Notes: generated by a model from the sequence alone, not told the origin. 64,000 bases of DNA from a virus (IMGVR_UViG_3300024262_000019:32001-96000); one strand, 5' to 3'; counted from the first letter of the stretch, positions 1 to 64,000 are shown. Translations and numbers: made by a program.

Positions 1-384
1 GAATATGAGACCGGCTGGGCCTATGAATTGAAACCCAGCTGGAATAGTTACCGGAAAAGAATGTATTGAGTTCAACGATATTGATAGATCTACACTCGAT
101 GCGCTGGCTGGCCCAGGCTTATAGCCCAGCTGCCTAGCCCCCCTGGTGGCAGATCCTCTGGTCCTCGACGTAACCAGGAAATTGTCTGTCGCTCTTCTGT
201 CGAGGTAGAAGGAAAGGGTATCCAATCCAAACGAAAATATATCGACAAGCATGATGCCAAGCGATGACACCGCGAAGTCGTTGTAGACAGCAGCGAATTT
301 CACCTGGAGACGAGCAAGGATCTCATCCTCGTGCGTATCGAAGTCTAATCCAGCGTATCTTACCCTTGTTAACTGTATAGACAT
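1..384 (-). CDS. Baseplate wedge protein, T4 gp6 / baseplate J-like (N-terminal part; runs off the window)
   Basis: Translated by hand from ATG 384: MSIQLTRVRYAGLDFDTHEDEILARLQVKFAAVYNDFAVSSLGIMLVDIFSFGLDTLSFYLDRRATDNFL...ARQLGYKP, the typical gp6-like N-terminus; TAATG overlap with the gp25-like gene. Confidence 0.85.
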   Translation of the reverse strand, partial: MSIQLTRVRYAGLDFDTHEDEILARLQVKFAAVYNDFAVSSLGIMLVDIFSFGLDTLSFYLDRRATDNFLVTSRTRGSATRGARQLGYKPGPASASSVDLSISLNSIHSFPVTIPAGFQFIGPAGLIF

Positions 385-767
385 TAAATGCCTCCGGAGA
401 CAGTGGCAGAATCAATCTCGCCAGTGGACGTGATGGTATACAAAATTGAGATCAAAGTCTGTCCGGGCTCAGATATATCATCAGTCGTGATCCTTACCGA
501 ATCGACGCGAACCCTGGACTCCCACTTCGTTATGGCCATGCGGATCTCACGTTCAGTGTTTGTCCTGAAATCCTCACCGTTATTCTCAAATACATACGAA
601 AATGCGTTACACCCAAAATCTGGCCGCATAATCCTCTCGCCACGCTGAGTCGTAACAATCTGAATCACAGAAGCCTTGATGGCTTCCGAATTTGAGGCTG
701 ACTTAGGAAATGCTAACTCACCCTTTTTGAAGGGAAAAGCTAATGATCTGATGCGTGAATCTGCCAT
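384..767 (-). CDS. Baseplate wedge subunit, gp25/gpW-like
   Basis: T-x-x-GER-x-MRPDFG and WEsRV motifs; position in baseplate cluster. Confidence 0.9.
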   Translation of the reverse strand: MADSRIRSLAFPFKKGELAFPKSASNSEAIKASVIQIVTTQRGERIMRPDFGCNAFSYVFENNGEDFRTNTEREIRMAITKWESRVRVDSVRITTDDISEPGQTLISILYTITSTGEIDSATVSGGI

Positions 768-769
768 GA

Positions 770-1231
770 CTAAAACAGGGGCCCCGGTGGTATTGGAGAA
801 GGATTCGTCACGAAAACCGTCCTTGTCATCAGATCTAACGAGGATGCCAGGCTCTGCGCAGCCTGCGCAGACGCCTTAACGTTGGTAGCCGCCATTTTCG
901 ATATCGCAGCAGCTGGTGCGATTGCCGTACAGACACCACCAGCACCGGTGAGCACCGGAGGAAGAAGCCAGAATGCACTAATCGCCTGACCTAGCGCCTG
1001 GGCCGCCTGAGCCGCTGGAAACCTAGCATCCATGAGATTGCGCAGCCCAACCTCAAACAGGCGATACTCGGAACCTTTGAGCAGCATAGGTGCCGCAGGA
1101 GGAGCCTGCGCAAGGGAAGCATAAGACTGATATGCCCTAGCAATCTGCGAAGCAATCTGCGACGTAGATTCGAGCCTTTGATCGAACACGCGCTGGATCT
1201 GATTCGTTAGCTGTCCAACATTCAAAGCCAT
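770..1231 (-). CDS. Hypothetical baseplate-region protein
   Basis: 153-aa ORF tightly packed between the spike and gp25-like genes. Confidence 0.65.
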   Translation of the reverse strand: MALNVGQLTNQIQRVFDQRLESTSQIASQIARAYQSYASLAQAPPAAPMLLKGSEYRLFEVGLRNLMDARFPAAQAAQALGQAISAFWLLPPVLTGAGGVCTAIAPAAAISKMAATNVKASAQAAQSLASSLDLMTRTVFVTNPSPIPPGPLF

Positions 1232-1887
1232 TAGCTAGTCTCCGAGTCATCGCTGAGACCGTCGATCGGAAACGGCTGAGTAGGAGGTAGCGTAGGACCC
1301 CATGAGTGCGGATGAGTATGGCTTTCCAGCCATGCCTTAACGGTAGATCCACGCATCATTGGCTCAAACGATCCACCCTGCTTGCCAATCCTAACCTTGC
1401 CGCCAGAAGTCCATTCAACAATGGTTCCATCCTTGTGGCGAATGAGTATCTTCTCCTCACCATCTTTGTCGGAGAGTGCAATCAGGTGACCGCCAGGAGT
1501 TCTGAATCCTCTCTTCTTAGGAGATCCATCGCTCTCAGGATCAAGCTCATCATGCACCTCCCCCTTGGCATACCATCCGCCAAGGTATCCAGATGGGCTC
1601 GTCGGATCTCCATTGTCGAAGAATACAAAAACGTAATCATTCTTCTCAGGTGGCCAGAACATTCCACTCAGCGGGCCAGCCCCGTACATCATCGGCTTAA
1701 CCCATCTCCCATTATCAGCAGGAAGTCTGGCCCTTGGGCACGCAACGATGACTCGACCAAGGCCCTCCGGATCTTGGTTATTAACTACCTTCGCTCGATA
1801 CGGTCCATGGTAACGACGAAAATATTCCAGACCAAACCTAGTTAGCTGATCAATGAAATCTTCAAATCTGTCGGTAAACCACGCCAT
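1231..1887 (-). CDS. Baseplate central spike, gpV/gp5 OB-fold type
   Basis: YRAKVVNNQDPEGLGRV and V.F..GDP..P.YLG motifs; C-terminal HTHPH metal-binding tip. Confidence 0.88.
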   Translation of the reverse strand: MAWFTDRFEDFIDQLTRFGLEYFRRYHGPYRAKVVNNQDPEGLGRVIVACPRARLPADNGRWVKPMMYGAGPLSGMFWPPEKNDYVFVFFDNGDPTSPSGYLGGWYAKGEVHDELDPESDGSPKKRGFRTPGGHLIALSDKDGEEKILIRHKDGTIVEWTSGGKVRIGKQGGSFEPMMRGSTVKAWLESHTHPHSWGPTLPPTQPFPIDGLSDDSETS

Positions 1888-1895
1888 AACTTATC

Positions 1896-3467
1896 CTACA
1901 GCTTAAATGACTTCCTCTGATTCCTCAGATCTTTGGGGCTTAGCTTTTCACTCTCTATATCCTTAGCAAGCTTAGTGATGGCATCCTGATTATCAGAGGC
2001 AGGCCCAACGACAGAAGTAAGCTCATTCTCAACCTCCCTCTCTGCAGCGGCAGTCTGGCTAGCCGCCAATGCCACCCTAGCCCTAGCCAAGTTAGAATCC
2101 TGATGAAATAGACCCATGGTTGCCTGGAATGTTGTAATCCACCCACCAACTCCAACCTGATGACGGATAAGCTGAATGCCGTATGTGCCATTGAACAAAG
2201 CACCGCTATCCTCGGCGCCCTCACCAATCTTCTCAAACCCAGACACATCAACAGCTTCGCCTGGACGCAATCCTGGTATTCCGATCGTAGTGAACTCTCC
2301 GTTGATCCCATCTCGCATCTGCATGTCTTTCCAGTTGGCAGCGGCCCTAGCCCTGTCATCCGGATCATCTACATTCCCTGGGAAATTTGCCTGTGCCTGT
2401 ATATCCTCATCGCCAACATCGACGATTCTCCCGACATCACCATCCTCTTTCCCTTTACCACTCGCAACCGTAGTGGCATCAGCAGAATAGCTATCCGGGT
2501 CGTCGTTCTTTTTCTCGCTCCAATCAAACATCAACAGCTTGCCAACGCCAGGCGATAGCCAAGGTCCATCTCCCTCTGCTGAGAAATTCAATATTGGAAA
2601 CATGTTCTTAGTTGGATCTACCGCACCCCTGAGAAGAAACTTCTTCCTGGTTGCCTTGTCGTCACCCATCTGGGTGCTGAAATATTTAGTCTTGCCAATG
2701 ATTCGAATCTCATTGCCATGCATGATCAGATCGAATCCAAACTGCTCTATCGTCTCCCTTACAAACCACCAGTCATTTCTTGGACCCTTGGTGATAACCC
2801 CAACGGGAGCAGGGGCGTCTACCTTGGTATGCTCAGCCGTAGCAGCCGGCTCTCTAAAGAAAGCATCACCGGTAATCCTATCCTTATCCTTAGAAGGTAT
2901 ATCAGCATACAGTCTGTCGATTTTGAGCCCAGGACCACCATTGCCTTCTAGTACATATTTCTTAAGAGTAATCTCCACAGCTTCCGCCCAAGTAGTATTC
3001 TTAGGAAACGATTTCTCCTCCGTGCCGCCGACAACGTTCATCTGATATCCGACGCCCAGGGCGTTGAGGGTGATCGTAATATCACTACCCATAGCAACGT
3101 CTGGCTTCTGAAGCATCCCGCTGAATGTAAGCTGAGAAAAAGCCGTAGCACCACCACCACTGCTGGTACCAGTTGAATAACCAAATTCAACCTCCAAACG
3201 ACCCACACCATGCCTGACCAGCTCAGACTGGAGTAAGTCTAGACCATCCTCAAATGGAGGAGTGAGCACCATTGCTAGCTTGACGTTGTCACCGAATCGA
3301 TGCTCAACGGTCACCTGTGACACAAACGCGAGAGCCCTAAAATCCGACAGGGCAGATCTTTGTTCACTCTGAACCCATAGCTCTATGGTCTCGCCCTTCT
3401 GACCAGATCCGGCTGGGAATTGACGTATCCTTCCGGACAACGCAACACCGAAGAAATCGATTGCCAT
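1896..3467 (-). CDS. Baseplate hub protein (gp27/gpD-like)
   Basis: C-terminal TIGIPGLRPGEAVDV...FNGTYGIQLIRHQVG..GWITTF pattern; lies between LysM-like and spike genes. Confidence 0.75.
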   Translation of the reverse strand: MAIDFFGVALSGRIRQFPAGSGQKGETIELWVQSEQRSALSDFRALAFVSQVTVEHRFGDNVKLAMVLTPPFEDGLDLLQSELVRHGVGRLEVEFGYSTGTSSGGGATAFSQLTFSGMLQKPDVAMGSDITITLNALGVGYQMNVVGGTEEKSFPKNTTWAEAVEITLKKYVLEGNGGPGLKIDRLYADIPSKDKDRITGDAFFREPAATAEHTKVDAPAPVGVITKGPRNDWWFVRETIEQFGFDLIMHGNEIRIIGKTKYFSTQMGDDKATRKKFLLRGAVDPTKNMFPILNFSAEGDGPWLSPGVGKLLMFDWSEKKNDDPDSYSADATTVASGKGKEDGDVGRIVDVGDEDIQAQANFPGNVDDPDDRARAAANWKDMQMRDGINGEFTTIGIPGLRPGEAVDVSGFEKIGEGAEDSGALFNGTYGIQLIRHQVGVGGWITTFQATMGLFHQDSNLARARVALAASQTAAAEREVENELTSVVGPASDNQDAITKLAKDIESEKLSPKDLRNQRKSFKL

Positions 3468-3782
3468 TTATCTCTTCAGCTTTCGCAGCAACTTAGACTT
3501 AACAAATGTTTTCGATGGAATCCTAATCTGTGCATTCTCCTTAAGGTCCGTCGGAAGAATCTCAAGGTTATTGGCCCACGCTATGACCCACCAAAGCCTA
3601 GAGTCCCCATAATACCGATATGCCAGAAGGTCGATCCTATCCGTACTCGACACCACATGAAGAACGTCATCCACTCTAGCAGTGATATCTGGAAGTACTA
3701 CGGTATCCCAGAACTCGACGCCCTCAGATCTGAGCAGATCTGTAAACAGAAGACGTGAGTTACCATTTAGCTCAACTCCCAT
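3468..3782 (-). CDS. LysM-like tail/baseplate protein (gpX/gp53-like)
   Basis: DRIDLLAYRYYGDSRLWWVIAWAN...IRIP signature. Confidence 0.85.
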   Translation of the reverse strand: MGVELNGNSRLLFTDLLRSEGVEFWDTVVLPDITARVDDVLHVVSSTDRIDLLAYRYYGDSRLWWVIAWANNLEILPTDLKENAQIRIPSKTFVKSKLLRKLKR

Positions 3783-6700
3783 TACTGCGTCCTCTTATTC
3801 CTTCTTGGCGTCTTATCAGTAGATTTTGGGGGCAGAGTCATCTCGCCGCCTGACGACATGGCGCTCGCCAGGGTTTGGATACTCATATTTATGTCTCTCA
3901 GATACCCAGGAATCAGAGCACCCTCCTCGGCCCAATCTGGGTTATTGATCGTACTCCTAAGATTCTCAGAGGCAGCCTGAGCCAGCCCGCCACCACTACT
4001 ACTACCACCCTCTGGACTAGCAGATGCACTACCAACCACGGCTGACATGGCAAGGGCCTTATTATAGGCCGCACCTATCATCGCATCCGCAGCCTTGCCG
4101 CCCTTAAATGCAACCGCCAAAGCCGACACAACCCGCGAAGCCCACAGGTCGATCTGACTTGGAGAAGCCAGCAAATCCATCAAGTTTATCGACTGCGCAA
4201 GTGCAACAAACTTTCCCTGCATGGATGCAACGAATCCAATGAACGCAACGACTGCCCTGCCGGCTTCAGAGACGGATACATACCAGTAATCCTTAATGTG
4301 TTGCTCAGCTTTATCAGACCACTGTGCCGTTAACGTTTCCTGAGTTGCGAGCCCCTTAGTCATCTCGTCCCATACCGAGTTAACAGAATCGGCGAGACCA
4401 TCCATCATTTCAGTTGCCTGCTTAATGAACGTCCCCATGAATTTCTTCATGCCCCTCTCGACGGCTTCTAAGTTCCTCTTAAAGTCTCTCGGATTGATAT
4501 TGGAAATACTGTCAACCATGCCAGCTGCGACCTTGCTAGATACGCCCATGGCCTTAACTATCTGACCACCCCTCTCCGCAGCCTCCGTCTCCAAAGTAAT
4601 CCCATCAGCCTTAGCCTTGGCAACAACGCCAACCATCCCCCTGTCAAACCCCTCACTGAGACCGAGAGCCAGGTTCTCAGAGTTCTCACCAGCAATCCTG
4701 GTGACATCCTTACTGAGACCTTCATACTTAGTGCGGATAGCAGCCACTTCAGCATCTAATGCGGCTGCGGTTTTATTCCCCCTATTTGCAATTGCTTCGT
4801 TTGTTGCCGACTCCTGCAGGTTTGCAATGATCTTGATCTTCTCAAGAACCATATCCCTCTCTTTGCCCTGGATATTCTTCAACCCATCCATGGTCCGAGT
4901 CGCCGCATTCAGCGTCGAGTTAGACCACGTCCTCGATGCCCTGCTCGCCAGCGACATGCTCTTATCGGCATTCCCTTCGACGCTCTTAAGCATTGCCCCT
5001 ATGCTTCCAGTGATTAAGCTAGCTTCATCCTCGATAGCCAGGGCGGCGTTCTTCATCCTCACATTCTGCGCATCCATTGCCGTAGCCCGAGCATCAAGCT
5101 CTATCTGATAGGCAACCGTCCCCTTCTTACCGGCTGCCTCCATCGCAGCCAGCCTAAGGTCGTGGTGCGTCATGATGTCGGCGGTCTCCTGACCTATAAG
5201 CGTCGCTTGCTCATTGATCCTAGTCTGCAGATCGGAAGCATACGCAGCGTTATACTTACCAACACTAGCCATCAGATCGTCACCAATGGCTAGCTGTTGG
5301 CCGATAACCTTATTGAACTCAGCTGCCTTCTCAGCAGAATATCCATGTGTCTTAGTGAATTCACGATTGTACTTAACCCACTCAGCGGTAGCTTCCCCGG
5401 CCTCCTTTGAGGACATTCCATAGGTATCAACCGCCTTACGTACCTTATCCACTGCAGCCGTTGCACTCTGCCATGACTCAATATTGACAACCGCTAGATT
5501 CATGTCCGCAAGCGCTACGTGAACCCTTACGATCTCACCTTTAGCATTCTTAGCCCACTTATAGATGGCATCGCCAGCGGCTATGATCTTGCCAGTGGTC
5601 GTAACAACCTTCTCACCAGATGCGATTTGACTATCAACCAGAGCCTTAACCTCCATATCAGTAACAGAGGCCAGCTGCTCTATAGACCCGATACCCTTAG
5701 CAGCACTGGCAACAGCCTCCCTATGGGCCTTCTCTAGAGCTATGGCAGAGTTCCTAGCCATAGCCTCGACATCTAGTTCTGCCTGCTTAGCGCCCCCGCC
5801 GATCAGGTCGCTAAAAAAATCACCTATCCCAGAAGCGATAGCTCCGATGTTGTCATAGACGTACTCGGCAGCCTTATATAGGCCATATATCGCAATTCCT
5901 ATGGCGGCTATAACTGCTATAACCGGTGCTGCTGCAACGATGAACGGAACCATCGACGCCGCCATGGAGATTCCAGCTGAGATGAATGCTGGAATCATCG
6001 TGGCTACAACATACAGAGTCAGCAGAGTCAGCCCTATCAGGAGACCCTTGACGGCCATGACGACAACCTTGATCACATTTCCAAGCAATGGGAACTTCGT
6101 ATGAATAGCTTCAACTATGCCATCAACGAGACCAACGATAAGACCTAGCGCCCCTTTAACAGATTTGTATATGATTTCTGGCAAGTGCAAGAAGATCTTC
6201 CATACCGCAGCCATAGCAATAAGACCAGCCTGCCCAAGATACTTACCGAGCGTTGCTCCAACACCGTTCCAATCGATGCCTCCCAGAGCAGATAAGATCT
6301 TTCCACCTATATTGAGAACAGACTCAAATAGCTTAAGTGACAACTGGGCCGCGAATGAGAGACCCTTGCCAAGTAACTCGGCAACTTTACCCCATGGGAT
6401 ACTGTCAACAATCCTAGTGATCACCGGACCAATGATCGACATAGCCTTTGAGAATACATTCTCAACGGTCTCCATGATCTTTGGTAGCTCACCCTTGAGC
6501 TTGTCGATCCAAGGCTGAACAATGCTATTGCTACCCTTGGCCAGATCTTTGAAAACGAAATAAAGTCCAGCAACCGCTGCCGTCACAAGAACCAAAGGAC
6601 TAGCCAAAGCACCGAATGCGGCAACAATGCCTGGCATCACCTTGAGAATTGGAGCGAACTGGTTCGACAGCTCCGAAATGGCCATACCGTATTTGGTATG

Positions 6701-8053
6701 CGAAGCCAACATCCCTCCGATTCCGTGAACTCGCGCTTCGATAAGCCTCTGTGTAAATGTGCCAAGTGGCCCGCCCTTCGCTGCCACAGTCTCCAACTGG
6801 GCTGCAAGCTCCTTGGTATTCTGCTTATACTTCTTCAGGTATGCCTGGTCGCTCATCACGCCGGTAACACCCTTCATAGTCGTGACAAGCCGGTCCTGCG
6901 CTATGGCAAATCTCTCCGCCATGGTGCGACCATCCTTGTATCGCTTGGCCAAGGTCTGCAGCACCTCCGCCTGTCCTTCGATAGGATCATTGGCCTCATT
7001 GATGGCAGGGCCAACCTTATCGAGCCCCTGATTTAAAAGCGCCTGAACCTCTGGACCGAAGGTCGCTGCCATCTGCTGATTAAATCTATCCATCGCGTTG
7101 GAATCAAGATTCATACCCTTGACCTGATCGACGAGGCCACCCATCTTCAGCATGAACTGATCCGGGCTCTCCGCCATCATATTCATAGCCTCAGGTATAG
7201 AGCCTAGATGCTGAGTGAGAACATTCATGCCGTCTGGAATATCTGTGGAAAGCCCAGAATACAGCGACTTCATTCCCGTCTCGCCGGCCAATAAAGCTTT
7301 AGTTAAACCGCGAGACCCGGCCATCGCATCCTCTGCAGAGAAGCCGAGACTTGCCATAGCACCAGCCATAGTAGTGGTGCCCTTGATGAATCTTGCAGAT
7401 CTCTCTGGGGACCAATTCTTCGTAAAAAGATTGCCCTGCTCATTGAGCATAGAAACCGTCTCAGACATACCAGCCACAGCCTCTCGGCCAATATTGAACT
7501 TCTTACCAATAGCAGCAACAGACTTGAGAGTCTCCTCTGTCTGCTTGTCGGAGAATTTCATCTGCTTACCCATGACACCTAGGGCAGAAGCCAGCTTCGT
7601 AGAATCAGCACCAGTAACCTCGACGAACTTCTGAAACTCCTGAAGTCCTCCAGTAAAACCAACCTTCTCGATATCAACACCAGCCTGCTTAAGGGCGACG
7701 AGGGACTGCGTCATACCCTCAGCCCCAATGTTCATGGCGAAGGATCCACTAGTAATCGATTTCTGAGCCCTCCTGAGTTCCTTCTCAGTCATGTTGAGAC
7801 CGGCAAGACCAGCAGACGTAACCTTGTTTGAGGCGACGCCGAATGCCTCAATATTGGTCGTCGTTAGCTTCATGTCGCTAGCCAGCGCCGTAGCTTGGCC
7901 GATAGCAGGGCCAAGATTAGGTGGCTTAAACGCCATCTTCGCCGACGACATGCTTATTTGAGCTATGCCTAGCCCAATCTGACTAAGGCCAGTAGTCGTA
8001 GTCTTAATCGAATCTGCAAGACCCTTGTCTTGAGATCCGAAGTTAAAACCCAA
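3782..8053 (-). CDS. Tape measure protein (true start may be ATG 8083; see findings)
   Basis: 1423 aa, Ala/Gly-rich helical protein with central hydrophobic segments; follows the tail chaperone and precedes baseplate genes. Confidence 0.88.
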   Translation of the reverse strand: MGFNFGSQDKGLADSIKTTTTGLSQIGLGIAQISMSSAKMAFKPPNLGPAIGQATALASDMKLTTTNIEAFGVASNKVTSAGLAGLNMTEKELRRAQKSITSGSFAMNIGAEGMTQSLVALKQAGVDIEKVGFTGGLQEFQKFVEVTGADSTKLASALGVMGKQMKFSDKQTEETLKSVAAIGKKFNIGREAVAGMSETVSMLNEQGNLFTKNWSPERSARFIKGTTTMAGAMASLGFSAEDAMAGSRGLTKALLAGETGMKSLYSGLSTDIPDGMNVLTQHLGSIPEAMNMMAESPDQFMLKMGGLVDQVKGMNLDSNAMDRFNQQMAATFGPEVQALLNQGLDKVGPAINEANDPIEGQAEVLQTLAKRYKDGRTMAERFAIAQDRLVTTMKGVTGVMSDQAYLKKYKQNTKELAAQLETVAAKGGPLGTFTQRLIEARVHGIGGMLASHTKYGMAISELSNQFAPILKVMPGIVAAFGALASPLVLVTAAVAGLYFVFKDLAKGSNSIVQPWIDKLKGELPKIMETVENVFSKAMSIIGPVITRIVDSIPWGKVAELLGKGLSFAAQLSLKLFESVLNIGGKILSALGGIDWNGVGATLGKYLGQAGLIAMAAVWKIFLHLPEIIYKSVKGALGLIVGLVDGIVEAIHTKFPLLGNVIKVVVMAVKGLLIGLTLLTLYVVATMIPAFISAGISMAASMVPFIVAAAPVIAVIAAIGIAIYGLYKAAEYVYDNIGAIASGIGDFFSDLIGGGAKQAELDVEAMARNSAIALEKAHREAVASAAKGIGSIEQLASVTDMEVKALVDSQIASGEKVVTTTGKIIAAGDAIYKWAKNAKGEIVRVHVALADMNLAVVNIESWQSATAAVDKVRKAVDTYGMSSKEAGEATAEWVKYNREFTKTHGYSAEKAAEFNKVIGQQLAIGDDLMASVGKYNAAYASDLQTRINEQATLIGQETADIMTHHDLRLAAMEAAGKKGTVAYQIELDARATAMDAQNVRMKNAALAIEDEASLITGSIGAMLKSVEGNADKSMSLASRASRTWSNSTLNAATRTMDGLKNIQGKERDMVLEKIKIIANLQESATNEAIANRGNKTAAALDAEVAAIRTKYEGLSKDVTRIAGENSENLALGLSEGFDRGMVGVVAKAKADGITLETEAAERGGQIVKAMGVSSKVAAGMVDSISNINPRDFKRNLEAVERGMKKFMGTFIKQATEMMDGLADSVNSVWDEMTKGLATQETLTAQWSDKAEQHIKDYWYVSVSEAGRAVVAFIGFVASMQGKFVALAQSINLMDLLASPSQIDLWASRVVSALAVAFKGGKAADAMIGAAYNKALAMSAVVGSASASPEGGSSSGGGLAQAASENLRSTINNPDWAEEGALIPGYLRDINMSIQTLASAMSSGGEMTLPPKSTDKTPRRNKRTQ

Positions 8054-8083
8054 TCCCAGCCTTCAAAGGAAGTTGAGTGCCAT

Positions 8084-9169
8084 TTAGTTCTCTCCCCTGG
8101 GGAGAGGACCGGCATTCAACTTCCGATTTCCTCTTTCTTGGAGCGCAATCTGATACTTCCGCTTGCAGCGGGTCTGAGGAATTGAATCTTGGTACAGCCA
8201 CTGCGCAAGCTCCCGTGAGTGCGCTGCCAACAATTCAATCCTATATCCTAGGAATTCTTTTTCGCCCAAAGTCGTCACATGACTATACAAACGAGGCTCC
8301 CAACCCTGATCTTCCAATTTTCCAATCAGAACGTTTACAAATTCAATACTCGAACATGCATAGTTAGCCCGCAGAGATCCGCCTCGACGCTCCCATCCCC
8401 CGTCGGCATCCCATATTCCTCTCAAAAAATGCGACAGATATATACCTGGAACATCAGGGAACTTCATCGTTGTAGCCTTGGCGCCACCCATACCAAAGCG
8501 ACTACCAAGCTCTCGAACCATTCTCCATGAAGACCACTTGAGGACCCAACAGTTGGCACCCTGGTTATGAGGAGCGGGGCCACGATCATGCTCGATGATC
8601 CTGGCTACTGACCTGCATACATCCTCGGTCCCCGCCAGACTAATCTGCCGCTGCCCAGTCCGATCGTCATCTCGAACGTGACCATCACCAAATAATAATC
8701 CGAGTACCCAGGCACTCTCTTGAGTCCACGTATGAAAGACATCTTCCTTCACACGCATATCTGGAGCCGTAATCTTGCCCCGCTCAACAGCAAGACGAAC
8801 ACCATCCGCTCGACCGCGAATGATCCCCATCTCACTCAGGTGTGTCCTGATCAGCCGACCATCACGTCCAATTGCCTTGGCAATATCGTTCGACGATGCG
8901 CCTGCCTCATACATCTCCTGTATTCTGGCATCATCCTCCACAGATATCGCATTGGAGCGATTCTTGGCCGCCTCACGACAAGATCTTGCTGGTATGCCAC
9001 GGCTCTTCAGCCATCCCCATACCGTACCTGGAGCACGGCCATAGAGCGCACCAAGCTGCACCAGACTGCGCTGTTCAACGACATACAGTCGATGAAGATC
9101 TTCCTTCGTTACTTCCGGCATGAGGTATACCCAATCTACAAGATTCCGAAGATTCATTCCACCGACCAT
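8084..9169 (-). mobile_element. Free-standing LAGLIDADG homing endonuclease with N-terminal HTH repeats
   Basis: AWVLGLLFGDG and HFLRGIWDADG motifs; inserted between tail chaperone and tape measure genes. Confidence 0.85.
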
Positions 9170-9187
9170 GCGATCGATAGTCTAGAT

Positions 9188-9210
9188 ATGCGCAAGCGCT
9201 TGCGTTGCTA
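9188..9210. repeat. Dispersed 23-bp palindromic element, copy 1
   Basis: ATGCGCAAGCGCTTGCGTTGCTA; near-identical to 40341-40363 (inverted) and 63527-63549. Confidence 0.9.
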
Positions 9211-9405
9211 ACGTCTTCTGGAGGCATCCCTCTCTTGTTGCCGACGCCTCTCGGCCTCAAGATCTGACTTCTTGATGATCATCCTCATGCGGCGAGAAGC
9301 TGGCATCTTCAAAATGGCTTCCTCGGAAAGCCCTCGCCAGCTCTCCATTAGAAAGAATATTTCTTCTTCCAATTCTTCAATGTTGCCGAGGGGTTGAAAA
9401 AACCC
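9208..9405 (-). CDS. Tail assembly chaperone -1 frameshift extension (gpGT-type)
   Basis: Slippery G GGT TTT at 9405-9399; -1 frame reads FQPLGNIEELEEEIFFLMESWRGLSEEAILKMPASRRMRMIIKKSDLEAERRRQQERDASRRR to TAG 9208. Confidence 0.8.
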   Translation of the reverse strand, partial: GFFQPLGNIEELEEEIFFLMESWRGLSEEAILKMPASRRMRMIIKKSDLEAERRRQQERDASRRR

Positions 9406-10127
9406 TGCTGGGATATATCCAACTCCGTATCGTACTCGACACCGCAGCCAGGACAGTCGATCTTCACCTCCGTATCAACTCCACCCTCATGGTCCTCCCA
9501 TGCGCCGCGAAGGAAGTTTCGATCGATCAACGGTAACTCTTTCAGATCTGCCATAGTTACCGGCTTATCATCGATAGATTCAACCCTGGCAAAGATAGCC
9601 GAAGTAATGATGTCCTTGCCCCTTGTCGAAGCCTTGCCGATCGCATCCTCGCCACGACCATTGAGAACCTTCATCAATACCTGACTACCTGTCTTTGGTA
9701 GGGTAAGTGAGTAGGTCCTCACCATCGGGTTTGGCATCTTCTTGATCTCAAGGTCTGCCAAATCCAAAACAAACCTGGCGTCCTGTGAGCAAGTTGGACA
9801 CTTGGTCACGAATGGCATGTCGTTGCCAAGACTTGCTCTTCGTATGGCAATCAGAAGATAGATTCTGTCGCCCTGAACCAACTCAGGAATGATCTGCGAA
9901 ACGACAGGCCCGGACACTGTCCCAATCGACTCAGTACATCGACCAAGGATTGAATTGATCTTCTTGTTGCTAGGCATATTCCTGGCAGCAAGAATCTCCT
10001 CCTCCTCGCCAGTCATCTCCCTGACAGTCACAGAAGTGTGAAGGTTACCCTCCGAATCAAGGTAACCACATGGCAGCTCAAATGAGTCAACCGACGACTT
10101 TGCGTATTCCAATGCTGGATCAATCAT
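9348..10127 (-). CDS. Tail assembly chaperone (T4 gp26-like, Zn-binding)
   Basis: LPCGY...VREMTGEEEEIL...GDR.YLLIAIRR, two CxxC pairs, ends GFFNP at a slippery site upstream of the tape measure gene. Confidence 0.82.
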   Translation of the reverse strand: MIDPALEYAKSSVDSFELPCGYLDSEGNLHTSVTVREMTGEEEEILAARNMPSNKKINSILGRCTESIGTVSGPVVSQIIPELVQGDRIYLLIAIRRASLGNDMPFVTKCPTCSQDARFVLDLADLEIKKMPNPMVRTYSLTLPKTGSQVLMKVLNGRGEDAIGKASTRGKDIITSAIFARVESIDDKPVTMADLKELPLIDRNFLRGAWEDHEGGVDTEVKIDCPGCGVEYDTELDISQQGFFNPSATLKNWKKKYSF

Positions 10128-10137
10128 GTATCACCTT

Positions 10138-10749
10138 CTAATGCTTGTCTTCGGGCTCGTACTCATCAATGGCGACCAATAGCAGCGCCTTTAGTGCATC
10201 CGTGTAGCTGAGCCCTCGATCTCTACACATTGACTTGAAAATCTCGTACTGCGAACCATCAACCCAACCATTAACCTTCACGGCGGAACCTGAATCCTGC
10301 CAATTCTGAAGATCTTCGTATAGTTCAGGCTGCGTTATGAACGATGCAATCATTGCCCTCATCAGGGCGGACACAGTTCCAAATCGTGACCCACTATGAA
10401 CGTATTTATGAACCACCTGATGAAGTGACTGGCTCATCAAAAAGTTCACCGGAGTCTTGTTGTCAATCCTGTGGGGAAGGACCCTTGCGCTATCGGCACG
10501 GAGACGACAGTCTCGACATACCGTCACTCCATTACTCACCCTGACATGCCCTCCTACGTCCGGTGGAACAACAAAGCATGCAGCGAGCTTGTTTGGGCTA
10601 GTACAGTTGACGCAGCACTCATCCCTGGCCAATACGGCTTGTTTCCAGTCCTTTAGAGACGAAACATCGGACATTGGTCCTTGCTTAGTATCATCCATAT
10701 GAATACCTCCAGCTGGAAACCAGCCACCGTATTCACTTAGTACCTCCAA
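10138..10749 (-). CDS. Degenerate HNH domain fused to two ribbon-helix-helix-like repeats; probable start near 10698
   Basis: W..AVLARD..CVNC...GG....SNGVTVCRDC scaffold lacking the His residues; then TPVNFLM...VSALMRAMI and VKVNGWV...YTDALKALL; GGAGG before MDDTK. Confidence 0.6.
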   Translation of the reverse strand: MEVLSEYGGWFPAGGIHMDDTKQGPMSDVSSLKDWKQAVLARDECCVNCTSPNKLAACFVVPPDVGGHVRVSNGVTVCRDCRLRADSARVLPHRIDNKTPVNFLMSQSLHQVVHKYVHSGSRFGTVSALMRAMIASFITQPELYEDLQNWQDSGSAVKVNGWVDGSQYEIFKSMCRDRGLSYTDALKALLLVAIDEYEPEDKH

Positions 10750-10823
10750 TGATAGGTAAGATCAAGATCTCAAGATCACTTACGTGAAGAAACCTGGAAG
10801 TATTACTATGGGTAAGATCTTAT

Positions 10824-11042
10824 CTATTCGGATTTACTAGATTCGCTTATGTCAGATATGCCGACGATAAACTTGGCAATCCTTATGGCGTCCGCACTGC
10901 CGACGGCAGCAACGGTCCTTCTCTGAATGCTGCCACGCTCGGATATGACAAACAGAACGTTATTGTCTTCGAGTCTGATGACATCAAGGCTTGCATCGTC
11001 TCCGATTTCAACCTGCACAACCTGCTCTTTTTTACGAGGCAT
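10824..11042 (-). CDS. Hypothetical protein
   Basis: 72-aa ORF with AGGTG RBS, in operon. Confidence 0.6.
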   Translation of the reverse strand: MPRKKEQVVQVEIGDDASLDVIRLEDNNVLFVISERGSIQRRTVAAVGSADAIRIAKFIVGISDISESSKSE

Positions 11043-11049
11043 ATGTCAC

Positions 11050-11772
11050 CTATGGTTTGATTCCCAAACTGAATTCTTCGATCATCTCTGGCTGTACTTC
11101 AAGTTCCATCAATGAAACCTGACCAGAGGCAGCATCGAAATCATTCCCAGACCTGTACCGAACTGGCAGGCAGTTGTGAAGCAACCATGCGCGAGCTGGT
11201 ACCCTCATAGCATGGCTAAAAGGACCGATACCAAGAGCAATACCAGCACTAGCTATACCGACCGATGACGCCGATCCGCCAAGTCCGCTGAGTGAAGCAA
11301 CCACGCCAGCAACGCCGGCAATACCAGCTACAGATGCGGCGATCTTAGGGTCATTACTTGGTTCAACATTTCCAATATTTATACTGGAGAAATGAACTAT
11401 CAGAAGGCTTCGTCTGGGACTCTGTGCTCTTCCTCCACCCTGAAGGAAGTTGGCAACTTTGGCAGCATCATTTTCGGATTCGAACTTCTTATCGCCGTGA
11501 AGCGTGAAGATGATCCAGCTATAAAAGTCAGCATCAAACATAGATGCCGCACGCTCAAAGAGAACAGGAGAAACTCGCCCACCCTTTACAACCCCACGGT
11601 TATAAAGAAAGGTTCCATCCTTGAAGGACTCTAACTCAACACCTATTTCCGGGGCAGATATCCTAGAAAATCCAAAGAGAGGATTGAAGATAGGAATGCC
11701 GCCGGACGATGTAGCATCAAATGCCCAGAAGTAATGATCCTGGAGGTAATCCGTGAATCTGCTTCTGGGCAC
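11050..11772 (-). CDS. Tail tube-like protein (second gp19-family paralogue)
   Basis: GFSRISAPE...FY.WI...W.L.NC.P..Y...DFDAASGQVSLMELEV; parallels 11805-12380. Confidence 0.8.
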   Translation of the reverse strand: MPRSRFTDYLQDHYFWAFDATSSGGIPIFNPLFGFSRISAPEIGVELESFKDGTFLYNRGVVKGGRVSPVLFERAASMFDADFYSWIIFTLHGDKKFESENDAAKVANFLQGGGRAQSPRRSLLIVHFSSINIGNVEPSNDPKIAASVAGIAGVAGVVASLSGLGGSASSVGIASAGIALGIGPFSHAMRVPARAWLLHNCLPVRYRSGNDFDAASGQVSLMELEVQPEMIEEFSLGIKP

Positions 11773-11804
11773 CTGTGTAGACTATCAGACCAACGTAAAT
11801 AGAA

Positions 11805-12380
11805 CTAGGGCGAGGCCGTACTTGCGCCGTGATCGTTGACTTCGAAGTACTCAATGGCCAGATCTAGTTCCTGAATCGAAACCTCACTAGCAGTCGCATC
11901 CAGATCTGAAGACACCTTGTGCCGAATAGGAAATGCCTGATGGCAGATATATTCGATAACACCATTGTCAGCAGGACCATGCTTGACAGCCTGCTCGGTA
12001 TTTGGGCTTGTCGATGATGTCTCTGGCTTGGAATCACGATGGAAGTGAAAGATACTAACAGTAGCTCGGTACTCGCTGTTGCCTTCGATAATATCCTTCA
12101 TCCAGGCCCAGAACGTGCCATCGGCCAATGCAACACCACGAGAGAGTGATACATCGCTGATGGATGGCATACCAACGTATTTCCTAGTGTAGATATAGTG
12201 CCCCTCGCGATACTCCACAGCGTCATGAGACGCCTCTGGTGTACTTACGGCATTGAATCCAGCACTAGGTTTCTCGGTACCAGTCTTAAGCTGACTGGTA
12301 GTTCCGGCGCCGAAGCCCTGTACTAGGACATGGAATCTAAAGTTATGTAGATAGTCACTGGACTTTGGTCTGCTAGCCAT
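11805..12380 (-). CDS. Tail tube protein (gp19 family)
   Basis: D.LHNFRFHV, AGF..VS.PE, VEYREG, LSRGV, DLDATASEVSIQELDLAIEYF. Confidence 0.92.
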   Translation of the reverse strand: MASRPKSSDYLHNFRFHVLVQGFGAGTTSQLKTGTEKPSAGFNAVSTPEASHDAVEYREGHYIYTRKYVGMPSISDVSLSRGVALADGTFWAWMKDIIEGNSEYRATVSIFHFHRDSKPETSSTSPNTEQAVKHGPADNGVIEYICHQAFPIRHKVSSDLDATASEVSIQELDLAIEYFEVNDHGASTASP

Positions 12381-12440
12381 TGGTATTCCTCAATTCTTTA
12401 CTGGATCTACTGTATCACGCTGGAAGTATCTAAGCTCGAC

Positions 12441-12923
12441 CTAGTAAGTCGCTTTCCAGCCACAGTCGTTAGTGAGTCCAGCGTCAGCCGTAGTCACGTC
12501 ATACACAAGATCGAAACCAAGATTGGTTACATTGAGAACCCATGTTGCACCGCGTGCGGCAGGGCCATCAGTCTTGTCCAATGTCAGAGTAACAACCGGA
12601 ATGACACCAGTGGGGAAAGGCTCTGGGTATACGACGCCTGTTGTAACAACTGCTACGGCGTTAACGTCGATCCCCGCCTCAAGACCATGCTGCTCCAATG
12701 GGATAGACATCAAGTCTACGTTGTCCGAAGACTGGACAGCGTCAACGCTGACGGTGCCAGCATCAACAAGAGACTTAAGACCACGCATGGAATCAAGCTC
12801 TGCTACAGATCTTTCGATCGTGATGGAATCGTTGGCAGCGCCAGCTGCACCAAGGACCACATAGGCTTCGGTGACAGGGGTGGCTACTGCGGCTAGGTTC
12901 GTTATCGTGACTGCTACACTCAT
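12441..12923 (-). CDS. Putative virion protein with C-terminal H-lectin/gp53-like beta domain
   Basis: V.YPEPF....PVV.LT...NVT..GF......W.A pattern; between sheath and tube genes. Confidence 0.5.
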   Translation of the reverse strand: MSVAVTITNLAAVATPVTEAYVVLGAAGAANDSITIERSVAELDSMRGLKSLVDAGTVSVDAVQSSDNVDLMSIPLEQHGLEAGIDVNAVAVVTTGVVYPEPFPTGVIPVVTLTLDKTDGPAARGATWVLNVTNLGFDLVYDVTTADAGLTNDCGWKATY

Positions 12924-12959
12924 GTTCTATCTCCTGTATCTGGTTTCAGTCCCTAGGAA

Positions 12960-15791
12960 CTAAGCCGTAAGGGTCTTTTGGCTAAATCTAAAGCGAATGA
13001 ATTCGCCAGGACGGTTTGGTGCGATGCCGATATCAACGATGACCTGCCCAAGGTTCGCAACCTCTGGAGGGTTATTGGTTCCATCGCAAATAACGAAGAA
13101 TGCCTGACTTGGCGAAGATCCGGCGAAGTGGCCAGTGCTGAACAGATTTGAAAGGAATCCATCGATGGACGTCTTTATCTGGGCATACAAGCTGGATGTG
13201 ATCGATTCGAATACGAATCCAAATGTTGAATTGAAGATCGACTTCTCAACAAACTGGAACAATCGAACAGCGTTGATGTACCTGAGTACGTCATTCGTTG
13301 AAGACATCGTCCTTACGCCCCAGACAGCTAGTCCAGTCTGAGTCGTATTGATCAATGGGTTGATTCGAACGGGGTAAACCGTATCCCTCTCACCCTTGTC
13401 TGGATCCTTCTCAAGACCAGTAAGGAACCTGAGAGCGCCATCTACTGTGCCGCCAGGTGCTTTACCAACATTCCTGGTCGAATCAGTCCTGGAGTAAATT
13501 CCAGCTACCCATCCGAACGGTGGAACGGTGAGGATTTTGGCAGCGTTAGTTGGATCTGTGACCCGAATCCATGGCCAATACATAGCCGCGAACTTCGTCT
13601 TCCTCGGGAAGGTAATGGTCTTGAAATCCTTTGCCTCCTGAGCGTCGAATCCTTTTGGAGTAGTAAAGATATTGAAAATATCCAAACGTCCTTCGGCGTA
13701 ATCGATTTGGTCACCCATGACAGTCGTATCGCCGGCAAAGTCCGGGATAATCAACTGCATGACTTCGTCGATCCGATCGAGGGCAAACATTCCCCTGCGA
13801 GCAGGCTGAAGAATTGGACTACTGAAGATAGTCCTGTCGAAAGTTCCACCACTTAGCGTTCCATCCGAGCCGCCGGTGAAGACATAGTCAACGCTGGTTG
13901 CGGATGGGGATGCGATGTAATCAACAGTAATGTCTGTAGCTGCAGCCGGTGCATTTGCTCCGGTCAGGAAGTTCAACACCCAGGCACCAGTCGAATTACT
14001 GATGGTGTTTGTCTTGGTGATATCAAGGCCGGTGCCAGTGACATTCCCGTTGACGTCAACAACAAGAGTCCTAAGCGGAAGACCAGACACAGCCTCGTAA
14101 GTTACGACCGCTGAAGTCTTAACTATCGAAGTGTTTGCCAGGGTTCCAGAGAATGCAGCTGTGGTTCCGTCGCCGGAATCCATAACCTCTGCCGTGACGG
14201 CAGTCCCTTTGAGAACAGATGGAACATCAAGAGCACCGGTATCCGTGATGGTCACGAAGTCCGAGTTATCGTTCATGATATCTGGGAAATACAGAGCATC
14301 TCCTGCATCATCGAATACGATCTCTTCGTATGTTTCCTTGACCTCATCTTCGCCGGTGAAGCCGCTAGTCAGGAGAACCGTCACGTCATACTTTGAGTAT
14401 GTTCCAGCGCCAGTGACTGCCTGGGTTCCAGATGTGAAATAGTTCTCGTTTCCTGAGATACGCAGCGTGAGACTGTCCGACCAGGAGCCTACGTTATCGG
14501 CGTCCATCTCCCACATGCAGTAGCTGTAATCAACGATTACATCGTTGCCGAGGAAGGGAAGATCCGTGCCGCCGGTAAAGGTTACGCTAATAGCTCCAGT
14601 GGCATAATCAACAGTTCCAGCGACACCGGTGCCACCAGCTGTGGTTGCGGTAAATACGCCAAGTCCATTGTCCGTAACCGTCTGCAGGGCACCGCCTGCT
14701 TCGTAGTCTGCGGTCATAGATAGGGCATCGGGACCGTTGTCGGTTCCAATGGTCCTGGCCGCAAACGTCATAGTCAGAACGCCAGTGTCTCGATCCAGTG
14801 AAGCTGAGGAGATACGAGCAGCATCGGCGCCACCAACAGTGGATACACCGGTGATAGTTGCCGTCTTAACATCGTTGTCCGTACCGCCGGACATGACAGC
14901 CGCGCCGAACGATGTCGTGCCACCGGTCGTAGTGGTAGCAAGCGCGTTGCCAGCCGTGCCACCCAGAAGGGCCCAAACATCTACCGTCGAACCAGGGGTA
15001 ACTACTGCTGCAGCAGCATCAGGGTTGACGACCGTGCCTGTTCCGTAGAGAGATCCAATACCAGTGCCAGCAGTAACGGCGGCAACCAGGTTATTTAGTG
15101 CAGTGGTGTCCGAGGCACCGATAAGGACGCTATTTGCGCCACCGAGCACCGTATTGAACGTGTACGTTACGCTGCCAATCGTGACAGTATCCGTATCCAC
15201 GATTGGACCACCAGACACCGTGAGCAGTTCGGTTGCCTGAATAGACTCTGTCCAGTTCAGGGTAACGAGTGCGTCTGTTAGGGGGAAGGCTGCAAGAGCC
15301 GCACTGACATGGGGACCAACAACGGCTTCGCCGATAGCTGGAGTGAATGTCATCGCTTCGCCTGTGGTTCCACCGGCTGGATCATTGCGCCAACCAACAA
15401 CAACCGACCCCTTGAACAGGGGAACATTGGCCATCGTAGCGCCAAGGGTAACGGTAGCGCCCGTACCAAGGCCAAGGGCCTCGGCTACAACTGGCTCAGT
15501 GACACAGGATTCACCTGCAACCGAGTCGGTTGGGACAACACGAACTACGTACGCCCTGGTCCCACCGTTGGCGAAGAATGCCTGTACGGTAATTGGGACA
15601 CGAGAGTCGTTCGTATACTCACCGAATGTACGAACAAAGTCGTCGTTGCTGGTTATCAGCTTGGCTACGTTGTCTGGACCTCTGCCGGTCCATCCCATTG
15701 TGGCCATTGTTGAGGTTCCAACTGCATCGACCTGTTGGCCGCTGACATTGACTTCCTCAATAAAAATACCCGGTGAAAGAAATTCAGCCAC
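12960..15791 (-). CDS. Contractile tail sheath protein (gp18 family) with large inserted domains
   Basis: SPGIFIEE, FFANGG..AYVVRV, AAMYWPW, PP.G..AG...R.D....V.KAP, WGVRT, YINAVRL, IGIAP.RPGEFIRFRF. Confidence 0.95.
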   Translation of the reverse strand: MAEFLSPGIFIEEVNVSGQQVDAVGTSTMATMGWTGRGPDNVAKLITSNDDFVRTFGEYTNDSRVPITVQAFFANGGTRAYVVRVVPTDSVAGESCVTEPVVAEALGLGTGATVTLGATMANVPLFKGSVVVGWRNDPAGGTTGEAMTFTPAIGEAVVGPHVSAALAAFPLTDALVTLNWTESIQATELLTVSGGPIVDTDTVTIGSVTYTFNTVLGGANSVLIGASDTTALNNLVAAVTAGTGIGSLYGTGTVVNPDAAAAVVTPGSTVDVWALLGGTAGNALATTTTGGTTSFGAAVMSGGTDNDVKTATITGVSTVGGADAARISSASLDRDTGVLTMTFAARTIGTDNGPDALSMTADYEAGGALQTVTDNGLGVFTATTAGGTGVAGTVDYATGAISVTFTGGTDLPFLGNDVIVDYSYCMWEMDADNVGSWSDSLTLRISGNENYFTSGTQAVTGAGTYSKYDVTVLLTSGFTGEDEVKETYEEIVFDDAGDALYFPDIMNDNSDFVTITDTGALDVPSVLKGTAVTAEVMDSGDGTTAAFSGTLANTSIVKTSAVVTYEAVSGLPLRTLVVDVNGNVTGTGLDITKTNTISNSTGAWVLNFLTGANAPAAATDITVDYIASPSATSVDYVFTGGSDGTLSGGTFDRTIFSSPILQPARRGMFALDRIDEVMQLIIPDFAGDTTVMGDQIDYAEGRLDIFNIFTTPKGFDAQEAKDFKTITFPRKTKFAAMYWPWIRVTDPTNAAKILTVPPFGWVAGIYSRTDSTRNVGKAPGGTVDGALRFLTGLEKDPDKGERDTVYPVRINPLINTTQTGLAVWGVRTMSSTNDVLRYINAVRLFQFVEKSIFNSTFGFVFESITSSLYAQIKTSIDGFLSNLFSTGHFAGSSPSQAFFVICDGTNNPPEVANLGQVIVDIGIAPNRPGEFIRFRFSQKTLTA

Positions 15792-15835
15792 TATTGCCTC
15801 CTAGATGATCAAATTCAGAGGCCAGTAGATCAGCA

Positions 15836-16318
15836 TTAGTCCTTTCGCTTGAAAGTCCTTTTGCTTCTCTTTTTGGGTATCTCTGCGGCATCAGCCTTGG
15901 TCTGCTTGTTCGAATTACTCTGGGTATCTTTTTTCTGAATATCAGATTGTTTTTTTACGGCTTTTGCACTCTTTTTAGCCGGTTCGATACCCTGTGATTC
16001 GTTCGCGACCTTAACATGGCTTAGATGATGACTACTGGAAGTATCCAGATCTACTAAGCTAGGTACCGACGCAGGCTTGATTGGCAGATCTTCCTTTGTC
16101 TTTATTTTTACTGGAGCTGGCCTGGTCACACTGGACACTGCCACCACCGGATCTCCACCCCTATTAGCAAGCTTCCTCTCCCGTACAAGGTTCCAAACGT
16201 AAGCACTCATCTGCTCAGGCTTTACGTATGTCTTCTTCCTGGGTGGAAAATGAAGCAATGAGCCGTCAAATGCTTCGACTGCTTGTGTTTCAGGTGTCGG
16301 GTTGTAGATCCAAGGCAT
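15836..16318 (-). CDS. Hypothetical protein with Lys-rich C-terminus
   Basis: 160-aa ORF with GGAG RBS upstream of the sheath gene. Confidence 0.65.
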   Translation of the reverse strand: MPWIYNPTPETQAVEAFDGSLLHFPPRKKTYVKPEQMSAYVWNLVRERKLANRGGDPVVAVSSVTRPAPVKIKTKEDLPIKPASVPSLVDLDTSSSHHLSHVKVANESQGIEPAKKSAKAVKKQSDIQKKDTQSNSNKQTKADAAEIPKKRSKRTFKRKD

Positions 16319-16340
16319 CTTGTCACTCCATTTATATCTT

Positions 16341-17060
16341 CTAAAGAAGTCCGGTATTTACAGTAGGAAGCCCAGACATCGCCCGCTGGACAACAGGGTC
16401 ATTCAAATCAAGCTCAGCTTCCACTCGCAGGGTAATGTTGAAGTTAGTCTCCCTACCAGCAACATCTGGCTTTGTATCCAGCGCCGATGGGCTCTCCATG
16501 AATGCCGTATAGCTACGAAGGTCGTCATTGCTGTCCTTTAGGTAGACAGTCGTATACGGAGGATATCTCTTCAGCGTATGACGAAGCATTTGCATTGCTT
16601 CTACCTTAAGATTGTTGCGATACCGCGCACGAATCTGGATTGTGTACATCAGATCGAAAGGCACCGCCTGGGCCTTGTTCTCATACTGATCGAATCCCTC
16701 GGCCATGGTGTCTCCGGTCCTTGGATTCAAAATCGTAACAGGGGAGGCGCTGGTGGCTGGAACGCGATACTGCTCATTCCCAGGATGCCACCTACTCATA
16801 GCTGGAGTTATGTCATCCCTCCTGATCACAAACGAAGGCAAGATCTTCGGATCTATCGTCTCGTCTGGGAACGCAAAGTAGATGGGAATACCCTCGAACT
16901 CAATATTCCCCGTAGGCGGAGGAGGACTTACGCCGAGTACATCCACAACATACATATCGCCAATCGTATTCACGACTCCGCCGAGAGTGGTAATCACCCC
17001 TCTGTCAAAATCTGACAGCCATACATCTCCATTGCGTTCATTTTCCTGAGAAAGAACCAT
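16341..17060 (-). CDS. Tail completion/terminator protein (gp15-like)
   Basis: IP..FA.P...LP...I.R, AVP.DL.Y.I, LRVEAELD; position between neck and sheath. Confidence 0.65.
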   Translation of the reverse strand: MVLSQENERNGDVWLSDFDRGVITTLGGVVNTIGDMYVVDVLGVSPPPPTGNIEFEGIPIYFAFPDETIDPKILPSFVIRRDDITPAMSRWHPGNEQYRVPATSASPVTILNPRTGDTMAEGFDQYENKAQAVPFDLMYTIQIRARYRNNLKVEAMQMLRHTLKRYPPYTTVYLKDSNDDLRSYTAFMESPSALDTKPDVAGRETNFNITLRVEAELDLNDPVVQRAMSGLPTVNTGLL

Positions 17061-17899
17061 TAGCGACCTAGCCTATTCTGGAAACCAGCAAATTTTGAAG
17101 CCTGTCCAGAAGATATCTTATCCAGTTTAGGCGGGAAGCTCTTGTACCGTTTTGAATTTGGATTAGTCATGGTCTGCCCAATGATCTTCTCACTGATTGC
17201 CATCCTGCCTATGCTACTGCTGATCGACTTAATCATCCTCCTGAACACCGGCTTCGACTTTCCACTCCCACCGCCAAACTCCATCTCTAGAGCCTGCATG
17301 GCAACGTCGGGTATCGCCTTGCTCCTCCTTGTCACCTTGCCAGGATCTCCAGGCTTGCCCTTCTTTATCTTCCTGCCCATCTCGCGAAGCTCGGACCTGA
17401 TTCCCGCAATCTTCCCACTCTGCATCTTGGCAACCTTGTCGGCTTCCTTCTTCGTCACCTTGCGCTGGATAACGGTAGCCTCCTTCTTTGTTGGCCAAAA
17501 AGGAATCGTGTCAGCTGTCCATGGCCCCTTGTCCTCTAGAATCTGTACAGCAGGATCTGGCCTAACGAGACGCTTCTTGGCTCGCACATAGAGCACGGTC
17601 TTGGGAACATCGAGCTTACGTATCCGCTTGGATTTTGTTGGGGCATATATCGCATACCCAGCTCGGTTTTTGCCGCCAACGCCAATCTCAACTAGCTGTA
17701 AAGACTCCTTTAGATCTGCATAGTCAGACCCACCAGGAATCTCGTCTTTGATCATATCAAAGGCATTTTTAGCAGCGAGATAGCTCACGATTTTATGAAG
17801 AGCTTCCGCCCTCTCGGTAAGCTCCTTGGTCACCAACCTCCAGTTGTTTATGGTGCTTGGTGACTTCTGGATATCTACAAATCTGCCGCCCTTGGGCAT
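17060..17899 (-). CDS. Basic hypothetical neck/tail-region protein
   Basis: 279 aa; LEMEFG....PVFR ending resembles HK97 gp10-like tail completion proteins. Confidence 0.5.
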   Translation of the reverse strand: MPKGGRFVDIQKSPSTINNWRLVTKELTERAEALHKIVSYLAAKNAFDMIKDEIPGGSDYADLKESLQLVEIGVGGKNRAGYAIYAPTKSKRIRKLDVPKTVLYVRAKKRLVRPDPAVQILEDKGPWTADTIPFWPTKKEATVIQRKVTKKEADKVAKMQSGKIAGIRSELREMGRKIKKGKPGDPGKVTRRSKAIPDVAMQALEMEFGGGSGKSKPVFRRMIKSISSSIGRMAISEKIIGQTMTNPNSKRYKSFPPKLDKISSGQASKFAGFQNRLGR

Positions 17900-17900
17900 G

Positions 17901-18314
17901 TTAACCCCTGAACCGAATCACTGGCTTATCGGGAGGGTCATCCTCTCTAATCTCGGAATCGCCATCCTTGGAGAGTAGGACTAGATTCGGAGCCTGCTTA
18001 CCCTCTGGCTTCAATTTTTTCATCAGCTCAATATGCTCAACGCAGACGCCTATGACACGAGGATGTTCACTCACTCTGATCGCATGAGTGGCCTTGTTTC
18101 CGCACCGAAAACAGAACTGATCGAACTGGGTCATCGGACCCTTGTACTCATGGAAGGCACCTCCAGCGATCGGACCTCCGCACCCGTCAACGGCAAGACA
18201 CCTGCCATCTGGAACACCCCTATCCCTGGCATTCCAATAGTTCTCACATGTAGCGCAAACCACATTGAGGCCATCGCCGATGGCTGCAGCTATCTTCATT
18301 TGATCCAATGGCAC
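17901..18314 (-). CDS. Cys-rich putative Zn-binding protein
   Basis: CATC, C....C, CFRC and CVEH motifs. Confidence 0.6.
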   Translation of the reverse strand: MPLDQMKIAAAIGDGLNVVCATCENYWNARDRGVPDGRCLAVDGCGGPIAGGAFHEYKGPMTQFDQFCFRCGNKATHAIRVSEHPRVIGVCVEHIELMKKLKPEGKQAPNLVLLSKDGDSEIREDDPPDKPVIRFRG

Positions 18315-20575
18315 TAGCTATACCTAGCCTTCTCCCTGTGCATATCCCGATATGTGTTCAAGAACATGCCCTCTGGGGCAACTCCGGCGGTAGCAGCTGC
18401 TGAGCGCATTGCTCCTAGGACATTCTTAACATCGGACAGCCTAGATGCTCGCTCCCTGTCAATGACACTTGGATCTGCAAACATCCTGGTAGTCATAATC
18501 TCCCTATCCTGGTCTGGGGAATCAGTGCTACATGCATGCGGCGTCATATAGCTCTTAGCCAGCCCTGGGCCTTCGCTGGGGTTGCCAGCTGGACCGTAAA
18601 CCGTCCTACCCAGATCTGGATATGCATCCTCCACACACATGGCGACGTCGTCGCTGGCTGCCTGTAAAGCCCTGTACGAATACCCAATAAGCGCCGGGAC
18701 TACTCCCTCATCCATCGACAGATTGGCAAGAAGAGAGAATGATTCCTTCGTCAGTGCCGATGGCATCGAGACACGGGATTCAACCCCCCGCCAGGCATGG
18801 AAGAAATCACCAGCGCCATTCTGGTACGCAGAAACGAGAGATTGTGACTCCTCGACAGGAAGCATTGCGATGCTTGCCAACTGGCAAACCTCATCCCAAT
18901 CCAATTGAGACAGAGCCTCGATAACCGCCTGACCTACCAGGTCGCTCGCCTCAAACCTGGAAAATACATCGAACGGATCTTCCGTTCTGTATGAGGACTC
19001 GCCATCGAGAACATCTCGCATCTCCGACAGCAGGGACCCACTTCTGGCAACCGACTCACCTACGCTGGCAGTTCCAGCTGGACCTTTCTCACGCTTTGGA
19101 GCGGCATCCGCCTTGGCCTTCTGATCTGCAATACCAGGTCTATTAGCCATGAACTTCTTGTGAAACCCAGACAGAGCCTGCCCAATTCGATGCAAAACTC
19201 CACGCTTTTTAGGAGCTGAATCATCAGCTGCGGATTTAGCTGCACTCGGAGCTGCTGCCCTAGCTGCGCTTGGAGCTGCCTGAGCATTATCAGAGCCACC
19301 CTTGGCGCGACCATGGAGATACCCAGCACCCTGAGCAGCATGGCCAACGGCAGCTCCTGCTAGTTTAAATGGAGCAGCGGCAGCTTTACCCATAAGGCCA
19401 AGGGCCTTCTTGCCCATCTCCTTCCGGCTAGCACTTTTAGCGCTCTTATCCGCCTGGCTGACTGCCTGCTTCTTAGCCTGCAATTTCATCTTGGCGTCGT
19501 GAGCCTCCTTGCTGCCATGAGTCGCCAGCATCCCAGAGAAGCCAGTGGACTTGGCTGCTGCAGCCTTCTTGGCAAGTGGATCTACTCCGGCAACATCCTT
19601 AGCGTGCATCTTAGCCTGCCTTCTGGCAGCCTTGTCTAAGCCAGTCCTAGCCTTATCACTGGCCTTGCCAACCGTCTGCTTACGCAAACGTGACGCACCC
19701 CTGGCCATGGCCTTATCCATCCTGGCCACACCTTGCTTACGTACATCTGACTTCTGCTTCAACAGGGAAGCACCCTTGGATAAAGATTGATCCATCCTCG
19801 ACGATCCCTGTTGCTGAGCAAGAACCTTGCTAGCACTAGGGAATTTGCTCATATCTACTTTTTCAAAGTGATACTGCACGTCCTCTGACATCGGTCTGTC
19901 TGGGTAGCAAAGAGCCTCAAGAACTTCCTCTGCAAGACCGTCTGGACCGTTCTCAACCAGATCTCCTAGGTAAGCAAACCCTTCAGGTCCGACCCACTCA
20001 TAAAATTCGGCAATGTCCATAAAGTCATCAGGGCTAATGACTGCAAGATGCTCAAGGGCAATGTCGTATTCGGAGTCCGTAGAACCCATGTATTCGCTGG
20101 CGATATACGAAGCTATAAAATCATCTTCGTTCAATATCTCCGGCTCATCAAATCTGAATGGTGCTGGATAGCTCTCACTAACGATGCCAACCAACTCTTC
20201 GATCAAGGCGCTAGACCTGCCGTACAGAGTGCTCTCGTCGAACGTTGGAGTTAGTCCATAGACATTGCGAAGCACCATAGCCACGTCTGGAGCTAGGCCA
20301 GCGGATAGCCCCATCGACTCAAGGTACCCAACGATGACCTTCTTAGGAATACAGTCCGACTTACGCAGACCTGACTCTTTAACGATCATCTTCGCAACTT
20401 CATCCGGAATATATCCAGCGCCAGGTGATACCTGACCCGATGGATCAAACTGACTTACGTTTGGGTTTCCAAGAAAAAGTGCCTGGCCGGGGCCGCTCAT
20501 CATCCAAGTAGACATAACCATATCTCCTATGGCGGGGTTATCCGCCCTGTATCCTGCAGAGATCTGAATTTCCAT
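18314..20575 (-). CDS. Large hypothetical protein, probable internal head protein; likely start near 20515
   Basis: Acidic N-terminal domain, Lys/Ala-rich centre, acidic C-terminal domain; GGAGAT RBS before MVMST. Confidence 0.6.
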   Translation of the reverse strand: MEIQISAGYRADNPAIGDMVMSTWMMSGPGQALFLGNPNVSQFDPSGQVSPGAGYIPDEVAKMIVKESGLRKSDCIPKKVIVGYLESMGLSAGLAPDVAMVLRNVYGLTPTFDESTLYGRSSALIEELVGIVSESYPAPFRFDEPEILNEDDFIASYIASEYMGSTDSEYDIALEHLAVISPDDFMDIAEFYEWVGPEGFAYLGDLVENGPDGLAEEVLEALCYPDRPMSEDVQYHFEKVDMSKFPSASKVLAQQQGSSRMDQSLSKGASLLKQKSDVRKQGVARMDKAMARGASRLRKQTVGKASDKARTGLDKAARRQAKMHAKDVAGVDPLAKKAAAAKSTGFSGMLATHGSKEAHDAKMKLQAKKQAVSQADKSAKSASRKEMGKKALGLMGKAAAAPFKLAGAAVGHAAQGAGYLHGRAKGGSDNAQAAPSAARAAAPSAAKSAADDSAPKKRGVLHRIGQALSGFHKKFMANRPGIADQKAKADAAPKREKGPAGTASVGESVARSGSLLSEMRDVLDGESSYRTEDPFDVFSRFEASDLVGQAVIEALSQLDWDEVCQLASIAMLPVEESQSLVSAYQNGAGDFFHAWRGVESRVSMPSALTKESFSLLANLSMDEGVVPALIGYSYRALQAASDDVAMCVEDAYPDLGRTVYGPAGNPSEGPGLAKSYMTPHACSTDSPDQDREIMTTRMFADPSVIDRERASRLSDVKNVLGAMRSAAATAGVAPEGMFLNTYRDMHREKARYS

Positions 20576-21273
20576 CCCTGCTCACTTAGCGTCTCAATTT
20601 GATGACAATTTGCACATAGAACTGCACACTTGCCTATCTCATCCTCGATAACTGACAATGGTCTTTTTCTGTTTACCAGGAAAGCTATCGCACCAACCTT
20701 TCCATCGCCGTGAAGATGGTGAAATTCCAACATAGTTGGATCTGACTCTCCGCAGGATATGCATGGATTGCTGGATAAATATTCAATGACGTGCCTCTGA
20801 CCTACTCTTGTCGGAGGTATCTCGGAAACCTTGTAGTTATTGGACCTGATTGCAGTTCTTCTTCTGTGGCAATTTCTACAAACTACTTCACATTTTTCCA
20901 TTTCAATGGAAATAGCATCCCATGACCTTGAAAAAGCACCCCTGCCAATGCCAAACCTCTTATCCCTCAAATGATCAAACTCCAAAACACGAAAGTCATC
21001 GCGTCCACAGTCAACACATGAACTACACTTCAGTATCTCAATTATCTTTATCGATTTAGCATTCTTATACTTGGTAGTTCTTGAGCACACGTCGGAGCTA
21101 TGCCTCGTATACCTGCGACGATTGCTAGAATTCCTGCAATCTTTGCAGTGAGAAGCTCTTCCACTTCCATCTGGCCTACGATGAAAACAATCGATATCCA
21201 GCTCCAGCTCACACTTCGTGCAAGTCTTGGCCACAACCAAACCGCCGTCATTCAGTGCAATCCTACGCTTCAT
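20527..21273 (-). mobile_element. HNH homing endonuclease with two tandem HNH domains
   Basis: CTKC..CKDC Zn finger, then CVDCG..D...LEFDH...KC.VVC.NCH and CISCGE.D...LEFHH...KC.VLCANCH. Confidence 0.85.
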
Positions 21274-21773
21274 GGGATTTGAATCCGCCGCTCCGCTCCG
21301 AACTGAGAGCGCCTTTTCAGAGTCAATTTAAACTGCGTAAATGTTGGAGAGTCATTGATGTGGCCATCGTGCTCTGCCTTGATAACATCAAAAAACATAC
21401 CCTTACCCATCGACCATCTGTCGTGATACGGCGTTCGCCACATCTCAATGATGTCGGTCTCGGATGGGTACGGAAGATTCTTCTCATCCATGGAAGCTCG
21501 GCTTATTATTGCCTGCGCATCCCAGTCCCTGCCAAAACCATACTCTTCGGCGAGAGGCTGGTACTGAGGGTACTTAACAAGGGCGCCAACGCGATGTGGA
21601 CCGTCGAAGATTCTCTCCGTAGGCTCACCGTAGAGCGGATCAACTCTCTGCCTATTCCTTATACTGGTGGCATCGAGGGCGTAGTAGTTGATCTCAACGC
21701 CAGCAAGATCAATCAAGTCTTGATTGATGCAGTCGAATAAATCGACTTCGCTATCGTCGAGAACCTTGCCCAC
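21270..21773 (-). CDS. Neck/head-closure protein (gp14-like)
   Basis: E/DLI...G.EI.YY...DPLYGE...P...D.I pattern; near the gp13-like gene. Confidence 0.7.
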   Translation of the reverse strand: MGKVLDDSEVDLFDCINQDLIDLAGVEINYYALDATSIRNRQRVDPLYGEPTERIFDGPHRVGALVKYPQYQPLAEEYGFGRDWDAQAIISRASMDEKNLPYPSETDIIEMWRTPYHDRWSMGKGMFFDVIKAEHDGHINDSPTFTQFKLTLKRRSQFGAERRIQIP

Positions 21774-22396
21774 TACTTCTTCCTGGCGGCCACTACGGCC
21801 TTCTCAAATTTGGAGACCTTGGCATCATGATCTTTCGACTTAGCCTTGGCGCCAGATATGCCTCGACCCTTCTTGGTCATCTCGGCAGTACCCTTTTTGA
21901 TCCTTCCAGACTTCTGTAGGCTAGCTCGACATATGGCATATGCTCGACTGAGCTTATTACTGCTACCACTCACCGGGTTACCGCTCTGATCCTTAGCAGC
22001 CCTACCCATGACATCCGAAATGCACCGCTTCTCCAGTTCAGAGGTATCCTCGTGGAGAGACATCACATCCTTGACAGATATAAGACCTTCGGAGGCATAA
22101 TATTTCCTCTCCATCTCCTTAGCCTTTGGCGTAGTCATCTTTGGCTTATCAACGTTACGCCCTGCATCGCCATGTCTCTTTCGAGATTTTATCAACCCAA
22201 CAGTAGATGTTGGATTTGGCTTGTAATCGACACCTCGCTTACGAAGTCGATCGGACTTTTCTGTCTCCGACTTCTTAATCGACGCTTTTCGATCTGCTCT
22301 AGCCTGCAGCTCATCCTCTGGCTGCCGTCTCAGCTTGTAAGCCTGGTCGAAGCTGATACGTGGTTTGCTTTTCCGCTTTTCAATTATGTAAGGCAT
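21773..22396 (-). CDS. Basic hypothetical protein
   Basis: Lys/Arg-rich; C-terminal AYAICRASLQKSG...TKKG domain resembles 58843-59274. Confidence 0.65.
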   Translation of the reverse strand: MPYIIEKRKSKPRISFDQAYKLRRQPEDELQARADRKASIKKSETEKSDRLRKRGVDYKPNPTSTVGLIKSRKRHGDAGRNVDKPKMTTPKAKEMERKYYASEGLISVKDVMSLHEDTSELEKRCISDVMGRAAKDQSGNPVSGSSNKLSRAYAICRASLQKSGRIKKGTAEMTKKGRGISGAKAKSKDHDAKVSKFEKAVVAARKK

Positions 22397-22401
22397 GACT
22401 A

Positions 22402-23136
22402 TTACTGAGCAAAGAATGGCATTGGCATCGCGCTACCGTAGATCTCTTCTTCTAGCTTTGCCATCTCTTTTTCAGCCTGCGCCAATAGGGCTGGACCATT
22501 CAATTGGACCTGCCCCTGGGCCGTAGGCCACGAAGAGTATTTACTGTAGATATTGCCAAGATCTTCCTTAGCATAGGCGAGAGCATACCTCTTAACCAGA
22601 TCATGGTCACGCTCTGGAAGCTGCTCTATCGTATTGCAGGTACTCTTGTATTCAACATACGCCTTGCCGCCGCCCTTGGGATTTGGAAGCAACAGAAGGA
22701 TGTTTTTATATGGGAAGTACATCCAGTTCCTCTCGGAATTGATGATGCGCTTAGCCATGTCCACATACTGAAGCGACTGCACCAAGGAGCTGTAGAGTCC
22801 AGCTGAGCTTGGTGCAGCGAATGCGTTATATGGGACCTTCTCGTCCGCGATGATGTGCGGCGCAAAGATCAACGATATGTCCAACGGGCTAACCTGAAAG
22901 GACACATCGATGACCGCATCGCAGTCTTCTGGCATGAGGTACTCGACCTGTCCAGAATACAGATCGAGCGTCAGATCTCTCTCTACGCCCTTCTTGGCAG
23001 CGAACCAACGCTTAGCCTCATGGACGGCGTCTTCGATATGAAGCTCGTCGAGGCAAACCTTAGCTATCGGACTCCCCAGACGACGAAGAATCCAAGCCTT
23101 CACCTCCGCCTCCGTCATTAGCCGTTCGCATGCCAT
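22402..23136 (-). CDS. Neck protein / head-tail adaptor (T4 gp13-like)
   Basis: WILRRLG.P...V.L...IEDA, RYALAYAKE.LG...SKY...P......LNG..L..A..E...LEEE. Confidence 0.88.
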   Translation of the reverse strand: MACERLMTEAEVKAWILRRLGSPIAKVCLDELHIEDAVHEAKRWFAAKKGVERDLTLDLYSGQVEYLMPEDCDAVIDVSFQVSPLDISLIFAPHIIADEKVPYNAFAAPSSAGLYSSLVQSLQYVDMAKRIINSERNWMYFPYKNILLLLPNPKGGGKAYVEYKSTCNTIEQLPERDHDLVKRYALAYAKEDLGNIYSKYSSWPTAQGQVQLNGPALLAQAEKEMAKLEEEIYGSAMPMPFFAQ

Positions 23137-23476
23137 CTTCTACCTCTTCCTTTTTGTTCTTCTTAGAGCGTTTGCTCTTTGACTTGGAAGCTGGTTCAAG
23201 ATCTGGAGCCGTTTCCATAACAAGTTCTGGCTCCGCTGGAATCTCAATTTCAGCCACTTTCGCTGGAATCTCGACTGCAACAGCCATCTCCGCTGGAGAC
23301 TCCTGCTTATCCTGAGTAACGCTTCCGCCAGTCTCAACTATGAAACCAAGCGCCATCAGTGGGGCCCAATTATTGGCCGCATCATCCTCAACTACTTCGC
23401 CTTCGCCAAGGTAACGACCAGACTGGTCTGGATATGCGACGGGACCGCAGTTGTCTACTTTTTTGTATTTAGCCAT
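23060..23476 (-). CDS. Hypothetical protein
   Basis: 138-aa ORF downstream of the capsid gene, low-complexity C-terminus. Confidence 0.6.
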   Translation of the reverse strand: MAKYKKVDNCGPVAYPDQSGRYLGEGEVVEDDAANNWAPLMALGFIVETGGSVTQDKQESPAEMAVAVEIPAKVAEIEIPAEPELVMETAPDLEPASKSKSKRSKKNKKEEVEDGMRTANDGGGGEGLDSSSSGESDS

Positions 23477-23477
23477 T

Positions 23478-23756
23478 TCATTCCTCTATCCCAAGGATAC
23501 GAAGGTCTGTCTCCATCTGGAGAAGCCTATCATCCGTTTCCCTTGAAGTGTTGCGGATCTCTTGTACCAAACTACTCATCTTATCCGCCATTCTTGATAT
23601 CTCAACAATGGTTTGTCGATGTCTGGCAACCTCTTCGTAGGCAGGCTCATGGCCGTTCGATCCGTTTCCATTAGGATATTCGCCGTATTCATCATCGGCA
23701 TCCTCCCCTATTCCAAGGGTTTTCATCTCTGCGATCACATCAGCTGGAACGGCCAT
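23478..23756 (-). CDS. Hypothetical coiled-coil protein
   Basis: 92 aa, strong GAGGAGG RBS. Confidence 0.7.
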   Translation of the reverse strand: MAVPADVIAEMKTLGIGEDADDEYGEYPNGNGSNGHEPAYEEVARHRQTIVEISRMADKMSSLVQEIRNTSRETDDRLLQMETDLRILGIEE

Positions 23757-23857
23757 GTTACCTCCTCAGACAACTATCAAAAAATTATCACAGTTGCCGA
23801 ATTACCTCTACCAAGTCTAGATCCATATCCAGTGGTAACCATCGCATATTCAGCACA

Positions 23858-24694
23858 TTACTTCATCAATCCAGCTCGACGACGTGTACGTTTGTAACAC
23901 TTGAGGCACTCGCCTTTGGCCACCACCTCTCGCCCACAGGCACATGCAGCCTTTGGGCTCTCAGTCCTCCGCCTTGACCACCAGCAAGTACGACACATCT
24001 CCTCCGTCCAGACATCCCCGCCGCAGCGGCAGCTTCCATCTGGACGTGAATCAACGTATTCCCGGTAAACCTGATACCGCTCCTCGCCGCGAATATGAGC
24101 CGGAGCATCGCCGTAAAGGTAGTCGCAAACCAGAACTGCTGGGGCGCCTGTGTGCTTGAAGGAATGCCAAGTGCACAATTCACCGGACATCACTCTTTCG
24201 TGATTGACCAGCTGACTGTGATTGACACCAGATCCAGCGACCAGCTCTTGATGAACCCTATCAGCGAACTCCTTGTTCTTGGCCGTGAACAGAACTCGCA
24301 ATGTATCATTGCCCTGCTTCAGCCTTCGCTTCTCAATCTTAACACTCCCATCAGAATCCCATAACCCGCGCAGGAAGTGCCCATGGAGATCAATAGGAAG
24401 GAAGCTAGGCCACTCTAGGTCTGTGGATTTCTTTCCGATGATGCCCTTCTCGGCAAACCAATCAACCAGCCTGGATGAATCTACATAGACCGACAGGCAG
24501 TTCTTCTTCACCTGAAATCCAGCGTCCGGACAAATCAGTTCCCGCCACTTCAGGGCTGTGTCTTCGTTGCACACAAGCGTCACCCGATGGTTACCGCCGG
24601 CCCGGTAGACGTTCCCGTCGCCATACACAAGCCCAAGCCACCAGGCTAACTCAGGAGTCCATCTGTCCAGGAAATCCCATCTAATGTCTTTCAT
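23858..24694 (-). mobile_element. Free-standing LAGLIDADG homing endonuclease with C-terminal Cys-rich Zn domain
   Basis: AWWLGLVYGDG and HFLRGLWDSDG motifs; directly downstream of the capsid gene. Confidence 0.85.
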
Positions 24695-24700
24695 GAAACC

Positions 24701-24729
24701 ATAATATATTCCTAGAAATACATGGTCAA
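24701..24729 (-). promoter_or_regulatory. Sigma70-like promoter, probably giving a leaderless mRNA for the LAGLIDADG gene
   Basis: TTGACC-17 nt-TATTAT, then 6 nt before ATG 24694; no RBS. Confidence 0.6.
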
Positions 24730-24733
24730 CATC

Positions 24734-24770
24734 AAAGAAAAAAGGCTTCTGGATTTCTCCAGAAGCCTTT
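24734..24770 (-). terminator. Rho-independent terminator after the major capsid gene
   Basis: AAAGGCTTCTGGA-GAAA-TCCAGAAGCCTTT then TTTCTTT. Confidence 0.88.
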
Positions 24771-24794
24771 CATCTAGCTTATATCGTTAGTCTT

Positions 24795-26279
24795 TTATAG
24801 ACCAGTGAAGCTAACACGTCCATAATATTCTGACCTCAAGACCTTTTTTCCGTACCGAGTACGGAGACCTTTACGGAACGAAAAGTCCGCAGGGTCAAGG
24901 AAGGTAGGTGTCACCTGGAGTGGGATGTATGGAGCCCATACAAATCCAGCATCCAAGAAACTCGCACCCTTGAGGCCGATAAGCATCTTGTCCGACTCGA
25001 AGAACGGATCTTCGTAGACAACCCACTTATTCATCAGGGTACCCACTTTGTAGATACCGAACTGACCATGCTGCGTCAAAGGACGTGGCATGTCTGCTGG
25101 GCCGTATGGGCTTGCGCCGCCGGATACCCAGAGAGGGCGGAAGTCACCGTGCGTGGTGAGCTGAGCAATCCTCGCCGAGATCTCAGGAGAGGTCACGATG
25201 AAGTTAGCTGGAGCACGGAGCGTGTCCTTGTGGATAAGGTTCGAGACCTTGCTGATCGTGGTGATCATCGAGCGAAGGTGATCGATCTCGCTGATTCCAG
25301 CAGGCGGAGTCAAAGAGAACGTATCAGTTCGACCAGATGCCGAAGTCACGAACAGGTCATTGATGATCTCGCGATCGATCTCAAGAGCGATCTCCTGAGC
25401 GATACCCGAGACAAGCTCAGTCTCAGCGTCAAGGCCGTGGAAGGCCCGAAGGTCCTCTGCAGCTTCCGACGACCAAAGAGCCTTGAGGCGACGTGGAATC
25501 GCTTCGATGGGCTGCCTGGTGATGTCCAGGTTGACCTGAGGGATCTTGGTGTTCAGTTCGCCATCGTAGAAGTACCGAGCAACAATCTTGTTGCCAGTAG
25601 CAGGTGCGGCAGTGAATTTGAACGCGGTGACCGCGCCAGAGCCATAGTTGACTGCACCAGCAGCAACGTTTCCGGTGAAACCACCTGATCCGTTATCTGT
25701 GGCCGTCTGAATGGTGGTTCCAGTGGAATCTACGTCCAGAATCTGGAGGGAGAAGCCAAGGTCAGCATTCAAGGGACGGATTGGAGTCCAGGCAAGGACC
25801 GAAGCCATTGCCCCTCCAGCACCACCAAAGGCAGCACCATCACCGGTTCCAAGAGCCTCGTCACGAACGAACTCAGAAGAGTAGTCGCGATCGAAATCTC
25901 GTGGGAAGATGGCACCAGCTTGGGTCGCACCCTTGTTGGATCCATACTTGTAATCAAAGAAGAACACTGCACCAACTGGAGCTGTCATCGGCTGAACCGA
26001 CACAATCTCGTTGGCAATCAGGTTCGGGAAGACGCGCCGTAGCACTGGGAAGATGAACTTGGTGAAGGAACCAACGTTGATCGTTTTGGTCTCCTCTTCC
26101 AGGCCCTGTAACCACTGCGACTCATTTTCCATGAGCATAGCAGTGACACCCCGAGTGTATGGGTTGTCGATACCTTCGAGTAGCTCGCCCCACTTACCGA
26201 TAAGAGATTGAATAAACCCCTTGTCAGCAATGCTTCGACGGGACTCGTTCAAAACTAGTTGTCTCGCTTCCATCTTCAT
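24795..26279 (-). CDS. Major capsid protein (T4 gp23 family)
   Basis: RRVFPNLIANEIVSVQPMTAPVG.VF, R.LKA.WS.EAAEDLRAFHGLDAE.EL...EI.LEIDREII, APYIPL, TRYG. Confidence 0.97.
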   Translation of the reverse strand: MKMEARQLVLNESRRSIADKGFIQSLIGKWGELLEGIDNPYTRGVTAMLMENESQWLQGLEEETKTINVGSFTKFIFPVLRRVFPNLIANEIVSVQPMTAPVGAVFFFDYKYGSNKGATQAGAIFPRDFDRDYSSEFVRDEALGTGDGAAFGGAGGAMASVLAWTPIRPLNADLGFSLQILDVDSTGTTIQTATDNGSGGFTGNVAAGAVNYGSGAVTAFKFTAAPATGNKIVARYFYDGELNTKIPQVNLDITRQPIEAIPRRLKALWSSEAAEDLRAFHGLDAETELVSGIAQEIALEIDREIINDLFVTSASGRTDTFSLTPPAGISEIDHLRSMITTISKVSNLIHKDTLRAPANFIVTSPEISARIAQLTTHGDFRPLWVSGGASPYGPADMPRPLTQHGQFGIYKVGTLMNKWVVYEDPFFESDKMLIGLKGASFLDAGFVWAPYIPLQVTPTFLDPADFSFRKGLRTRYGKKVLRSEYYGRVSFTGL

Positions 26280-26309
26280 ATCCTCCGTTACTGTCTATAT
26301 CCGTTGTTG

Positions 26310-27920
26310 TTAATTCTGAGAGTTGCCGTCGCCCGGCAGGCCAGAGAGAGCACGGATTTCAGACAGATTGGTTCCGAGCCCGTTATAATTTTGAGCGGAC
26401 ACACCGTGACCACCCGGACCGTTATTTGATTCCTCTTGGATGTACTCCACCGTTCCGCTGTTGAGGATCCCGCGAACGCGAGATCTAGCAGATTCCAGAT
26501 CCTCTGTCATTGAGGTCTTTGGATGAGAGTGCGCGAGGACGTTGTCTACTTCGCTTTTGCTTTGAGGCTGATGAGCCTCAACCAAACTACGGGCATAATC
26601 TGCCGAAGGATGATTAACCAGACGCTGCTCAAGATAGACCTGGGAAGCAAGATGCTTGCTGGCCTCAAGAGCTTTTTCAGTAATAATCTTCTGCTCAGCA
26701 AGCTGAGCCTCAAGCCTGGCATATCGCTCATCTGCCACAGACTCTTCGAATCTTTGAGATTCAAGCTCTTCTACGATGGAACCAATACGATCATCCATCT
26801 CACGAATATTGCTGTAGTTGGAGACATCTCCAACGAGGTCACGAACTAGATCTGCGCTATCGACACCATTGAGACGCTGCTCAAGATGGAACCTGTAACC
26901 AGCCTCGCGAGCGATAGAAGCTAGTTTATCGTTCTCAAGCTGGAGGTTTACGAGCTGAAGGTCTCTGTCTGCGATGACATTCTCAAGCTCTGCGATAATC
27001 TCTTCACGCTCTTGAACGAGGTGCTCTACATCCTCTGGGATGATGTAGGGACGGAGAACATCCTTAAGCTCACCAAGGGCCATCCTGGCACCGGCGACTG
27101 ATGGGTCATTCATGAGACGCTGAGTGATGGATGCTTCCATCTCCTTCTTTGCGTCATTGATTGCAGACTCAAGCTTTTCAGCGAACTCGGCACGAAGATC
27201 TGTAGATGCTTCTTGCTTTGCGCCAGTGATTTTTCTAGCCCAAATTTCAGCAGCCTTCTTCTCGTACTCACGCTCGGCGTCGTACATGAAGCTCTGAGCT
27301 AGTTCAGGATTGCTCTCTTTGAGTTCCTTTAAAGTAATGTTTTTTTCCATAGTAGCCTCCACGAAACCAGTAGTGTCATTGCCAGAATTAGCTGCAGTAT
27401 CCTCGACGTGAACTACTGGATATGCTGATTGTTGAGCTGGATCTGCGACAAAGTCGAAGGTCATAAGTCTGTAGTCATCTTGGACTACTGACTCGCCCTT
27501 CATGTTTGGCTTTGTAGTCCCAAATCCGCGAGAGGAGACTCCGACGGCTCCACCTGCGTCAAGGATGGCCTTAAGATTGCGTCCCTGGTCGGTATCTAGA
27601 ATGTGAGCAGTCCCGATGACAACGTCACCTTCTAGGTGAAGGTCACTGATAATGTGAGAAGTACGCTTGAGCTGAGTGCGACCGTCCATTGGATGATCTA
27701 ACTCGCCATATACTTTCATCTCTGAAAGCTGTTTACCAAGACGACCAAGCTCGCGCTCCCACAACTGATGGTTGTAGAGACGCTTGTTCTCCGTAGCCCT
27801 ATCTGCGCGAGCAAATTCGCCACGGGCAACATATTTGCCGGGTCCACCCTTAGACTCTTCGAGGGCGGTAGCCCTGAAGGTCATAGTGTCTATGAGTAGT
27901 TCTTTAACGGTTCCCGACAT
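26310..27920 (-). CDS. Prohead protease (T4 gp21 family) fused to a coiled-coil scaffold domain
   Basis: N.RLY, GELDHP, SH.I, GVSSRGFG, FDFVADP; about 350-aa helical C-terminal extension. Confidence 0.92.
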   Translation of the reverse strand: MSGTVKELLIDTMTFRATALEESKGGPGKYVARGEFARADRATENKRLYNHQLWERELGRLGKQLSEMKVYGELDHPMDGRTQLKRTSHIISDLHLEGDVVIGTAHILDTDQGRNLKAILDAGGAVGVSSRGFGTTKPNMKGESVVQDDYRLMTFDFVADPAQQSAYPVVHVEDTAANSGNDTTGFVEATMEKNITLKELKESNPELAQSFMYDAEREYEKKAAEIWARKITGAKQEASTDLRAEFAEKLESAINDAKKEMEASITQRLMNDPSVAGARMALGELKDVLRPYIIPEDVEHLVQEREEIIAELENVIADRDLQLVNLQLENDKLASIAREAGYRFHLEQRLNGVDSADLVRDLVGDVSNYSNIREMDDRIGSIVEELESQRFEESVADERYARLEAQLAEQKIITEKALEASKHLASQVYLEQRLVNHPSADYARSLVEAHQPQSKSEVDNVLAHSHPKTSMTEDLESARSRVRGILNSGTVEYIQEESNNGPGGHGVSAQNYNGLGTNLSEIRALSGLPGDGNSQN

Positions 27921-28143
27921 ACTTACGTGGTCCTTTCCAAAATTTGAATGAATTAGCAGATCTGGCTATCTGTCGCTGTCCAACAGTGTTGTCCAACTCG
28001 ATTGCGTTATCTGGCTTCTTGATTCTGTTTTTTGGATTCGTCCTCGACTTTACTTCGTCACTATCCATCACTTTAGCCAGCCGACCAGAGGGGTAGAAGT
28101 CCCTATTCCCTCTGGTTCCCTCGGTGGCTATCTGCCGAAAGGG
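27904..28143 (-). CDS. Putative -1 frameshift extension (77 codons) of the scaffold protein
   Basis: C CCT TTC slippery heptamer at 28143-28137, hairpin 28130-28074, -1 frame open to TAA 27904. Confidence 0.6.
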   Translation of the reverse strand, partial: PFRQIATEGTRGNRDFYPSGRLAKVMDSDEVKSRTNPKNRIKKPDNAIELDNTVGQRQIARSANSFKFWKGPRKYVGNR

Positions 28144-29165
28144 CCAGCGCTCCGTGCGTGGCGAAGAGATGCCAAGCGATCACTTACGCTTTCCTTCTGC
28201 TCCTTGCCCCGCTTGCCCCGTGGCTCATCATCGTCATCGTCGTCATCGTCATCGTCGTCATCGTCGGCTTCCATCATCTCTGAGATGGCTGCGTCATACG
28301 ACTCAACGGCATCCATGAGATCGAGCGTCATGAGACGGAAGGCGTCTTTAACGGCCTCCATAGTGTCATCATCGTCGTCATCGTCATCGTCGTCATCGTC
28401 GTCCTTCTTGCGAGATTTCATCTCAACAATATCGAAGGCTTCGGCGGCGCTGTCATAGAGAGACTCCATGGCTGCGTATACGTTCTCAACATCAAAATCA
28501 TCCGAGATTTCAACGAGACGCTCTGCAAGAAGAGCTGCGTTCTCTCCGAGGAGAGAGAAACCTCTTCCGAGGTTGTCACAGTCTTCGCTAACCTGTGAGC
28601 CGTGAACCAACGCATCAAGCTCTCCGATGAGCTGAGAAGCACGGTTGACGTAGGAAGATTCAGCCTTGCCCATGCCAGCAATCTTCTTGGTGGGAGTAAG
28701 CCCTTGAGCTACATCTGGGTCTTTCCCGCCGTCGTAGTTGCCACCCTTGTTCTTATCAACAAGACGGGCACGTAGCTGCTTGTATCCGTCTGGATACTCT
28801 GCTCTTACGTTGCCATCAACTCCCTCTCGGTAGTTGGGAGCCTTGTTGTATTTACCGGCACTCCTGCCACCCATCTTAGCGCCAGCGTCCAACGGATCAT
28901 CATGATCGTCAGAATCCCTTGGAGCGATGCGAGGACGTGGCTGCCTAGCGTACTTGTTACGCGCCTTAGCGTTGATGGAGCCTTCGCTGTCATCGTTGCC
29001 GGCAAGCGTGCTTGGATCTGGAGATGGGATATCTCGTGGATTACTGGAGTTGTCACCCTCGTAAAGTCCTTCGCTGGACTCAGTGAGTTGCTTCTCAGGA
29101 AGAAGTCCAATTGCTCGGAAGTCTTCTTCGATAGTGGTGAGTAGAACTGGATACCTGTGATTCAT
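28128..29165 (-). CDS. Prohead core/scaffolding protein (gp22-like)
   Basis: Acidic, two poly-Asp tracts, LTES/LYEG-type candidate protease sites, upstream of the protease. Confidence 0.6.
   Translation of the reverse strand: MNHRYPVLLTTIEEDFRAIGLLPEKQLTESSEGLYEGDNSSNPRDIPSPDPSTLAGNDDSEGSINAKARNKYARQPRPRIAPRDSDDHDDPLDAGAKMGGRSAGKYNKAPNYREGVDGNVRAEYPDGYKQLRARLVDKNKGGNYDGGKDPDVAQGLTPTKKIAGMGKAESSYVNRASQLIGELDALVHGSQVSEDCDNLGRGFSLLGENAALLAERLVEISDDFDVENVYAAMESLYDSAAEAFDIVEMKSRKKDDDDDDDDDDDDDTMEAVKDAFRLMTLDLMDAVESYDAAISEMMEADDDDDDDDDDDDDEPRGKRGKEQKESVSDRLASLRHARSAGPFGR
28227..28403. repeat. Two (GAC/GAT)13 poly-Asp tracts sharing a 32-nt identical block
   Basis: 28227-28265 and 28365-28403 both contain GACGATGACGACGATGACGATGACGACGATGA (minus strand). 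Confidence 0.85.
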
Positions 29166-29194
29166 TGAGATTCTCCTAATTTGGTCAAGTAAAC

Positions 29195-30154
29195 CTAAAC
29201 GGCTCCGTCGAAAGCGCCGACCATACGCTCGATGAAACTAGTTGCCATCTCATAGCTAACCAGAGACTCGGCTATGGAGTCGTAAATGTGACCTAGGCAC
29301 ATTACGCACTGTTCGTTCACAAGAGCATCGGAAACGATTCCCCGAACTTCCTGCAGGTCTTCAATCAGATCTTCGGAGAAGAAACAAAAGTGAGATAAGA
29401 CATCCGCCTCATTCTCCTCCAGGTCACCATCTCCAACCGATTCTATAAACGGCAGATATGCCGCTTCAGCAGCATGATGAACCAACTCAAGACGCTCAAG
29501 CACGAGACCTAAGTCGGTCTCTGCGTTGTCTCGGTAGTTCTCAAATTGCTCTTCCGGTATTTCATCCGTCTCATACAATGGCTTGTACTTAGCCTCGAAT
29601 GAGTTTTCATGGATGGAACCAAGGACATCTACAATCTGCCTCTTGATCTCATCTTGCTGCTCCGCAAACACCTGTCGCCAAGGACGACCCTCGGAGAGAG
29701 CAGCAAGTGTCTCGCCAACATAATCCCTGGCCAACTCAGCCTGCGTCTGCTCTTGCAGACTAGCTAGCTGGAGGATCCTCTCAGCTGCGCCACCCACGCC
29801 TTCCGACATAAGTGAATCAACGATGCTTAGCGAGTAATCACGCATAGACCTAGCTGCGTTAGTGGAAGAAACCACCGGGACATCTAGTTGCGATAGCTCT
29901 CCAAAGACTATTGCGCCGTCCTTACTCTCGAACTTAGCCTCATAATAGGAACCTTCTGCTGTTCCAACTATGATCTTGTTCTTAAATGTAGCTACGCGAG
30001 CAATGTCCTCAGACCCATTGGTAAACAAATGACGGTTCTCACTAACAGCCTCGTCGAGGCGATGAGTGAGCTGTTCGTACGAGCCGCTTACCATCGCTCT
30101 GATGGCTTCGACTGGAACGATTTTGTCTTCTATGGAGAAAGGATTGTATGGCAT
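29195..30154 (-). CDS. Acidic hypothetical head-assembly protein
   Basis: 319 aa between portal and scaffold genes. Confidence 0.65.
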   Translation of the reverse strand: MPYNPFSIEDKIVPVEAIRAMVSGSYEQLTHRLDEAVSENRHLFTNGSEDIARVATFKNKIIVGTAEGSYYEAKFESKDGAIVFGELSQLDVPVVSSTNAARSMRDYSLSIVDSLMSEGVGGAAERILQLASLQEQTQAELARDYVGETLAALSEGRPWRQVFAEQQDEIKRQIVDVLGSIHENSFEAKYKPLYETDEIPEEQFENYRDNAETDLGLVLERLELVHHAAEAAYLPFIESVGDGDLEENEADVLSHFCFFSEDLIEDLQEVRGIVSDALVNEQCVMCLGHIYDSIAESLVSYEMATSFIERMVGAFDGAV

Positions 30155-30178
30155 AGGTTTTCGCCCTTGCTGATGTGG

Positions 30179-30208
30179 ATACTAGAGGTAATGGAAAAGC
30201 ACTGTCAA
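30179..30208 (-). promoter_or_regulatory. Sigma70-like promoter
   Basis: TTGACA-18 nt-TAGTAT in the intergenic gap upstream of 30154. Confidence 0.55.
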
Positions 30209-30236
30209 GGAGCTGTAGATCTATTTAGTCAAACAA

Positions 30237-33056
30237 TCATCTTCCTGGCATGCCCATCTTTATCTCATTGATAAGCTGCCCTAACTCACCAAGACGCCTG
30301 GCTGTTTCATTGTTGGCGCCCATAATCGTATCTAGGTTGTCCTCAACCATTTTTTCGTGATCACGGTTTCCTTGGAATAATTCCTTCTCAGTTATTGGCC
30401 TATATCCGAGTTGCTGTCTCATTTGTGGCCATCTGCTGGACAGACCCCCAGCAGTACGTATTGAATGACGTAGATCTTCGGCAGCCTGAGTACTTCCACC
30501 CATCACTCCTGCCATTTGTTGCTGAGCTGCAGCTTGTTGGGTTTGGATCTCAGCTTGGGCAGCCTGCTGTTGGATCTGTCCCTGGTTTTGAACATCCATT
30601 TGCAGACCCATCGCCCTTGCCTGAATCTCTGCATCACTCAACTGCTCCTGGTGACGCTCTTTGATGATGTATTCGATCTCTTCTTCGCTAAGTCCAAATA
30701 CTTTCTGGAGAATCCAATGCAGAGAGACGAACTGCTGCATTCGCCCGGCGAAGTCTGCCTTGGCATTCCTGACCTCTAGCTGAGCAAGTTCGAAAATCGA
30801 ACTCGGCGTCGTCATGCAGATTTCAAAATCGACTGCGGCTGGATTGATATTCAGAGCAGCCAGGTGAACCCTGGCCATCTTCTTCATCCCGTTCCTCAGT
30901 TCGCGCTGTAAACGAAGGACAGTACGGGCAAATCGCACATCCTCCTGAGACAGCACACCCTTGGCACGCGGAGCCTCCGACCCAAGATAGACCTTGGGCA
31001 CCTTGATAGCCGCGTAGAGCTTCAGCTTGAAGTACTCGATATCCTCCATGTGCTGCCACGACGGGCTGCCCACGACATCGATTTTGGTCTGCTGCACACC
31101 CTTGCGAACAGGGACGAAGAAGTCCTCATCCTGTGACAGGGGATTATATTTCAGATCAAGCTTGCCGGTCTGGGGATTATAGAACTTGGTCTTCTTGTAC
31201 TGCTGACGGATCTTATGCAGGAATGCCATTGCCTCTTTTGGCGGCATATCTCCGACATCTATATAGAAAGCATACCGCTGAGGGGCTCGCTGCAGCCTGT
31301 AAACCATGGCCGCATCCTCAAGAAGCATAAGCCTCTTCCAGATCCACCTGGCCGGCTCAAGCATCGAGTAACCGTAGATAGACCTACGATGCCTGGAGCG
31401 CATCCGGAAGTGTGCAACCTCCCAATCCTCCAGGGCGGCGTACTTATCCTGCGTCTGAGACCCAGCACCAGCCATGCGTTGCGTCAGAAGTTGCTTAAAC
31501 TCATCCGGGCTGTACCCGAACCTGCCCTTGTAATCCTGGACAAACCCAAATAGCTCGCCTCGACGACCTTCGATTCGTCGCATCGTAGGTGGTGGCAAGA
31601 AGTTCAAGCCAACCAACCCGTCCTGCGTAACCAGAAGCTCTTCGTAGTCGTTTCCGTACTTTACTAAGGTTCTGGCTATCTCCCAGATTTCCTCATCCAT
31701 ACGAAGCCTACGCCAAAACAGATCTTCTAGAATCGTCTGGACTGTCTTGTCTGGACTGTCAATCCAGACCGCCCTGTTCTGCAAGGACTCCGTCTGAGTG
31801 GCGTCATCGGCATATATGTCAATAGCACTGTTATGAACAACAACTCCGTTACATACGAAGTTGTGATACCCAGGCACCTCCAGGTCAAAAACCTCAGGTC
31901 GCTCATCCAGCTCCTCAACCCTAACCACTCTGTGGTTATTATCGTCCTCGATCAGGTCATACCTGTCCAGGTTGCGCCTAGCGGTGCTCCATGAAACGTC
32001 AAGTATCCTTGCGGCCTCGGCAATGGTACCGCCAGAGGCATAGGCAGACTCAACCTGTTCCCGGCTCAGATCGATACGGTGTGCATCCCCTATTCTCTGT
32101 CGATGTATCGGAGATAGCGGCTTACCGCTGCGTGCCTCCGACTTACGTCGTCGAGTTTCAAGTGACTCACTCTTACCTTTCTTGTAAGAATTTCCAAGCA
32201 TAGCCTTGGATTTTTCCATTCGCCGCTGAGCAGTCCACTCAGGTAAATACTCTGAATTATCAATCTTAGCGATATGATGGAGCGCATGACTGGAGAAGCT
32301 CTCGACGCTTAGATTTTCAGGAGAGTTGTTGAGTTTATTTTCATCAATGTGATGAACGACGTCGCCAATTCCAGCGCCCATAAACCGCTCGCCAACAATC
32401 CTATGAACCCACGTCCATCGCTTCCCATCGGACGACCTGATCGTCGAGTCTGAATTTGGCTGATGAACTTCCCAGTACGGATCTGCGGCACAGCTATTCA
32501 GAGATCTCGTCCGCAAGACGCCGGGCATCAAACGTTGACCAGTAGCGAGTTCGCCGGCCTGCACCCACTTCTCATCCTTGGTGAAAAATAGATGGTCAGA
32601 GGTGCATACAATCTCCTGGCCGTTATCAAAGATAACCCTAACCATCTTCTTGGCATGACCGGCCTGTCCTGTAGCCCTAGCATTGCAAGCCCTTGCTGGA
32701 ACCAATGACTTAGATTCCCTGTCATATGACAGGACATGGAAGTCACCGCCACGACTAGCCAGATCCTCGATCCTCTCCCACCCGTATTCGAGTGTGAAAA
32801 CACGAGAATCGCCATGCAGGCACGACAGCTCCGGGTAGTCGTCCATCTCCTCGTAGTCCACAAACCTAGCCATAAGGTCGTGTTCAAGCTTGAGGTAATC
32901 AGATAGGACGTCATGCCCATAAGCCTGAAGAAGATCGAATCCAGTCTGTGGATATCCCGACGCAGTTCCGCCCTTGGCAAGGTTAAGAACTACCTGTTCT
33001 TTATCCCAACGAAGTAGCCCACGGACCTGATGTCCAACATTTCCCCAGAATCCCAC
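30237..33056 (-). CDS. Portal protein (T4 gp20 family) containing an intein
   Basis: YEEMD..PE..SAIDIYADD, YG.S.LE.AR..WK.L.L.EDA..VYR..RAP.R..FYIDVG.MP, EDFFVP.R, LK/IKVPK.YL. Confidence 0.95.
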   Translation of the reverse strand: MGFWGNVGHQVRGLLRWDKEQVVLNLAKGGTASGYPQTGFDLLQAYGHDVLSDYLKLEHDLMARFVDYEEMDDYPELSCLHGDSRVFTLEYGWERIEDLASRGGDFHVLSYDRESKSLVPARACNARATGQAGHAKKMVRVIFDNGQEIVCTSDHLFFTKDEKWVQAGELATGQRLMPGVLRTRSLNSCAADPYWEVHQPNSDSTIRSSDGKRWTWVHRIVGERFMGAGIGDVVHHIDENKLNNSPENLSVESFSSHALHHIAKIDNSEYLPEWTAQRRMEKSKAMLGNSYKKGKSESLETRRRKSEARSGKPLSPIHRQRIGDAHRIDLSREQVESAYASGGTIAEAARILDVSWSTARRNLDRYDLIEDDNNHRVVRVEELDERPEVFDLEVPGYHNFVCNGVVVHNSAIDIYADDATQTESLQNRAVWIDSPDKTVQTILEDLFWRRLRMDEEIWEIARTLVKYGNDYEELLVTQDGLVGLNFLPPPTMRRIEGRRGELFGFVQDYKGRFGYSPDEFKQLLTQRMAGAGSQTQDKYAALEDWEVAHFRMRSRHRRSIYGYSMLEPARWIWKRLMLLEDAAMVYRLQRAPQRYAFYIDVGDMPPKEAMAFLHKIRQQYKKTKFYNPQTGKLDLKYNPLSQDEDFFVPVRKGVQQTKIDVVGSPSWQHMEDIEYFKLKLYAAIKVPKVYLGSEAPRAKGVLSQEDVRFARTVLRLQRELRNGMKKMARVHLAALNINPAAVDFEICMTTPSSIFELAQLEVRNAKADFAGRMQQFVSLHWILQKVFGLSEEEIEYIIKERHQEQLSDAEIQARAMGLQMDVQNQGQIQQQAAQAEIQTQQAAAQQQMAGVMGGSTQAAEDLRHSIRTAGGLSSRWPQMRQQLGYRPITEKELFQGNRDHEKMVEDNLDTIMGANNETARRLGELGQLINEIKMGMPGR
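31830..32822 (-). mobile_element. Intein in portal (331 aa) with HNH endonuclease, NUMOD3-like and HTH motifs
   Basis: CLHGDS start, CTSDH block B, VHHIDENKLNNSPENL, FDLEV...HNF...VVVHN followed by Ser. Confidence 0.93.
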
Positions 33057-33082
33057 GGATTAACCCTGCCCCATCGTTGATG

Positions 33083-33379
33083 TCATAATTCATCCTCCCC
33101 AAGCCGATGCATAACTACCCTAGTAGCCCAGCACCATGCGCTTGAGATAAATCCACTAGCTACAAGATCTAACCAGAATGGTAGCCCCGTACCAGGAGTA
33201 AGACCGAGCCAGCACCAAAGCACTCCAACTGGAACGCTGAGACACATTGGGCACTCGATCCAATAGCCAAGCACCGGAGTGAACTTGAGTAAGTCTCGCA
33301 GCCATTCGAAGATCTTCCCACCTGTTACGATGTTGGTAACACCATAACAAGCTAGAAGAAAGCAGATCAGTTGAATCAT
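33083..33379 (-). CDS. DUF1360-like membrane protein
   Basis: YG.T.I......F..LR...CPMC....G pattern with hydrophobic helices. Confidence 0.7.
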   Translation of the reverse strand: MIQLICFLLACYGVTNIVTGGKIFEWLRDLLKFTPVLGYWIECPMCLSVPVGVLWCWLGLTPGTGLPFWLDLVASGFISSAWCWATRVVMHRLGEDEL

Positions 33380-33420
33380 TTTGGGACCATTAACGCCGAG
33401 TAATCACACGGACTACTCGG

Positions 33421-33495
33421 CTAGGGTAAGCAGCCGTTCTTACAACGTCGAACGGGCTGCAGCATCCATCTATCGAACTCATTTTGCAATGCCAT
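33421..33495 (-). CDS. Putative 24-aa Cys-containing peptide
   Basis: MALQNEFDRWMLQPVRRCKNGCLP, AAGGA RBS, fills the gap upstream of the DUF1360-like gene; below the ORF track cutoff. Confidence 0.45.
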   Translation of the reverse strand: MALQNEFDRWMLQPVRRCKNGCLP

Positions 33496-33507
33496 AGATC
33501 TATCCTT

Positions 33508-33771
33508 CTACTCTTCCAGAAAAATATTTTCCTCTGCCTCTGGATCTGAAACTACTACCGAAGCGCACACAGCATCGACAGGAATTGGTTTGTGATCACC
33601 AAAGTCAGCCGGGCTTGGACCAGACTGCCCACGCGCATCGCACCATTTCTTCTCTGCATTACTGCCAAACCCTAAAGCCTCCCTGATGAGCCTTTCCTCA
33701 AGTTGATTTCTCTCAACTTTTTCAGAAACATCAGAAGTTTCACATGCCTTAAGTTCATCGGTGTTGGACAT
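33508..33771 (-). CDS. Hypothetical protein
   Basis: 87-aa ORF in a tightly packed operon. Confidence 0.55.
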   Translation of the reverse strand: MSNTDELKACETSDVSEKVERNQLEERLIREALGFGSNAEKKWCDARGQSGPSPADFGDHKPIPVDAVCASVVVSDPEAEENIFLEE

Positions 33772-33774
33772 CGA

Positions 33775-34113
33775 CTACCAAGCCTCTACGTGAAAGGTTG
33801 ACCCGACACCTCGTACATAGATGCCACCCTCATAGCGGTCCCAGTAAGTATTCTGAGTGCCAGCCAAGACGAATCCATGAACATTTACGCCGTCAAACGA
33901 GAACTCAACATCTGCTGTGATGGCTCTGATGCAAAGGCCCACACTCCACGCTTGCTCAGGCTCAGCAGGATCCTTTGGATCAACTCTAACAAAAGAGAAT
34001 TGGTTATCAACAAAGTTAGCCGTCCCAGAACCAGTCTCATAAAATCTGATTGATTTTATATTAGTCGGAAGTGGAGGTGGCAGAACTGGAGCTAGTACAC
34101 CTGGACTAGACAT
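33775..34113 (-). CDS. Hypothetical beta-rich protein
   Basis: 112 aa, EFSFDG...HG motif, GGAGG RBS. Confidence 0.6.
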   Translation of the reverse strand: MSSPGVLAPVLPPPLPTNIKSIRFYETGSGTANFVDNQFSFVRVDPKDPAEPEQAWSVGLCIRAITADVEFSFDGVNVHGFVLAGTQNTYWDRYEGGIYVRGVGSTFHVEAW

Positions 34114-34117
34114 CTAA

Positions 34118-34504
34118 CTACGCCTCCTTGACCGCAGCCGCTTCAGGCTTGACCTTGGCACCATCGAATAACTTGGACTCGATGAGCATAGACAGCTCGG
34201 AGGTAGCCTTCTCTGGAAGCTTCATGGCATTAAGCTGGGCATTGACGAACTTCATAGCCTCGTCGAGCTTCTGCTGGCCACCAGTCTTCTCAGCGTCACT
34301 CTTGACAGCCTTTAGACTCTTCTGCTCAACAGCTTTGATCCCCTTGAGAACCAGCTCGTCAACCTTATCGTCGTACTTCAAAGCGCTCTCCAGGTGCCAC
34401 TTCTTGGCAGCCGCCTGCATTGCCCTGTTGACTAATAGTAAAACCACAGGTGTCAACACTGCGAATACTAGAGGTATCAAATTTTCAAGAACCGTTTTCC
34501 ACAT
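34118..34504 (-). CDS. Putative holin (LL-H-like)
   Basis: One N-terminal TM helix, then .V..AVEQ....G..KL..A...V.....IE pattern. Confidence 0.6.
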   Translation of the reverse strand: MWKTVLENLIPLVFAVLTPVVLLLVNRAMQAAAKKWHLESALKYDDKVDELVLKGIKAVEQKSLKAVKSDAEKTGGQQKLDEAMKFVNAQLNAMKLPEKATSELSMLIESKLFDGAKVKPEAAAVKEA

Positions 34505-34511
34505 ATCTATT

Positions 34512-34781
34512 CTATCTCCCTTTGTTACGCCTCATAACCATATCAGGCTCAGGACGAGGTTCGGATCTATCCACAGGTTTATGATCAGATCTGCTCGCGG
34601 ACTGAAGATACTGCAAAACAGCTTTTTGCAACACCTCCCCAACCGAACATCCCTCCTCTCTGGCGAACTGCGACAAGATAGAATAGGTCACCACTGGCAT
34701 CAGCAGAAACGTGAACTCAGTCTCTTGAGCATCTCCCAGGGCATTACCGATTTCATCTATTGGATCTGCTTTAACCTTCAT
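34512..34781 (-). CDS. Ribbon-helix-helix (CopG-like) protein
   Basis: FTFLL....Y..L...A..EG.SV.EVLQKAV..YL. Confidence 0.55.
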   Translation of the reverse strand: MKVKADPIDEIGNALGDAQETEFTFLLMPVVTYSILSQFAREEGCSVGEVLQKAVLQYLQSASRSDHKPVDRSEPRPEPDMVMRRNKGR

Positions 34782-34797
34782 AATTCATCTCAACATC

Positions 34798-34835
34798 AAG
34801 AGTAATCAATGGATTACGATCATCCATATTACTCT
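34798..34835 (-). terminator. Intergenic stem-loop (possible terminator or processing site)
   Basis: AGAGTAAT-ATGGAT...ATCCAT-TG-ATTACTCT inverted repeat; no clear U tract. Confidence 0.4.
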
Positions 34836-34841
34836 GAATAA

Positions 34842-35549
34842 TTATGGGATAGGAGATCCGTCCCGCTTGGCTGCGAGTGACCCCTGGTCTGAGAGATACC
34901 ATTCGATACCCATCTCCAACAGTCTCAGCTCAGACGGATCCATTTGCCCCCTGTGGATCCCAGACTTAGACATCGCATTAAGCAAAACAGAGTGTTTAGG
35001 CATAGTCTTGTTCATGGCCATAATCTCAAGAGCCTTGTCCCAGATGCGCCATGCGTACTCAGTTCTAAATGCTAAGCCTGGAGACTTCTTGAGATCATAG
35101 ACTCCACCTTTGAACTCTGGATCTGAATAGAATCCAGGACCACCAATCGTTGGGCCACCCTTACGCATTGCCACGGATCCAAAGCTAGGAACTGAGTATC
35201 CTCCCCATGATGGATTCGGAGAGCTACTCCATGAGTGATTGGCAAAATACTCAACAAGGCCCATAGATCTCCTCATCTCATGAAGAACCTTGAGCTTAGA
35301 TGGCCTAATCCCTTCAGCAGCTGGTGCCGGTGCCGGCACCGAACTATCTGGAAGTCCTAAGCTCACATTCGCAGACCCAGGACGATAGGTGTATGGAGTA
35401 CCCATCTTCGACGGATGAAGTACCGGGAAAACGCTATTCCACTTCCTTCGGCACTTTGACCTGGTATCACCAGATTTACACGGACCACCAGTGGACTTAG
35501 GTGCCTTGCCAGCCTCTGACATGACCTTTGCCAAGAGCTTCATATCCAT
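34842..35549 (-). CDS. Hypothetical protein
   Basis: 235 aa; contains VLHEMRRSMGL motif. Confidence 0.65.
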   Translation of the reverse strand: MDMKLLAKVMSEAGKAPKSTGGPCKSGDTRSKCRRKWNSVFPVLHPSKMGTPYTYRPGSANVSLGLPDSSVPAPAPAAEGIRPSKLKVLHEMRRSMGLVEYFANHSWSSSPNPSWGGYSVPSFGSVAMRKGGPTIGGPGFYSDPEFKGGVYDLKKSPGLAFRTEYAWRIWDKALEIMAMNKTMPKHSVLLNAMSKSGIHRGQMDPSELRLLEMGIEWYLSDQGSLAAKRDGSPIP

Positions 35550-35851
35550 TACCTGCGTGCCCTCTTAGCGTCATTCTCAAGCTTCTCAAGCTGCCTAAGT
35601 GCGGCATCCAGTCTTCGGAACAGACTTCTCAGCTTGACGCGAGCGCCTTGAATGTTTCCCTTAGCCAGCGATCTACTCAGCTGCAACATCATCGTTCCAT
35701 TGATTTGCATCATCTGAGCAAGTGCAGCCGTCTGACTAGCTGGAACCCTGAACGATGGAGATGGAGGCTCCCAGGACTCATCGATATCGTCGTACATAAC
35801 GACATGCTCAGTGAGTCCGCGTATTTCTCTCTTGAAGAATCCCATGTTCAC
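35549..35851 (-). CDS. Hypothetical protein
   Basis: 100-aa ORF coupled to the TerL stop. Confidence 0.6.
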   Translation of the reverse strand: MNMGFFKREIRGLTEHVVMYDDIDESWEPPSPSFRVPASQTAALAQMMQINGTMMLQLSRSLAKGNIQGARVKLRSLFRRLDAALRQLEKLENDAKRARR

Positions 35852-38800
35852 CCCTGCAGGAACGGCAGCATAATCGTATCGTCTTCAACCATCTCCCGCT
35901 GCTCCTCTGCCTCTGGATTGGAGAAGTTGGATATGCCTTTAATAACACCCATAGGAGATCCGTGGTAGCTGGTCGTCAAGCTGTACGTGATACCAGCCAA
36001 TGCATCAGACACATCCTTACTGCCGAGGCGAGGATGATCAACCTTGTTGCGCACGTTATCTCGTTGAATCGACTTAAGCTCATCGAGCAACGGCTTGTAG
36101 TCATAGAAGCTGATGCGGTTCTCGTAGATCGCAGATTTCAAAACATCGTAGGCATCCATCGGCTTATCCACCGACAGCCTCTCGGCGGTGATGCCCTTCT
36201 TTGAGAACTTCTGAAGAGAGTCTGCTGAATTGAATTGATCCATCGTGACCAATCCAATTGAGAATCCGTAATGCTGGAATTGGTAAACGAGGGCTCTGAT
36301 CATTCCATAGTCAATCTCCCCGCCGATCGGAGGGTTGATACGAAGCAGCATATCTACCCAGACCCTAGGAGCTGGCTCTGTATATTGCTCCTGGGTCTCC
36401 GGGTCTCTGCGAACAATCGTCTTGTACCCAGTCACGCAGCCGATAGCAAAACCAGTCGAATCTGAGTTAAGTGATGGATCGATATGCACATGCCTGGCTA
36501 GCCCTGGGTAGAACTTAGGCTGCCATATCTGACTCATGCTAGCGCCTTCTCTGACGCTCACCTGCTTCGCCAGCTTCGTCCAATTGACACTTCCGCCGTC
36601 TGTTTGAACCCACTCCTCGACACTGAATGGATGCGACCTGTTCACATCGATACATGGGACGATTTTGTCTAGCTGCTGAATGAAAGGAGAAACGGATACG
36701 GTCGCAATACCAGCAACGTCTCGAATCGAGTCTTCCAAGTTGTTATCAAAATCGTTCCTATAGTCGATAGGAACATCAACGATAACCATGCCCTCCTGGA
36801 GCTTCTCGCGGACCGCTTCCACCTCATCTGGCTCAAGTATCTTACTCGGCACCAGGTCATTGCCGACTAAAACGGAGAACATCTCCTCCGACAGGGTCCC
36901 TTTTGGCTTCACATGCCAGGTTGCATAGTCACGGACGAATAGCGTCGGATCGTCGGCTGATTCTTTAATCCTCTTGGCAGTAAAGTCATCCCTGGTCTGC
37001 TTAGAGGAAACGACAAGCATCATACCTGGAAGCTTGCCGTGCTTCTGGAATCGAGACTTCATACGACGCATCAGTTGGTCGTAGAGAAACTGAGCCCTGT
37101 CTCCACCGCCGAAACGGCTCTCCATGCCACCCTTCTTCTTCATGGGTGCCATGAAGTTAGACTCGTCGATCATCGCCGCAAAAACGTTGAGACCAAGTGC
37201 CGCACTATCGGTCGATGCTCGCGCAGCAACCTGAACGTGGTTAGGGAATTGGATCTCCTTCTTGAGCGGCTTGTATGGAAAGTTCTCCATAAAATAATCG
37301 CTCTCTTTGATTTTGTTTACGATGTTCTCGAAGGCAACCTTAATCGCAAGGTCCTCCTTGACCGACAGGACGATCAGCGTGATGTCAGATCCTTTACCGA
37401 TGCCAAAGCTCTTGTGCGGATCTCGCATGCAGGACAGCTCATATAGAATCCTGCAAGCAGCTATAGACGCGAAAAATGTGTTGTGAATAATGATGCCGTT
37501 AGCGACAGCATTCTCCGTCCCTGGAACAGTCAGGTCGTAAACATCATGCCATCCGATGTCATCGATAGATTCGATACGCTCCCACACGACGTCCATATCA
37601 GCGAACTTGCGATACTCCCCCTGGTAACTCGTACTTCTACATAGCCTCTGGAATTTGTCGCGACCCATGCAGGAGCCCTTAGCCAGGGCCCCGCCAGCAT
37701 CATTCCACTCCTTATTGGTATGAGGACCAGTCTCCCTGCGGATGACCTTCAGCTCCTCTGTCGTTATCGGAACCAGGTCCCAGTTTGGATTGCCCTTGGT
37801 CGCTGACGCCTGAGCCAGCAACTTATCGCACTTAGACTCCTTGCCAGGGATTTTCCCAATGAACTCAAGAAACCTAAGCTGCATTGGTGCATCGGCAATC
37901 TGAAGTCGCCATGCGTCGAACCACTCCTTGGTCCCATCATCCTGTTTAATAGACTTCTTATGGTGGCTCTTTCTGGCGACGACCCCGAATCGCCTTAGCA
38001 AATACTGGACATCGTCAATGAGCCCCTCGCTGGCGAGCGCAATTTCAATCTTACGAGGACTTCCCGTGTAAACGTTCCCATCCGTAAACAAGCGATTCAG
38101 AAACAAAGCAAGCTGGCGGCTGTTCAACCCAAAGAACTTAGCCGGAACGCGCTTCTCTTTGGATAGGCAATCTATTCCAAGGCTACGCACCCAGTCCATG
38201 GCCCCTCGCACAGTCGTATACCAGGCACCGCGATCATATTTCTCACATCCGAATCCATCGAACCCTGGGATGTGCTCAGCACATAACTTGAAGTCGCCAA
38301 CAACTTCCTCGTCGCCTTTGATATAGACGCAGGAATTCGCAGTCAAGGAACCATCGGCAATCAAATAGGCAGCCACTTTGACGCACTCATCGGTAATCTC
38401 CAAAGTTGCAATCGGCTCAGGAACAGAGCGAGCGGCAGCCACAAAGCTGCCCGGTGCCAGGTCGAGTAGTGGCACATACCCTATTGGAGTAAGAACAGGG
38501 TGATCCTTACTTGCCTCCAGGTATTGTCCAGAGGCAAGGGTCATACGGAAGCACTGCTTGTGACCACACTTCCAAATCTTGGATGGGGGTCGATGCGCGA
38601 TCTCATTGCCATCAAGAGACGGAACCAGCACATCACGGTCCACGGCCTCTTCGATTGTCATTCTTCTCCCCGATACACCATCAACAAAAGAAGTCGTCGC
38701 TACGACCGATTTTCCCCATCCGATGCTGTTATGTACTTGAAATCCTTCACAAAAAAACGAATTACCGTTAGGTACACCGATGTCTCCGACCTCAATCGTT

Positions 38801-39492
38801 CCGCCATCCCCTAGACCGTCAATACGAGCCCAGCCATCACTGGCAGTTCTAACGAAATCCTCCCCGGGAACAACATCTTTCGCCTCAACCCACCCACGAC
38901 GAGTCATCACTTTATGCTCGGGTGTCAGGCGCAGGCTGGCCCCGTTGCTTACTGTAATCCTGACAGTGTCGCGCACCCCTGAGTGCCTGGCTTCGATAGT
39001 TTCAGCAAAGCCGACCTTACCATCTGGATATGCAAGGACTCTTGGGGAGTCGCCGCTTGCATCGAGGATCTGCCTGAGAGATGTGACCACTCCACCCTCC
39101 GCAACAATGCTTGCATCCAGATCTACACACCCCGTGAGAACTGCCTCACCGTAGTTGCCGCTGAACAGCTCCTTCATGTCCTCCTTGAGCTTTGGATAGA
39201 GCACATCGCATGTCTTCCCTAGGTAGTAGGGATCCATTACGAAGGTCTCAATATCCACCGGTCTTGTCTTGAACTCAGCCTCATTGAGAACATCTATGAT
39301 CCTTGGAGGCCCCTCCTCTCCTTCGACCATCTGCAGTTCATTAAATGCCGGGTCGTCCATCTCCTTGAGGCACAGCAAGACCGCCTCCCTCTCCTCCGGG
39401 GAAAGACTATCGAACTCATCCTTGAGAAGCTTGACCACCTCCTCCGGGGTCTGCTCGCTACGAACGCGACCACCTAAATCCCTGATCGCCAT
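35848..39492 (-). CDS. terL: Terminase large subunit with two inteins
   Basis: Spliced Walker A LTG-SIGWGK-T, Walker B MIDE, nuclease HID.S...D.TG, DQFNS, VDHP..GSKD.SDA. Confidence 0.95.
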   Translation of the reverse strand: MAIRDLGGRVRSEQTPEEVVKLLKDEFDSLSPEEREAVLLCLKEMDDPAFNELQMVEGEEGPPRIIDVLNEAEFKTRPVDIETFVMDPYYLGKTCDVLYPKLKEDMKELFSGNYGEAVLTGCVDLDASIVAEGGVVTSLRQILDASGDSPRVLAYPDGKVGFAETIEARHSGVRDTVRITVSNGASLRLTPEHKVMTRRGWVEAKDVVPGEDFVRTASDGWARIDGLGDGGTIEVGDIGVPNGNSFFCEGFQVHNSIGWGKSVVATTSFVDGVSGRRMTIEEAVDRDVLVPSLDGNEIAHRPPSKIWKCGHKQCFRMTLASGQYLEASKDHPVLTPIGYVPLLDLAPGSFVAAARSVPEPIATLEITDECVKVAAYLIADGSLTANSCVYIKGDEEVVGDFKLCAEHIPGFDGFGCEKYDRGAWYTTVRGAMDWVRSLGIDCLSKEKRVPAKFFGLNSRQLALFLNRLFTDGNVYTGSPRKIEIALASEGLIDDVQYLLRRFGVVARKSHHKKSIKQDDGTKEWFDAWRLQIADAPMQLRFLEFIGKIPGKESKCDKLLAQASATKGNPNWDLVPITTEELKVIRRETGPHTNKEWNDAGGALAKGSCMGRDKFQRLCRSTSYQGEYRKFADMDVVWERIESIDDIGWHDVYDLTVPGTENAVANGIIIHNTFFASIAACRILYELSCMRDPHKSFGIGKGSDITLIVLSVKEDLAIKVAFENIVNKIKESDYFMENFPYKPLKKEIQFPNHVQVAARASTDSAALGLNVFAAMIDESNFMAPMKKKGGMESRFGGGDRAQFLYDQLMRRMKSRFQKHGKLPGMMLVVSSKQTRDDFTAKRIKESADDPTLFVRDYATWHVKPKGTLSEEMFSVLVGNDLVPSKILEPDEVEAVREKLQEGMVIVDVPIDYRNDFDNNLEDSIRDVAGIATVSVSPFIQQLDKIVPCIDVNRSHPFSVEEWVQTDGGSVNWTKLAKQVSVREGASMSQIWQPKFYPGLARHVHIDPSLNSDSTGFAIGCVTGYKTIVRRDPETQEQYTEPAPRVWVDMLLRINPPIGGEIDYGMIRALVYQFQHYGFSIGLVTMDQFNSADSLQKFSKKGITAERLSVDKPMDAYDVLKSAIYENRISFYDYKPLLDELKSIQRDNVRNKVDHPRLGSKDVSDALAGITYSLTTSYHGSPMGVIKGISNFSNPEAEEQREMVEDDTIMLPFLQG
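37480..38709 (-). mobile_element. TerL intein 2 (410 aa, Ser-initiated, LAGLIDADG)
   Basis: SVVATT start after GK; AYLIADG and FLNRLFTDG; YDLTV...IIIHN followed by Thr. Confidence 0.9.
38728..39129 (-). mobile_element. TerL intein 1 (134-aa mini-intein)
   Basis: CVDLDA start, LTPEH block B, FQVHN followed by Ser; no endonuclease domain. Confidence 0.9.
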
Positions 39493-40266
39493 CTACTCCT
39501 CCGTATCTGGCGGTGGCGTGGCCTCATCCTCGGGCGATGGCGTGGTCTCATCCTCTACATCTATGATGTCTGGGGCAGCTTTAGCTGCATGCATGACAAC
39601 ATTTACGGCATCGATACTAGCCCTGTCACTGAGAACCGACAGTGCATTGACCATACTGAGAACCTTGCGACGACTATCCGGATCAGCCATAACGCTTCCC
39701 ACGCCCTCGTTGTATCGATTGCCTATCTGAACGGAGGCATGGCCAGTGACGGACATCTCGCCAAGCTGGCGTTTAGCAATACCTAGATCCATCTTCAGAT
39801 CTGCGCTCTGTTTAAGAAGCTTCATCGCATAGAAGATCTCTCGACCGGTCTGAGGGAGAAGCTTTTTGATCTTCAACTCATTGGTCATCTCTATTTCGAT
39901 ACGCTTGAACTGCTTTTTATATAGCTCCTCAAGCTCCTCAAGCTCATTCAATCCGTTGGACAATCTCTTGTTAGCCTGCATAACCACAGCGGCATTCTGA
40001 CTAGTGAGAGCCAGCTCGGCTGGCGGGATGGCCCGGCGATATTCGTCTATCATCTTGCGCACATAGTTAGCGCTAAGGTGGGTAAGCTCCTGGCTTTCAT
40101 CCTGAATGAACTTAGTCAAATCAGATGCCGACCAACCCATCCTCAGGCGGCGATCTACCTCCTCGAAGCACCTGCAGTCTTTCAGTGCTGCCGCTTTCTT
40201 CTGCTCGCGGCTTACCGGACGAACTGGTGGTCTACGAGTCTTTTTATCTGCCATGAGTCGCTCCAA
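39493..40266 (-). CDS. Putative terminase small subunit
   Basis: Helical 257-aa ORF abutting the TerL start; inference from position. Confidence 0.55.
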   Translation of the reverse strand: MERLMADKKTRRPPVRPVSREQKKAAALKDCRCFEEVDRRLRMGWSASDLTKFIQDESQELTHLSANYVRKMIDEYRRAIPPAELALTSQNAAVVMQANKRLSNGLNELEELEELYKKQFKRIEIEMTNELKIKKLLPQTGREIFYAMKLLKQSADLKMDLGIAKRQLGEMSVTGHASVQIGNRYNEGVGSVMADPDSRRKVLSMVNALSVLSDRASIDAVNVVMHAAKAAPDIIDVEDETTPSPEDEATPPPDTEE

Positions 40267-40340
40267 AGATATGGTAGTTGCGACTCAGAGACTAGCCTAT
40301 TAGGGCGTTTACCTCAATAAAGCTAATTGTAGGATCTACT

Positions 40341-40363
40341 TAGCAACGCAAGCGCTTGCGCAC
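40341..40363. repeat. Dispersed 23-bp palindromic element, copy 2 (inverted)
   Basis: TAGCAACGCAAGCGCTTGCGCAC. Confidence 0.9.
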
Positions 40364-41776
40364 CTATATGATGAATTCAATTCCATCCGGGATCTTACCC
40401 TGGACAGTCTTTTGAAAATCGAAATTCTTTCCAATTGCAGAAGTCATAATCTGAGATGTTGTTTGAACGATCTTACCGATACGACCATCCTCGACGCCAT
40501 ACCCGCGCCGTAACGGCACAAGAACGCTACGAATGTAGTCCGTAGATCCTGAAACCATACCCTCTACATCCGTCTCAAGAAAAACAGTTCTAGCTATCAT
40601 GTCTGCAATATTGGGGACCGGGATACCAATCTCCATCATTACCTGGATAAGCAACGTCGCGACACCCTCGCCAAACCCATCCGTCATCTGCTTTGTGGTC
40701 ATAACCATCTCTTCACGCTCTCGCTCCGTGAAGGTTCCCATGAGCGCTATACTATCAGCGCCGACCGGCGGAGATCCATTGGATGGCTCCTCCAGTGGTC
40801 CCGAGAACTTACGACCCCAACCCTTCTTGCGCATCGCAAGATACCACTCTGCGGTAAGCGCAGAGCTAGGAAAAGACAGGCCAAATCCATATAACGCCAA
40901 GGAATCCGAAGACCTGTTGTATGCGTAATCACACAGCAATCTACTTGGTACGCCAAGTATGAAGTCGATCAGTATGGCGCGATAAATGGAATGCCTCAGC
41001 CTACTGGAAGATGTCTCCCATCGATTCGTGTCGTCTGGACCGAGCTTCGCCCAATACTCAGCGAAATTCTCAGCATTAAACGGCAGGGCCTGCAGTAAGC
41101 CAACCGTACCAAATGTCTCATCTACCAATGTTGGCGCAATCCTCAGGCGACGCCCCACCCGCTCTCTGACGGCGTCGGATATGAGTGGAACCAGATTTAC
41201 TTCTTTTGCTGAAATCGGTGGTGCTATGTCTTCGCACCCCATAGCCTTCATAGCTTCGTAGGCGGCCTGCTCCCTCCTGATAGGAGCATACTCATCATCG
41301 ACGCCATACGTGGCACCCATGGCCTCGCTGACGCTCGTATTGGCTAATGCTGGAAAGCGCAGGAGTCCACTTTTGACCTGACCGTCGAAGTTTCGGTACC
41401 TCGCCCATAGGTTTCCGCTAGCACCTCCGAGGACCCGCTCCTCAATATGCTCAATAGATGTCGTGCGGAGCCAGTCCCAGAGAATGGGTTCTGGCATATT
41501 CCACGGAGGATCAATGGTTGAACCATCGAACCTCTTCGATGGGATCATCAGTATCCCTGTCTTTTTATGATAGACAGGAGCCTGTGGGAGGGTCTCGGCT
41601 ACATACGCCGACTGCTCTGCCTTGGCTTTCTCAGCAGCCTCAGCATCACGTCTGCTAGGCTCCGGGGGCTCATGAGAGAGAGCCCCAAAAACACTACTTA
41701 GCTTCGCTATTGTTTGGTTGGGCATCGACGACGTTAACCTCTGGTAAAGTTTCAACCAGATCGGCTGCCTTGCCAA
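40364..41776 (-). CDS. PI3/4-kinase/HipA-like pseudokinase (unit 3)
   Basis: GGASG loop, RREQAAYE....G...IAPP, LIDFILG..SR (no catalytic Asp), LYGFGLSF (no Mg-binding Asp). Confidence 0.65.
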   Translation of the reverse strand: MARQPIWLKLYQRLTSSMPNQTIAKLSSVFGALSHEPPEPSRRDAEAAEKAKAEQSAYVAETLPQAPVYHKKTGILMIPSKRFDGSTIDPPWNMPEPILWDWLRTTSIEHIEERVLGGASGNLWARYRNFDGQVKSGLLRFPALANTSVSEAMGATYGVDDEYAPIRREQAAYEAMKAMGCEDIAPPISAKEVNLVPLISDAVRERVGRRLRIAPTLVDETFGTVGLLQALPFNAENFAEYWAKLGPDDTNRWETSSSRLRHSIYRAILIDFILGVPSRLLCDYAYNRSSDSLALYGFGLSFPSSALTAEWYLAMRKKGWGRKFSGPLEEPSNGSPPVGADSIALMGTFTEREREEMVMTTKQMTDGFGEGVATLLIQVMMEIGIPVPNIADMIARTVFLETDVEGMVSGSTDYIRSVLVPLRRGYGVEDGRIGKIVQTTSQIMTSAIGKNFDFQKTVQGKIPDGIEFII

Positions 41777-41993
41777 GATACTGGAACGCCGACCTTAAGT
41801 CATCTACCTCTGCGGAATACGCCGATGAATAACCTCCGACCTTATGCATGGCACTGTGCAGACCTGAGTGACCAAGATTTTTATCACCCATGGAGCCATC
41901 GCCATAGAGCGTCCTGGACTTAACTGCGCCATCCTCGTTCCACATGACACGTCGAACTCGGCCCTCATCATCGAAAACAAATACGACATTCAT
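41694..41993 (-). CDS. Small ORF preceding kinase-like unit 3
   Basis: 99 aa, same relative position as 43157-43417 and 45039-45344. Confidence 0.6.
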   Translation of the reverse strand: MNVVFVFDDEGRVRRVMWNEDGAVKSRTLYGDGSMGDKNLGHSGLHSAMHKVGGYSSAYSAEVDDLRSAFQYLGKAADLVETLPEVNVVDAQPNNSEAK

Positions 41994-41997
41994 GGTG

Positions 41998-43182
41998 TTA
42001 TTCCCCAGGCCTAACGCTTAGTTGAGAAAGTGTGCCTTCTAATCCGTGGGCGAGCATCATCTTTGCTCTTTCCTTAAGAAATTCAGCATCTTCCTTGGAA
42101 ACATTCATCTGATCTGAACCAGCCATATGCTCTCCGGCAGCAAGCCGTTTGAGCGTCTCCTTCATCCTTGGTGGATAGTTCATACCTACATCGTCTGACC
42201 TATTAGCGCGATAGTCAAGCTTCCCACCAGGAGCATAGGCTGAGACCACCGCATGACGACCCTCCTGCTCTGCCTCTTGCTTGGAATGTGCGGAGGCCAT
42301 CGAACTGTCATGATCGATCGCAACTGAGTGCGTATTTGGTCCAGCTTTGCTCACTAGAACATTGCCAGAGTGAGCATCTGTATGGCCAAAAAGCGTATGC
42401 ATTACGATGCCATGCATCCTATCCTCGTCACTTACCTTGGCCAAATCTGCCGGCGAAGCGAACTCTGCTTTGTCATGCGCACCGATGTGCTCCTGAACAT
42501 GAGCATCACCGCCGGCATGACTCGATGGCATCCGCATAGCCTTTGCCGCAGAGTCCTGATCATCTGGAGCCATACCACTGCTTAGGTGGCCATGAATCTT
42601 TGATTCGATACCAACGGGAACCATATGATGAGCACCCATGGAAGACATGACGTCATAAACCGCCTGATGCCTACGACCCCATTCGTGAGGTTCAGCGCCA
42701 GCAGACCAGTCAGCCCGATGCTCATCTGGGATATCTCCGCCACTCGGGCTCTTAGTATACCCCCAGGCAGCACCCTTGTGAGGCTTGGCAATGTATCCAG
42801 GACCATTCTCCAGATTGCCGTGAAGCACCACATTCCCAGAGCCACTCTTGTGACGAATTTTATTCTTGCCAGTAGTGACCGTACGAGCACCCTTAGCATG
42901 GTACGCACCACTGAATGCGTTTACTCTTGATGCGGCGTCCGACAGATCTGGCCTAGCCCTTGAGGCAAGACTTGGCTCAGAGTGCGGAATTTCGTTAGGG
43001 GTACTACCAGTCCACGATGACTTCTGCTGAGATGGTGCAGGCGGACCCTCGGCGACCTTCGGTTGAATCACAGTAGACTTTCTAACCGGCACAGTCTTCT
43101 GCTCTTCGTATAGGTCCCTTGGCGGATTCCTGAGCAGATCCATTGTTGATAGCCATCTAGCCATCGATAACCTCCACATCAA
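41998..43182 (-). CDS. PI3/4-kinase/HipA-like atypical kinase, likely active (unit 2)
   Basis: YIAKP Lys, RRHQAVY....G....VP, GHTDAHSGNVLV (DxHxxN), AIDHD. Confidence 0.75.
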   Translation of the reverse strand: MMWRLSMARWLSTMDLLRNPPRDLYEEQKTVPVRKSTVIQPKVAEGPPAPSQQKSSWTGSTPNEIPHSEPSLASRARPDLSDAASRVNAFSGAYHAKGARTVTTGKNKIRHKSGSGNVVLHGNLENGPGYIAKPHKGAAWGYTKSPSGGDIPDEHRADWSAGAEPHEWGRRHQAVYDVMSSMGAHHMVPVGIESKIHGHLSSGMAPDDQDSAAKAMRMPSSHAGGDAHVQEHIGAHDKAEFASPADLAKVSDEDRMHGIVMHTLFGHTDAHSGNVLVSKAGPNTHSVAIDHDSSMASAHSKQEAEQEGRHAVVSAYAPGGKLDYRANRSDDVGMNYPPRMKETLKRLAAGEHMAGSDQMNVSKEDAEFLKERAKMMLAHGLEGTLSQLSVRPGE

Positions 43183-43417
43183 CCATCGGACTCATCAACA
43201 ACCTCTGCAGGAGCAACTCCAGTGGAGATATTCCTAGGCGACTAGCACGAATTTGCATGTCCTCTAGCATGAGAGGAATAACGCCATCCCATAGCCCGGA
43301 CACTTTTATATCGCCTGCCACCTGCCAAATGTCAGCGCCCTGGGAAGACCTAAGCTCACCGTTGGCGATGTCGATCCTATTCACTCTTAGGCGCCTGGTA
43401 TCAGGAACGCTTGTCAT
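43157..43417 (-). CDS. Small partner protein, paralogue of 45039-45344
   Basis: RRLRV..ID...IWQ...SPL.....R...SP....EVID shared with 45039-45344. Confidence 0.7.
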   Translation of the reverse strand: MTSVPDTRRLRVNRIDIANGELRSSQGADIWQVAGDIKVSGLWDGVIPLMLEDMQIRASRLGISPLELLLQRLLMSPMVDVEVIDG

Positions 43418-45038
43418 CCTTGTGCTCCGATTTCATTTTTTTAACGAAAGAAAAATCCCCAACCAATGCATTCTGCATAGTCTGGTCAACGAACTCCTCT
43501 ATACCCTTCATCTCGTCCGGGACGTTGCCCTGTAAGATCTGCGCGTAGTATCTAGCAGCAAAATACGGATCTCTGGCGATGTCACCGGAGTGTGTTGCCA
43601 GCATCCACATCCTACTTAATGCACCGCACACCTGTAGGGCGCTGAGCTTCCTATCTATAAGTGCTCTCGCAAGCTCCCTAGACCTATCACCACGCATGCG
43701 CGATGCGATGTCCTGTCCAATCTCCTCAAACACCTTAATCTCTTCATCTCCGCCGCGAACGACCAGCATAGTCATAATGTCATTCCACATCAGCGCTTTA
43801 CCAGTTGCCGGGTCAGCGACGACATCCCCATATGCACCGACTCCCGACTCCATGTATCTCTTTCCGATTCTGGCTGGGCACGGAAGAGACATCTCATTTC
43901 CATATGCGATAACCGGATGACTTTCGTTGTCACAGAATGCAATGTCGCCAAAACTTCGATCGAGATTCCACACAACAAAATCAAACACAGCTAGGCGAAG
44001 AAACGATATCCTTCGATCCGGTGGCATGGTTTCCCATATCCGATTTAGGACATCTGTCCTCTCTTCGCTTCCGTTACTTTCAAAAATCGACTTGAACCAT
44101 TCCTCGCCGTCTATGGTCCACAGCTGATCTCTAACGAATTGTACCGTAGCGTAGCCTCCGAGCCTCTTACGCACATTGTCTGGATCGTCACCGGTCTCGC
44201 GGGCTACCCAGTCTACTAGCACCTCCCTCCTCTCTATCAAGGAGTCTGGGAGCACCGAAGTTAAGTCTCCATCATCGTCGAATCTACTAATCGTAGGAGG
44301 AATAACATCGTCGAGCCCACAGGACTTTGCCACCTCATATGCAGATGCCGCTCTCACTGACAGATCGCCACCCTCTTTCAGATTGACCAAATCTCCCCAT
44401 ATTGAATGGATAACAGGATCTCTTAGAGACTCAATCCATAGGTAGGCGCTAAAGGAGCCTCCGCGATGAGACTCAATGCGAGCGAGCATAGATCCGCTGC
44501 CCGGTTTGACGACTGTCATTTTGCGAACAGTGCCAGATCTGAGGTCATTAAGAAGGTCTGGCTCATCGACACCCCATAGCACTCTATCTGTTGGGAGAAC
44601 CGAAGCTATGGCTATATTTAGAGGACCGGGATCTATAACCTGCAACGCTCGGTTGCCTTTGTCATACCTTCTTCTAAGCTCAGCTGGGACCGGATCTTCC
44701 TCCTCGGCAGCTGACTTCGTCGTCTTCTTAATCCAGGCAATATCGTAATAGCGAACTGACATCCTAGTAGGCAATGGCTCAGGCTGCGCTGCGACCACAC
44801 CAGCCTGGGCTGGAGCTATGGCAGGCTGAAGCATTGGGCCATTCTTACCCTTGCTAACAGAAAGAGGTTGAATGGACGAATCCCTGCCTGTCTTAGATGC
44901 ATACTCGTCGTTTGGGTTTGCCTTCTTGACATGAAACGCCTGCTTAACGACCTGCGTTCCACCATCGGGAGATCTGCGACGAACCTTTTTTATGACTCTA
45001 ACTAGGCTCGCACCGAACTGTTCATATATATCACTCAT
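43401..45038 (-). CDS. PI3/4-kinase/HipA-like probable pseudokinase (unit 1)
   Basis: SAYEVAK.CGL.DVIPPT, RLAVFDFVVWNLDR, YGNEMSLP (no Mg-binding Asp). Confidence 0.7.
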   Translation of the reverse strand: MSDIYEQFGASLVRVIKKVRRRSPDGGTQVVKQAFHVKKANPNDEYASKTGRDSSIQPLSVSKGKNGPMLQPAIAPAQAGVVAAQPEPLPTRMSVRYYDIAWIKKTTKSAAEEEDPVPAELRRRYDKGNRALQVIDPGPLNIAIASVLPTDRVLWGVDEPDLLNDLRSGTVRKMTVVKPGSGSMLARIESHRGGSFSAYLWIESLRDPVIHSIWGDLVNLKEGGDLSVRAASAYEVAKSCGLDDVIPPTISRFDDDGDLTSVLPDSLIERREVLVDWVARETGDDPDNVRKRLGGYATVQFVRDQLWTIDGEEWFKSIFESNGSEERTDVLNRIWETMPPDRRISFLRLAVFDFVVWNLDRSFGDIAFCDNESHPVIAYGNEMSLPCPARIGKRYMESGVGAYGDVVADPATGKALMWNDIMTMLVVRGGDEEIKVFEEIGQDIASRMRGDRSRELARALIDRKLSALQVCGALSRMWMLATHSGDIARDPYFAARYYAQILQGNVPDEMKGIEEFVDQTMQNALVGDFSFVKKMKSEHKDDKRS

Positions 45039-45344
45039 CTAATCCTCTATGACCTCGGAGCGAAGGAACGGACTCCTGGAGATGCGAGCATGGAATACGG
45101 CCAATGGACTCATGTCGGCAGCAATTGATGACATGTGGTATCTAGCCGAAGACACCGGCTCAAATAGCATCACGGCAGCAACTCCGGTTCCGTATAGGCC
45201 ACCGTCCTCTGCCTGCCACACTTCACCGACTACGGAATGATCACTTCCAGTCCCAGGATCTACACTGTAAATCCTAAGCCTTCTCTCATCTCCAACGATG
45301 TCATCTGGCTGCAACTCAATTGCAGGTGATCTGTCGTCTTCCAT
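45039..45344 (-). CDS. Small partner protein, paralogue of 43157-43417
   Basis: RRLRIYSVD...VGEVWQ...SPL.....R...SP....EVIED. Confidence 0.7.
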   Translation of the reverse strand: MEDDRSPAIELQPDDIVGDERRLRIYSVDPGTGSDHSVVGEVWQAEDGGLYGTGVAAVMLFEPVSSARYHMSSIAADMSPLAVFHARISRSPFLRSEVIED

Positions 45345-45345
45345 A

Positions 45346-46122
45346 CTAGAACTCCAAACCTAAGGCCGCATCCGTGATTGCCTCTTCGATGATCTCGTTG
45401 ATGTCAACCTTCTTAGATCTTGAGGCTCTAACAATTCTCTTCATTGCCTCCCTAGTCTTATCAGACATCGCAACATAGATGTGCTCCTTGCCGCCCCAGG
45501 TGAAGACGAGGAAACTGTACTGAGCGGTATCACCGCTGTCGGACATGAACCTCTGAATGATCTTATCTAGATCTCCAACAGTCCTAGCCTCCTTGGCTTG
45601 CTTTCCAAATTCATCAGCCAGCTCAGCGGACATCGACTTCTTGATGTCGCCCTTAACCTGTTTGATCAGCTTCTGAAGCCCAGAGTCGTCTGTGTAGCCA
45701 AGCAGCTGCACAGCTTCGTCTCCATACTTCTTGGCCATCTCATTGTAAATAGCGACCATTTTGTCGGGATTCATCTTCCCGTGAAGAACATTGGACCTGA
45801 CATTCTGAAGCTTCCTAAGATCTTCCTCCTGCCACTTGTCGCCCTGGAGAACGTCCACTGGGATGCGCTTGAGACCAAGTGCCTTTGCAGCAGCAGCGCG
45901 ATGGTGGCCGCTGACTATCTCGTAGTAAGTTGAACCATCTTCTCGCTCAACATGGGCCACGGTTGGCGGGTCGATGAACCCAACCTTCTTGATCGTCTTC
46001 TTGAGGAGCGCGAACTCCTCCTCGGTCATCTCATTCGGATTCCACTCAGCGCCAACTAGTTCACCTGGGCTGACAGTGATTCTCTCGACATCCATCTTCT
46101 CGGGAGAGATGTCTGGCATCAT
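45346..46122 (-). CDS. ParB/Srx-like N-terminal domain protein
   Basis: WNPNEM....F..L...I...GF..P.......YEIVSGHHR..AA..LG...IPV. Confidence 0.85.
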   Translation of the reverse strand: MMPDISPEKMDVERITVSPGELVGAEWNPNEMTEEEFALLKKTIKKVGFIDPPTVAHVEREDGSTYYEIVSGHHRAAAAKALGLKRIPVDVLQGDKWQEEDLRKLQNVRSNVLHGKMNPDKMVAIYNEMAKKYGDEAVQLLGYTDDSGLQKLIKQVKGDIKKSMSAELADEFGKQAKEARTVGDLDKIIQRFMSDSGDTAQYSFLVFTWGGKEHIYVAMSDKTREAMKRIVRASRSKKVDINEIIEEAITDAALGLEF

Positions 46123-46334
46123 GAGTCCAAAGCCTCAGCGATGGCCATGAGCCTTTCCGCAGCCAACAAGATCTCACCTCGAAGCTGATACTGCCAAATC
46201 TCAATATTGATATCATTGGATGGCAGCTCGTCGCCCGGAATGCCGGCTTCGAGCTTCTCCTTCTGCCTACCAAGAAGAGACAATACCTGATCTATTTCAT
46301 CCCGGAGTGTGTCCGGCTGGAGACGCATGGTCAT
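46119..46334 (-). CDS. Hypothetical protein
   Basis: 71 aa, ATGA overlap with the ParB-like gene. Confidence 0.55.
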   Translation of the reverse strand: MTMRLQPDTLRDEIDQVLSLLGRQKEKLEAGIPGDELPSNDINIEIWQYQLRGEILLAAERLMAIAEALDS

Positions 46335-46372
46335 GCCGCCAGTCTAACTATCTAGCTGTAATTAGGCTACTC

Positions 46373-47143
46373 CTAAACAGTGAGACTTTCTCTTGAGTCC
46401 ACGCTATCCGGCTCATCGCGAAGATAGGCATGCCAGATCTCCTCGGTTAGAATCGTAACCCTATTCTTCTCTAGCGAATCCAAGATTTGAGATCGGTTAT
46501 GTCGGCGAAAATCCCAGCATCGCTTGCAGAGCCCATCCCCGGAATGCCTAGTTCTCTCATCGCTGCCGCTGGCACCGCATAGCCTGCAATTATCCAGATC
46601 ATAGTGAAGTGACCACTTGCGCTTCTCGGTGCGAAGATAGCTGGTTATCTCCTGCACCTGGTCAAACGTAATCATGTACTTCCTGAGCCCGTACCGCTTC
46701 CAGGTCTGTTTTATAGCGTCTCGGGCTCTCTGTATCTGCCGCCAATCATACCCAGTCTCACGCTCAATCTGGAGCCTCGTATAGGTACCCTGCGTTGGCG
46801 AGAAACCCAGCTCGTAGCATCGCCTCTCTATCGCCAGTCGATTACGTCTGATGAGCTGATCCATCAACTCGAATATGCTCAGATGGCCGACATTCTTCAT
46901 TAGGATCAGATCCTCATCCTTGGACCAAGGATAGGTAATTCTGCCAGGTCTACAGCCAGCTCGTTTACCCTTCTCGTCCCTGATGTTGAGATCGGTAGCC
47001 TTTGCCCGAACAGCCTGAACAGTCTTACCAAGGATAGCCGCTACCTCTGAGTCACGCCTAGTTCCCCAAAGCTCGCGAAGCTTACCCTCCTCATCGGCAG
47101 TCCAGCGAGACCTTTTACGTCTTGTACCGGATGATTCCCCCAT
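46373..47143 (-). CDS. Myb/SANT-like repeat DNA-binding protein with C-terminal Zn motif
   Basis: WTADEE.KL...GKT..AV..KA and WS.DED..L...R...AI..R; CRLC..H...LCKRC. Confidence 0.65.
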   Translation of the reverse strand: MGESSGTRRKRSRWTADEEGKLRELWGTRRDSEVAAILGKTVQAVRAKATDLNIRDEKGKRAGCRPGRITYPWSKDEDLILMKNVGHLSIFELMDQLIRRNRLAIERRCYELGFSPTQGTYTRLQIERETGYDWRQIQRARDAIKQTWKRYGLRKYMITFDQVQEITSYLRTEKRKWSLHYDLDNCRLCGASGSDERTRHSGDGLCKRCWDFRRHNRSQILDSLEKNRVTILTEEIWHAYLRDEPDSVDSRESLTV

Positions 47144-47203
47144 TGGTGGAGTCTAAAGGGTAATTAAAATCCATGCAAATATTTGCAATGAGTATAAACA
47201 GCT

Positions 47204-47241
47204 AAGCCCCCGGAGATACCTAAGTATCGATCCGAGGGCTT
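47204..47241 (-). terminator. Intergenic stem-loop (probable terminator)
   Basis: AAGCCC..CGGA.GATAC...GTATC..TCCG.GGGCTT inverted repeat after 47265. Confidence 0.55.
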
Positions 47242-47264
47242 ACCCTTGGTATCAAGGTCTAAGT

Positions 47265-47849
47265 CTATGCAACTTGGTCTTGATAGTTCTCAAGCATCTC
47301 AGAGATCGCAATGCTATTCCCGGCAATAACACCAAGGATAGCCTTCCAAGCCCACTGAGCCTGGAATTCCGTAGGAGCAAACGTCTCTTTCCAGAACGTA
47401 GCGATTTCCTGCTCCCTCTCCGACGCATAGGCAAGAAGAAGACCCTCTTCTGCCGTAGGCATCTGCTCGCCCATCATAAGAAGACCCTCCAGTGCCATGA
47501 TATTACACATGGCAATGTACGGACCCTTGTTACACTTCACACCCATGGTCTTCGTGGGGTCGCCAAGTTCATACGCCTCAATCCCATTGAGATGGCGACC
47601 TTCGCGCATAATGCTGAAATAAGCAGGCTTCCAGAAGGAAAGAGCCTTCTCGACCTTAGAACGAGGGATAAGCGCCTTGTTGGTCAAGGCGGCATCGCCA
47701 TTGGCCGATGCCTTGCGCTGCTCAATTATCTCCCAGAGACGTCCCAGCTCAACTGGATCCATACTCTGTCCTGCCGTCGTAGGCACCTGACTTCTTCCGA
47801 CCTGCCCAATGGGAAAGCCATCTGCTCCTAGTAATCCACTACTCATCAT
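47265..47849 (-). CDS. Hypothetical protein
   Basis: 194 aa, GGAG RBS. Confidence 0.65.
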   Translation of the reverse strand: MMSSGLLGADGFPIGQVGRSQVPTTAGQSMDPVELGRLWEIIEQRKASANGDAALTNKALIPRSKVEKALSFWKPAYFSIMREGRHLNGIEAYELGDPTKTMGVKCNKGPYIAMCNIMALEGLLMMGEQMPTAEEGLLLAYASEREQEIATFWKETFAPTEFQAQWAWKAILGVIAGNSIAISEMLENYQDQVA

Positions 47850-47857
47850 CTACTCCA

Positions 47858-48415
47858 TCAAGAGGCTTGTTTAACGTCTTTAGGCGGAGATACCCTAGAC
47901 TCGGGAGACCTCTTATCCAACCCATTCTGAATATTCTCGAACTGCCCACATCTGTAATGATCTGTAATCGTTTCTATTTTGAATTTCTTCAGGCGAGATT
48001 GAACGTCAATTGCCTCTTCTAGGCCAGCATCAACTGCATGCTCCATCGCAGAAACAACCTGATCTACGATATCTAGCCGGCGAATATGGGCAAGCCTAGC
48101 AGTACTTTCAACCAGCTGCGCCAACTGTGGATACCTTACGTTCATCTTCTCGTGATGAGCTAGCCTGCAAGCGCTTGCGCGGGTACAGATATCCATGCAA
48201 GCAGACCTGTTGCTGAGCTTATCCTCGCCGTAGACCGCTACTGCCCGACCCTGGCCGTAGCCAAGGTATCCGAAGCATTCCCACTTAGCGATTTCGCCCC
48301 TGATTCTCTTCTTATGCTTGGCAAACCCCATGCTACTTGTCGCCCTTTTGCTTCTCCTCCATAAGGCGCCATAGAAGATCGGTTCCATGAACCGGCTTAC
48401 CGGTCTTTGGGTCAA
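47858..48415 (-). CDS. Hypothetical Cys-containing protein
   Basis: CFG...C...C....AC cluster; true start probably near 48331. Confidence 0.55.
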   Translation of the reverse strand: MTQRPVSRFMEPIFYGALWRRSKRATSSMGFAKHKKRIRGEIAKWECFGYLGYGQGRAVAVYGEDKLSNRSACMDICTRASACRLAHHEKMNVRYPQLAQLVESTARLAHIRRLDIVDQVVSAMEHAVDAGLEEAIDVQSRLKKFKIETITDHYRCGQFENIQNGLDKRSPESRVSPPKDVKQAS

Positions 48416-49268
48416 TCGCGATAATGAGAAGACCTAGCCGTCTCTCCATCTTGGAGATGTACTTATCGACATCCTTCTTGGGATCATCGAAGTCATTGTT
48501 TGACAAGAAATCCTGGCATATAAGCTCAAGATTGTGACCCTTCTTGTCGGAGTTTGAGATGCTCTCAGCCCTCTTGAAGGCCGCATCGCAGGTCGTCTTC
48601 TGTCCTTCGAATAGGCCAGCCTGGAATGTGGTCATCTCCTCCGGCTTAGGAAGAGACTTGCCCTTTTCCTTTTCGGATACCTCTGGTCCACTCCCCTGGT
48701 CCGCTTCTTCGGTGTCGGTCGATTTGATTGCCGCAACTGCCCTGGCAGTCTTGATGGCCATCTTCAACTCATCGAATGTGAGATCAGTGGCCTTGTCGAT
48801 CCACAGGGTGATGTTGCTCATGTCGGCAACGCCTGCCAACAGGTAGACCTTTGAGCGACCAACAGAAATCAGCTGATCGATCACCTTCGCTGGCATCTCC
48901 TGAGAGATTGCAAACCAGTAATACGCATAGCGTAGGTTCTCGGCGGTACGTTTCTGGATTCCGACTTCCTGCTCGCAGTAGTCTCCGAACCCGCTATAGC
49001 CCCACTTTTTGAACAGCTCAACACGCTCGCCAACTGCGCCCTTGCCCTTAAGCATGGCTCGGTACCCGCCTGGGACACCATCGTAAACGTCATAGAGAAC
49101 GCGACCAAGATCCCAGTATTTGGTCTCGATCTCGTGGACTAAAGTCCTTGCCTCCTGCCTCAGATCTGCCTCAGCTTTTTCCAGTTCTTCTTCTGAAACA
49201 TCAATATTATCCGAAGATTTGGCAGTATTGTCGTGCTTTCCGCCGACAACTCTCAGTGTCGTTTTCAT
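48333..49268 (-). CDS. Putative DNA-binding protein
   Basis: W.LG..L...GY..F..YC..E.GI..RTA..L...G.SK..LL pattern seen in phage and plasmid helical DNA-binding proteins. Confidence 0.55.
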   Translation of the reverse strand: MKTTLRVVGGKHDNTAKSSDNIDVSEEELEKAEADLRQEARTLVHEIETKYWDLGRVLYDVYDGVPGGYRAMLKGKGAVGERVELFKKWGYSGFGDYCEQEVGIQKRTAENLRYAYYWFAISQEMPAKVIDQLISVGRSKVYLLAGVADMSNITLWIDKATDLTFDELKMAIKTARAVAAIKSTDTEEADQGSGPEVSEKEKGKSLPKPEEMTTFQAGLFEGQKTTCDAAFKRAESISNSDKKGHNLELICQDFLSNNDFDDPKKDVDKYISKMERRLGLLIIAIDPKTGKPVHGTDLLWRLMEEKQKGDK

Positions 49269-49282
49269 CTCGTATCCCCCGC

Positions 49283-49426
49283 TTATTGTTTCTTTGATTG
49301 GTCGAGAGGCTTACCACACCCGGCACACTTGGGAGTAGCGTATAGCTCTTCCGTCAACATAACCCGATCGTCACCGCACGATCCACAGCCCTTGGATTCG
49401 GTTTTATCTTTATTAGTCTTTTCCAT
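49283..49426 (-). CDS. 47-aa zinc-ribbon protein (not in ORF track)
   Basis: MEKTNKDKTESKGCGSCGDDRVMLTEELYATPKCAGCGKPLDQSKKQ; two CxxC; fills the intergenic gap. Confidence 0.65.
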   Translation of the reverse strand: MEKTNKDKTESKGCGSCGDDRVMLTEELYATPKCAGCGKPLDQSKKQ

Positions 49427-49757
49427 CAGTTACCCCAATTTCTTCATCATCGGAAACGAATTCCACTGTTTTAGCTCTAACCTCGGTGAGCTTCCCGAAC
49501 TTTCCAGACCGATTCATAAGCTCGCCGACCACGATACAGTAGGATCCGCTGCGAGCTTCGTCGTCGCATTGGGTAGCCATTGGACCGTATGCGTTAACCC
49601 TAACACGCATGGATTTTCGACCGCTATCCTCGGACGACACTGAAAACGAAAATGCATTACCGCCATCTCCAGTGGTTCCAGATACCATCTTACCCTCGAC
49701 GTATCCGCTTATTAGCACCTGATTGTGCCCTCTCATTTTTCGTTTTTTCCTCACCAT
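49413..49757 (-). CDS. SSB-like OB-fold protein
   Basis: NQV.ISG.V...V.AYG..A......G....V.GEL.N......EV.A..V.F. Confidence 0.75.
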   Translation of the reverse strand: MVRKKRKMRGHNQVLISGYVEGKMVSGTTGDGGNAFSFSVSSEDSGRKSMRVRVNAYGPMATQCDDEARSGSYCIVVGELMNRSGKFGKLTEVRAKTVEFVSDDEEIGVTDGKD

Positions 49758-50349
49758 CTACAGATCTCTTCGCCGAGGGAACCAAACTGTTCCAGCAATA
49801 CTTCGCTGTGACATATGCATCCATCTCATCCTGCGAAGGAAACTCTAATCCATTCTTCCTGAGAAGAAATTCTACGGCATCCTTGATAGTCGCCTTTTTC
49901 GTGCCGCCGCGTTTACCTGGAATCGTTCCATATGACCAGTGCTTCTTCGTCTTGCCCTTGGCATCAACAACTGTCACCTGAACTTTATGCAGTGTGCCCA
50001 CGACAGCTTTACGCATATGACCAGCCTCTTTAACCATCGGTATGGCTCCGGTGGCTAGGAAGATCTGAACCTTTATCACTCCGTGAAGCTCGCCTATCCT
50101 AGCGGCCTGCCATTGCTGATTTTTAGCTGGAGCTTCAATGATTATGTGGTCTGGCTTCTCCTTACGAATCAGATCAAGGACTAGCTCTGTAATTGCAATA
50201 AGCCTCCTTACGTCCGCCTCAACACCTTTAACCTGTGGCTGCGGATATAGGGCTGTCCATATTGATTCAGGAACTTCACTTCCAGGGGTACCATCTAAGA
50301 TGCACACTCCTGTAGCCCTGAGACTAAGGTCGAGTCCAAGCACCTTCAA
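49690..50349 (-). CDS. RuvC-like Holliday junction resolvase
   Basis: VLGLDLSL..TG, IIIE, GE..GV.K, DE.DA. Confidence 0.85.
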   Translation of the reverse strand: MKVLGLDLSLRATGVCILDGTPGSEVPESIWTALYPQPQVKGVEADVRRLIAITELVLDLIRKEKPDHIIIEAPAKNQQWQAARIGELHGVIKVQIFLATGAIPMVKEAGHMRKAVVGTLHKVQVTVVDAKGKTKKHWSYGTIPGKRGGTKKATIKDAVEFLLRKNGLEFPSQDEMDAYVTAKYCWNSLVPSAKRSVDGEEKTKNERAQSGANKRIRRG

Positions 50350-50763
50350 CTAGGCACCACCACTCTGTGCTCTCATCCTGGAAACTCCGGATGCAAAGAT
50401 GATCGAGTGGAGTATTCGATCGGCTCCATTGTCAGTAAGAAGGCCATCGACAGTTATGGATTCTCCCATCGCCTCTTCCACGTTGGCAGTCAAATCCTGT
50501 ATCGCACCAGTATTTGCGATACCCCACGGAGACGTATGTAAGAAGCATTTGGCGCATGAGAAGTAACCATTTGGAGGCTTACCGATGGCCCATCGTGCAC
50601 AGCCCTCCGAGCAGGTCATGCATATTCTCGACGAAGATCCGGTATCTATCGGCCTGACCCACTCTGTGTCGAGTATCAGTGGACGCTTAATCATTGGCGA
50701 GTTGTAAAACAGGATACTGAGACTTCGCAAGATCTGGCTCGCGGACAATCGGAGTCCGAGCAT
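50350..50763 (-). CDS. Hypothetical Zn-binding protein; likely start near 50694
   Basis: CMTC and CAKC motifs. Confidence 0.55.
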   Translation of the reverse strand: MLGLRLSASQILRSLSILFYNSPMIKRPLILDTEWVRPIDTGSSSRICMTCSEGCARWAIGKPPNGYFSCAKCFLHTSPWGIANTGAIQDLTANVEEAMGESITVDGLLTDNGADRILHSIIFASGVSRMRAQSGGA

Positions 50764-51587
50764 GCCTCTCGCTCTGGAAGGGGGCCGCCTTCGAGGCCAG
50801 ATCTAATCTTCCCGATGGCTTCTTTCACCTGGATAACGGTCTCTTCGTCATACACGGAGTCATGCTCGACGACGCCCTCCATGCCGAATTTACCCTTATT
50901 TACATAGATTATCTTCGCCCGCCTGAATCCAGTGAGCCACATGTAGCACTGCACCTGGATGACGTGCATGAAGTCGGGGGCCTTCTTGTATTTGGCAAAA
51001 TTGTTCTCGCTACAGCTCTTGAACTCCAGAACGATCACATCGTCGCTGGTAAAATTATCAGGATCTCCATCTACGAAATATCCATCAGGGTGACCACCGA
51101 CCATGTATTCATGATCTCCTATCCACTCCTCAACGAATAGAAATGCATTCGACCTGACCGTATAGTCTGGACGACCGTTAGCCCTAGGCACGTCACCAGC
51201 AATTGCTCCACACCTGGCACACACCTCAGGACGAGGCTTGAGCCCCTCCTTGATTGACCCGTACGTCTCACCGCACCAGGTACAGCGCCACGTCCCGACA
51301 ATCCTACCAGTGGCGGCCATGACGAGATTCTGCATAGCCCAGTGCAACGCATGGCCAATGGCAAAGACCATACCCAGGTCCGGGTTGATACCCTCTCGGC
51401 GAACAATCCCATGTCTAGACATAAGGACCTCCTGCCTTGGGCACATGCCACCTATAGACGACATCCTCATCCAGGTCTCTGGACGCATAGGATGGTTCTC
51501 TCGGACGTCTTGTCGGAGAGCCTTCTCTATTAGCTCGTGAGCACTTTCTGTTTTTTTCTGCTTACGAATAAGGTTGTGAAGCGCCAT
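50691..51587 (-). CDS. Cas4-like PD-(D/E)xK exonuclease with Zn-ribbon insertion
   Basis: SSIG.CPR, G..DG, VLEFKS, Q.Q.YM, C-terminal C...C.....C....C. Confidence 0.8.
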   Translation of the reverse strand: MALHNLIRKQKKTESAHELIEKALRQDVRENHPMRPETWMRMSSIGGMCPRQEVLMSRHGIVRREGINPDLGMVFAIGHALHWAMQNLVMAATGRIVGTWRCTWCGETYGSIKEGLKPRPEVCARCGAIAGDVPRANGRPDYTVRSNAFLFVEEWIGDHEYMVGGHPDGYFVDGDPDNFTSDDVIVLEFKSCSENNFAKYKKAPDFMHVIQVQCYMWLTGFRRAKIIYVNKGKFGMEGVVEHDSVYDEETVIQVKEAIGKIRSGLEGGPLPEREACSDSDCPRARSCEVSVSCFTTRQ

Positions 51588-51877
51588 AGCAATCCTCTTT
51601 TCTTTTCATCTTCTTTAATCACAAATACAGAAGAGAGCGCTCGCACATAATCGTTAGCAAGAACGTTTGCCTCATCACCCGTGACCGTATACCCGCACGA
51701 CTCACACTCGAACAGAACCCTCTCGGAATTCTCTATGAGTTCGTTGCCGCATGGCATGCATTGCATGTAGATCCCATACCCAAAAACAGTGTCAAGATTC
51801 TCAACATCCCTACGAATCTCAACGCACCCGGCTGCTGGTATCCGTAGCTTAGATCTGCTTTTTTCAAGATATGCCAT
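51530..51877 (-). CDS. Zinc-ribbon protein
   Basis: CMPCG...CESCG. Confidence 0.6.
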   Translation of the reverse strand: MAYLEKSRSKLRIPAAGCVEIRRDVENLDTVFGYGIYMQCMPCGNELIENSERVLFECESCGYTVTGDEANVLANDYVRALSSVFVIKEDEKKRGLLWRFTTLFVSRKKQKVLTS

Positions 51878-52152
51878 TATTCGATAGTTGCCACCGTAAC
51901 GGTGGTCCCGTAATCAGACTCGTCGCTGTAGAAAGTCAACAGACCCTGAAATTTATTAGCTCTGATGTTGGAACCGCACATGACGGCTAGCCTGTTGAGC
52001 ATGCGTCTAATGTCATCCTCGTCACCTATCGCATCCTGCCTAACCTGGAATCGACTACCACCACGCAATGCGATAACGGCCTGCTCGGCAAGTGCCTCAG
52101 CTACAGCAGATTTTCGCTTCCTCATTCTTTGGCGTCTCCAACGATCAAACAA
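51877..52152 (-). CDS. Hypothetical protein
   Basis: 91 aa, in operon. Confidence 0.5.
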   Translation of the reverse strand: MFDRWRRQRMRKRKSAVAEALAEQAVIALRGGSRFQVRQDAIGDEDDIRRMLNRLAVMCGSNIRANKFQGLLTFYSDESDYGTTVTVATIE

Positions 52153-52154
52153 GA

Positions 52155-52427
52155 CTATTCCGTTTCTTTACTCCCTGGGGCGGTCTCCAGAAGCTCTCGC
52201 GCTCTCTCTTTGCTGACCGCGCTTACATATACAACCTGCTCAACATAGTCATTGACTGTATCCACCTCAAGGGTGACCTGCCTGAACGAATACGCATGAG
52301 ATTTGTCCCCCTCGTTAAGGGTGATGCGCATACCTGGCATGCCGGATAATTGCGGAAGATCTCCCTTCCATAGAACTAGGTCACTGGAACCATGCTCAAC
52401 GCCTGCCATCTGTATTCTGCTTTTCAT
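52155..52427 (-). CDS. Hypothetical protein
   Basis: 90 aa, ATGA coupling. Confidence 0.55.
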   Translation of the reverse strand: MKSRIQMAGVEHGSSDLVLWKGDLPQLSGMPGMRITLNEGDKSHAYSFRQVTLEVDTVNDYVEQVVYVSAVSKERARELLETAPGSKETE

Positions 52428-52906
52428 TTCCTTGTAAGCCCTCTCATGCCAAGAGCCTTTAGGGCTTCTTCGCGTTCGTACATGACCGACTCTCGGTCGG
52501 CACCACGGAATTTCCCGCGAAAAGAGACCATATACTCCATCGTATCCAAGTAGCGAACAAATAAGATCCCCAGGGTTCGATCACCAGCTGCGTCCAGTGT
52601 TGCCATCATCCTGTCAAAGAGCTTATCGGTGGAGTCTACGGGAACCTGCACCTTCAACTTAAAAAGCGTCTCAGAGATGATGATATCTAGCTTCCTGCAC
52701 AGCTTGCTGTCGAGGAGTACATAGATGAGGCTATCAGCTTCGACACCCCTTTCGCGAGCAAGACTGACCATCTCACCAACCGCAACGTCAAGGGCCATAT
52801 CTTCACTCACCGCTTGCACGATATGCCTCCAGAAGCTCCTGCATAAACTCGGCGGGAACCATGACCCAATCCTTACTGACAAGCTTCGGCGTATCACCGA
52901 ACTCAA
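52424..52906 (-). CDS. Hypothetical protein; likely start near 52800
   Basis: ORF in operon; annotated 5' part overlaps the resolvase gene. Confidence 0.5.
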   Translation of the reverse strand: MSSVIRRSLSVRIGSWFPPSLCRSFWRHIVQAVSEDMALDVAVGEMVSLARERGVEADSLIYVLLDSKLCRKLDIIISETLFKLKVQVPVDSTDKLFDRMMATLDAAGDRTLGILFVRYLDTMEYMVSFRGKFRGADRESVMYEREEALKALGMRGLTRK

Positions 52907-53189
52907 TAGCGACAGCAGGTATTCGGTTATAGCTCACTGCCTCCATAGTTATCTTCTCAAGGTAAGCCAAGGTTATGGATATGCTTTTCTTATCAGTCCT
53001 CTTGCACTCTCCAAGGAGTTCAACGCCCTTGACGTCGCCACGGTTACCAGGCAACGCACCAGACGCCTTCTGCCTATACCCACCAAGAGCATCGGCAACT
53101 CGATCCTCTTGACGCATAGACTTCCTACGCTTCTTCTTCTCGGTATTACCTCGGAAATATCCAGGTAGCGTGTCGTCGGACTCACTCAC
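52803..53189 (-). CDS. Hjc-like PD-(D/E)xK resolvase
   Basis: QE.RVA..LGG.R...SGA....GDV......ECK.T. Confidence 0.8.
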   Translation of the reverse strand: MSESDDTLPGYFRGNTEKKKRRKSMRQEDRVADALGGYRQKASGALPGNRGDVKGVELLGECKRTDKKSISITLAYLEKITMEAVSYNRIPAVAIEFGDTPKLVSKDWVMVPAEFMQELLEAYRASGE

Positions 53190-54439
53190 AGTGCAGTGTC
53201 AACCTCAGCAACTGGCGTAGACATATGCAAAAGCACCCTATCCTTAAAATTCTCGTATTTGTCTGGATTCTCCATCCAGTACTTCTCAAGAAGCGAGATA
53301 CCACCGAAGGTTTCACCGTCGCACTCAGTACCAGCATTTCCCTTATTGACAGTCACCAAGCCGAGTTGCCGACCAATCTTGACGCCATAGTTCTCATCGG
53401 CAACTTGACCAGCACGCTTGATCTCCATATCCCTGACGTACAGAAGGTACTCCGCCTCCATCTTAGCCGGAGCAGTCTTGTTCTTCTCGTTACGAAGCTT
53501 CATGAGAACGGCGTATGGCATTTTGTTCTCATCTTCTTTGTACTTACCAGGTGACATCCGGGTCTCGGTGGACGTCGCGAATCCCTGAGCAAATCCACCA
53601 GGAACAGTCTCAGGGTTGCCAAACATAACCCCAACCTTGTGCCTGATCTGATTGGTGAACCAAACGGTGGGACGACGACCATCGTTTTGCCCCATGGCAT
53701 TGGTTGTAGCCACCATCTTCCTAAACATATTTCCAAGAAGCCTAGCCTGAGTAGCAACACTTGCTTCCGACGCTGATTTCTCAAGTTCGGAAGTGGAAAT
53801 CATGAACGCAACAGAATCTATAACCGCAACATCCACCGCACCAGACGCAATGAGTGAGTGGGCTATATCGCATGTCTGCTCCCCGGTCTCAGGCTGAGCA
53901 AACACCAGCTTGTTTCGATCAAGGAACCTATCAGACCACTTATCATCCCAGACACCCTCTACGTCGAGCCAGGCAACGTTGGTCTCCCTGTAGTCACCGC
54001 ATAGGCACGCAGGCTTCCTGGCCGTAAAGTGTGGAGTCCAGATAGGAAACGCTGGCGTCCAGCAGTTTGAGCACATGCGCTGTGCGCGACCAGCTGCCCT
54101 GAGGAAGCTTGTCGTCTTCGATGAAGACTTCGGACCATAGAACATAGAAACTCGGCCAACGGGAAGCCCTCCGCCGAGAGATACATCCAGCGGAAGCACA
54201 CCCGTGGTTATCCTCTTGATGTTTCCGTGACCATGATCTACCGCGAAGCCAACAGCCCCCTTACCGTAGTTCTTGGATGCCTGCTTGAAAAACACGGCCA
54301 ACTGGCTCGCCCTATCATCGATTACGGACACCTCCTCATCCTTCTTCTTTTTGGAAGTCTTCTTGCTAGATGTGGATTCTTCGACAACGCCTTCGGCTGC
54401 ATCGTCGGTCTCGATAGCGTCTTCTTTTTTCTTGGCCAT
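53186..54439 (-). CDS. recA: RecA/UvsX recombinase with Cys-rich insertion
   Basis: TG...LD..LGGGLP.GR....GP.SS.KTT, D.E, VIDSVA, QARL, NQIR.KVGVMFGNPE..PGG, KNK.AP. Confidence 0.92.
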   Translation of the reverse strand: MAKKKEDAIETDDAAEGVVEESTSSKKTSKKKKDEEVSVIDDRASQLAVFFKQASKNYGKGAVGFAVDHGHGNIKRITTGVLPLDVSLGGGLPVGRVSMFYGPKSSSKTTSFLRAAGRAQRMCSNCWTPAFPIWTPHFTARKPACLCGDYRETNVAWLDVEGVWDDKWSDRFLDRNKLVFAQPETGEQTCDIAHSLIASGAVDVAVIDSVAFMISTSELEKSASEASVATQARLLGNMFRKMVATTNAMGQNDGRRPTVWFTNQIRHKVGVMFGNPETVPGGFAQGFATSTETRMSPGKYKEDENKMPYAVLMKLRNEKNKTAPAKMEAEYLLYVRDMEIKRAGQVADENYGVKIGRQLGLVTVNKGNAGTECDGETFGGISLLEKYWMENPDKYENFKDRVLLHMSTPVAEVDTAL

Positions 54440-54445
54440 ATTTTC

Positions 54446-54769
54446 CTATAGCGGACTCTGGCCGCCGCCATTCCTGTTGGAATTGATCATATTTCGCTCT
54501 TTCTCAAGACGCTGCTCAGCCCACGCCTGCGCGAATTCATAGGCTTCATCAACCTCCTCCTTGTAGCAAGGAACGGTAACGGAAACGCTTATCCTTGCTG
54601 ATTCATAGTTTCCAAGATTCATGGTTAAAGCGTAGTCAACGCTAACCATTGCCGTCTCGGTTTCGAATTTGTGTATGGCGATCACATCCTCATCGCCGGT
54701 CGTAGGCGGCGAATCCTTCGACTTGCCGACTGTCCTGCTAACATAAACAATAGAATTTTTTGCTTTCAT
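54446..54769 (-). CDS. Conserved phage hypothetical protein
   Basis: T.NLGNYESARI.V motif common in phage replication clusters. Confidence 0.65.
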   Translation of the reverse strand: MKAKNSIVYVSRTVGKSKDSPPTTGDEDVIAIHKFETETAMVSVDYALTMNLGNYESARISVSVTVPCYKEEVDEAYEFAQAWAEQRLEKERNMINSNRNGGGQSPL

Positions 54770-55329
54770 TCTTCATCCACAACGACAATCCCTGCCGCTT
54801 CCCATCCGTCTAAAATTTCCTGTCTAAACGCCCTGTCGGCAGACGATATCGTCGGCCCACGAGTACTCAGAGCCACCTTAACAACCTCTATCATCGACTC
54901 AGTGTAAAGCCGCTCCTGTTTATTCTCACCGCCGAGGAGAAATGGAGTTCTTGGCAATAACCGAACACGCTCCCATTGATGAATCGTAGGTACACTCCTG
55001 CCAACGATACGAGCAAATGTGCCTATATGGACCAAGTGGACCGTCTCGGAGACACCATCGATCTCAACAACCATCTCCACCGGCTTACGCTTCTTGGGGA
55101 TCCTAACCTTAGGCTTCGGCTTACTTACTCGTTCCTTCGCCTTGCCAGCCCTGTACTCACGATTTTGCCTAAGAACCTTTGCCCGATACTTTTTATCGGA
55201 ATGGTATTTCTCCTTCCGACGCTCGGCTATCCTAGCCCTGTTTCGGTCGTACCACTCCTTGTAGGTCCACTTGGTACCATCCTCGTCGATGATATGAACC
55301 TCCTTTTCATCTGTCATAGATCTCCCCAC
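54766..55329 (-). CDS. MerR-like HTH DNA-binding protein
   Basis: IG.FA..VGRSV.TI..WE...LLP......RLYT. Confidence 0.7.
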   Translation of the reverse strand: MGRSMTDEKEVHIIDEDGTKWTYKEWYDRNRARIAERRKEKYHSDKKYRAKVLRQNREYRAGKAKERVSKPKPKVRIPKKRKPVEMVVEIDGVSETVHLVHIGTFARIVGRSVPTIHQWERVRLLPRTPFLLGGENKQERLYTESMIEVVKVALSTRGPTISSADRAFRQEILDGWEAAGIVVVDEE

Positions 55330-55340
55330 AGCAGCAGATC

Positions 55341-55367
55341 TTTATATAATAAAGTTTGCACTGTCAA
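55341..55367 (-). promoter_or_regulatory. Possible sigma70-like promoter
   Basis: TTGACA followed by an AT-rich TTATTATATAAA region; -10 spacing imperfect. Confidence 0.4.
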
Positions 55368-55383
55368 TCTATCGAGACGCCGC

Positions 55384-56787
55384 TTATCCCCCATAAGATC
55401 TCGCATAAGCAGCGTCTCTGGATTTTCCATAATCCCTGCAAACGGGAACATTGTCGCACCGCATGTCCACGATAACAGGGTCCTTTTTGTCTGGGTCTAA
55501 CAATCTACATGTCTGCGCAGCTAGCAGCGGATCCCTTACTGGGGTAGCTAAAACAACGGTATCTAGACCTGGTATTTCGGGGAATGACTTAGCGAAAGAA
55601 AAAGTTGTCAAGATGACGTCGGCGGCGGAAGATCTATCGATCTCATCTGGAGCCATACCGTCCAGCATGAAGTCAATATCCTTAGTGGCTCCCGACCAGG
55701 CAGAGTCTATCGACAGGCCAAGCGTCTTCAGGTGCGTAACCTTATCGCTGAATATCGCGATCTTTCTCCCGGCCTTCATAGCCAATATCACCTGATCGAC
55801 AACACTCTTGTTGTACCTCGTGTTCACGCATATGTGATTGAGTATGGATGCCTTAGATATGAACTGCGGATTTGCCCTGTCCCATGAGCTGACCTTCCAT
55901 CCAGACTCAACCCTCCTGATACCAGGGACAGTAGAGTCGCTCTTGGCCGCGAAGACTGGACTACCAAGGTGGTATGAGTAGATCCTTGATAAACCTTCCG
56001 AGAAAGAGGACTTTGGATCTGCTATTCCTAGCCTTCTTCCAGCATCAAAAAATCCCACCGCATGTGCCCACTTGGCTGGATCCATACGGTGAATGTGATG
56101 AGATATCACGAAGCCGAACTCCTTCGAGAACACCCCATCCCTGTCGATCGCATGCGTCAAGTGATCGACAGTAGTTAGAACTATATGGTCCTCCAAGGCC
56201 CCACGCTCATCACGCCTGATATACCCAACGCTTGCGTCTGGAAGAAACCTTCCTATGACCGTCTCCCACATGGAAAACGAGCTTCCGGGCGGACATATTA
56301 CAAGCGTCCTCCTCTTCATAGACCTAATAAGAGAGAGACACACCTTGGCCGCTGCCTGCTCTGAATGAAACAGTGCAAGCGCATCCATGGATGTCGCTAA
56401 AGCCTTGAGAGTCGCGGCGATCCCTCGCTTCTGATCGGACGAAAAGAAGTCCTCAGACTTCTCGCCAGACACTGAGTCAATGAGGGTTAGGGACTCATAA
56501 TCATCGTCCTGATCCTTGGCCCATAGAGCACTATCTGGAGCCATCAACTTAAGTGGCCACTCGGCCTCAGTCGTAAAGTCCTCCATGGAGTGACTCTTAG
56601 TAGATGACTCCCTTAAAAATGATCTTGGGATACCGAGATACTCACCATCCTCCACATACGCACGATACAGAACCGGCTTCCTCTTACTAACGTCAGCCAG
56701 CGTCAAGCTCTTGCGCAGCCAGTCCGCCTGGCTGTCGGTCATTTCATTGAAAGGCAACCACGCCCATCCGCCTATGCGTATATCCAT
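55384..56787 (-). CDS. SF2 (UvsW-like) helicase-fold protein, catalytically degenerate
   Basis: Layout retained (TLVICP, W...I..FLP, FG.VI..H.H, LDTV.LATP, KK.P.IVD..D), but no GKT, DExH or QxxGR. Confidence 0.7.
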   Translation of the reverse strand: MDIRIGGWAWLPFNEMTDSQADWLRKSLTLADVSKRKPVLYRAYVEDGEYLGIPRSFLRESSTKSHSMEDFTTEAEWPLKLMAPDSALWAKDQDDDYESLTLIDSVSGEKSEDFFSSDQKRGIAATLKALATSMDALALFHSEQAAAKVCLSLIRSMKRRTLVICPPGSSFSMWETVIGRFLPDASVGYIRRDERGALEDHIVLTTVDHLTHAIDRDGVFSKEFGFVISHHIHRMDPAKWAHAVGFFDAGRRLGIADPKSSFSEGLSRIYSYHLGSPVFAAKSDSTVPGIRRVESGWKVSSWDRANPQFISKASILNHICVNTRYNKSVVDQVILAMKAGRKIAIFSDKVTHLKTLGLSIDSAWSGATKDIDFMLDGMAPDEIDRSSAADVILTTFSFAKSFPEIPGLDTVVLATPVRDPLLAAQTCRLLDPDKKDPVIVDMRCDNVPVCRDYGKSRDAAYARSYGG

Positions 56788-56803
56788 CGATGCCCCTCCA
56801 TTG

Positions 56804-56836
56804 AAAATGCGAGGACAGGTTCACCTGCCCTCGCAA
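56804..56836 (-). terminator. Rho-independent terminator
   Basis: TGCGAGGGCAGGT-GA-ACCTGTCCTCGCA then TTTT, after the SSB gene. Confidence 0.75.
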
Positions 56837-56857
56837 CTGTTCGAGTAGAGAGTGTTT

Positions 56858-57646
56858 CTAGAACGGAACTTCGTCAGGATTGCTAGCTGAAGACGAAGAT
56901 GTTCCAGATTTAGTGCTGTTAAACGGCACAGCATCGGCAGTTCGCGTCTTCATGTCGGCAATAGAGATCGGAGCCATGAGTACGGGGAAGTTAAACTGCG
57001 GAATCTTCGCAGGAATCTCTCCCTCGGCTGGGATCTGAAAGTGATGAGCAAGGAACTTGCGCGTCCTGTCAGCCTCTTGCCCGTTGCCATTTGCCTTGTC
57101 GATGATGTCCTTCAAGAGCTTACCCTTGTAGGTCACAACCGTGTAGAGGCCATCCATCTTGATCTCACGAATATGATCAAGATCATCTCCTGTATTGGGA
57201 GAGTTCGAATCCGATCGAGTGAGGGTCCAAAGCTGGCCAAGCAGGCTACCCTTGTTCTCCTTTTTCATCTTGAACTTATTCAAGACTTTCGTCTTCGCAG
57301 GGAGAAGGATAAGACGATTCTTATTCTCAACACCCTCCTTGGTCGTGTACCCAGTGATGTCAACAATTGTGTAATGACCAACATAGTCGGCTCGACTTAC
57401 ACCCTTCTGCGAACAGCCAGGGCAGTGATCCTCAATCTTAGCCAGGCATGTCGCATGGTGCCACTGCTTGTTACTGTCACACCACTGATGCTCCTTAATA
57501 CAGAAAGGATCATCGCCGATGAAAGCTAACTCCTTAGAAGATCCTGCGGCTTGCCAGAGGCGATCTGGCGGGTAGCCCATCGCCCGCTTCTCTGCCTCTT
57601 CCTCTGCGCCCTCGTAACCCGTCTCATACCAAGATGCTGTCGCCAT
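56858..57646 (-). CDS. gp32-like single-stranded DNA-binding protein
   Basis: EH...C.....CP.C Zn site, C-terminal DEVPF tail, next to primase. Confidence 0.7.
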   Translation of the reverse strand: MATASWYETGYEGAEEEAEKRAMGYPPDRLWQAAGSSKELAFIGDDPFCIKEHQWCDSNKQWHHATCLAKIEDHCPGCSQKGVSRADYVGHYTIVDITGYTTKEGVENKNRLILLPAKTKVLNKFKMKKENKGSLLGQLWTLTRSDSNSPNTGDDLDHIREIKMDGLYTVVTYKGKLLKDIIDKANGNGQEADRTRKFLAHHFQIPAEGEIPAKIPQFNFPVLMAPISIADMKTRTADAVPFNSTKSGTSSSSASNPDEVPF

Positions 57647-57730
57647 AGTCTTTTATCTTTCTGGCCCTTTTTCGGTGCCCGTTACCCTATATGGGTGAAG
57701 AACATCAGTACCAGCAAGGTATGACAACAG

Positions 57731-58834
57731 TCAACGAGCGAAGCGCGTCTTTAGATCCTCGATCTCCTCATCGGTCATCTGATTTGGATCTCTTCTGTTT
57801 TTTATCAGATAGGTAGCGACATGGATCTGCTGAGAAAAAGTTTTTAACAATCTGTCGGCAGCATCGCGACCAGCGTCATCTCCGTCCATGACAATGATGA
57901 CCGAATCAAACCACTTTAAGATCTTGGCAACCTGAGGCTTATTGACGTGCGACCCGTTGATCGCAGCTACGTTTTTAACCCCACACTGGTCCAGGTAGAT
58001 GACATCAAAAGCGCCCTCAACGATAAATACAGTACCGGTGCCATCATTGGACGTTTCAAACCAGTCCTCCCCAAATAGATACTGATCCCTCTCGAATCCA
58101 AGCGAGTGCATCCACTTGGGAACCCTATCCTCATTATCCGCAGCAGGAACGATGTGCGGATACGGCTCCGGCCAGTACCCCAGGAATCGACCACCAATAT
58201 TTACTAGCCTACCGATATTATCGTACTGAGGGACCGACACTCTTCGCGGTCCTGGGTGCCAGCCAAGCTTCCACTTGGCGATCGACTCCATCGTAAATCG
58301 ACGCTTTGGTCCTGTGAGATAATCGATCACTTCATCGTTGAGAAGACTGATCATCTTTTCAACATGTTCATTGGCTGAGCTTGGTAGTGGTGGGTGCAGT
58401 TCGGCGAGAACCGCAGGATCACTGTAGTCCTTTCCGCCGGTCCACGATGCCATCGGCTTGGACGAATCCGACGAGTCCGAATACCATCCGGAGGTGAACT
58501 CTATCCGTTCTAGGCGCTTCTCTGTGGAGATGTTGTTGTGCTGGGACACATACAGCAGTTGAGCCGACAGGTCCCTCCCCGAGAGCTTCTGAAGCTTGTA
58601 AACAAGATCAGTTAAGTCTCCACGCGAATCGCAGCTCGACGACAAGCATCCATATCTGGATATGTCATCAGCCTTATCAAAGACAAGGAATGACGGATGC
58701 TTATCCTCACCTTTCGAATGCTTATACGGAGCAAACGGACACGACGAGCGTACACCCCTGCTTGTGTGTTTTATTTTAACACAACCAAGCGAATCTAATA
58801 GTTTTTCTATTGCTTCAGCTCTCATCCAAGGCAC
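57731..58834 (-). CDS. DNA primase (Zn finger + TOPRIM)
   Basis: CPF...H...D.HPS, C...C, IVEG.FD, MDGDDAG, DPN. Confidence 0.9.
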   Translation of the reverse strand: MPWMRAEAIEKLLDSLGCVKIKHTSRGVRSSCPFAPYKHSKGEDKHPSFLVFDKADDISRYGCLSSSCDSRGDLTDLVYKLQKLSGRDLSAQLLYVSQHNNISTEKRLERIEFTSGWYSDSSDSSKPMASWTGGKDYSDPAVLAELHPPLPSSANEHVEKMISLLNDEVIDYLTGPKRRFTMESIAKWKLGWHPGPRRVSVPQYDNIGRLVNIGGRFLGYWPEPYPHIVPAADNEDRVPKWMHSLGFERDQYLFGEDWFETSNDGTGTVFIVEGAFDVIYLDQCGVKNVAAINGSHVNKPQVAKILKWFDSVIIVMDGDDAGRDAADRLLKTFSQQIHVATYLIKNRRDPNQMTDEEIEDLKTRFAR

Positions 58835-58842
58835 GCACGGCG

Positions 58843-59274
58843 TTACTTGGGAGGAGGGTAGACAGCCTTGGGCCTATCGTCAAATCCAACGTCGTCACCG
58901 GGGACCTTAGCCTCGGCCTCTTTGCCATCATTATCGAGCATGGCGCGAGGCGGCTGCTTGCCTCCGGGACCATCTAGCTCCCAGAGCTTTGGCTCGATCA
59001 TCTTCCACAGCTCAGCGAACTGCAGATCTTTCGCTTCGCCCGCCTTCCCCTCGGCTGCATGGTGCAGGTTACGAACCCAGCCCTTACCAGTTAGCTGAAT
59101 ATCCTGAAGAACGGCAAGCTTGGCACCATGGTACACATAGCCGCTTTTTGCCAGAGTATCTCTAGCAATGCGCATGGCCTTAATAAAGCCATCTGGACCC
59201 CCTCCGGTTGACTTGTTGTATATCGCAACTACCGAATGTCTAACCAAGGGAGGGACATCTCTCCAACCTGCCAT
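58843..59274 (-). CDS. Hypothetical protein, similar to the C-terminal domain of 21773-22396
   Basis: A..IA...L.KSG...LT.KG motif. Confidence 0.6.
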   Translation of the reverse strand: MAGWRDVPPLVRHSVVAIYNKSTGGGPDGFIKAMRIARDTLAKSGYVYHGAKLAVLQDIQLTGKGWVRNLHHAAEGKAGEAKDLQFAELWKMIEPKLWELDGPGGKQPPRAMLDNDGKEAEAKVPGDDVGFDDRPKAVYPPPK

Positions 59275-59308
59275 ACCCCTAGTCTACCACGGGCACAGCC
59301 TGCGACGA

Positions 59309-59653
59309 TCAGGCGCTTTTCTTCAAATTTGCCCAAACACCACCTGGCATCTTGGCCGCATCGCGAGCGACAACAATCTCCTCCCTAGTAAGCTTCTCCT
59401 TGTGCGCCTTGCACACCATTCCGAACCTGGGAGCGGCAGTCTCCTTGCAACCCTTAATCGGACAAGGGCGCAGAGTGCTCTGCCCTTTAGTGGACTTCCT
59501 GCGCTTGACGGGAGCTGCGACTGCAATAGGGGAGAGGGCCTCGCCAAGTCTTTCGCGAATCTTGTCCATTGCCTCAATTTCGGCAATTTCGACCACCTCG
59601 GCGACAAACCTATCGATAATCTTCTGTAATTTTTTTGAGTTCATACTTACCAA
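59309..59653 (-). CDS. Small basic protein with CP..GC...C..H Zn motif; likely start 59644
   Basis: CPIKGCKETAAPRFGMVCKAHK; own promoter upstream. Confidence 0.6.
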   Translation of the reverse strand: MVSMNSKKLQKIIDRFVAEVVEIAEIEAMDKIRERLGEALSPIAVAAPVKRRKSTKGQSTLRPCPIKGCKETAAPRFGMVCKAHKEKLTREEIVVARDAAKMPGGVWANLKKSA

Positions 59654-59682
59654 AGATTAATAGGTAATGTACGCATTGTCAA
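59654..59682 (-). promoter_or_regulatory. Sigma70-like promoter
   Basis: TTGACA-17 nt-TAATCT. Confidence 0.55.
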
Positions 59683-59686
59683 GGTA

Positions 59687-59989
59687 TCACAAATCGTCTA
59701 AAAAAGACGTATCGCAGCTCATGGGTAAGTCTAACTTTTTGAGTATTTTACCATGAAAACCAGACACTTCCCTGGTGCACTCTCTATCTCCTAGCATATG
59801 CAAAGCTATCGAGTCACGGTGCAGGGCGCTAGCCTTGACAATGTCATAGCCTAAGCGCTCAATGTTGAGTCGAAGGTCAACCGCAAAGAAAGAGTTACTG
59901 CTGATACCCTGGTCACAGCGCCAGCACTTTGCGTAGAAATCCAATGGGGGCAAATCAGAATGGTACATCGCCATAATCCCCACTGTCAT
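59687..59989 (-). CDS. Hypothetical protein
   Basis: 100 aa overlapping the DnaB end. Confidence 0.45.
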   Translation of the reverse strand: MTVGIMAMYHSDLPPLDFYAKCWRCDQGISSNSFFAVDLRLNIERLGYDIVKASALHRDSIALHMLGDRECTREVSGFHGKILKKLDLPMSCDTSFLDDL

Positions 59990-62540
59990 CTACCTCATCG
60001 CTCACGCCATACATGGCATCTCCGCCACCAGTATCAGGACCAACCGGAGGCGGAAGACCTGGACCACCATCACCGCCAACCTCGGTGAAATCCATCGTGG
60101 AGTGGTTCCAGTTGATCTCAAAGGTCCCAGGCACACCCTCACGAATCTTCAAAGCCTTGAGATTTAGCTTAGCGTTAGATCTCATATCTTCATCCTGCAT
60201 CATTCCGTAGGCGCTATCAGCATTCCAGCCAGCAACGTCGGTGATGCCGATATTGTCAGCCGAGATCGTCTGATCTTGCCCAGTCTTAGCCGACCGGTTG
60301 AACTGCAAGTTGGTAATCGTCGCAACGCCAGTGCGCTTACCAATCTTCTTGAAGTCATCGAAGTTATTCGACACACGCTCATGTCGATCTTTACCGCTGT
60401 TCTTAATCAGGTACGGACCATCAACGCAGAGCAGGTGTGGTTTCTCATCCTCAACGACCGCAGCAATGTTGTCGATGGAATAATCAAAGTCACCGGCGAT
60501 GATGTTCATCCCCTTCTCCTTGAGAAGCTCATCCACACCGGCGTACAGTTTGCTTTCTACAAATTCTCCGAGCTTACCCCTTCTCACTTCGTTGTAGGGA
60601 AGGTTGAGGTGTAACGAGAAGAATCGCCTCGCCATCTGCCTCTTGTTCATCTCTGTGGAAACGATAAGAACGTTGTGTTGCCTAGACCTCCACGCAGCAT
60701 GTGCGCAGATAACTAGAGCCCATGTATTATGGAGAATGATGTCGTTTCCTATGAAGCAGCTCGTCGGCTCCACGGTGAGGTCATATATCTTCTGCTCGCC
60801 AACCGATTTCACCGATAACACTGAATCCCAAAATATATCCGCCCCCCATAACCACTTAAATTCATCACAACAATCAAAGATCTCGCAGAATACTTTAAAT
60901 CTACGAATCAGAAGTGAATCGCCTTTTCCAAAAAGGCTTCGGAACATGAACTTGCTATTCCATCCGAGGGCCTGTCCAACTTTAACAAGCTTCCCGCCAT
61001 TCCATCTTCCGGATCCAGGGTCAGCAATCTCACGAATGCGTGCCTTCAGCTTTTCTGAAATCTTAGGAAATCCAACATTTGAATTCCTGTCCCTACCGAG
61101 CAGTTCAGTAAACGACTCTAACTTCTCACCCCATAGCGAAATAGCTACAGAAAAGGACTCCCACGAAGAGGCGTAGACTCTGAGTCTCCATGAGTCGAAA
61201 TCCTTGCCATTGCAGGATGATTTTTTATAAGAGACACTGCTCTGAATTCCAAAGCGAAGAAGCAGGCTTTGAATCTGCCTAACCATTCTTTCGGAGGCGA
61301 GTACGATCGTTGGGCCTGTGTCATCGACATACCCATCACACATCCAAAATATCGACAGGAACCTCGAAAGTTGAATTGGCGGAAGCTGATACACTTCGTC
61401 TGGTATTGTCTTACTTACTGCTTTTTTCTTATCAATTCCAAGATCTCTTAGTATTTTGCCGACAATACTAACCCGATCAACTACGCCGGTGAAGTCATAA
61501 TCACATCCGGATCGATAGACAACCTCTGCCCCGATAGCATGAGCGGCATCCCTGGCAATCGATAAAATATCCTCGTCTATATTACTGAACCCAACATGGT
61601 TTCCCGTGTAGCTACCCTCGGCCAACAGGATGGCTAGTATATCGACGACAGGATCATCCATGGCGACAGGTGACTCCGGGAATGGCATCTTCGCTGGCAA
61701 GGCCAGAGAATCATTTACTGATATATTTTCAGCATTAACCCATCCATCCGGAGTCAGAACAGGATGTTCTGGAGTCACAATCACGGATCTGCCGGATGAC
61801 ATCGTAATCTCAATACACTCCTTGCGGCCAGTATCCACTTTAGCTGTTATGGGAGTGGCAAAAACCCCGCCATCCTTGGACCAGGTAGTTACGGAGTGAT
61901 GTGATTCATCACTGTAAACGTCCCTGATTGCCTTCGGTATCCCAGTCGTAGGATCAACTATCTCAGTATCCTCGTGTACGCATTTTCCTACGCCAAGTCG
62001 GCCAACGAATAAGATCAAATCCTCCGGCCACCAGCCCAACGTCTGATCGTCCATGGATGGCCATGGAGTAGCAATGCCACGCTTACCAGCCTTGGCATCT
62101 TCGTAATCCTCGATCACCAGGCTACCTAGAGCCAAGAGACTCTCAACCTTGCGCACGGTGAGTGACTCAGTCTGAATCTTTCTATGGATTTCTGCCCATA
62201 TCTCGGCAGCACCATCTGGATCTCTGGCGGCCAGGCTGTTGGAAACCTGCTCTATGCCATCTCGCTGAACTAGGAAGAGTCTACGTTTAAAGATCTCTCC
62301 GAGATAAAACCCGGAGATACCCTCATTGCTTCCAGATAAGTCAAATCCAGTAGCACCCTCTACGGCCCCCAGAGGGGGAAGCTCGCCGTGAGTTCGATAG
62401 CTATCAGCTATGAACTGCCAGGCTGCTTTGCCCTCGCCAAATAAATGATCTTCTGCGTTTAGATCTCTACCGATACAATCAAGGTAGGCATCCTTGCCCT
62501 CGCGAAGTACGGAGCGAACAAGCTCCTTATCCATATCCAT
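59955..62540 (-). CDS. dnaB: Replicative DnaB-like helicase containing an intein
   Basis: Spliced Walker A GRLGVGK-T, S.EM, VDG.YL, Q.NR, K.R.G. Confidence 0.92.
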   Translation of the reverse strand: MDMDKELVRSVLREGKDAYLDCIGRDLNAEDHLFGEGKAAWQFIADSYRTHGELPPLGAVEGATGFDLSGSNEGISGFYLGEIFKRRLFLVQRDGIEQVSNSLAARDPDGAAEIWAEIHRKIQTESLTVRKVESLLALGSLVIEDYEDAKAGKRGIATPWPSMDDQTLGWWPEDLILFVGRLGVGKCVHEDTEIVDPTTGIPKAIRDVYSDESHHSVTTWSKDGGVFATPITAKVDTGRKECIEITMSSGRSVIVTPEHPVLTPDGWVNAENISVNDSLALPAKMPFPESPVAMDDPVVDILAILLAEGSYTGNHVGFSNIDEDILSIARDAAHAIGAEVVYRSGCDYDFTGVVDRVSIVGKILRDLGIDKKKAVSKTIPDEVYQLPPIQLSRFLSIFWMCDGYVDDTGPTIVLASERMVRQIQSLLLRFGIQSSVSYKKSSCNGKDFDSWRLRVYASSWESFSVAISLWGEKLESFTELLGRDRNSNVGFPKISEKLKARIREIADPGSGRWNGGKLVKVGQALGWNSKFMFRSLFGKGDSLLIRRFKVFCEIFDCCDEFKWLWGADIFWDSVLSVKSVGEQKIYDLTVEPTSCFIGNDIILHNTWALVICAHAAWRSRQHNVLIVSTEMNKRQMARRFFSLHLNLPYNEVRRGKLGEFVESKLYAGVDELLKEKGMNIIAGDFDYSIDNIAAVVEDEKPHLLCVDGPYLIKNSGKDRHERVSNNFDDFKKIGKRTGVATITNLQFNRSAKTGQDQTISADNIGITDVAGWNADSAYGMMQDEDMRSNAKLNLKALKIREGVPGTFEINWNHSTMDFTEVGGDGGPGLPPPVGPDTGGGDAMYGVSDEVDDSGDYGDVPF
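60726..61982 (-). mobile_element. DnaB intein (419 aa, LAGLIDADG) in the P-loop
   Basis: CVHEDT start, TPEHP block B, LLAEG and WMCDG, YDLTV...ILHN followed by Thr. Confidence 0.93.
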
Positions 62541-62843
62541 CTAGCTTAGCCCGCCCCTTAGCAAAGTGAGCCCCAGGCTTCTCTCCTCTGGGCTCACCTT
62601 TTCACTGCAGCACTCGCATAGGTCTGCGGTGAGAATGGCCTCTCTAGCCTCATCTACATATTGGACGTGATCGCATTCCTGATCACGATACGTCTCGACA
62701 ACGCACTCCGCGTGAAAGACACCAAGGATCAGAGACTCCGAGGCAGTGACATCCCTGGACTCACACGTATCAGCCGAGATACGAACAATCCTGTCACTCT
62801 CCGAGATTTCATCTCCGCAGATTTCACAGATCGAATCACTCAT
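62541..62843 (-). CDS. Cys-rich hypothetical protein
   Basis: CEICG...H..C...CECC. Confidence 0.55.
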   Translation of the reverse strand: MSDSICEICGDEISESDRIVRISADTCESRDVTASESLILGVFHAECVVETYRDQECDHVQYVDEAREAILTADLCECCSEKVSPEERSLGLTLLRGGLS

Positions 62844-63534
62844 TGCCAGTGCCCTGAACTCTCTTGATCAAATCATCCCTAGCCAGATCTCGGAGATTCA
62901 CACCCTCAATCTCCATAGGGGCCATACAGCTCTTTATCATTTCGAACAAGTCTGCGTGTATATCTTGCTTCAAAGTCTTAGCAACTCTCGTTGTCATCAC
63001 CGTCGTCAGCATCTCTGAACTGCGCTTGGTTAGCAGTCTCTCAAGATGCAATGGACCAAAAACTTTATCAACCAAGAATGGCGCATTGAAATTATCTAGT
63101 ACCAAAAATTGCGCCCGATTGATCTTCTGCTTAACGGTCACCCCATCCGACCCGTCGCCAAACAGTCGGCTATCACGCCTGTCCTCAAATTGAATATCCC
63201 TAAGCTCATCATGGGTTATAAAATAACTTGAGTAGCCACGAGAGATCGCCTGCTTCAGCAAGCACACTGCGGCAGATGTCTTGCCAACCCCGATCCCGCC
63301 AGTAAAGACCAGCCCTGTAGCAGTTCGAATCATCTCATCGAAATTTTCTCGATAACGCATGATCGCATCACGGATGATCTCATCCTGAATTCGATCGGAC
63401 CTCGACCTCCAGAATGCCTTACCGACGTTGACTCGGACAAGATCCTTCTTAGTGACTGGGCGCGAAGTTCGACCATAGGAGATCTTTGGCCTATCTGTAA
63501 TTTCTAATTCATCCATGTGATCGCCGGTGCGCAA
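62836..63534 (-). CDS. DnaC/IstB-like AAA+ helicase loader
   Basis: GL.FTG..GVGKT, FLVLD, T..TT; just upstream of DnaB. Confidence 0.82.
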   Translation of the reverse strand: MRTGDHMDELEITDRPKISYGRTSRPVTKKDLVRVNVGKAFWRSRSDRIQDEIIRDAIMRYRENFDEMIRTATGLVFTGGIGVGKTSAAVCLLKQAISRGYSSYFITHDELRDIQFEDRRDSRLFGDGSDGVTVKQKINRAQFLVLDNFNAPFLVDKVFGPLHLERLLTKRSSEMLTTVMTTRVAKTLKQDIHADLFEMIKSCMAPMEIEGVNLRDLARDDLIKRVQGTGNE

Positions 63535-63549
63535 GCGCTTGCGTTGCTA
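63527..63549. repeat. Dispersed 23-bp palindromic element, copy 3
   Basis: GTGCGCAAGCGCTTGCGTTGCTA. Confidence 0.9.
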
Positions 63550-64000
63550 CCATTCAAACTTGCCAGTCAATTTACCGCTTTCCTGTTCCTGCCGAGTCGT
63601 CTTCACTTCTTGAACCATCGCAAAGATCGATTCCCTGAAGTACAGAAAGATGCCGATAGTGGGGACAGAGTCTTTGATTTTCAACCTCCGCTGAACCTCC
63701 TCCCAGTCCTCACATAGGAATTTCCATGCCTTACGTATGAAAACAATGTTGTCATCGTAGATCTTAAGCAGGTGATTCAGCTTCCCATACTCTGGCCCAC
63801 CAAACTTCCCCATGATCGCATCAGGAAACCAGTCCCTGAAGGTATCGGTCATGAATTCCTCAAGCTGAGCCTTGATGGTCATAGTCTGGGCCTTTGTCGC
63901 CCTCTTCCACTCACGCACCTTCTCAGCCTCACCAGATGCCTCCTTAGCCTCTTTGCGCTCTCCCGTCTTAGCTATGGCCTCCTTCGCCTTGCGGTGCGCA
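63547..64000 (-). CDS. Hypothetical protein, C-terminal part (possible replication initiator)
   Basis: Frame stays open to the window edge (AHRKAKEAIAKTGERKEAKEASGEAEKVREWK...); upstream of the loader. Confidence 0.55.
   Translation of the reverse strand, partial: AHRKAKEAIAKTGERKEAKEASGEAEKVREWKRATKAQTMTIKAQLEEFMTDTFRDWFPDAIMGKFGGPEYGKLNHLLKIYDDNIVFIRKAWKFLCEDWEEVQRRLKIKDSVPTIGIFLYFRESIFAMVQEVKTTRQEQESGKLTGKFEW

Follow-up and report, generated by a model that had tools for sequence, protein, structure and literature searches.

Six tightly coupled open reading frames (ORFs) of 101, 545, 86, 394, 99, and 470 aa occupy positions 40364-45344 on the minus strand of the window, the 64,000-nt stretch of viral DNA that was analyzed (IMGVR_UViG_3300024262_000019:32001-96000). 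The ORF listing of the window confirms the original prediction that small and large ORFs alternate between a ParB-like gene and TerS. Neighboring ORFs are separated by gaps of 0-4 nt or overlap by 8-32 nt. The small proteins are designated S1, S2, and S3 and the large proteins L1, L2, and L3.

45346..46122, minus strand: ParB-like nuclease, the upstream neighbor (PF02195, E = 7.8e-8; phrog_26387, E = 8e-50)
45039..45344, minus strand: S1, 101-aa small protein, paralog of S2
43401..45038, minus strand: L1, 545 aa, type II PI 4-kinase (PI4K)-like, with a non-canonical but invariant active-site set
43157..43417, minus strand: S2, 86-aa small protein, paralog of S1, overlapping the end of L1 (17 nt) and the start of L2
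41998..43182, minus strand: L2, 394 aa, canonical PI3/4-kinase-like; probable start ATG 43164 (388 aa)
41694..41993, minus strand: S3, 99-aa small protein with no detectable relation to S1 or S2
40364..41776, minus strand: L3, 470 aa, predicted degenerate pseudokinase, paralog of L1; probable start ATG 41725 (453 aa)
39493..40266, minus strand: 257-aa gene in the TerS position (by synteny), the downstream neighbor

The probable starts of L2 and L3 are those of database gene calls. The stop of the ParB-like gene lies 1 nt ahead of the S1 start, and this gene adjoins the array in all relatives. The 257-aa gene in the TerS position is followed by an intein-bearing TerL, and the two remain neighbors even in relatives without the array. 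The operon is placed directly upstream of TerS, TerL, and portal. A promoter and terminator scan returned no signal exceeding the shuffled expectation. In each large protein, a conserved peptide at the N terminus precedes a disordered linker; the peptide is a basic 46-aa hairpin in L1 and an RW-x-ST-xx-LL sequence in L2.

An atypical kinase fold had been proposed for all three large proteins. The predicted models of L1 and L2 are closest to type II PI4Ks, and L3 is tied to the same fold by its clear paralogy to L1. The L2 model (pLDDT 83) superimposes on PI4KIIβ (8a5x) with Z = 16.4 and an rmsd of 3.9 Å over 260 aa in the VIA structure comparison, and its Foldseek match is PI4KIIα (E = 3.5e-5). 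The structural runners-up for L2 are Fam20 (Z = 12-13), CtkA, actin-fragmin kinase, and HipT (Z = 10-10.6). The L1 model has a pLDDT of 64, with a good C-lobe and a poor N-lobe, and its VIA comparison with 8a5x gives Z = 13.1 and an rmsd of 4.7 Å over 214 aa, the next class scoring 9.1. The PI4KII Z exceeds that of the next structural class by 3-4 units for both proteins. The top Foldseek matches of the L1 model are all PI4K or PI3K, and in the Atlas L1 finds PF00454 clusters at 0.93 and SCO1664-family models.

Sequence support for this fold is graded across the three families. PF00454 is matched by 22/24 L2 family members (best E = 8.9e-6) and weakly by six of the 30 L3 family members (best E = 0.0027); none of the 25 L1 family members matches, nor do the L1 and L3 of the window. 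The Pfam gathering score for PF00454 (27.1 bits) is reached by none of the window proteins, L2 scoring 14.1 bits. The catalytic loop of L2 can be aligned with that of PI4KB, which is weak but consistent sequence support. Type II PI4Ks (PI4KIIα/β; 8a5x, 4hnd, 4pla, 5eut; PF00454) are the best match by structure, and L2 shares with them a Gly loop, the β3 Lys in an ..AKP.. strand, a D-x-x-x-x-N loop, and an ID.. metal-binding strand. The identity to these enzymes is only 7-15%, and the window proteins lack the palmitoylation insert and any membrane feature. They also differ in being phage gene products that occur as three paralogs with small partners, two of which, L1 and L3, are without the canonical residues.

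The active-site motifs quoted in the original prediction are present in the translations: YIAKP, DAHSGN, and IDHD in L2, NLDRSFGD and YGNE in L1, and VPSRLLCD and YGFG in L3. As that prediction held, the full catalytic set, consisting of the β3 Lys, the D-x-H/R-x-x-N loop, and the metal-binding Asp of the DFG-equivalent strand, is found in L2 only. The family alignment identifies Lys127 (YIAKP), Asp263 and Asn268 (DxHxxN), and Asp284 and Asp286 (IDHD) as invariant residues, and all five are retained in 24 relatives with identity down to 36%. L2 thus has a complete, invariant site predicted to support ATP phosphotransfer and is most likely an active kinase.

The label pseudokinase had been given to both L1 and L3; it suits L3 and is less certain for L1. 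The position of the catalytic Asp is Ser in the L3 of the window and is Ser, Asn, Asp, Glu, or Cys across the family. The catalytic residues of L3 are lost and drifting; L3 is therefore a genuine pseudokinase as judged from its family alignment. L1 lacks the canonical Lys and the DFG Asp, and in their place Arg206, Asp360-Arg361, Asp365, and Glu382 are invariant; the full invariant set in the L1 family alignment is Arg206, Asp353, Asp360-Arg361, Gly364-Asp365, Gly380, and Glu382. These substitutes are chemically plausible, so the term pseudokinase is unproven for L1. The alignment identifies L1 as a putative atypical enzyme or ligand-binding pseudoenzyme.

Sequence comparison shows that L1 and L3 are paralogous. 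BLASTP aligns the two with E = 2e-10, and hhalign of their family alignments gives a probability of 99.8% and E = 1.4e-30 over 366 columns. The profile of L2 aligns near-globally with the combined L1 and L3 profile, weakly (E = 4e-4) and collinearly across the Gly loop, αC helix, catalytic loop, and DFG strand. The homology of L2 to L1 and L3 rests on the fold and this weak profile alignment. Among the small proteins, S1 and S2 are related (hhalign probability 98.3%, E = 1.9e-14), and no sequence relation of S3 to either was found. The locus had been described as three units of a small plus a large protein, and these are not simple repeats; the paralogous pairs are L1 with L3 and S1 with S2. 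S1 is conserved at eight loci. Pfam, PHROG, and PDB sequence searches with S1 gave no match, searches of PDB sequences with the S1, S2, and S3 profiles gave chance-level matches only, and a Pfam scan of S1-S3 and 16 relatives of S1 and S2 found no match, including to Couple_hipA/HipS.

The six genes are real, and their arrangement is conserved. A synteny analysis found the same fixed gene order in 18 other contigs, nine from IMG/VR and nine from metagenomes. The order is held wherever TerL identity is 58% or higher; in more distant relatives, the array was not found in the region of up to 10 kb ahead of TerL. All six genes are under purifying selection relative to the closest relative, with dN values of 0.12-0.30, and conservation is stronger in L1 and L3 than in L2; dS is saturated or incalculable in this comparison, and dN/dS is ≤0.13 where it can be computed. 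The INPHARED phage collection contains no DNA match to the array and no protein match to any large protein, PHROGs has no match for any of the six proteins, and a search of GTDB genome contigs with the L1 profile gave no match. The array had not been recognized as a described system, and literature searches on phage PI4K-like or pseudokinase modules likewise gave no description of such an operon.

Some lineages carry L1 and L3 without L2, an absence that is deduced from protein records, locus tags, and contig sizes. In an NCBI metagenome-assembled genome, the L1 protein MHC4929770.1 (ACYTFU_08845) and the L3 protein MHC4929771.1 (ACYTFU_08850) are encoded consecutively, and this L3 carries the N-terminal peptide of L2. 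A 3268-nt contig accommodates full L1 and full L3 (2994 nt). The L3-family proteins P0065, P0066, P0067, and P0173 start with the L2 N-terminal peptide; a search of IMG/VR with P0065 returned the known 199.6-kb contig only. On the L1 tree, the L2-less lineages branch from within L2-bearing ones, which forces at least two changes. This topology indicates that L2 was deleted at least twice in sublineages, and S2 and S3 were probably deleted together with it. The original prediction placed an active kinase between two pseudokinases. Natural variants keep L1 and L3 without L2, so the module does not depend on L2 as its center. The constant core looks to be the L1-L3 pair and not the canonical kinase.

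To our knowledge, few phage-encoded kinases have been characterized, T7 Gp0.7 being the classic case, and the familiar examples of kinase/pseudokinase partnerships come from eukaryotes and from secreted bacterial effectors. In the present case, an entire clade of large phages from the environment keeps three diverged PI4K-like paralogs beside its packaging genes. The natural deletion variants reveal dispensable members and offer a ready comparative experiment on the role of a 'pseudokinase' pair in a virus.

Considered jointly, the data are probably best explained by a vertically inherited, clade-specific operon of large, contractile-tailed, uncultured phages whose three proteins with a type II PI4K-like fold and three small proteins would constitute a phosphotransferase machine. 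The six proteins may form a hetero-oligomer. The L3 pseudokinase would partner L1 in the way that the Fam20A pseudokinase partners Fam20C, with L2 as an additional, second kinase and S1-S3 as co-translated subunits or adaptors. The proteins would be made alongside the packaging and head gene products and have host or phage proteins as their targets, and they may ride in the capsid to be delivered with the DNA. Such a link to the virion is favored by PI3/4K-like domains that other tailed viruses carry in proteins annotated as portal or head morphogenesis or encode in a structural module. The operon may uncover a new host-takeover or virion-delivered activity.

Known systems resemble parts of this arrangement. 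Fam20A-Fam20C (5yh3, 5wrr) represents the second-best structural class for L2, with no sequence membership. The likeness is that a degenerate paralog (L3) is kept beside a kinase-fold enzyme, and the difference is that in the phages the degenerate members are constant and the canonical kinase is dispensable. T4 Alt and the MuF-fused and polyvalent-protein enzymes (PMC5512222) are virion-delivered effectors; like the T7 Gp0.7 protein kinase, they are enzymes with which phages modify host proteins. The window proteins differ in being free-standing. The kinases of polyvalent proteins are Ser/Thr/Tyr kinases without a C-lobe (PMC5512222), and identity with them was rejected as they belong to a different family. 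A 5-hmdU DNA kinase was also rejected: 5-HMUDK of thymidine-hypermodifying phages belongs to the P-loop kinases (PMC8989533), and the sequences do not match.

Other explanations were weighed against the phosphotransferase machine. The original prediction likened the array to HipA/HipT kinases, toxins of HipBST modules (7ab4, 8ezs; PMC10627512, PMC9325769) in which HipS-like small proteins neutralize HipT-like kinases. Much as in hipS-hipT, a small gene precedes the gene of a kinase from that broad superfamily, the L2 structural matches include HipT (Z = 10.6), and the Atlas model of S1 reaches TM = 0.49 with HipA N-terminal regions, a weak value equaled by unrelated matches. PI4KII is much closer than HipT, however, and two of the three supposed toxins lack the catalytic set. 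No match to HipA_C (PF07804) or HipA_2 at E ≤1 occurs among the window proteins and the large-protein family members, Couple_hipA is unmatched by the six window proteins and the scanned large, S1, and S2 family members, and Pfam finds no HipB-like HTH family in the six window proteins. Toxin-antitoxin cassettes are patchy and mobile, whereas this array has three large paralogs and is fixed and vertically inherited beside packaging genes. A toxin-antitoxin, exclusion, or addiction module is accordingly very improbable, and the HipA/HipT likeness gives way to PI4KII. Type II PI4K phosphorylates a membrane lipid, and the closest solved structures of the large proteins are lipid kinases. This likeness, together with the NUDIX domains fused to distant L2 relatives and the NUDIX annotation of one BFVD match to the L2 model, raises the idea that the proteins are lipid or small-molecule kinases, not protein kinases, which target a host membrane lipid or a nucleotide-derived metabolite. 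The fold does not give the substrate, though; the next-best structures, Fam20, CtkA, actin-fragmin kinase, and HipT, are all protein kinases, and neither a lipid-binding nor a membrane feature was seen. We regard lipid or small-molecule kinases as quite unlikely, if less so than a toxin module.

The unusual site of L1 invites a different view, in which L1-L3 are a new kind of phage effector that travels inside the capsid and is injected along with the DNA, and L2, S2, and S3 are an optional second warhead discarded by some lineages. The L1 active site would be rewired, with Arg for the β3 Lys, a D-R-x-x-G-D loop, and a Glu past the DFG strand, and the atypical enzyme would be held by its pseudokinase paralog L3. 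SelO and SidJ are 'pseudokinases' whose chemistry is not simple phosphorylation, and the chemistry of L1 may differ similarly. We hold this view to be unlikely, yet the foremost of the alternatives. Ranking between it and the lipid kinases is a co-option of the kinase folds as non-catalytic structural or assembly proteins (head-internal, packaging-associated, or scaffold-like), with the L2 motifs vestigial or supporting a minor side activity. It is consistent with the stronger conservation and constant retention of L1 and L3, which lack a canonical site, the loss of L2 in some lineages, the location beside packaging and portal genes, and the N-terminal peptide and linker of each large protein. 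The invariance of the five L2 catalytic residues in its relatives weighs against it, and because the D-R-x-x-G-D loop of L1 is also invariant, a conserved pocket is favored over a mere scaffold. Comparable domains in other tailed viruses bear on both sides. Among the top BFVD matches to the L2 model are PI3/4K-like domains of proteins that carry a portal or head-morphogenesis annotation, and HSTV-2 gp16 is encoded in a structural module, between capsid and sheath genes. Yet the fused phage relatives and gp16 retain the canonical DRHxxN and ID motifs, and Pfam finds no head-protein domain or fusion in the window proteins, such fusions occurring in other phages only. The fusions of PI3/4K-like domains to portal, head-morphogenesis, and NUDIX modules suggest a wider, overlooked phage tool, and gp16 matches PF00454 with E = 1.5e-5.

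The phage that carries the array is contractile-tailed, its portal is T4-like, and portal and terminase (TerL) both contain inteins; the source virus record is 110 kb and 67% complete by CheckV. An ORF search bore out exactly the six minus-strand genes of the original prediction, three small proteins (S1-S3) alternating with three large ones (L1-L3):
45039-45344, minus strand: S1, 101 aa
43401-45038, minus strand: L1, 545 aa
43157-43417, minus strand: S2, 86 aa
41998-43182, minus strand: L2, 394 aa (database gene call starts at ATG 43164, 388 aa)
41694-41993, minus strand: S3, 99 aa
40364-41776, minus strand: L3, 470 aa (database gene call starts at ATG 41725, 453 aa)
Successive genes abut or overlap; the ParB-like gene stops 1 nt before S1.

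The large proteins are a new family in the protein-kinase-like superfamily with a fold closest to type II PI 4-kinases (PI4KII). PHROGs returned no match for them, and a Pfam scan matched the L2 catalytic loop to PI3_PI4_kinase (PF00454) below threshold only (14.1 bits). Each has its own conserved metagenome family, with 28, 24 and 34 matches for L1, L2 and L3, respectively. PF00454 is matched by 22 of the 24 L2 relatives (best E 8.9e-6), and membership is not reached at the curated Pfam threshold. The L2 model built with the family alignment is confident (pLDDT 83). Its closest structures are PI4KII (Foldseek E 3.5e-5; VIA Z 16.4, rmsd 3.9 Å over 260 residues), followed by Fam20 (Z ~13), actin-fragmin kinase (11.5), CtkA (11.1), PI3K (10.9) and HipT (10.6). 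The L1 model is weaker (pLDDT 64, with a good C-lobe) and also has PI4KII as its top matches (Z 13.1 versus 9.1 for the next class), an assignment with which ESM Atlas concurs. Foldseek comparison of the modeled L1 and L2 agrees with the predicted kinase folds. L3 is clearly paralogous to L1 (BLASTP E 2e-10; hhalign probability 99.8%, E 1.4e-30, 366 columns). The sequence link of L2 to L1 and L3 is weak; a near-global profile alignment (E 4e-4) is collinear at the Gly loop, alpha-C helix, catalytic loop and DFG strand.

All kinase-motif strings quoted for the large proteins are present in the translations. L2 has the full canonical set, and K127 (YIAKP), D263 and N268 (DxHxxN), and D284 and D286 (IDHD) are invariant in relatives down to 36% identity. 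In the L3 catalytic loop only an Arg is invariant; the catalytic-Asp position is S, N, D, E or C depending on the family member and the Asn position also drifts, and on this sequence evidence L3 is a real pseudokinase. L1 has neither the beta-3 Lys nor the DFG Asp. An invariant Arg (R206) adjoins its Lys position, and 25 relatives share D353, D360, R361, G364, D365 and G380 without exception, with E382 almost as constant. L1 may be an enzyme of atypical kind or a pseudoenzyme that binds a ligand. Of the proposed active kinase between two pseudokinases, L2 is probably the active kinase and L3 fits as a pseudokinase; the conserved substitute residues of L1 do not allow the pseudokinase label to be accepted as shown for it.

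The array had been read as three repeated units of one small and one large protein. By paralogy the large proteins L1 and L3 belong together, but among the small ones it is S1 and S2 (BLASTP E 7e-5; hhalign probability 98.3%, E 1.9e-14), and sequence and profile comparison detects no relationship of S3 to either, so the units do not correspond and this reading is abandoned.

The order p194-p256-ParB-S1-L1-S2-L2-S3-L3-p257-TerL-p235, in which p194, p256 and p235 are neighboring genes and p257 occupies the TerS position, is identical in nine IMG/VR contigs. Nine more metagenome contigs, mostly fragments, keep it wherever sequence suffices, so that the synteny search finds it in 18 contigs, as far out as a TerL identity of 58%. 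Where TerL is ≤50% identical, the array was not found in stretches of up to 10 kb upstream of this gene, and several of these relatives still have p257 beside TerL. In comparison with the closest relative, all six genes show saturated dS and a dN of 0.12-0.30. The fastest-evolving are L2 and S3 (64% and 62% aa identity); L1 and L3 are 82% and 78% identical.

Some relatives appear to lack L2. Four L3-family proteins of 462-482 aa (P0065, P0066, P0067 and P0173) start with M-(P)-R-R-W-(I/L)-S-T-..-L-L, otherwise the N terminus of L2, followed by a normal L3 start. An NCBI MAG labeled Planctomycetota encodes an L1 homolog (MHC4929770.1, ACYTFU_08845) and an L3 with the L2 peptide (MHC4929771.1, ACYTFU_08850) under consecutive accessions and locus tags. 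Complete L1 and L3 genes fill 2994 nt of a 3268-nt contig, leaving no room for L2, and the L2 family search found no L2 relative on length-matched contigs. In a quick L1 tree, L2-less lineages are nested among L2-bearing ones, the well-supported branches require two changes or more, and one L2-less group is the closest sister to the lineage of the window. This indirect but strong evidence from protein records, locus tags and contig sizes leads us to infer repeated deletion of L2, probably with S2 and S3, which would make L1 and L3 the constant core. A side observation, listed for 41725-41776 and relatives P0065-P0067, is that the short L2 N-terminal peptide RW-x-S/D-T-x-x-LL is nearly invariant and is kept, fused to L3, where the rest of L2 appears to have been lost; the peptide may itself serve for docking or targeting.

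Only 79 L2 relatives came out of a profile search against 1.8 billion representatives. Distant ones include single polypeptides with tandem PI3/4K-like domains and intact DRHxxN and ID motifs. Six metagenomic proteins of 790-1550 aa (P0136, P0158, P0144, P0153, P0146 and P0157) carry two to four such domains, all with intact GNxDRHxxN and IDH/IDN motifs; three also have NUDIX and one has a HipA_C-like first domain. Among the best BFVD matches to the L2 model are uncultured Caudovirales proteins that contain a PI3/4K-like domain; their annotations include HK97-type portal (1201 aa), "phage head morphogenesis domain" (two proteins of 1020 and 1140 aa) and NUDIX. Two haloarchaeal viruses, HHTV-1 and HSTV-2, also have proteins among these matches. 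HSTV-2 (KC117376) gp16 (10647-12119, 490 aa, annotated hypothetical) lies between the major capsid and tail sheath genes, matches PF00454 (E 1.5e-5); its active site is canonical (GNDDRHYGN...AIDSG). The recurring head-protein link and the array's position beside packaging genes may point to a late or virion-associated role.

We consider a kinase-fold hetero-complex the probable explanation. L2 would be the active phosphotransferase, L3 a pseudokinase partner of L1 in a Fam20A/Fam20C-like arrangement, the L1 pocket would be rewired and S1-S3 would be co-translated subunits; the complex would modify host or phage proteins around packaging time or after delivery. A purely structural use of the kinase fold is unlikely, the invariant L2 residues speaking against it. 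A lipid or small-molecule kinase, for which the PI4KII-like fold speaks, is rated slightly lower still.

Least probable is a HipBST-like toxin-antitoxin. The sole lead for the small proteins is a weak structural one in ESM Atlas to HipA N-terminal regions, among unrelated matches that are equally weak. For the predicted HipS-like partners, sequence searches of S1-S3 matched neither Couple_hipA/HipS nor any other entry in Pfam, PHROGs or the PDB. HipA family membership of the array was rejected, with no such family match and with HipT well below PI4KII for L2, and HipS family membership is unsupported. In keeping with the original supposition that the array is not a recognized system, literature searches gave no description of such a phage operon. 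The new elements are the S1/S2 versus L1/L3 mismatch, the invariant L1 versus drifting L3 site, the L2-less variants, and the portal, head-morphogenesis and NUDIX fusions.

Inteins were seen nearby. In the TerL gene (35848-39492, minus strand, 1214 aa) the intein includes a LAGLIDADG endonuclease (Pfam Intein_splicing E 2.4e-21). It is missing from TerL of the closest relative (670 aa), and TerL of contigs L007/L017, L021 and L022 has different or larger insertions. The T4-like portal (30237-33056, minus strand; Portal_T4 E 1.5e-69) contains HNH and HTH modules within an intein at its N terminus. The 256-aa gene at 46373-47143 belongs to a D5-like regulator PHROG, and its homolog is split by an insert in L007 (2653-4506). 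By tblastn this insert resembles the LAGLIDADG portion of the intein in TerL and is therefore probably another intein.
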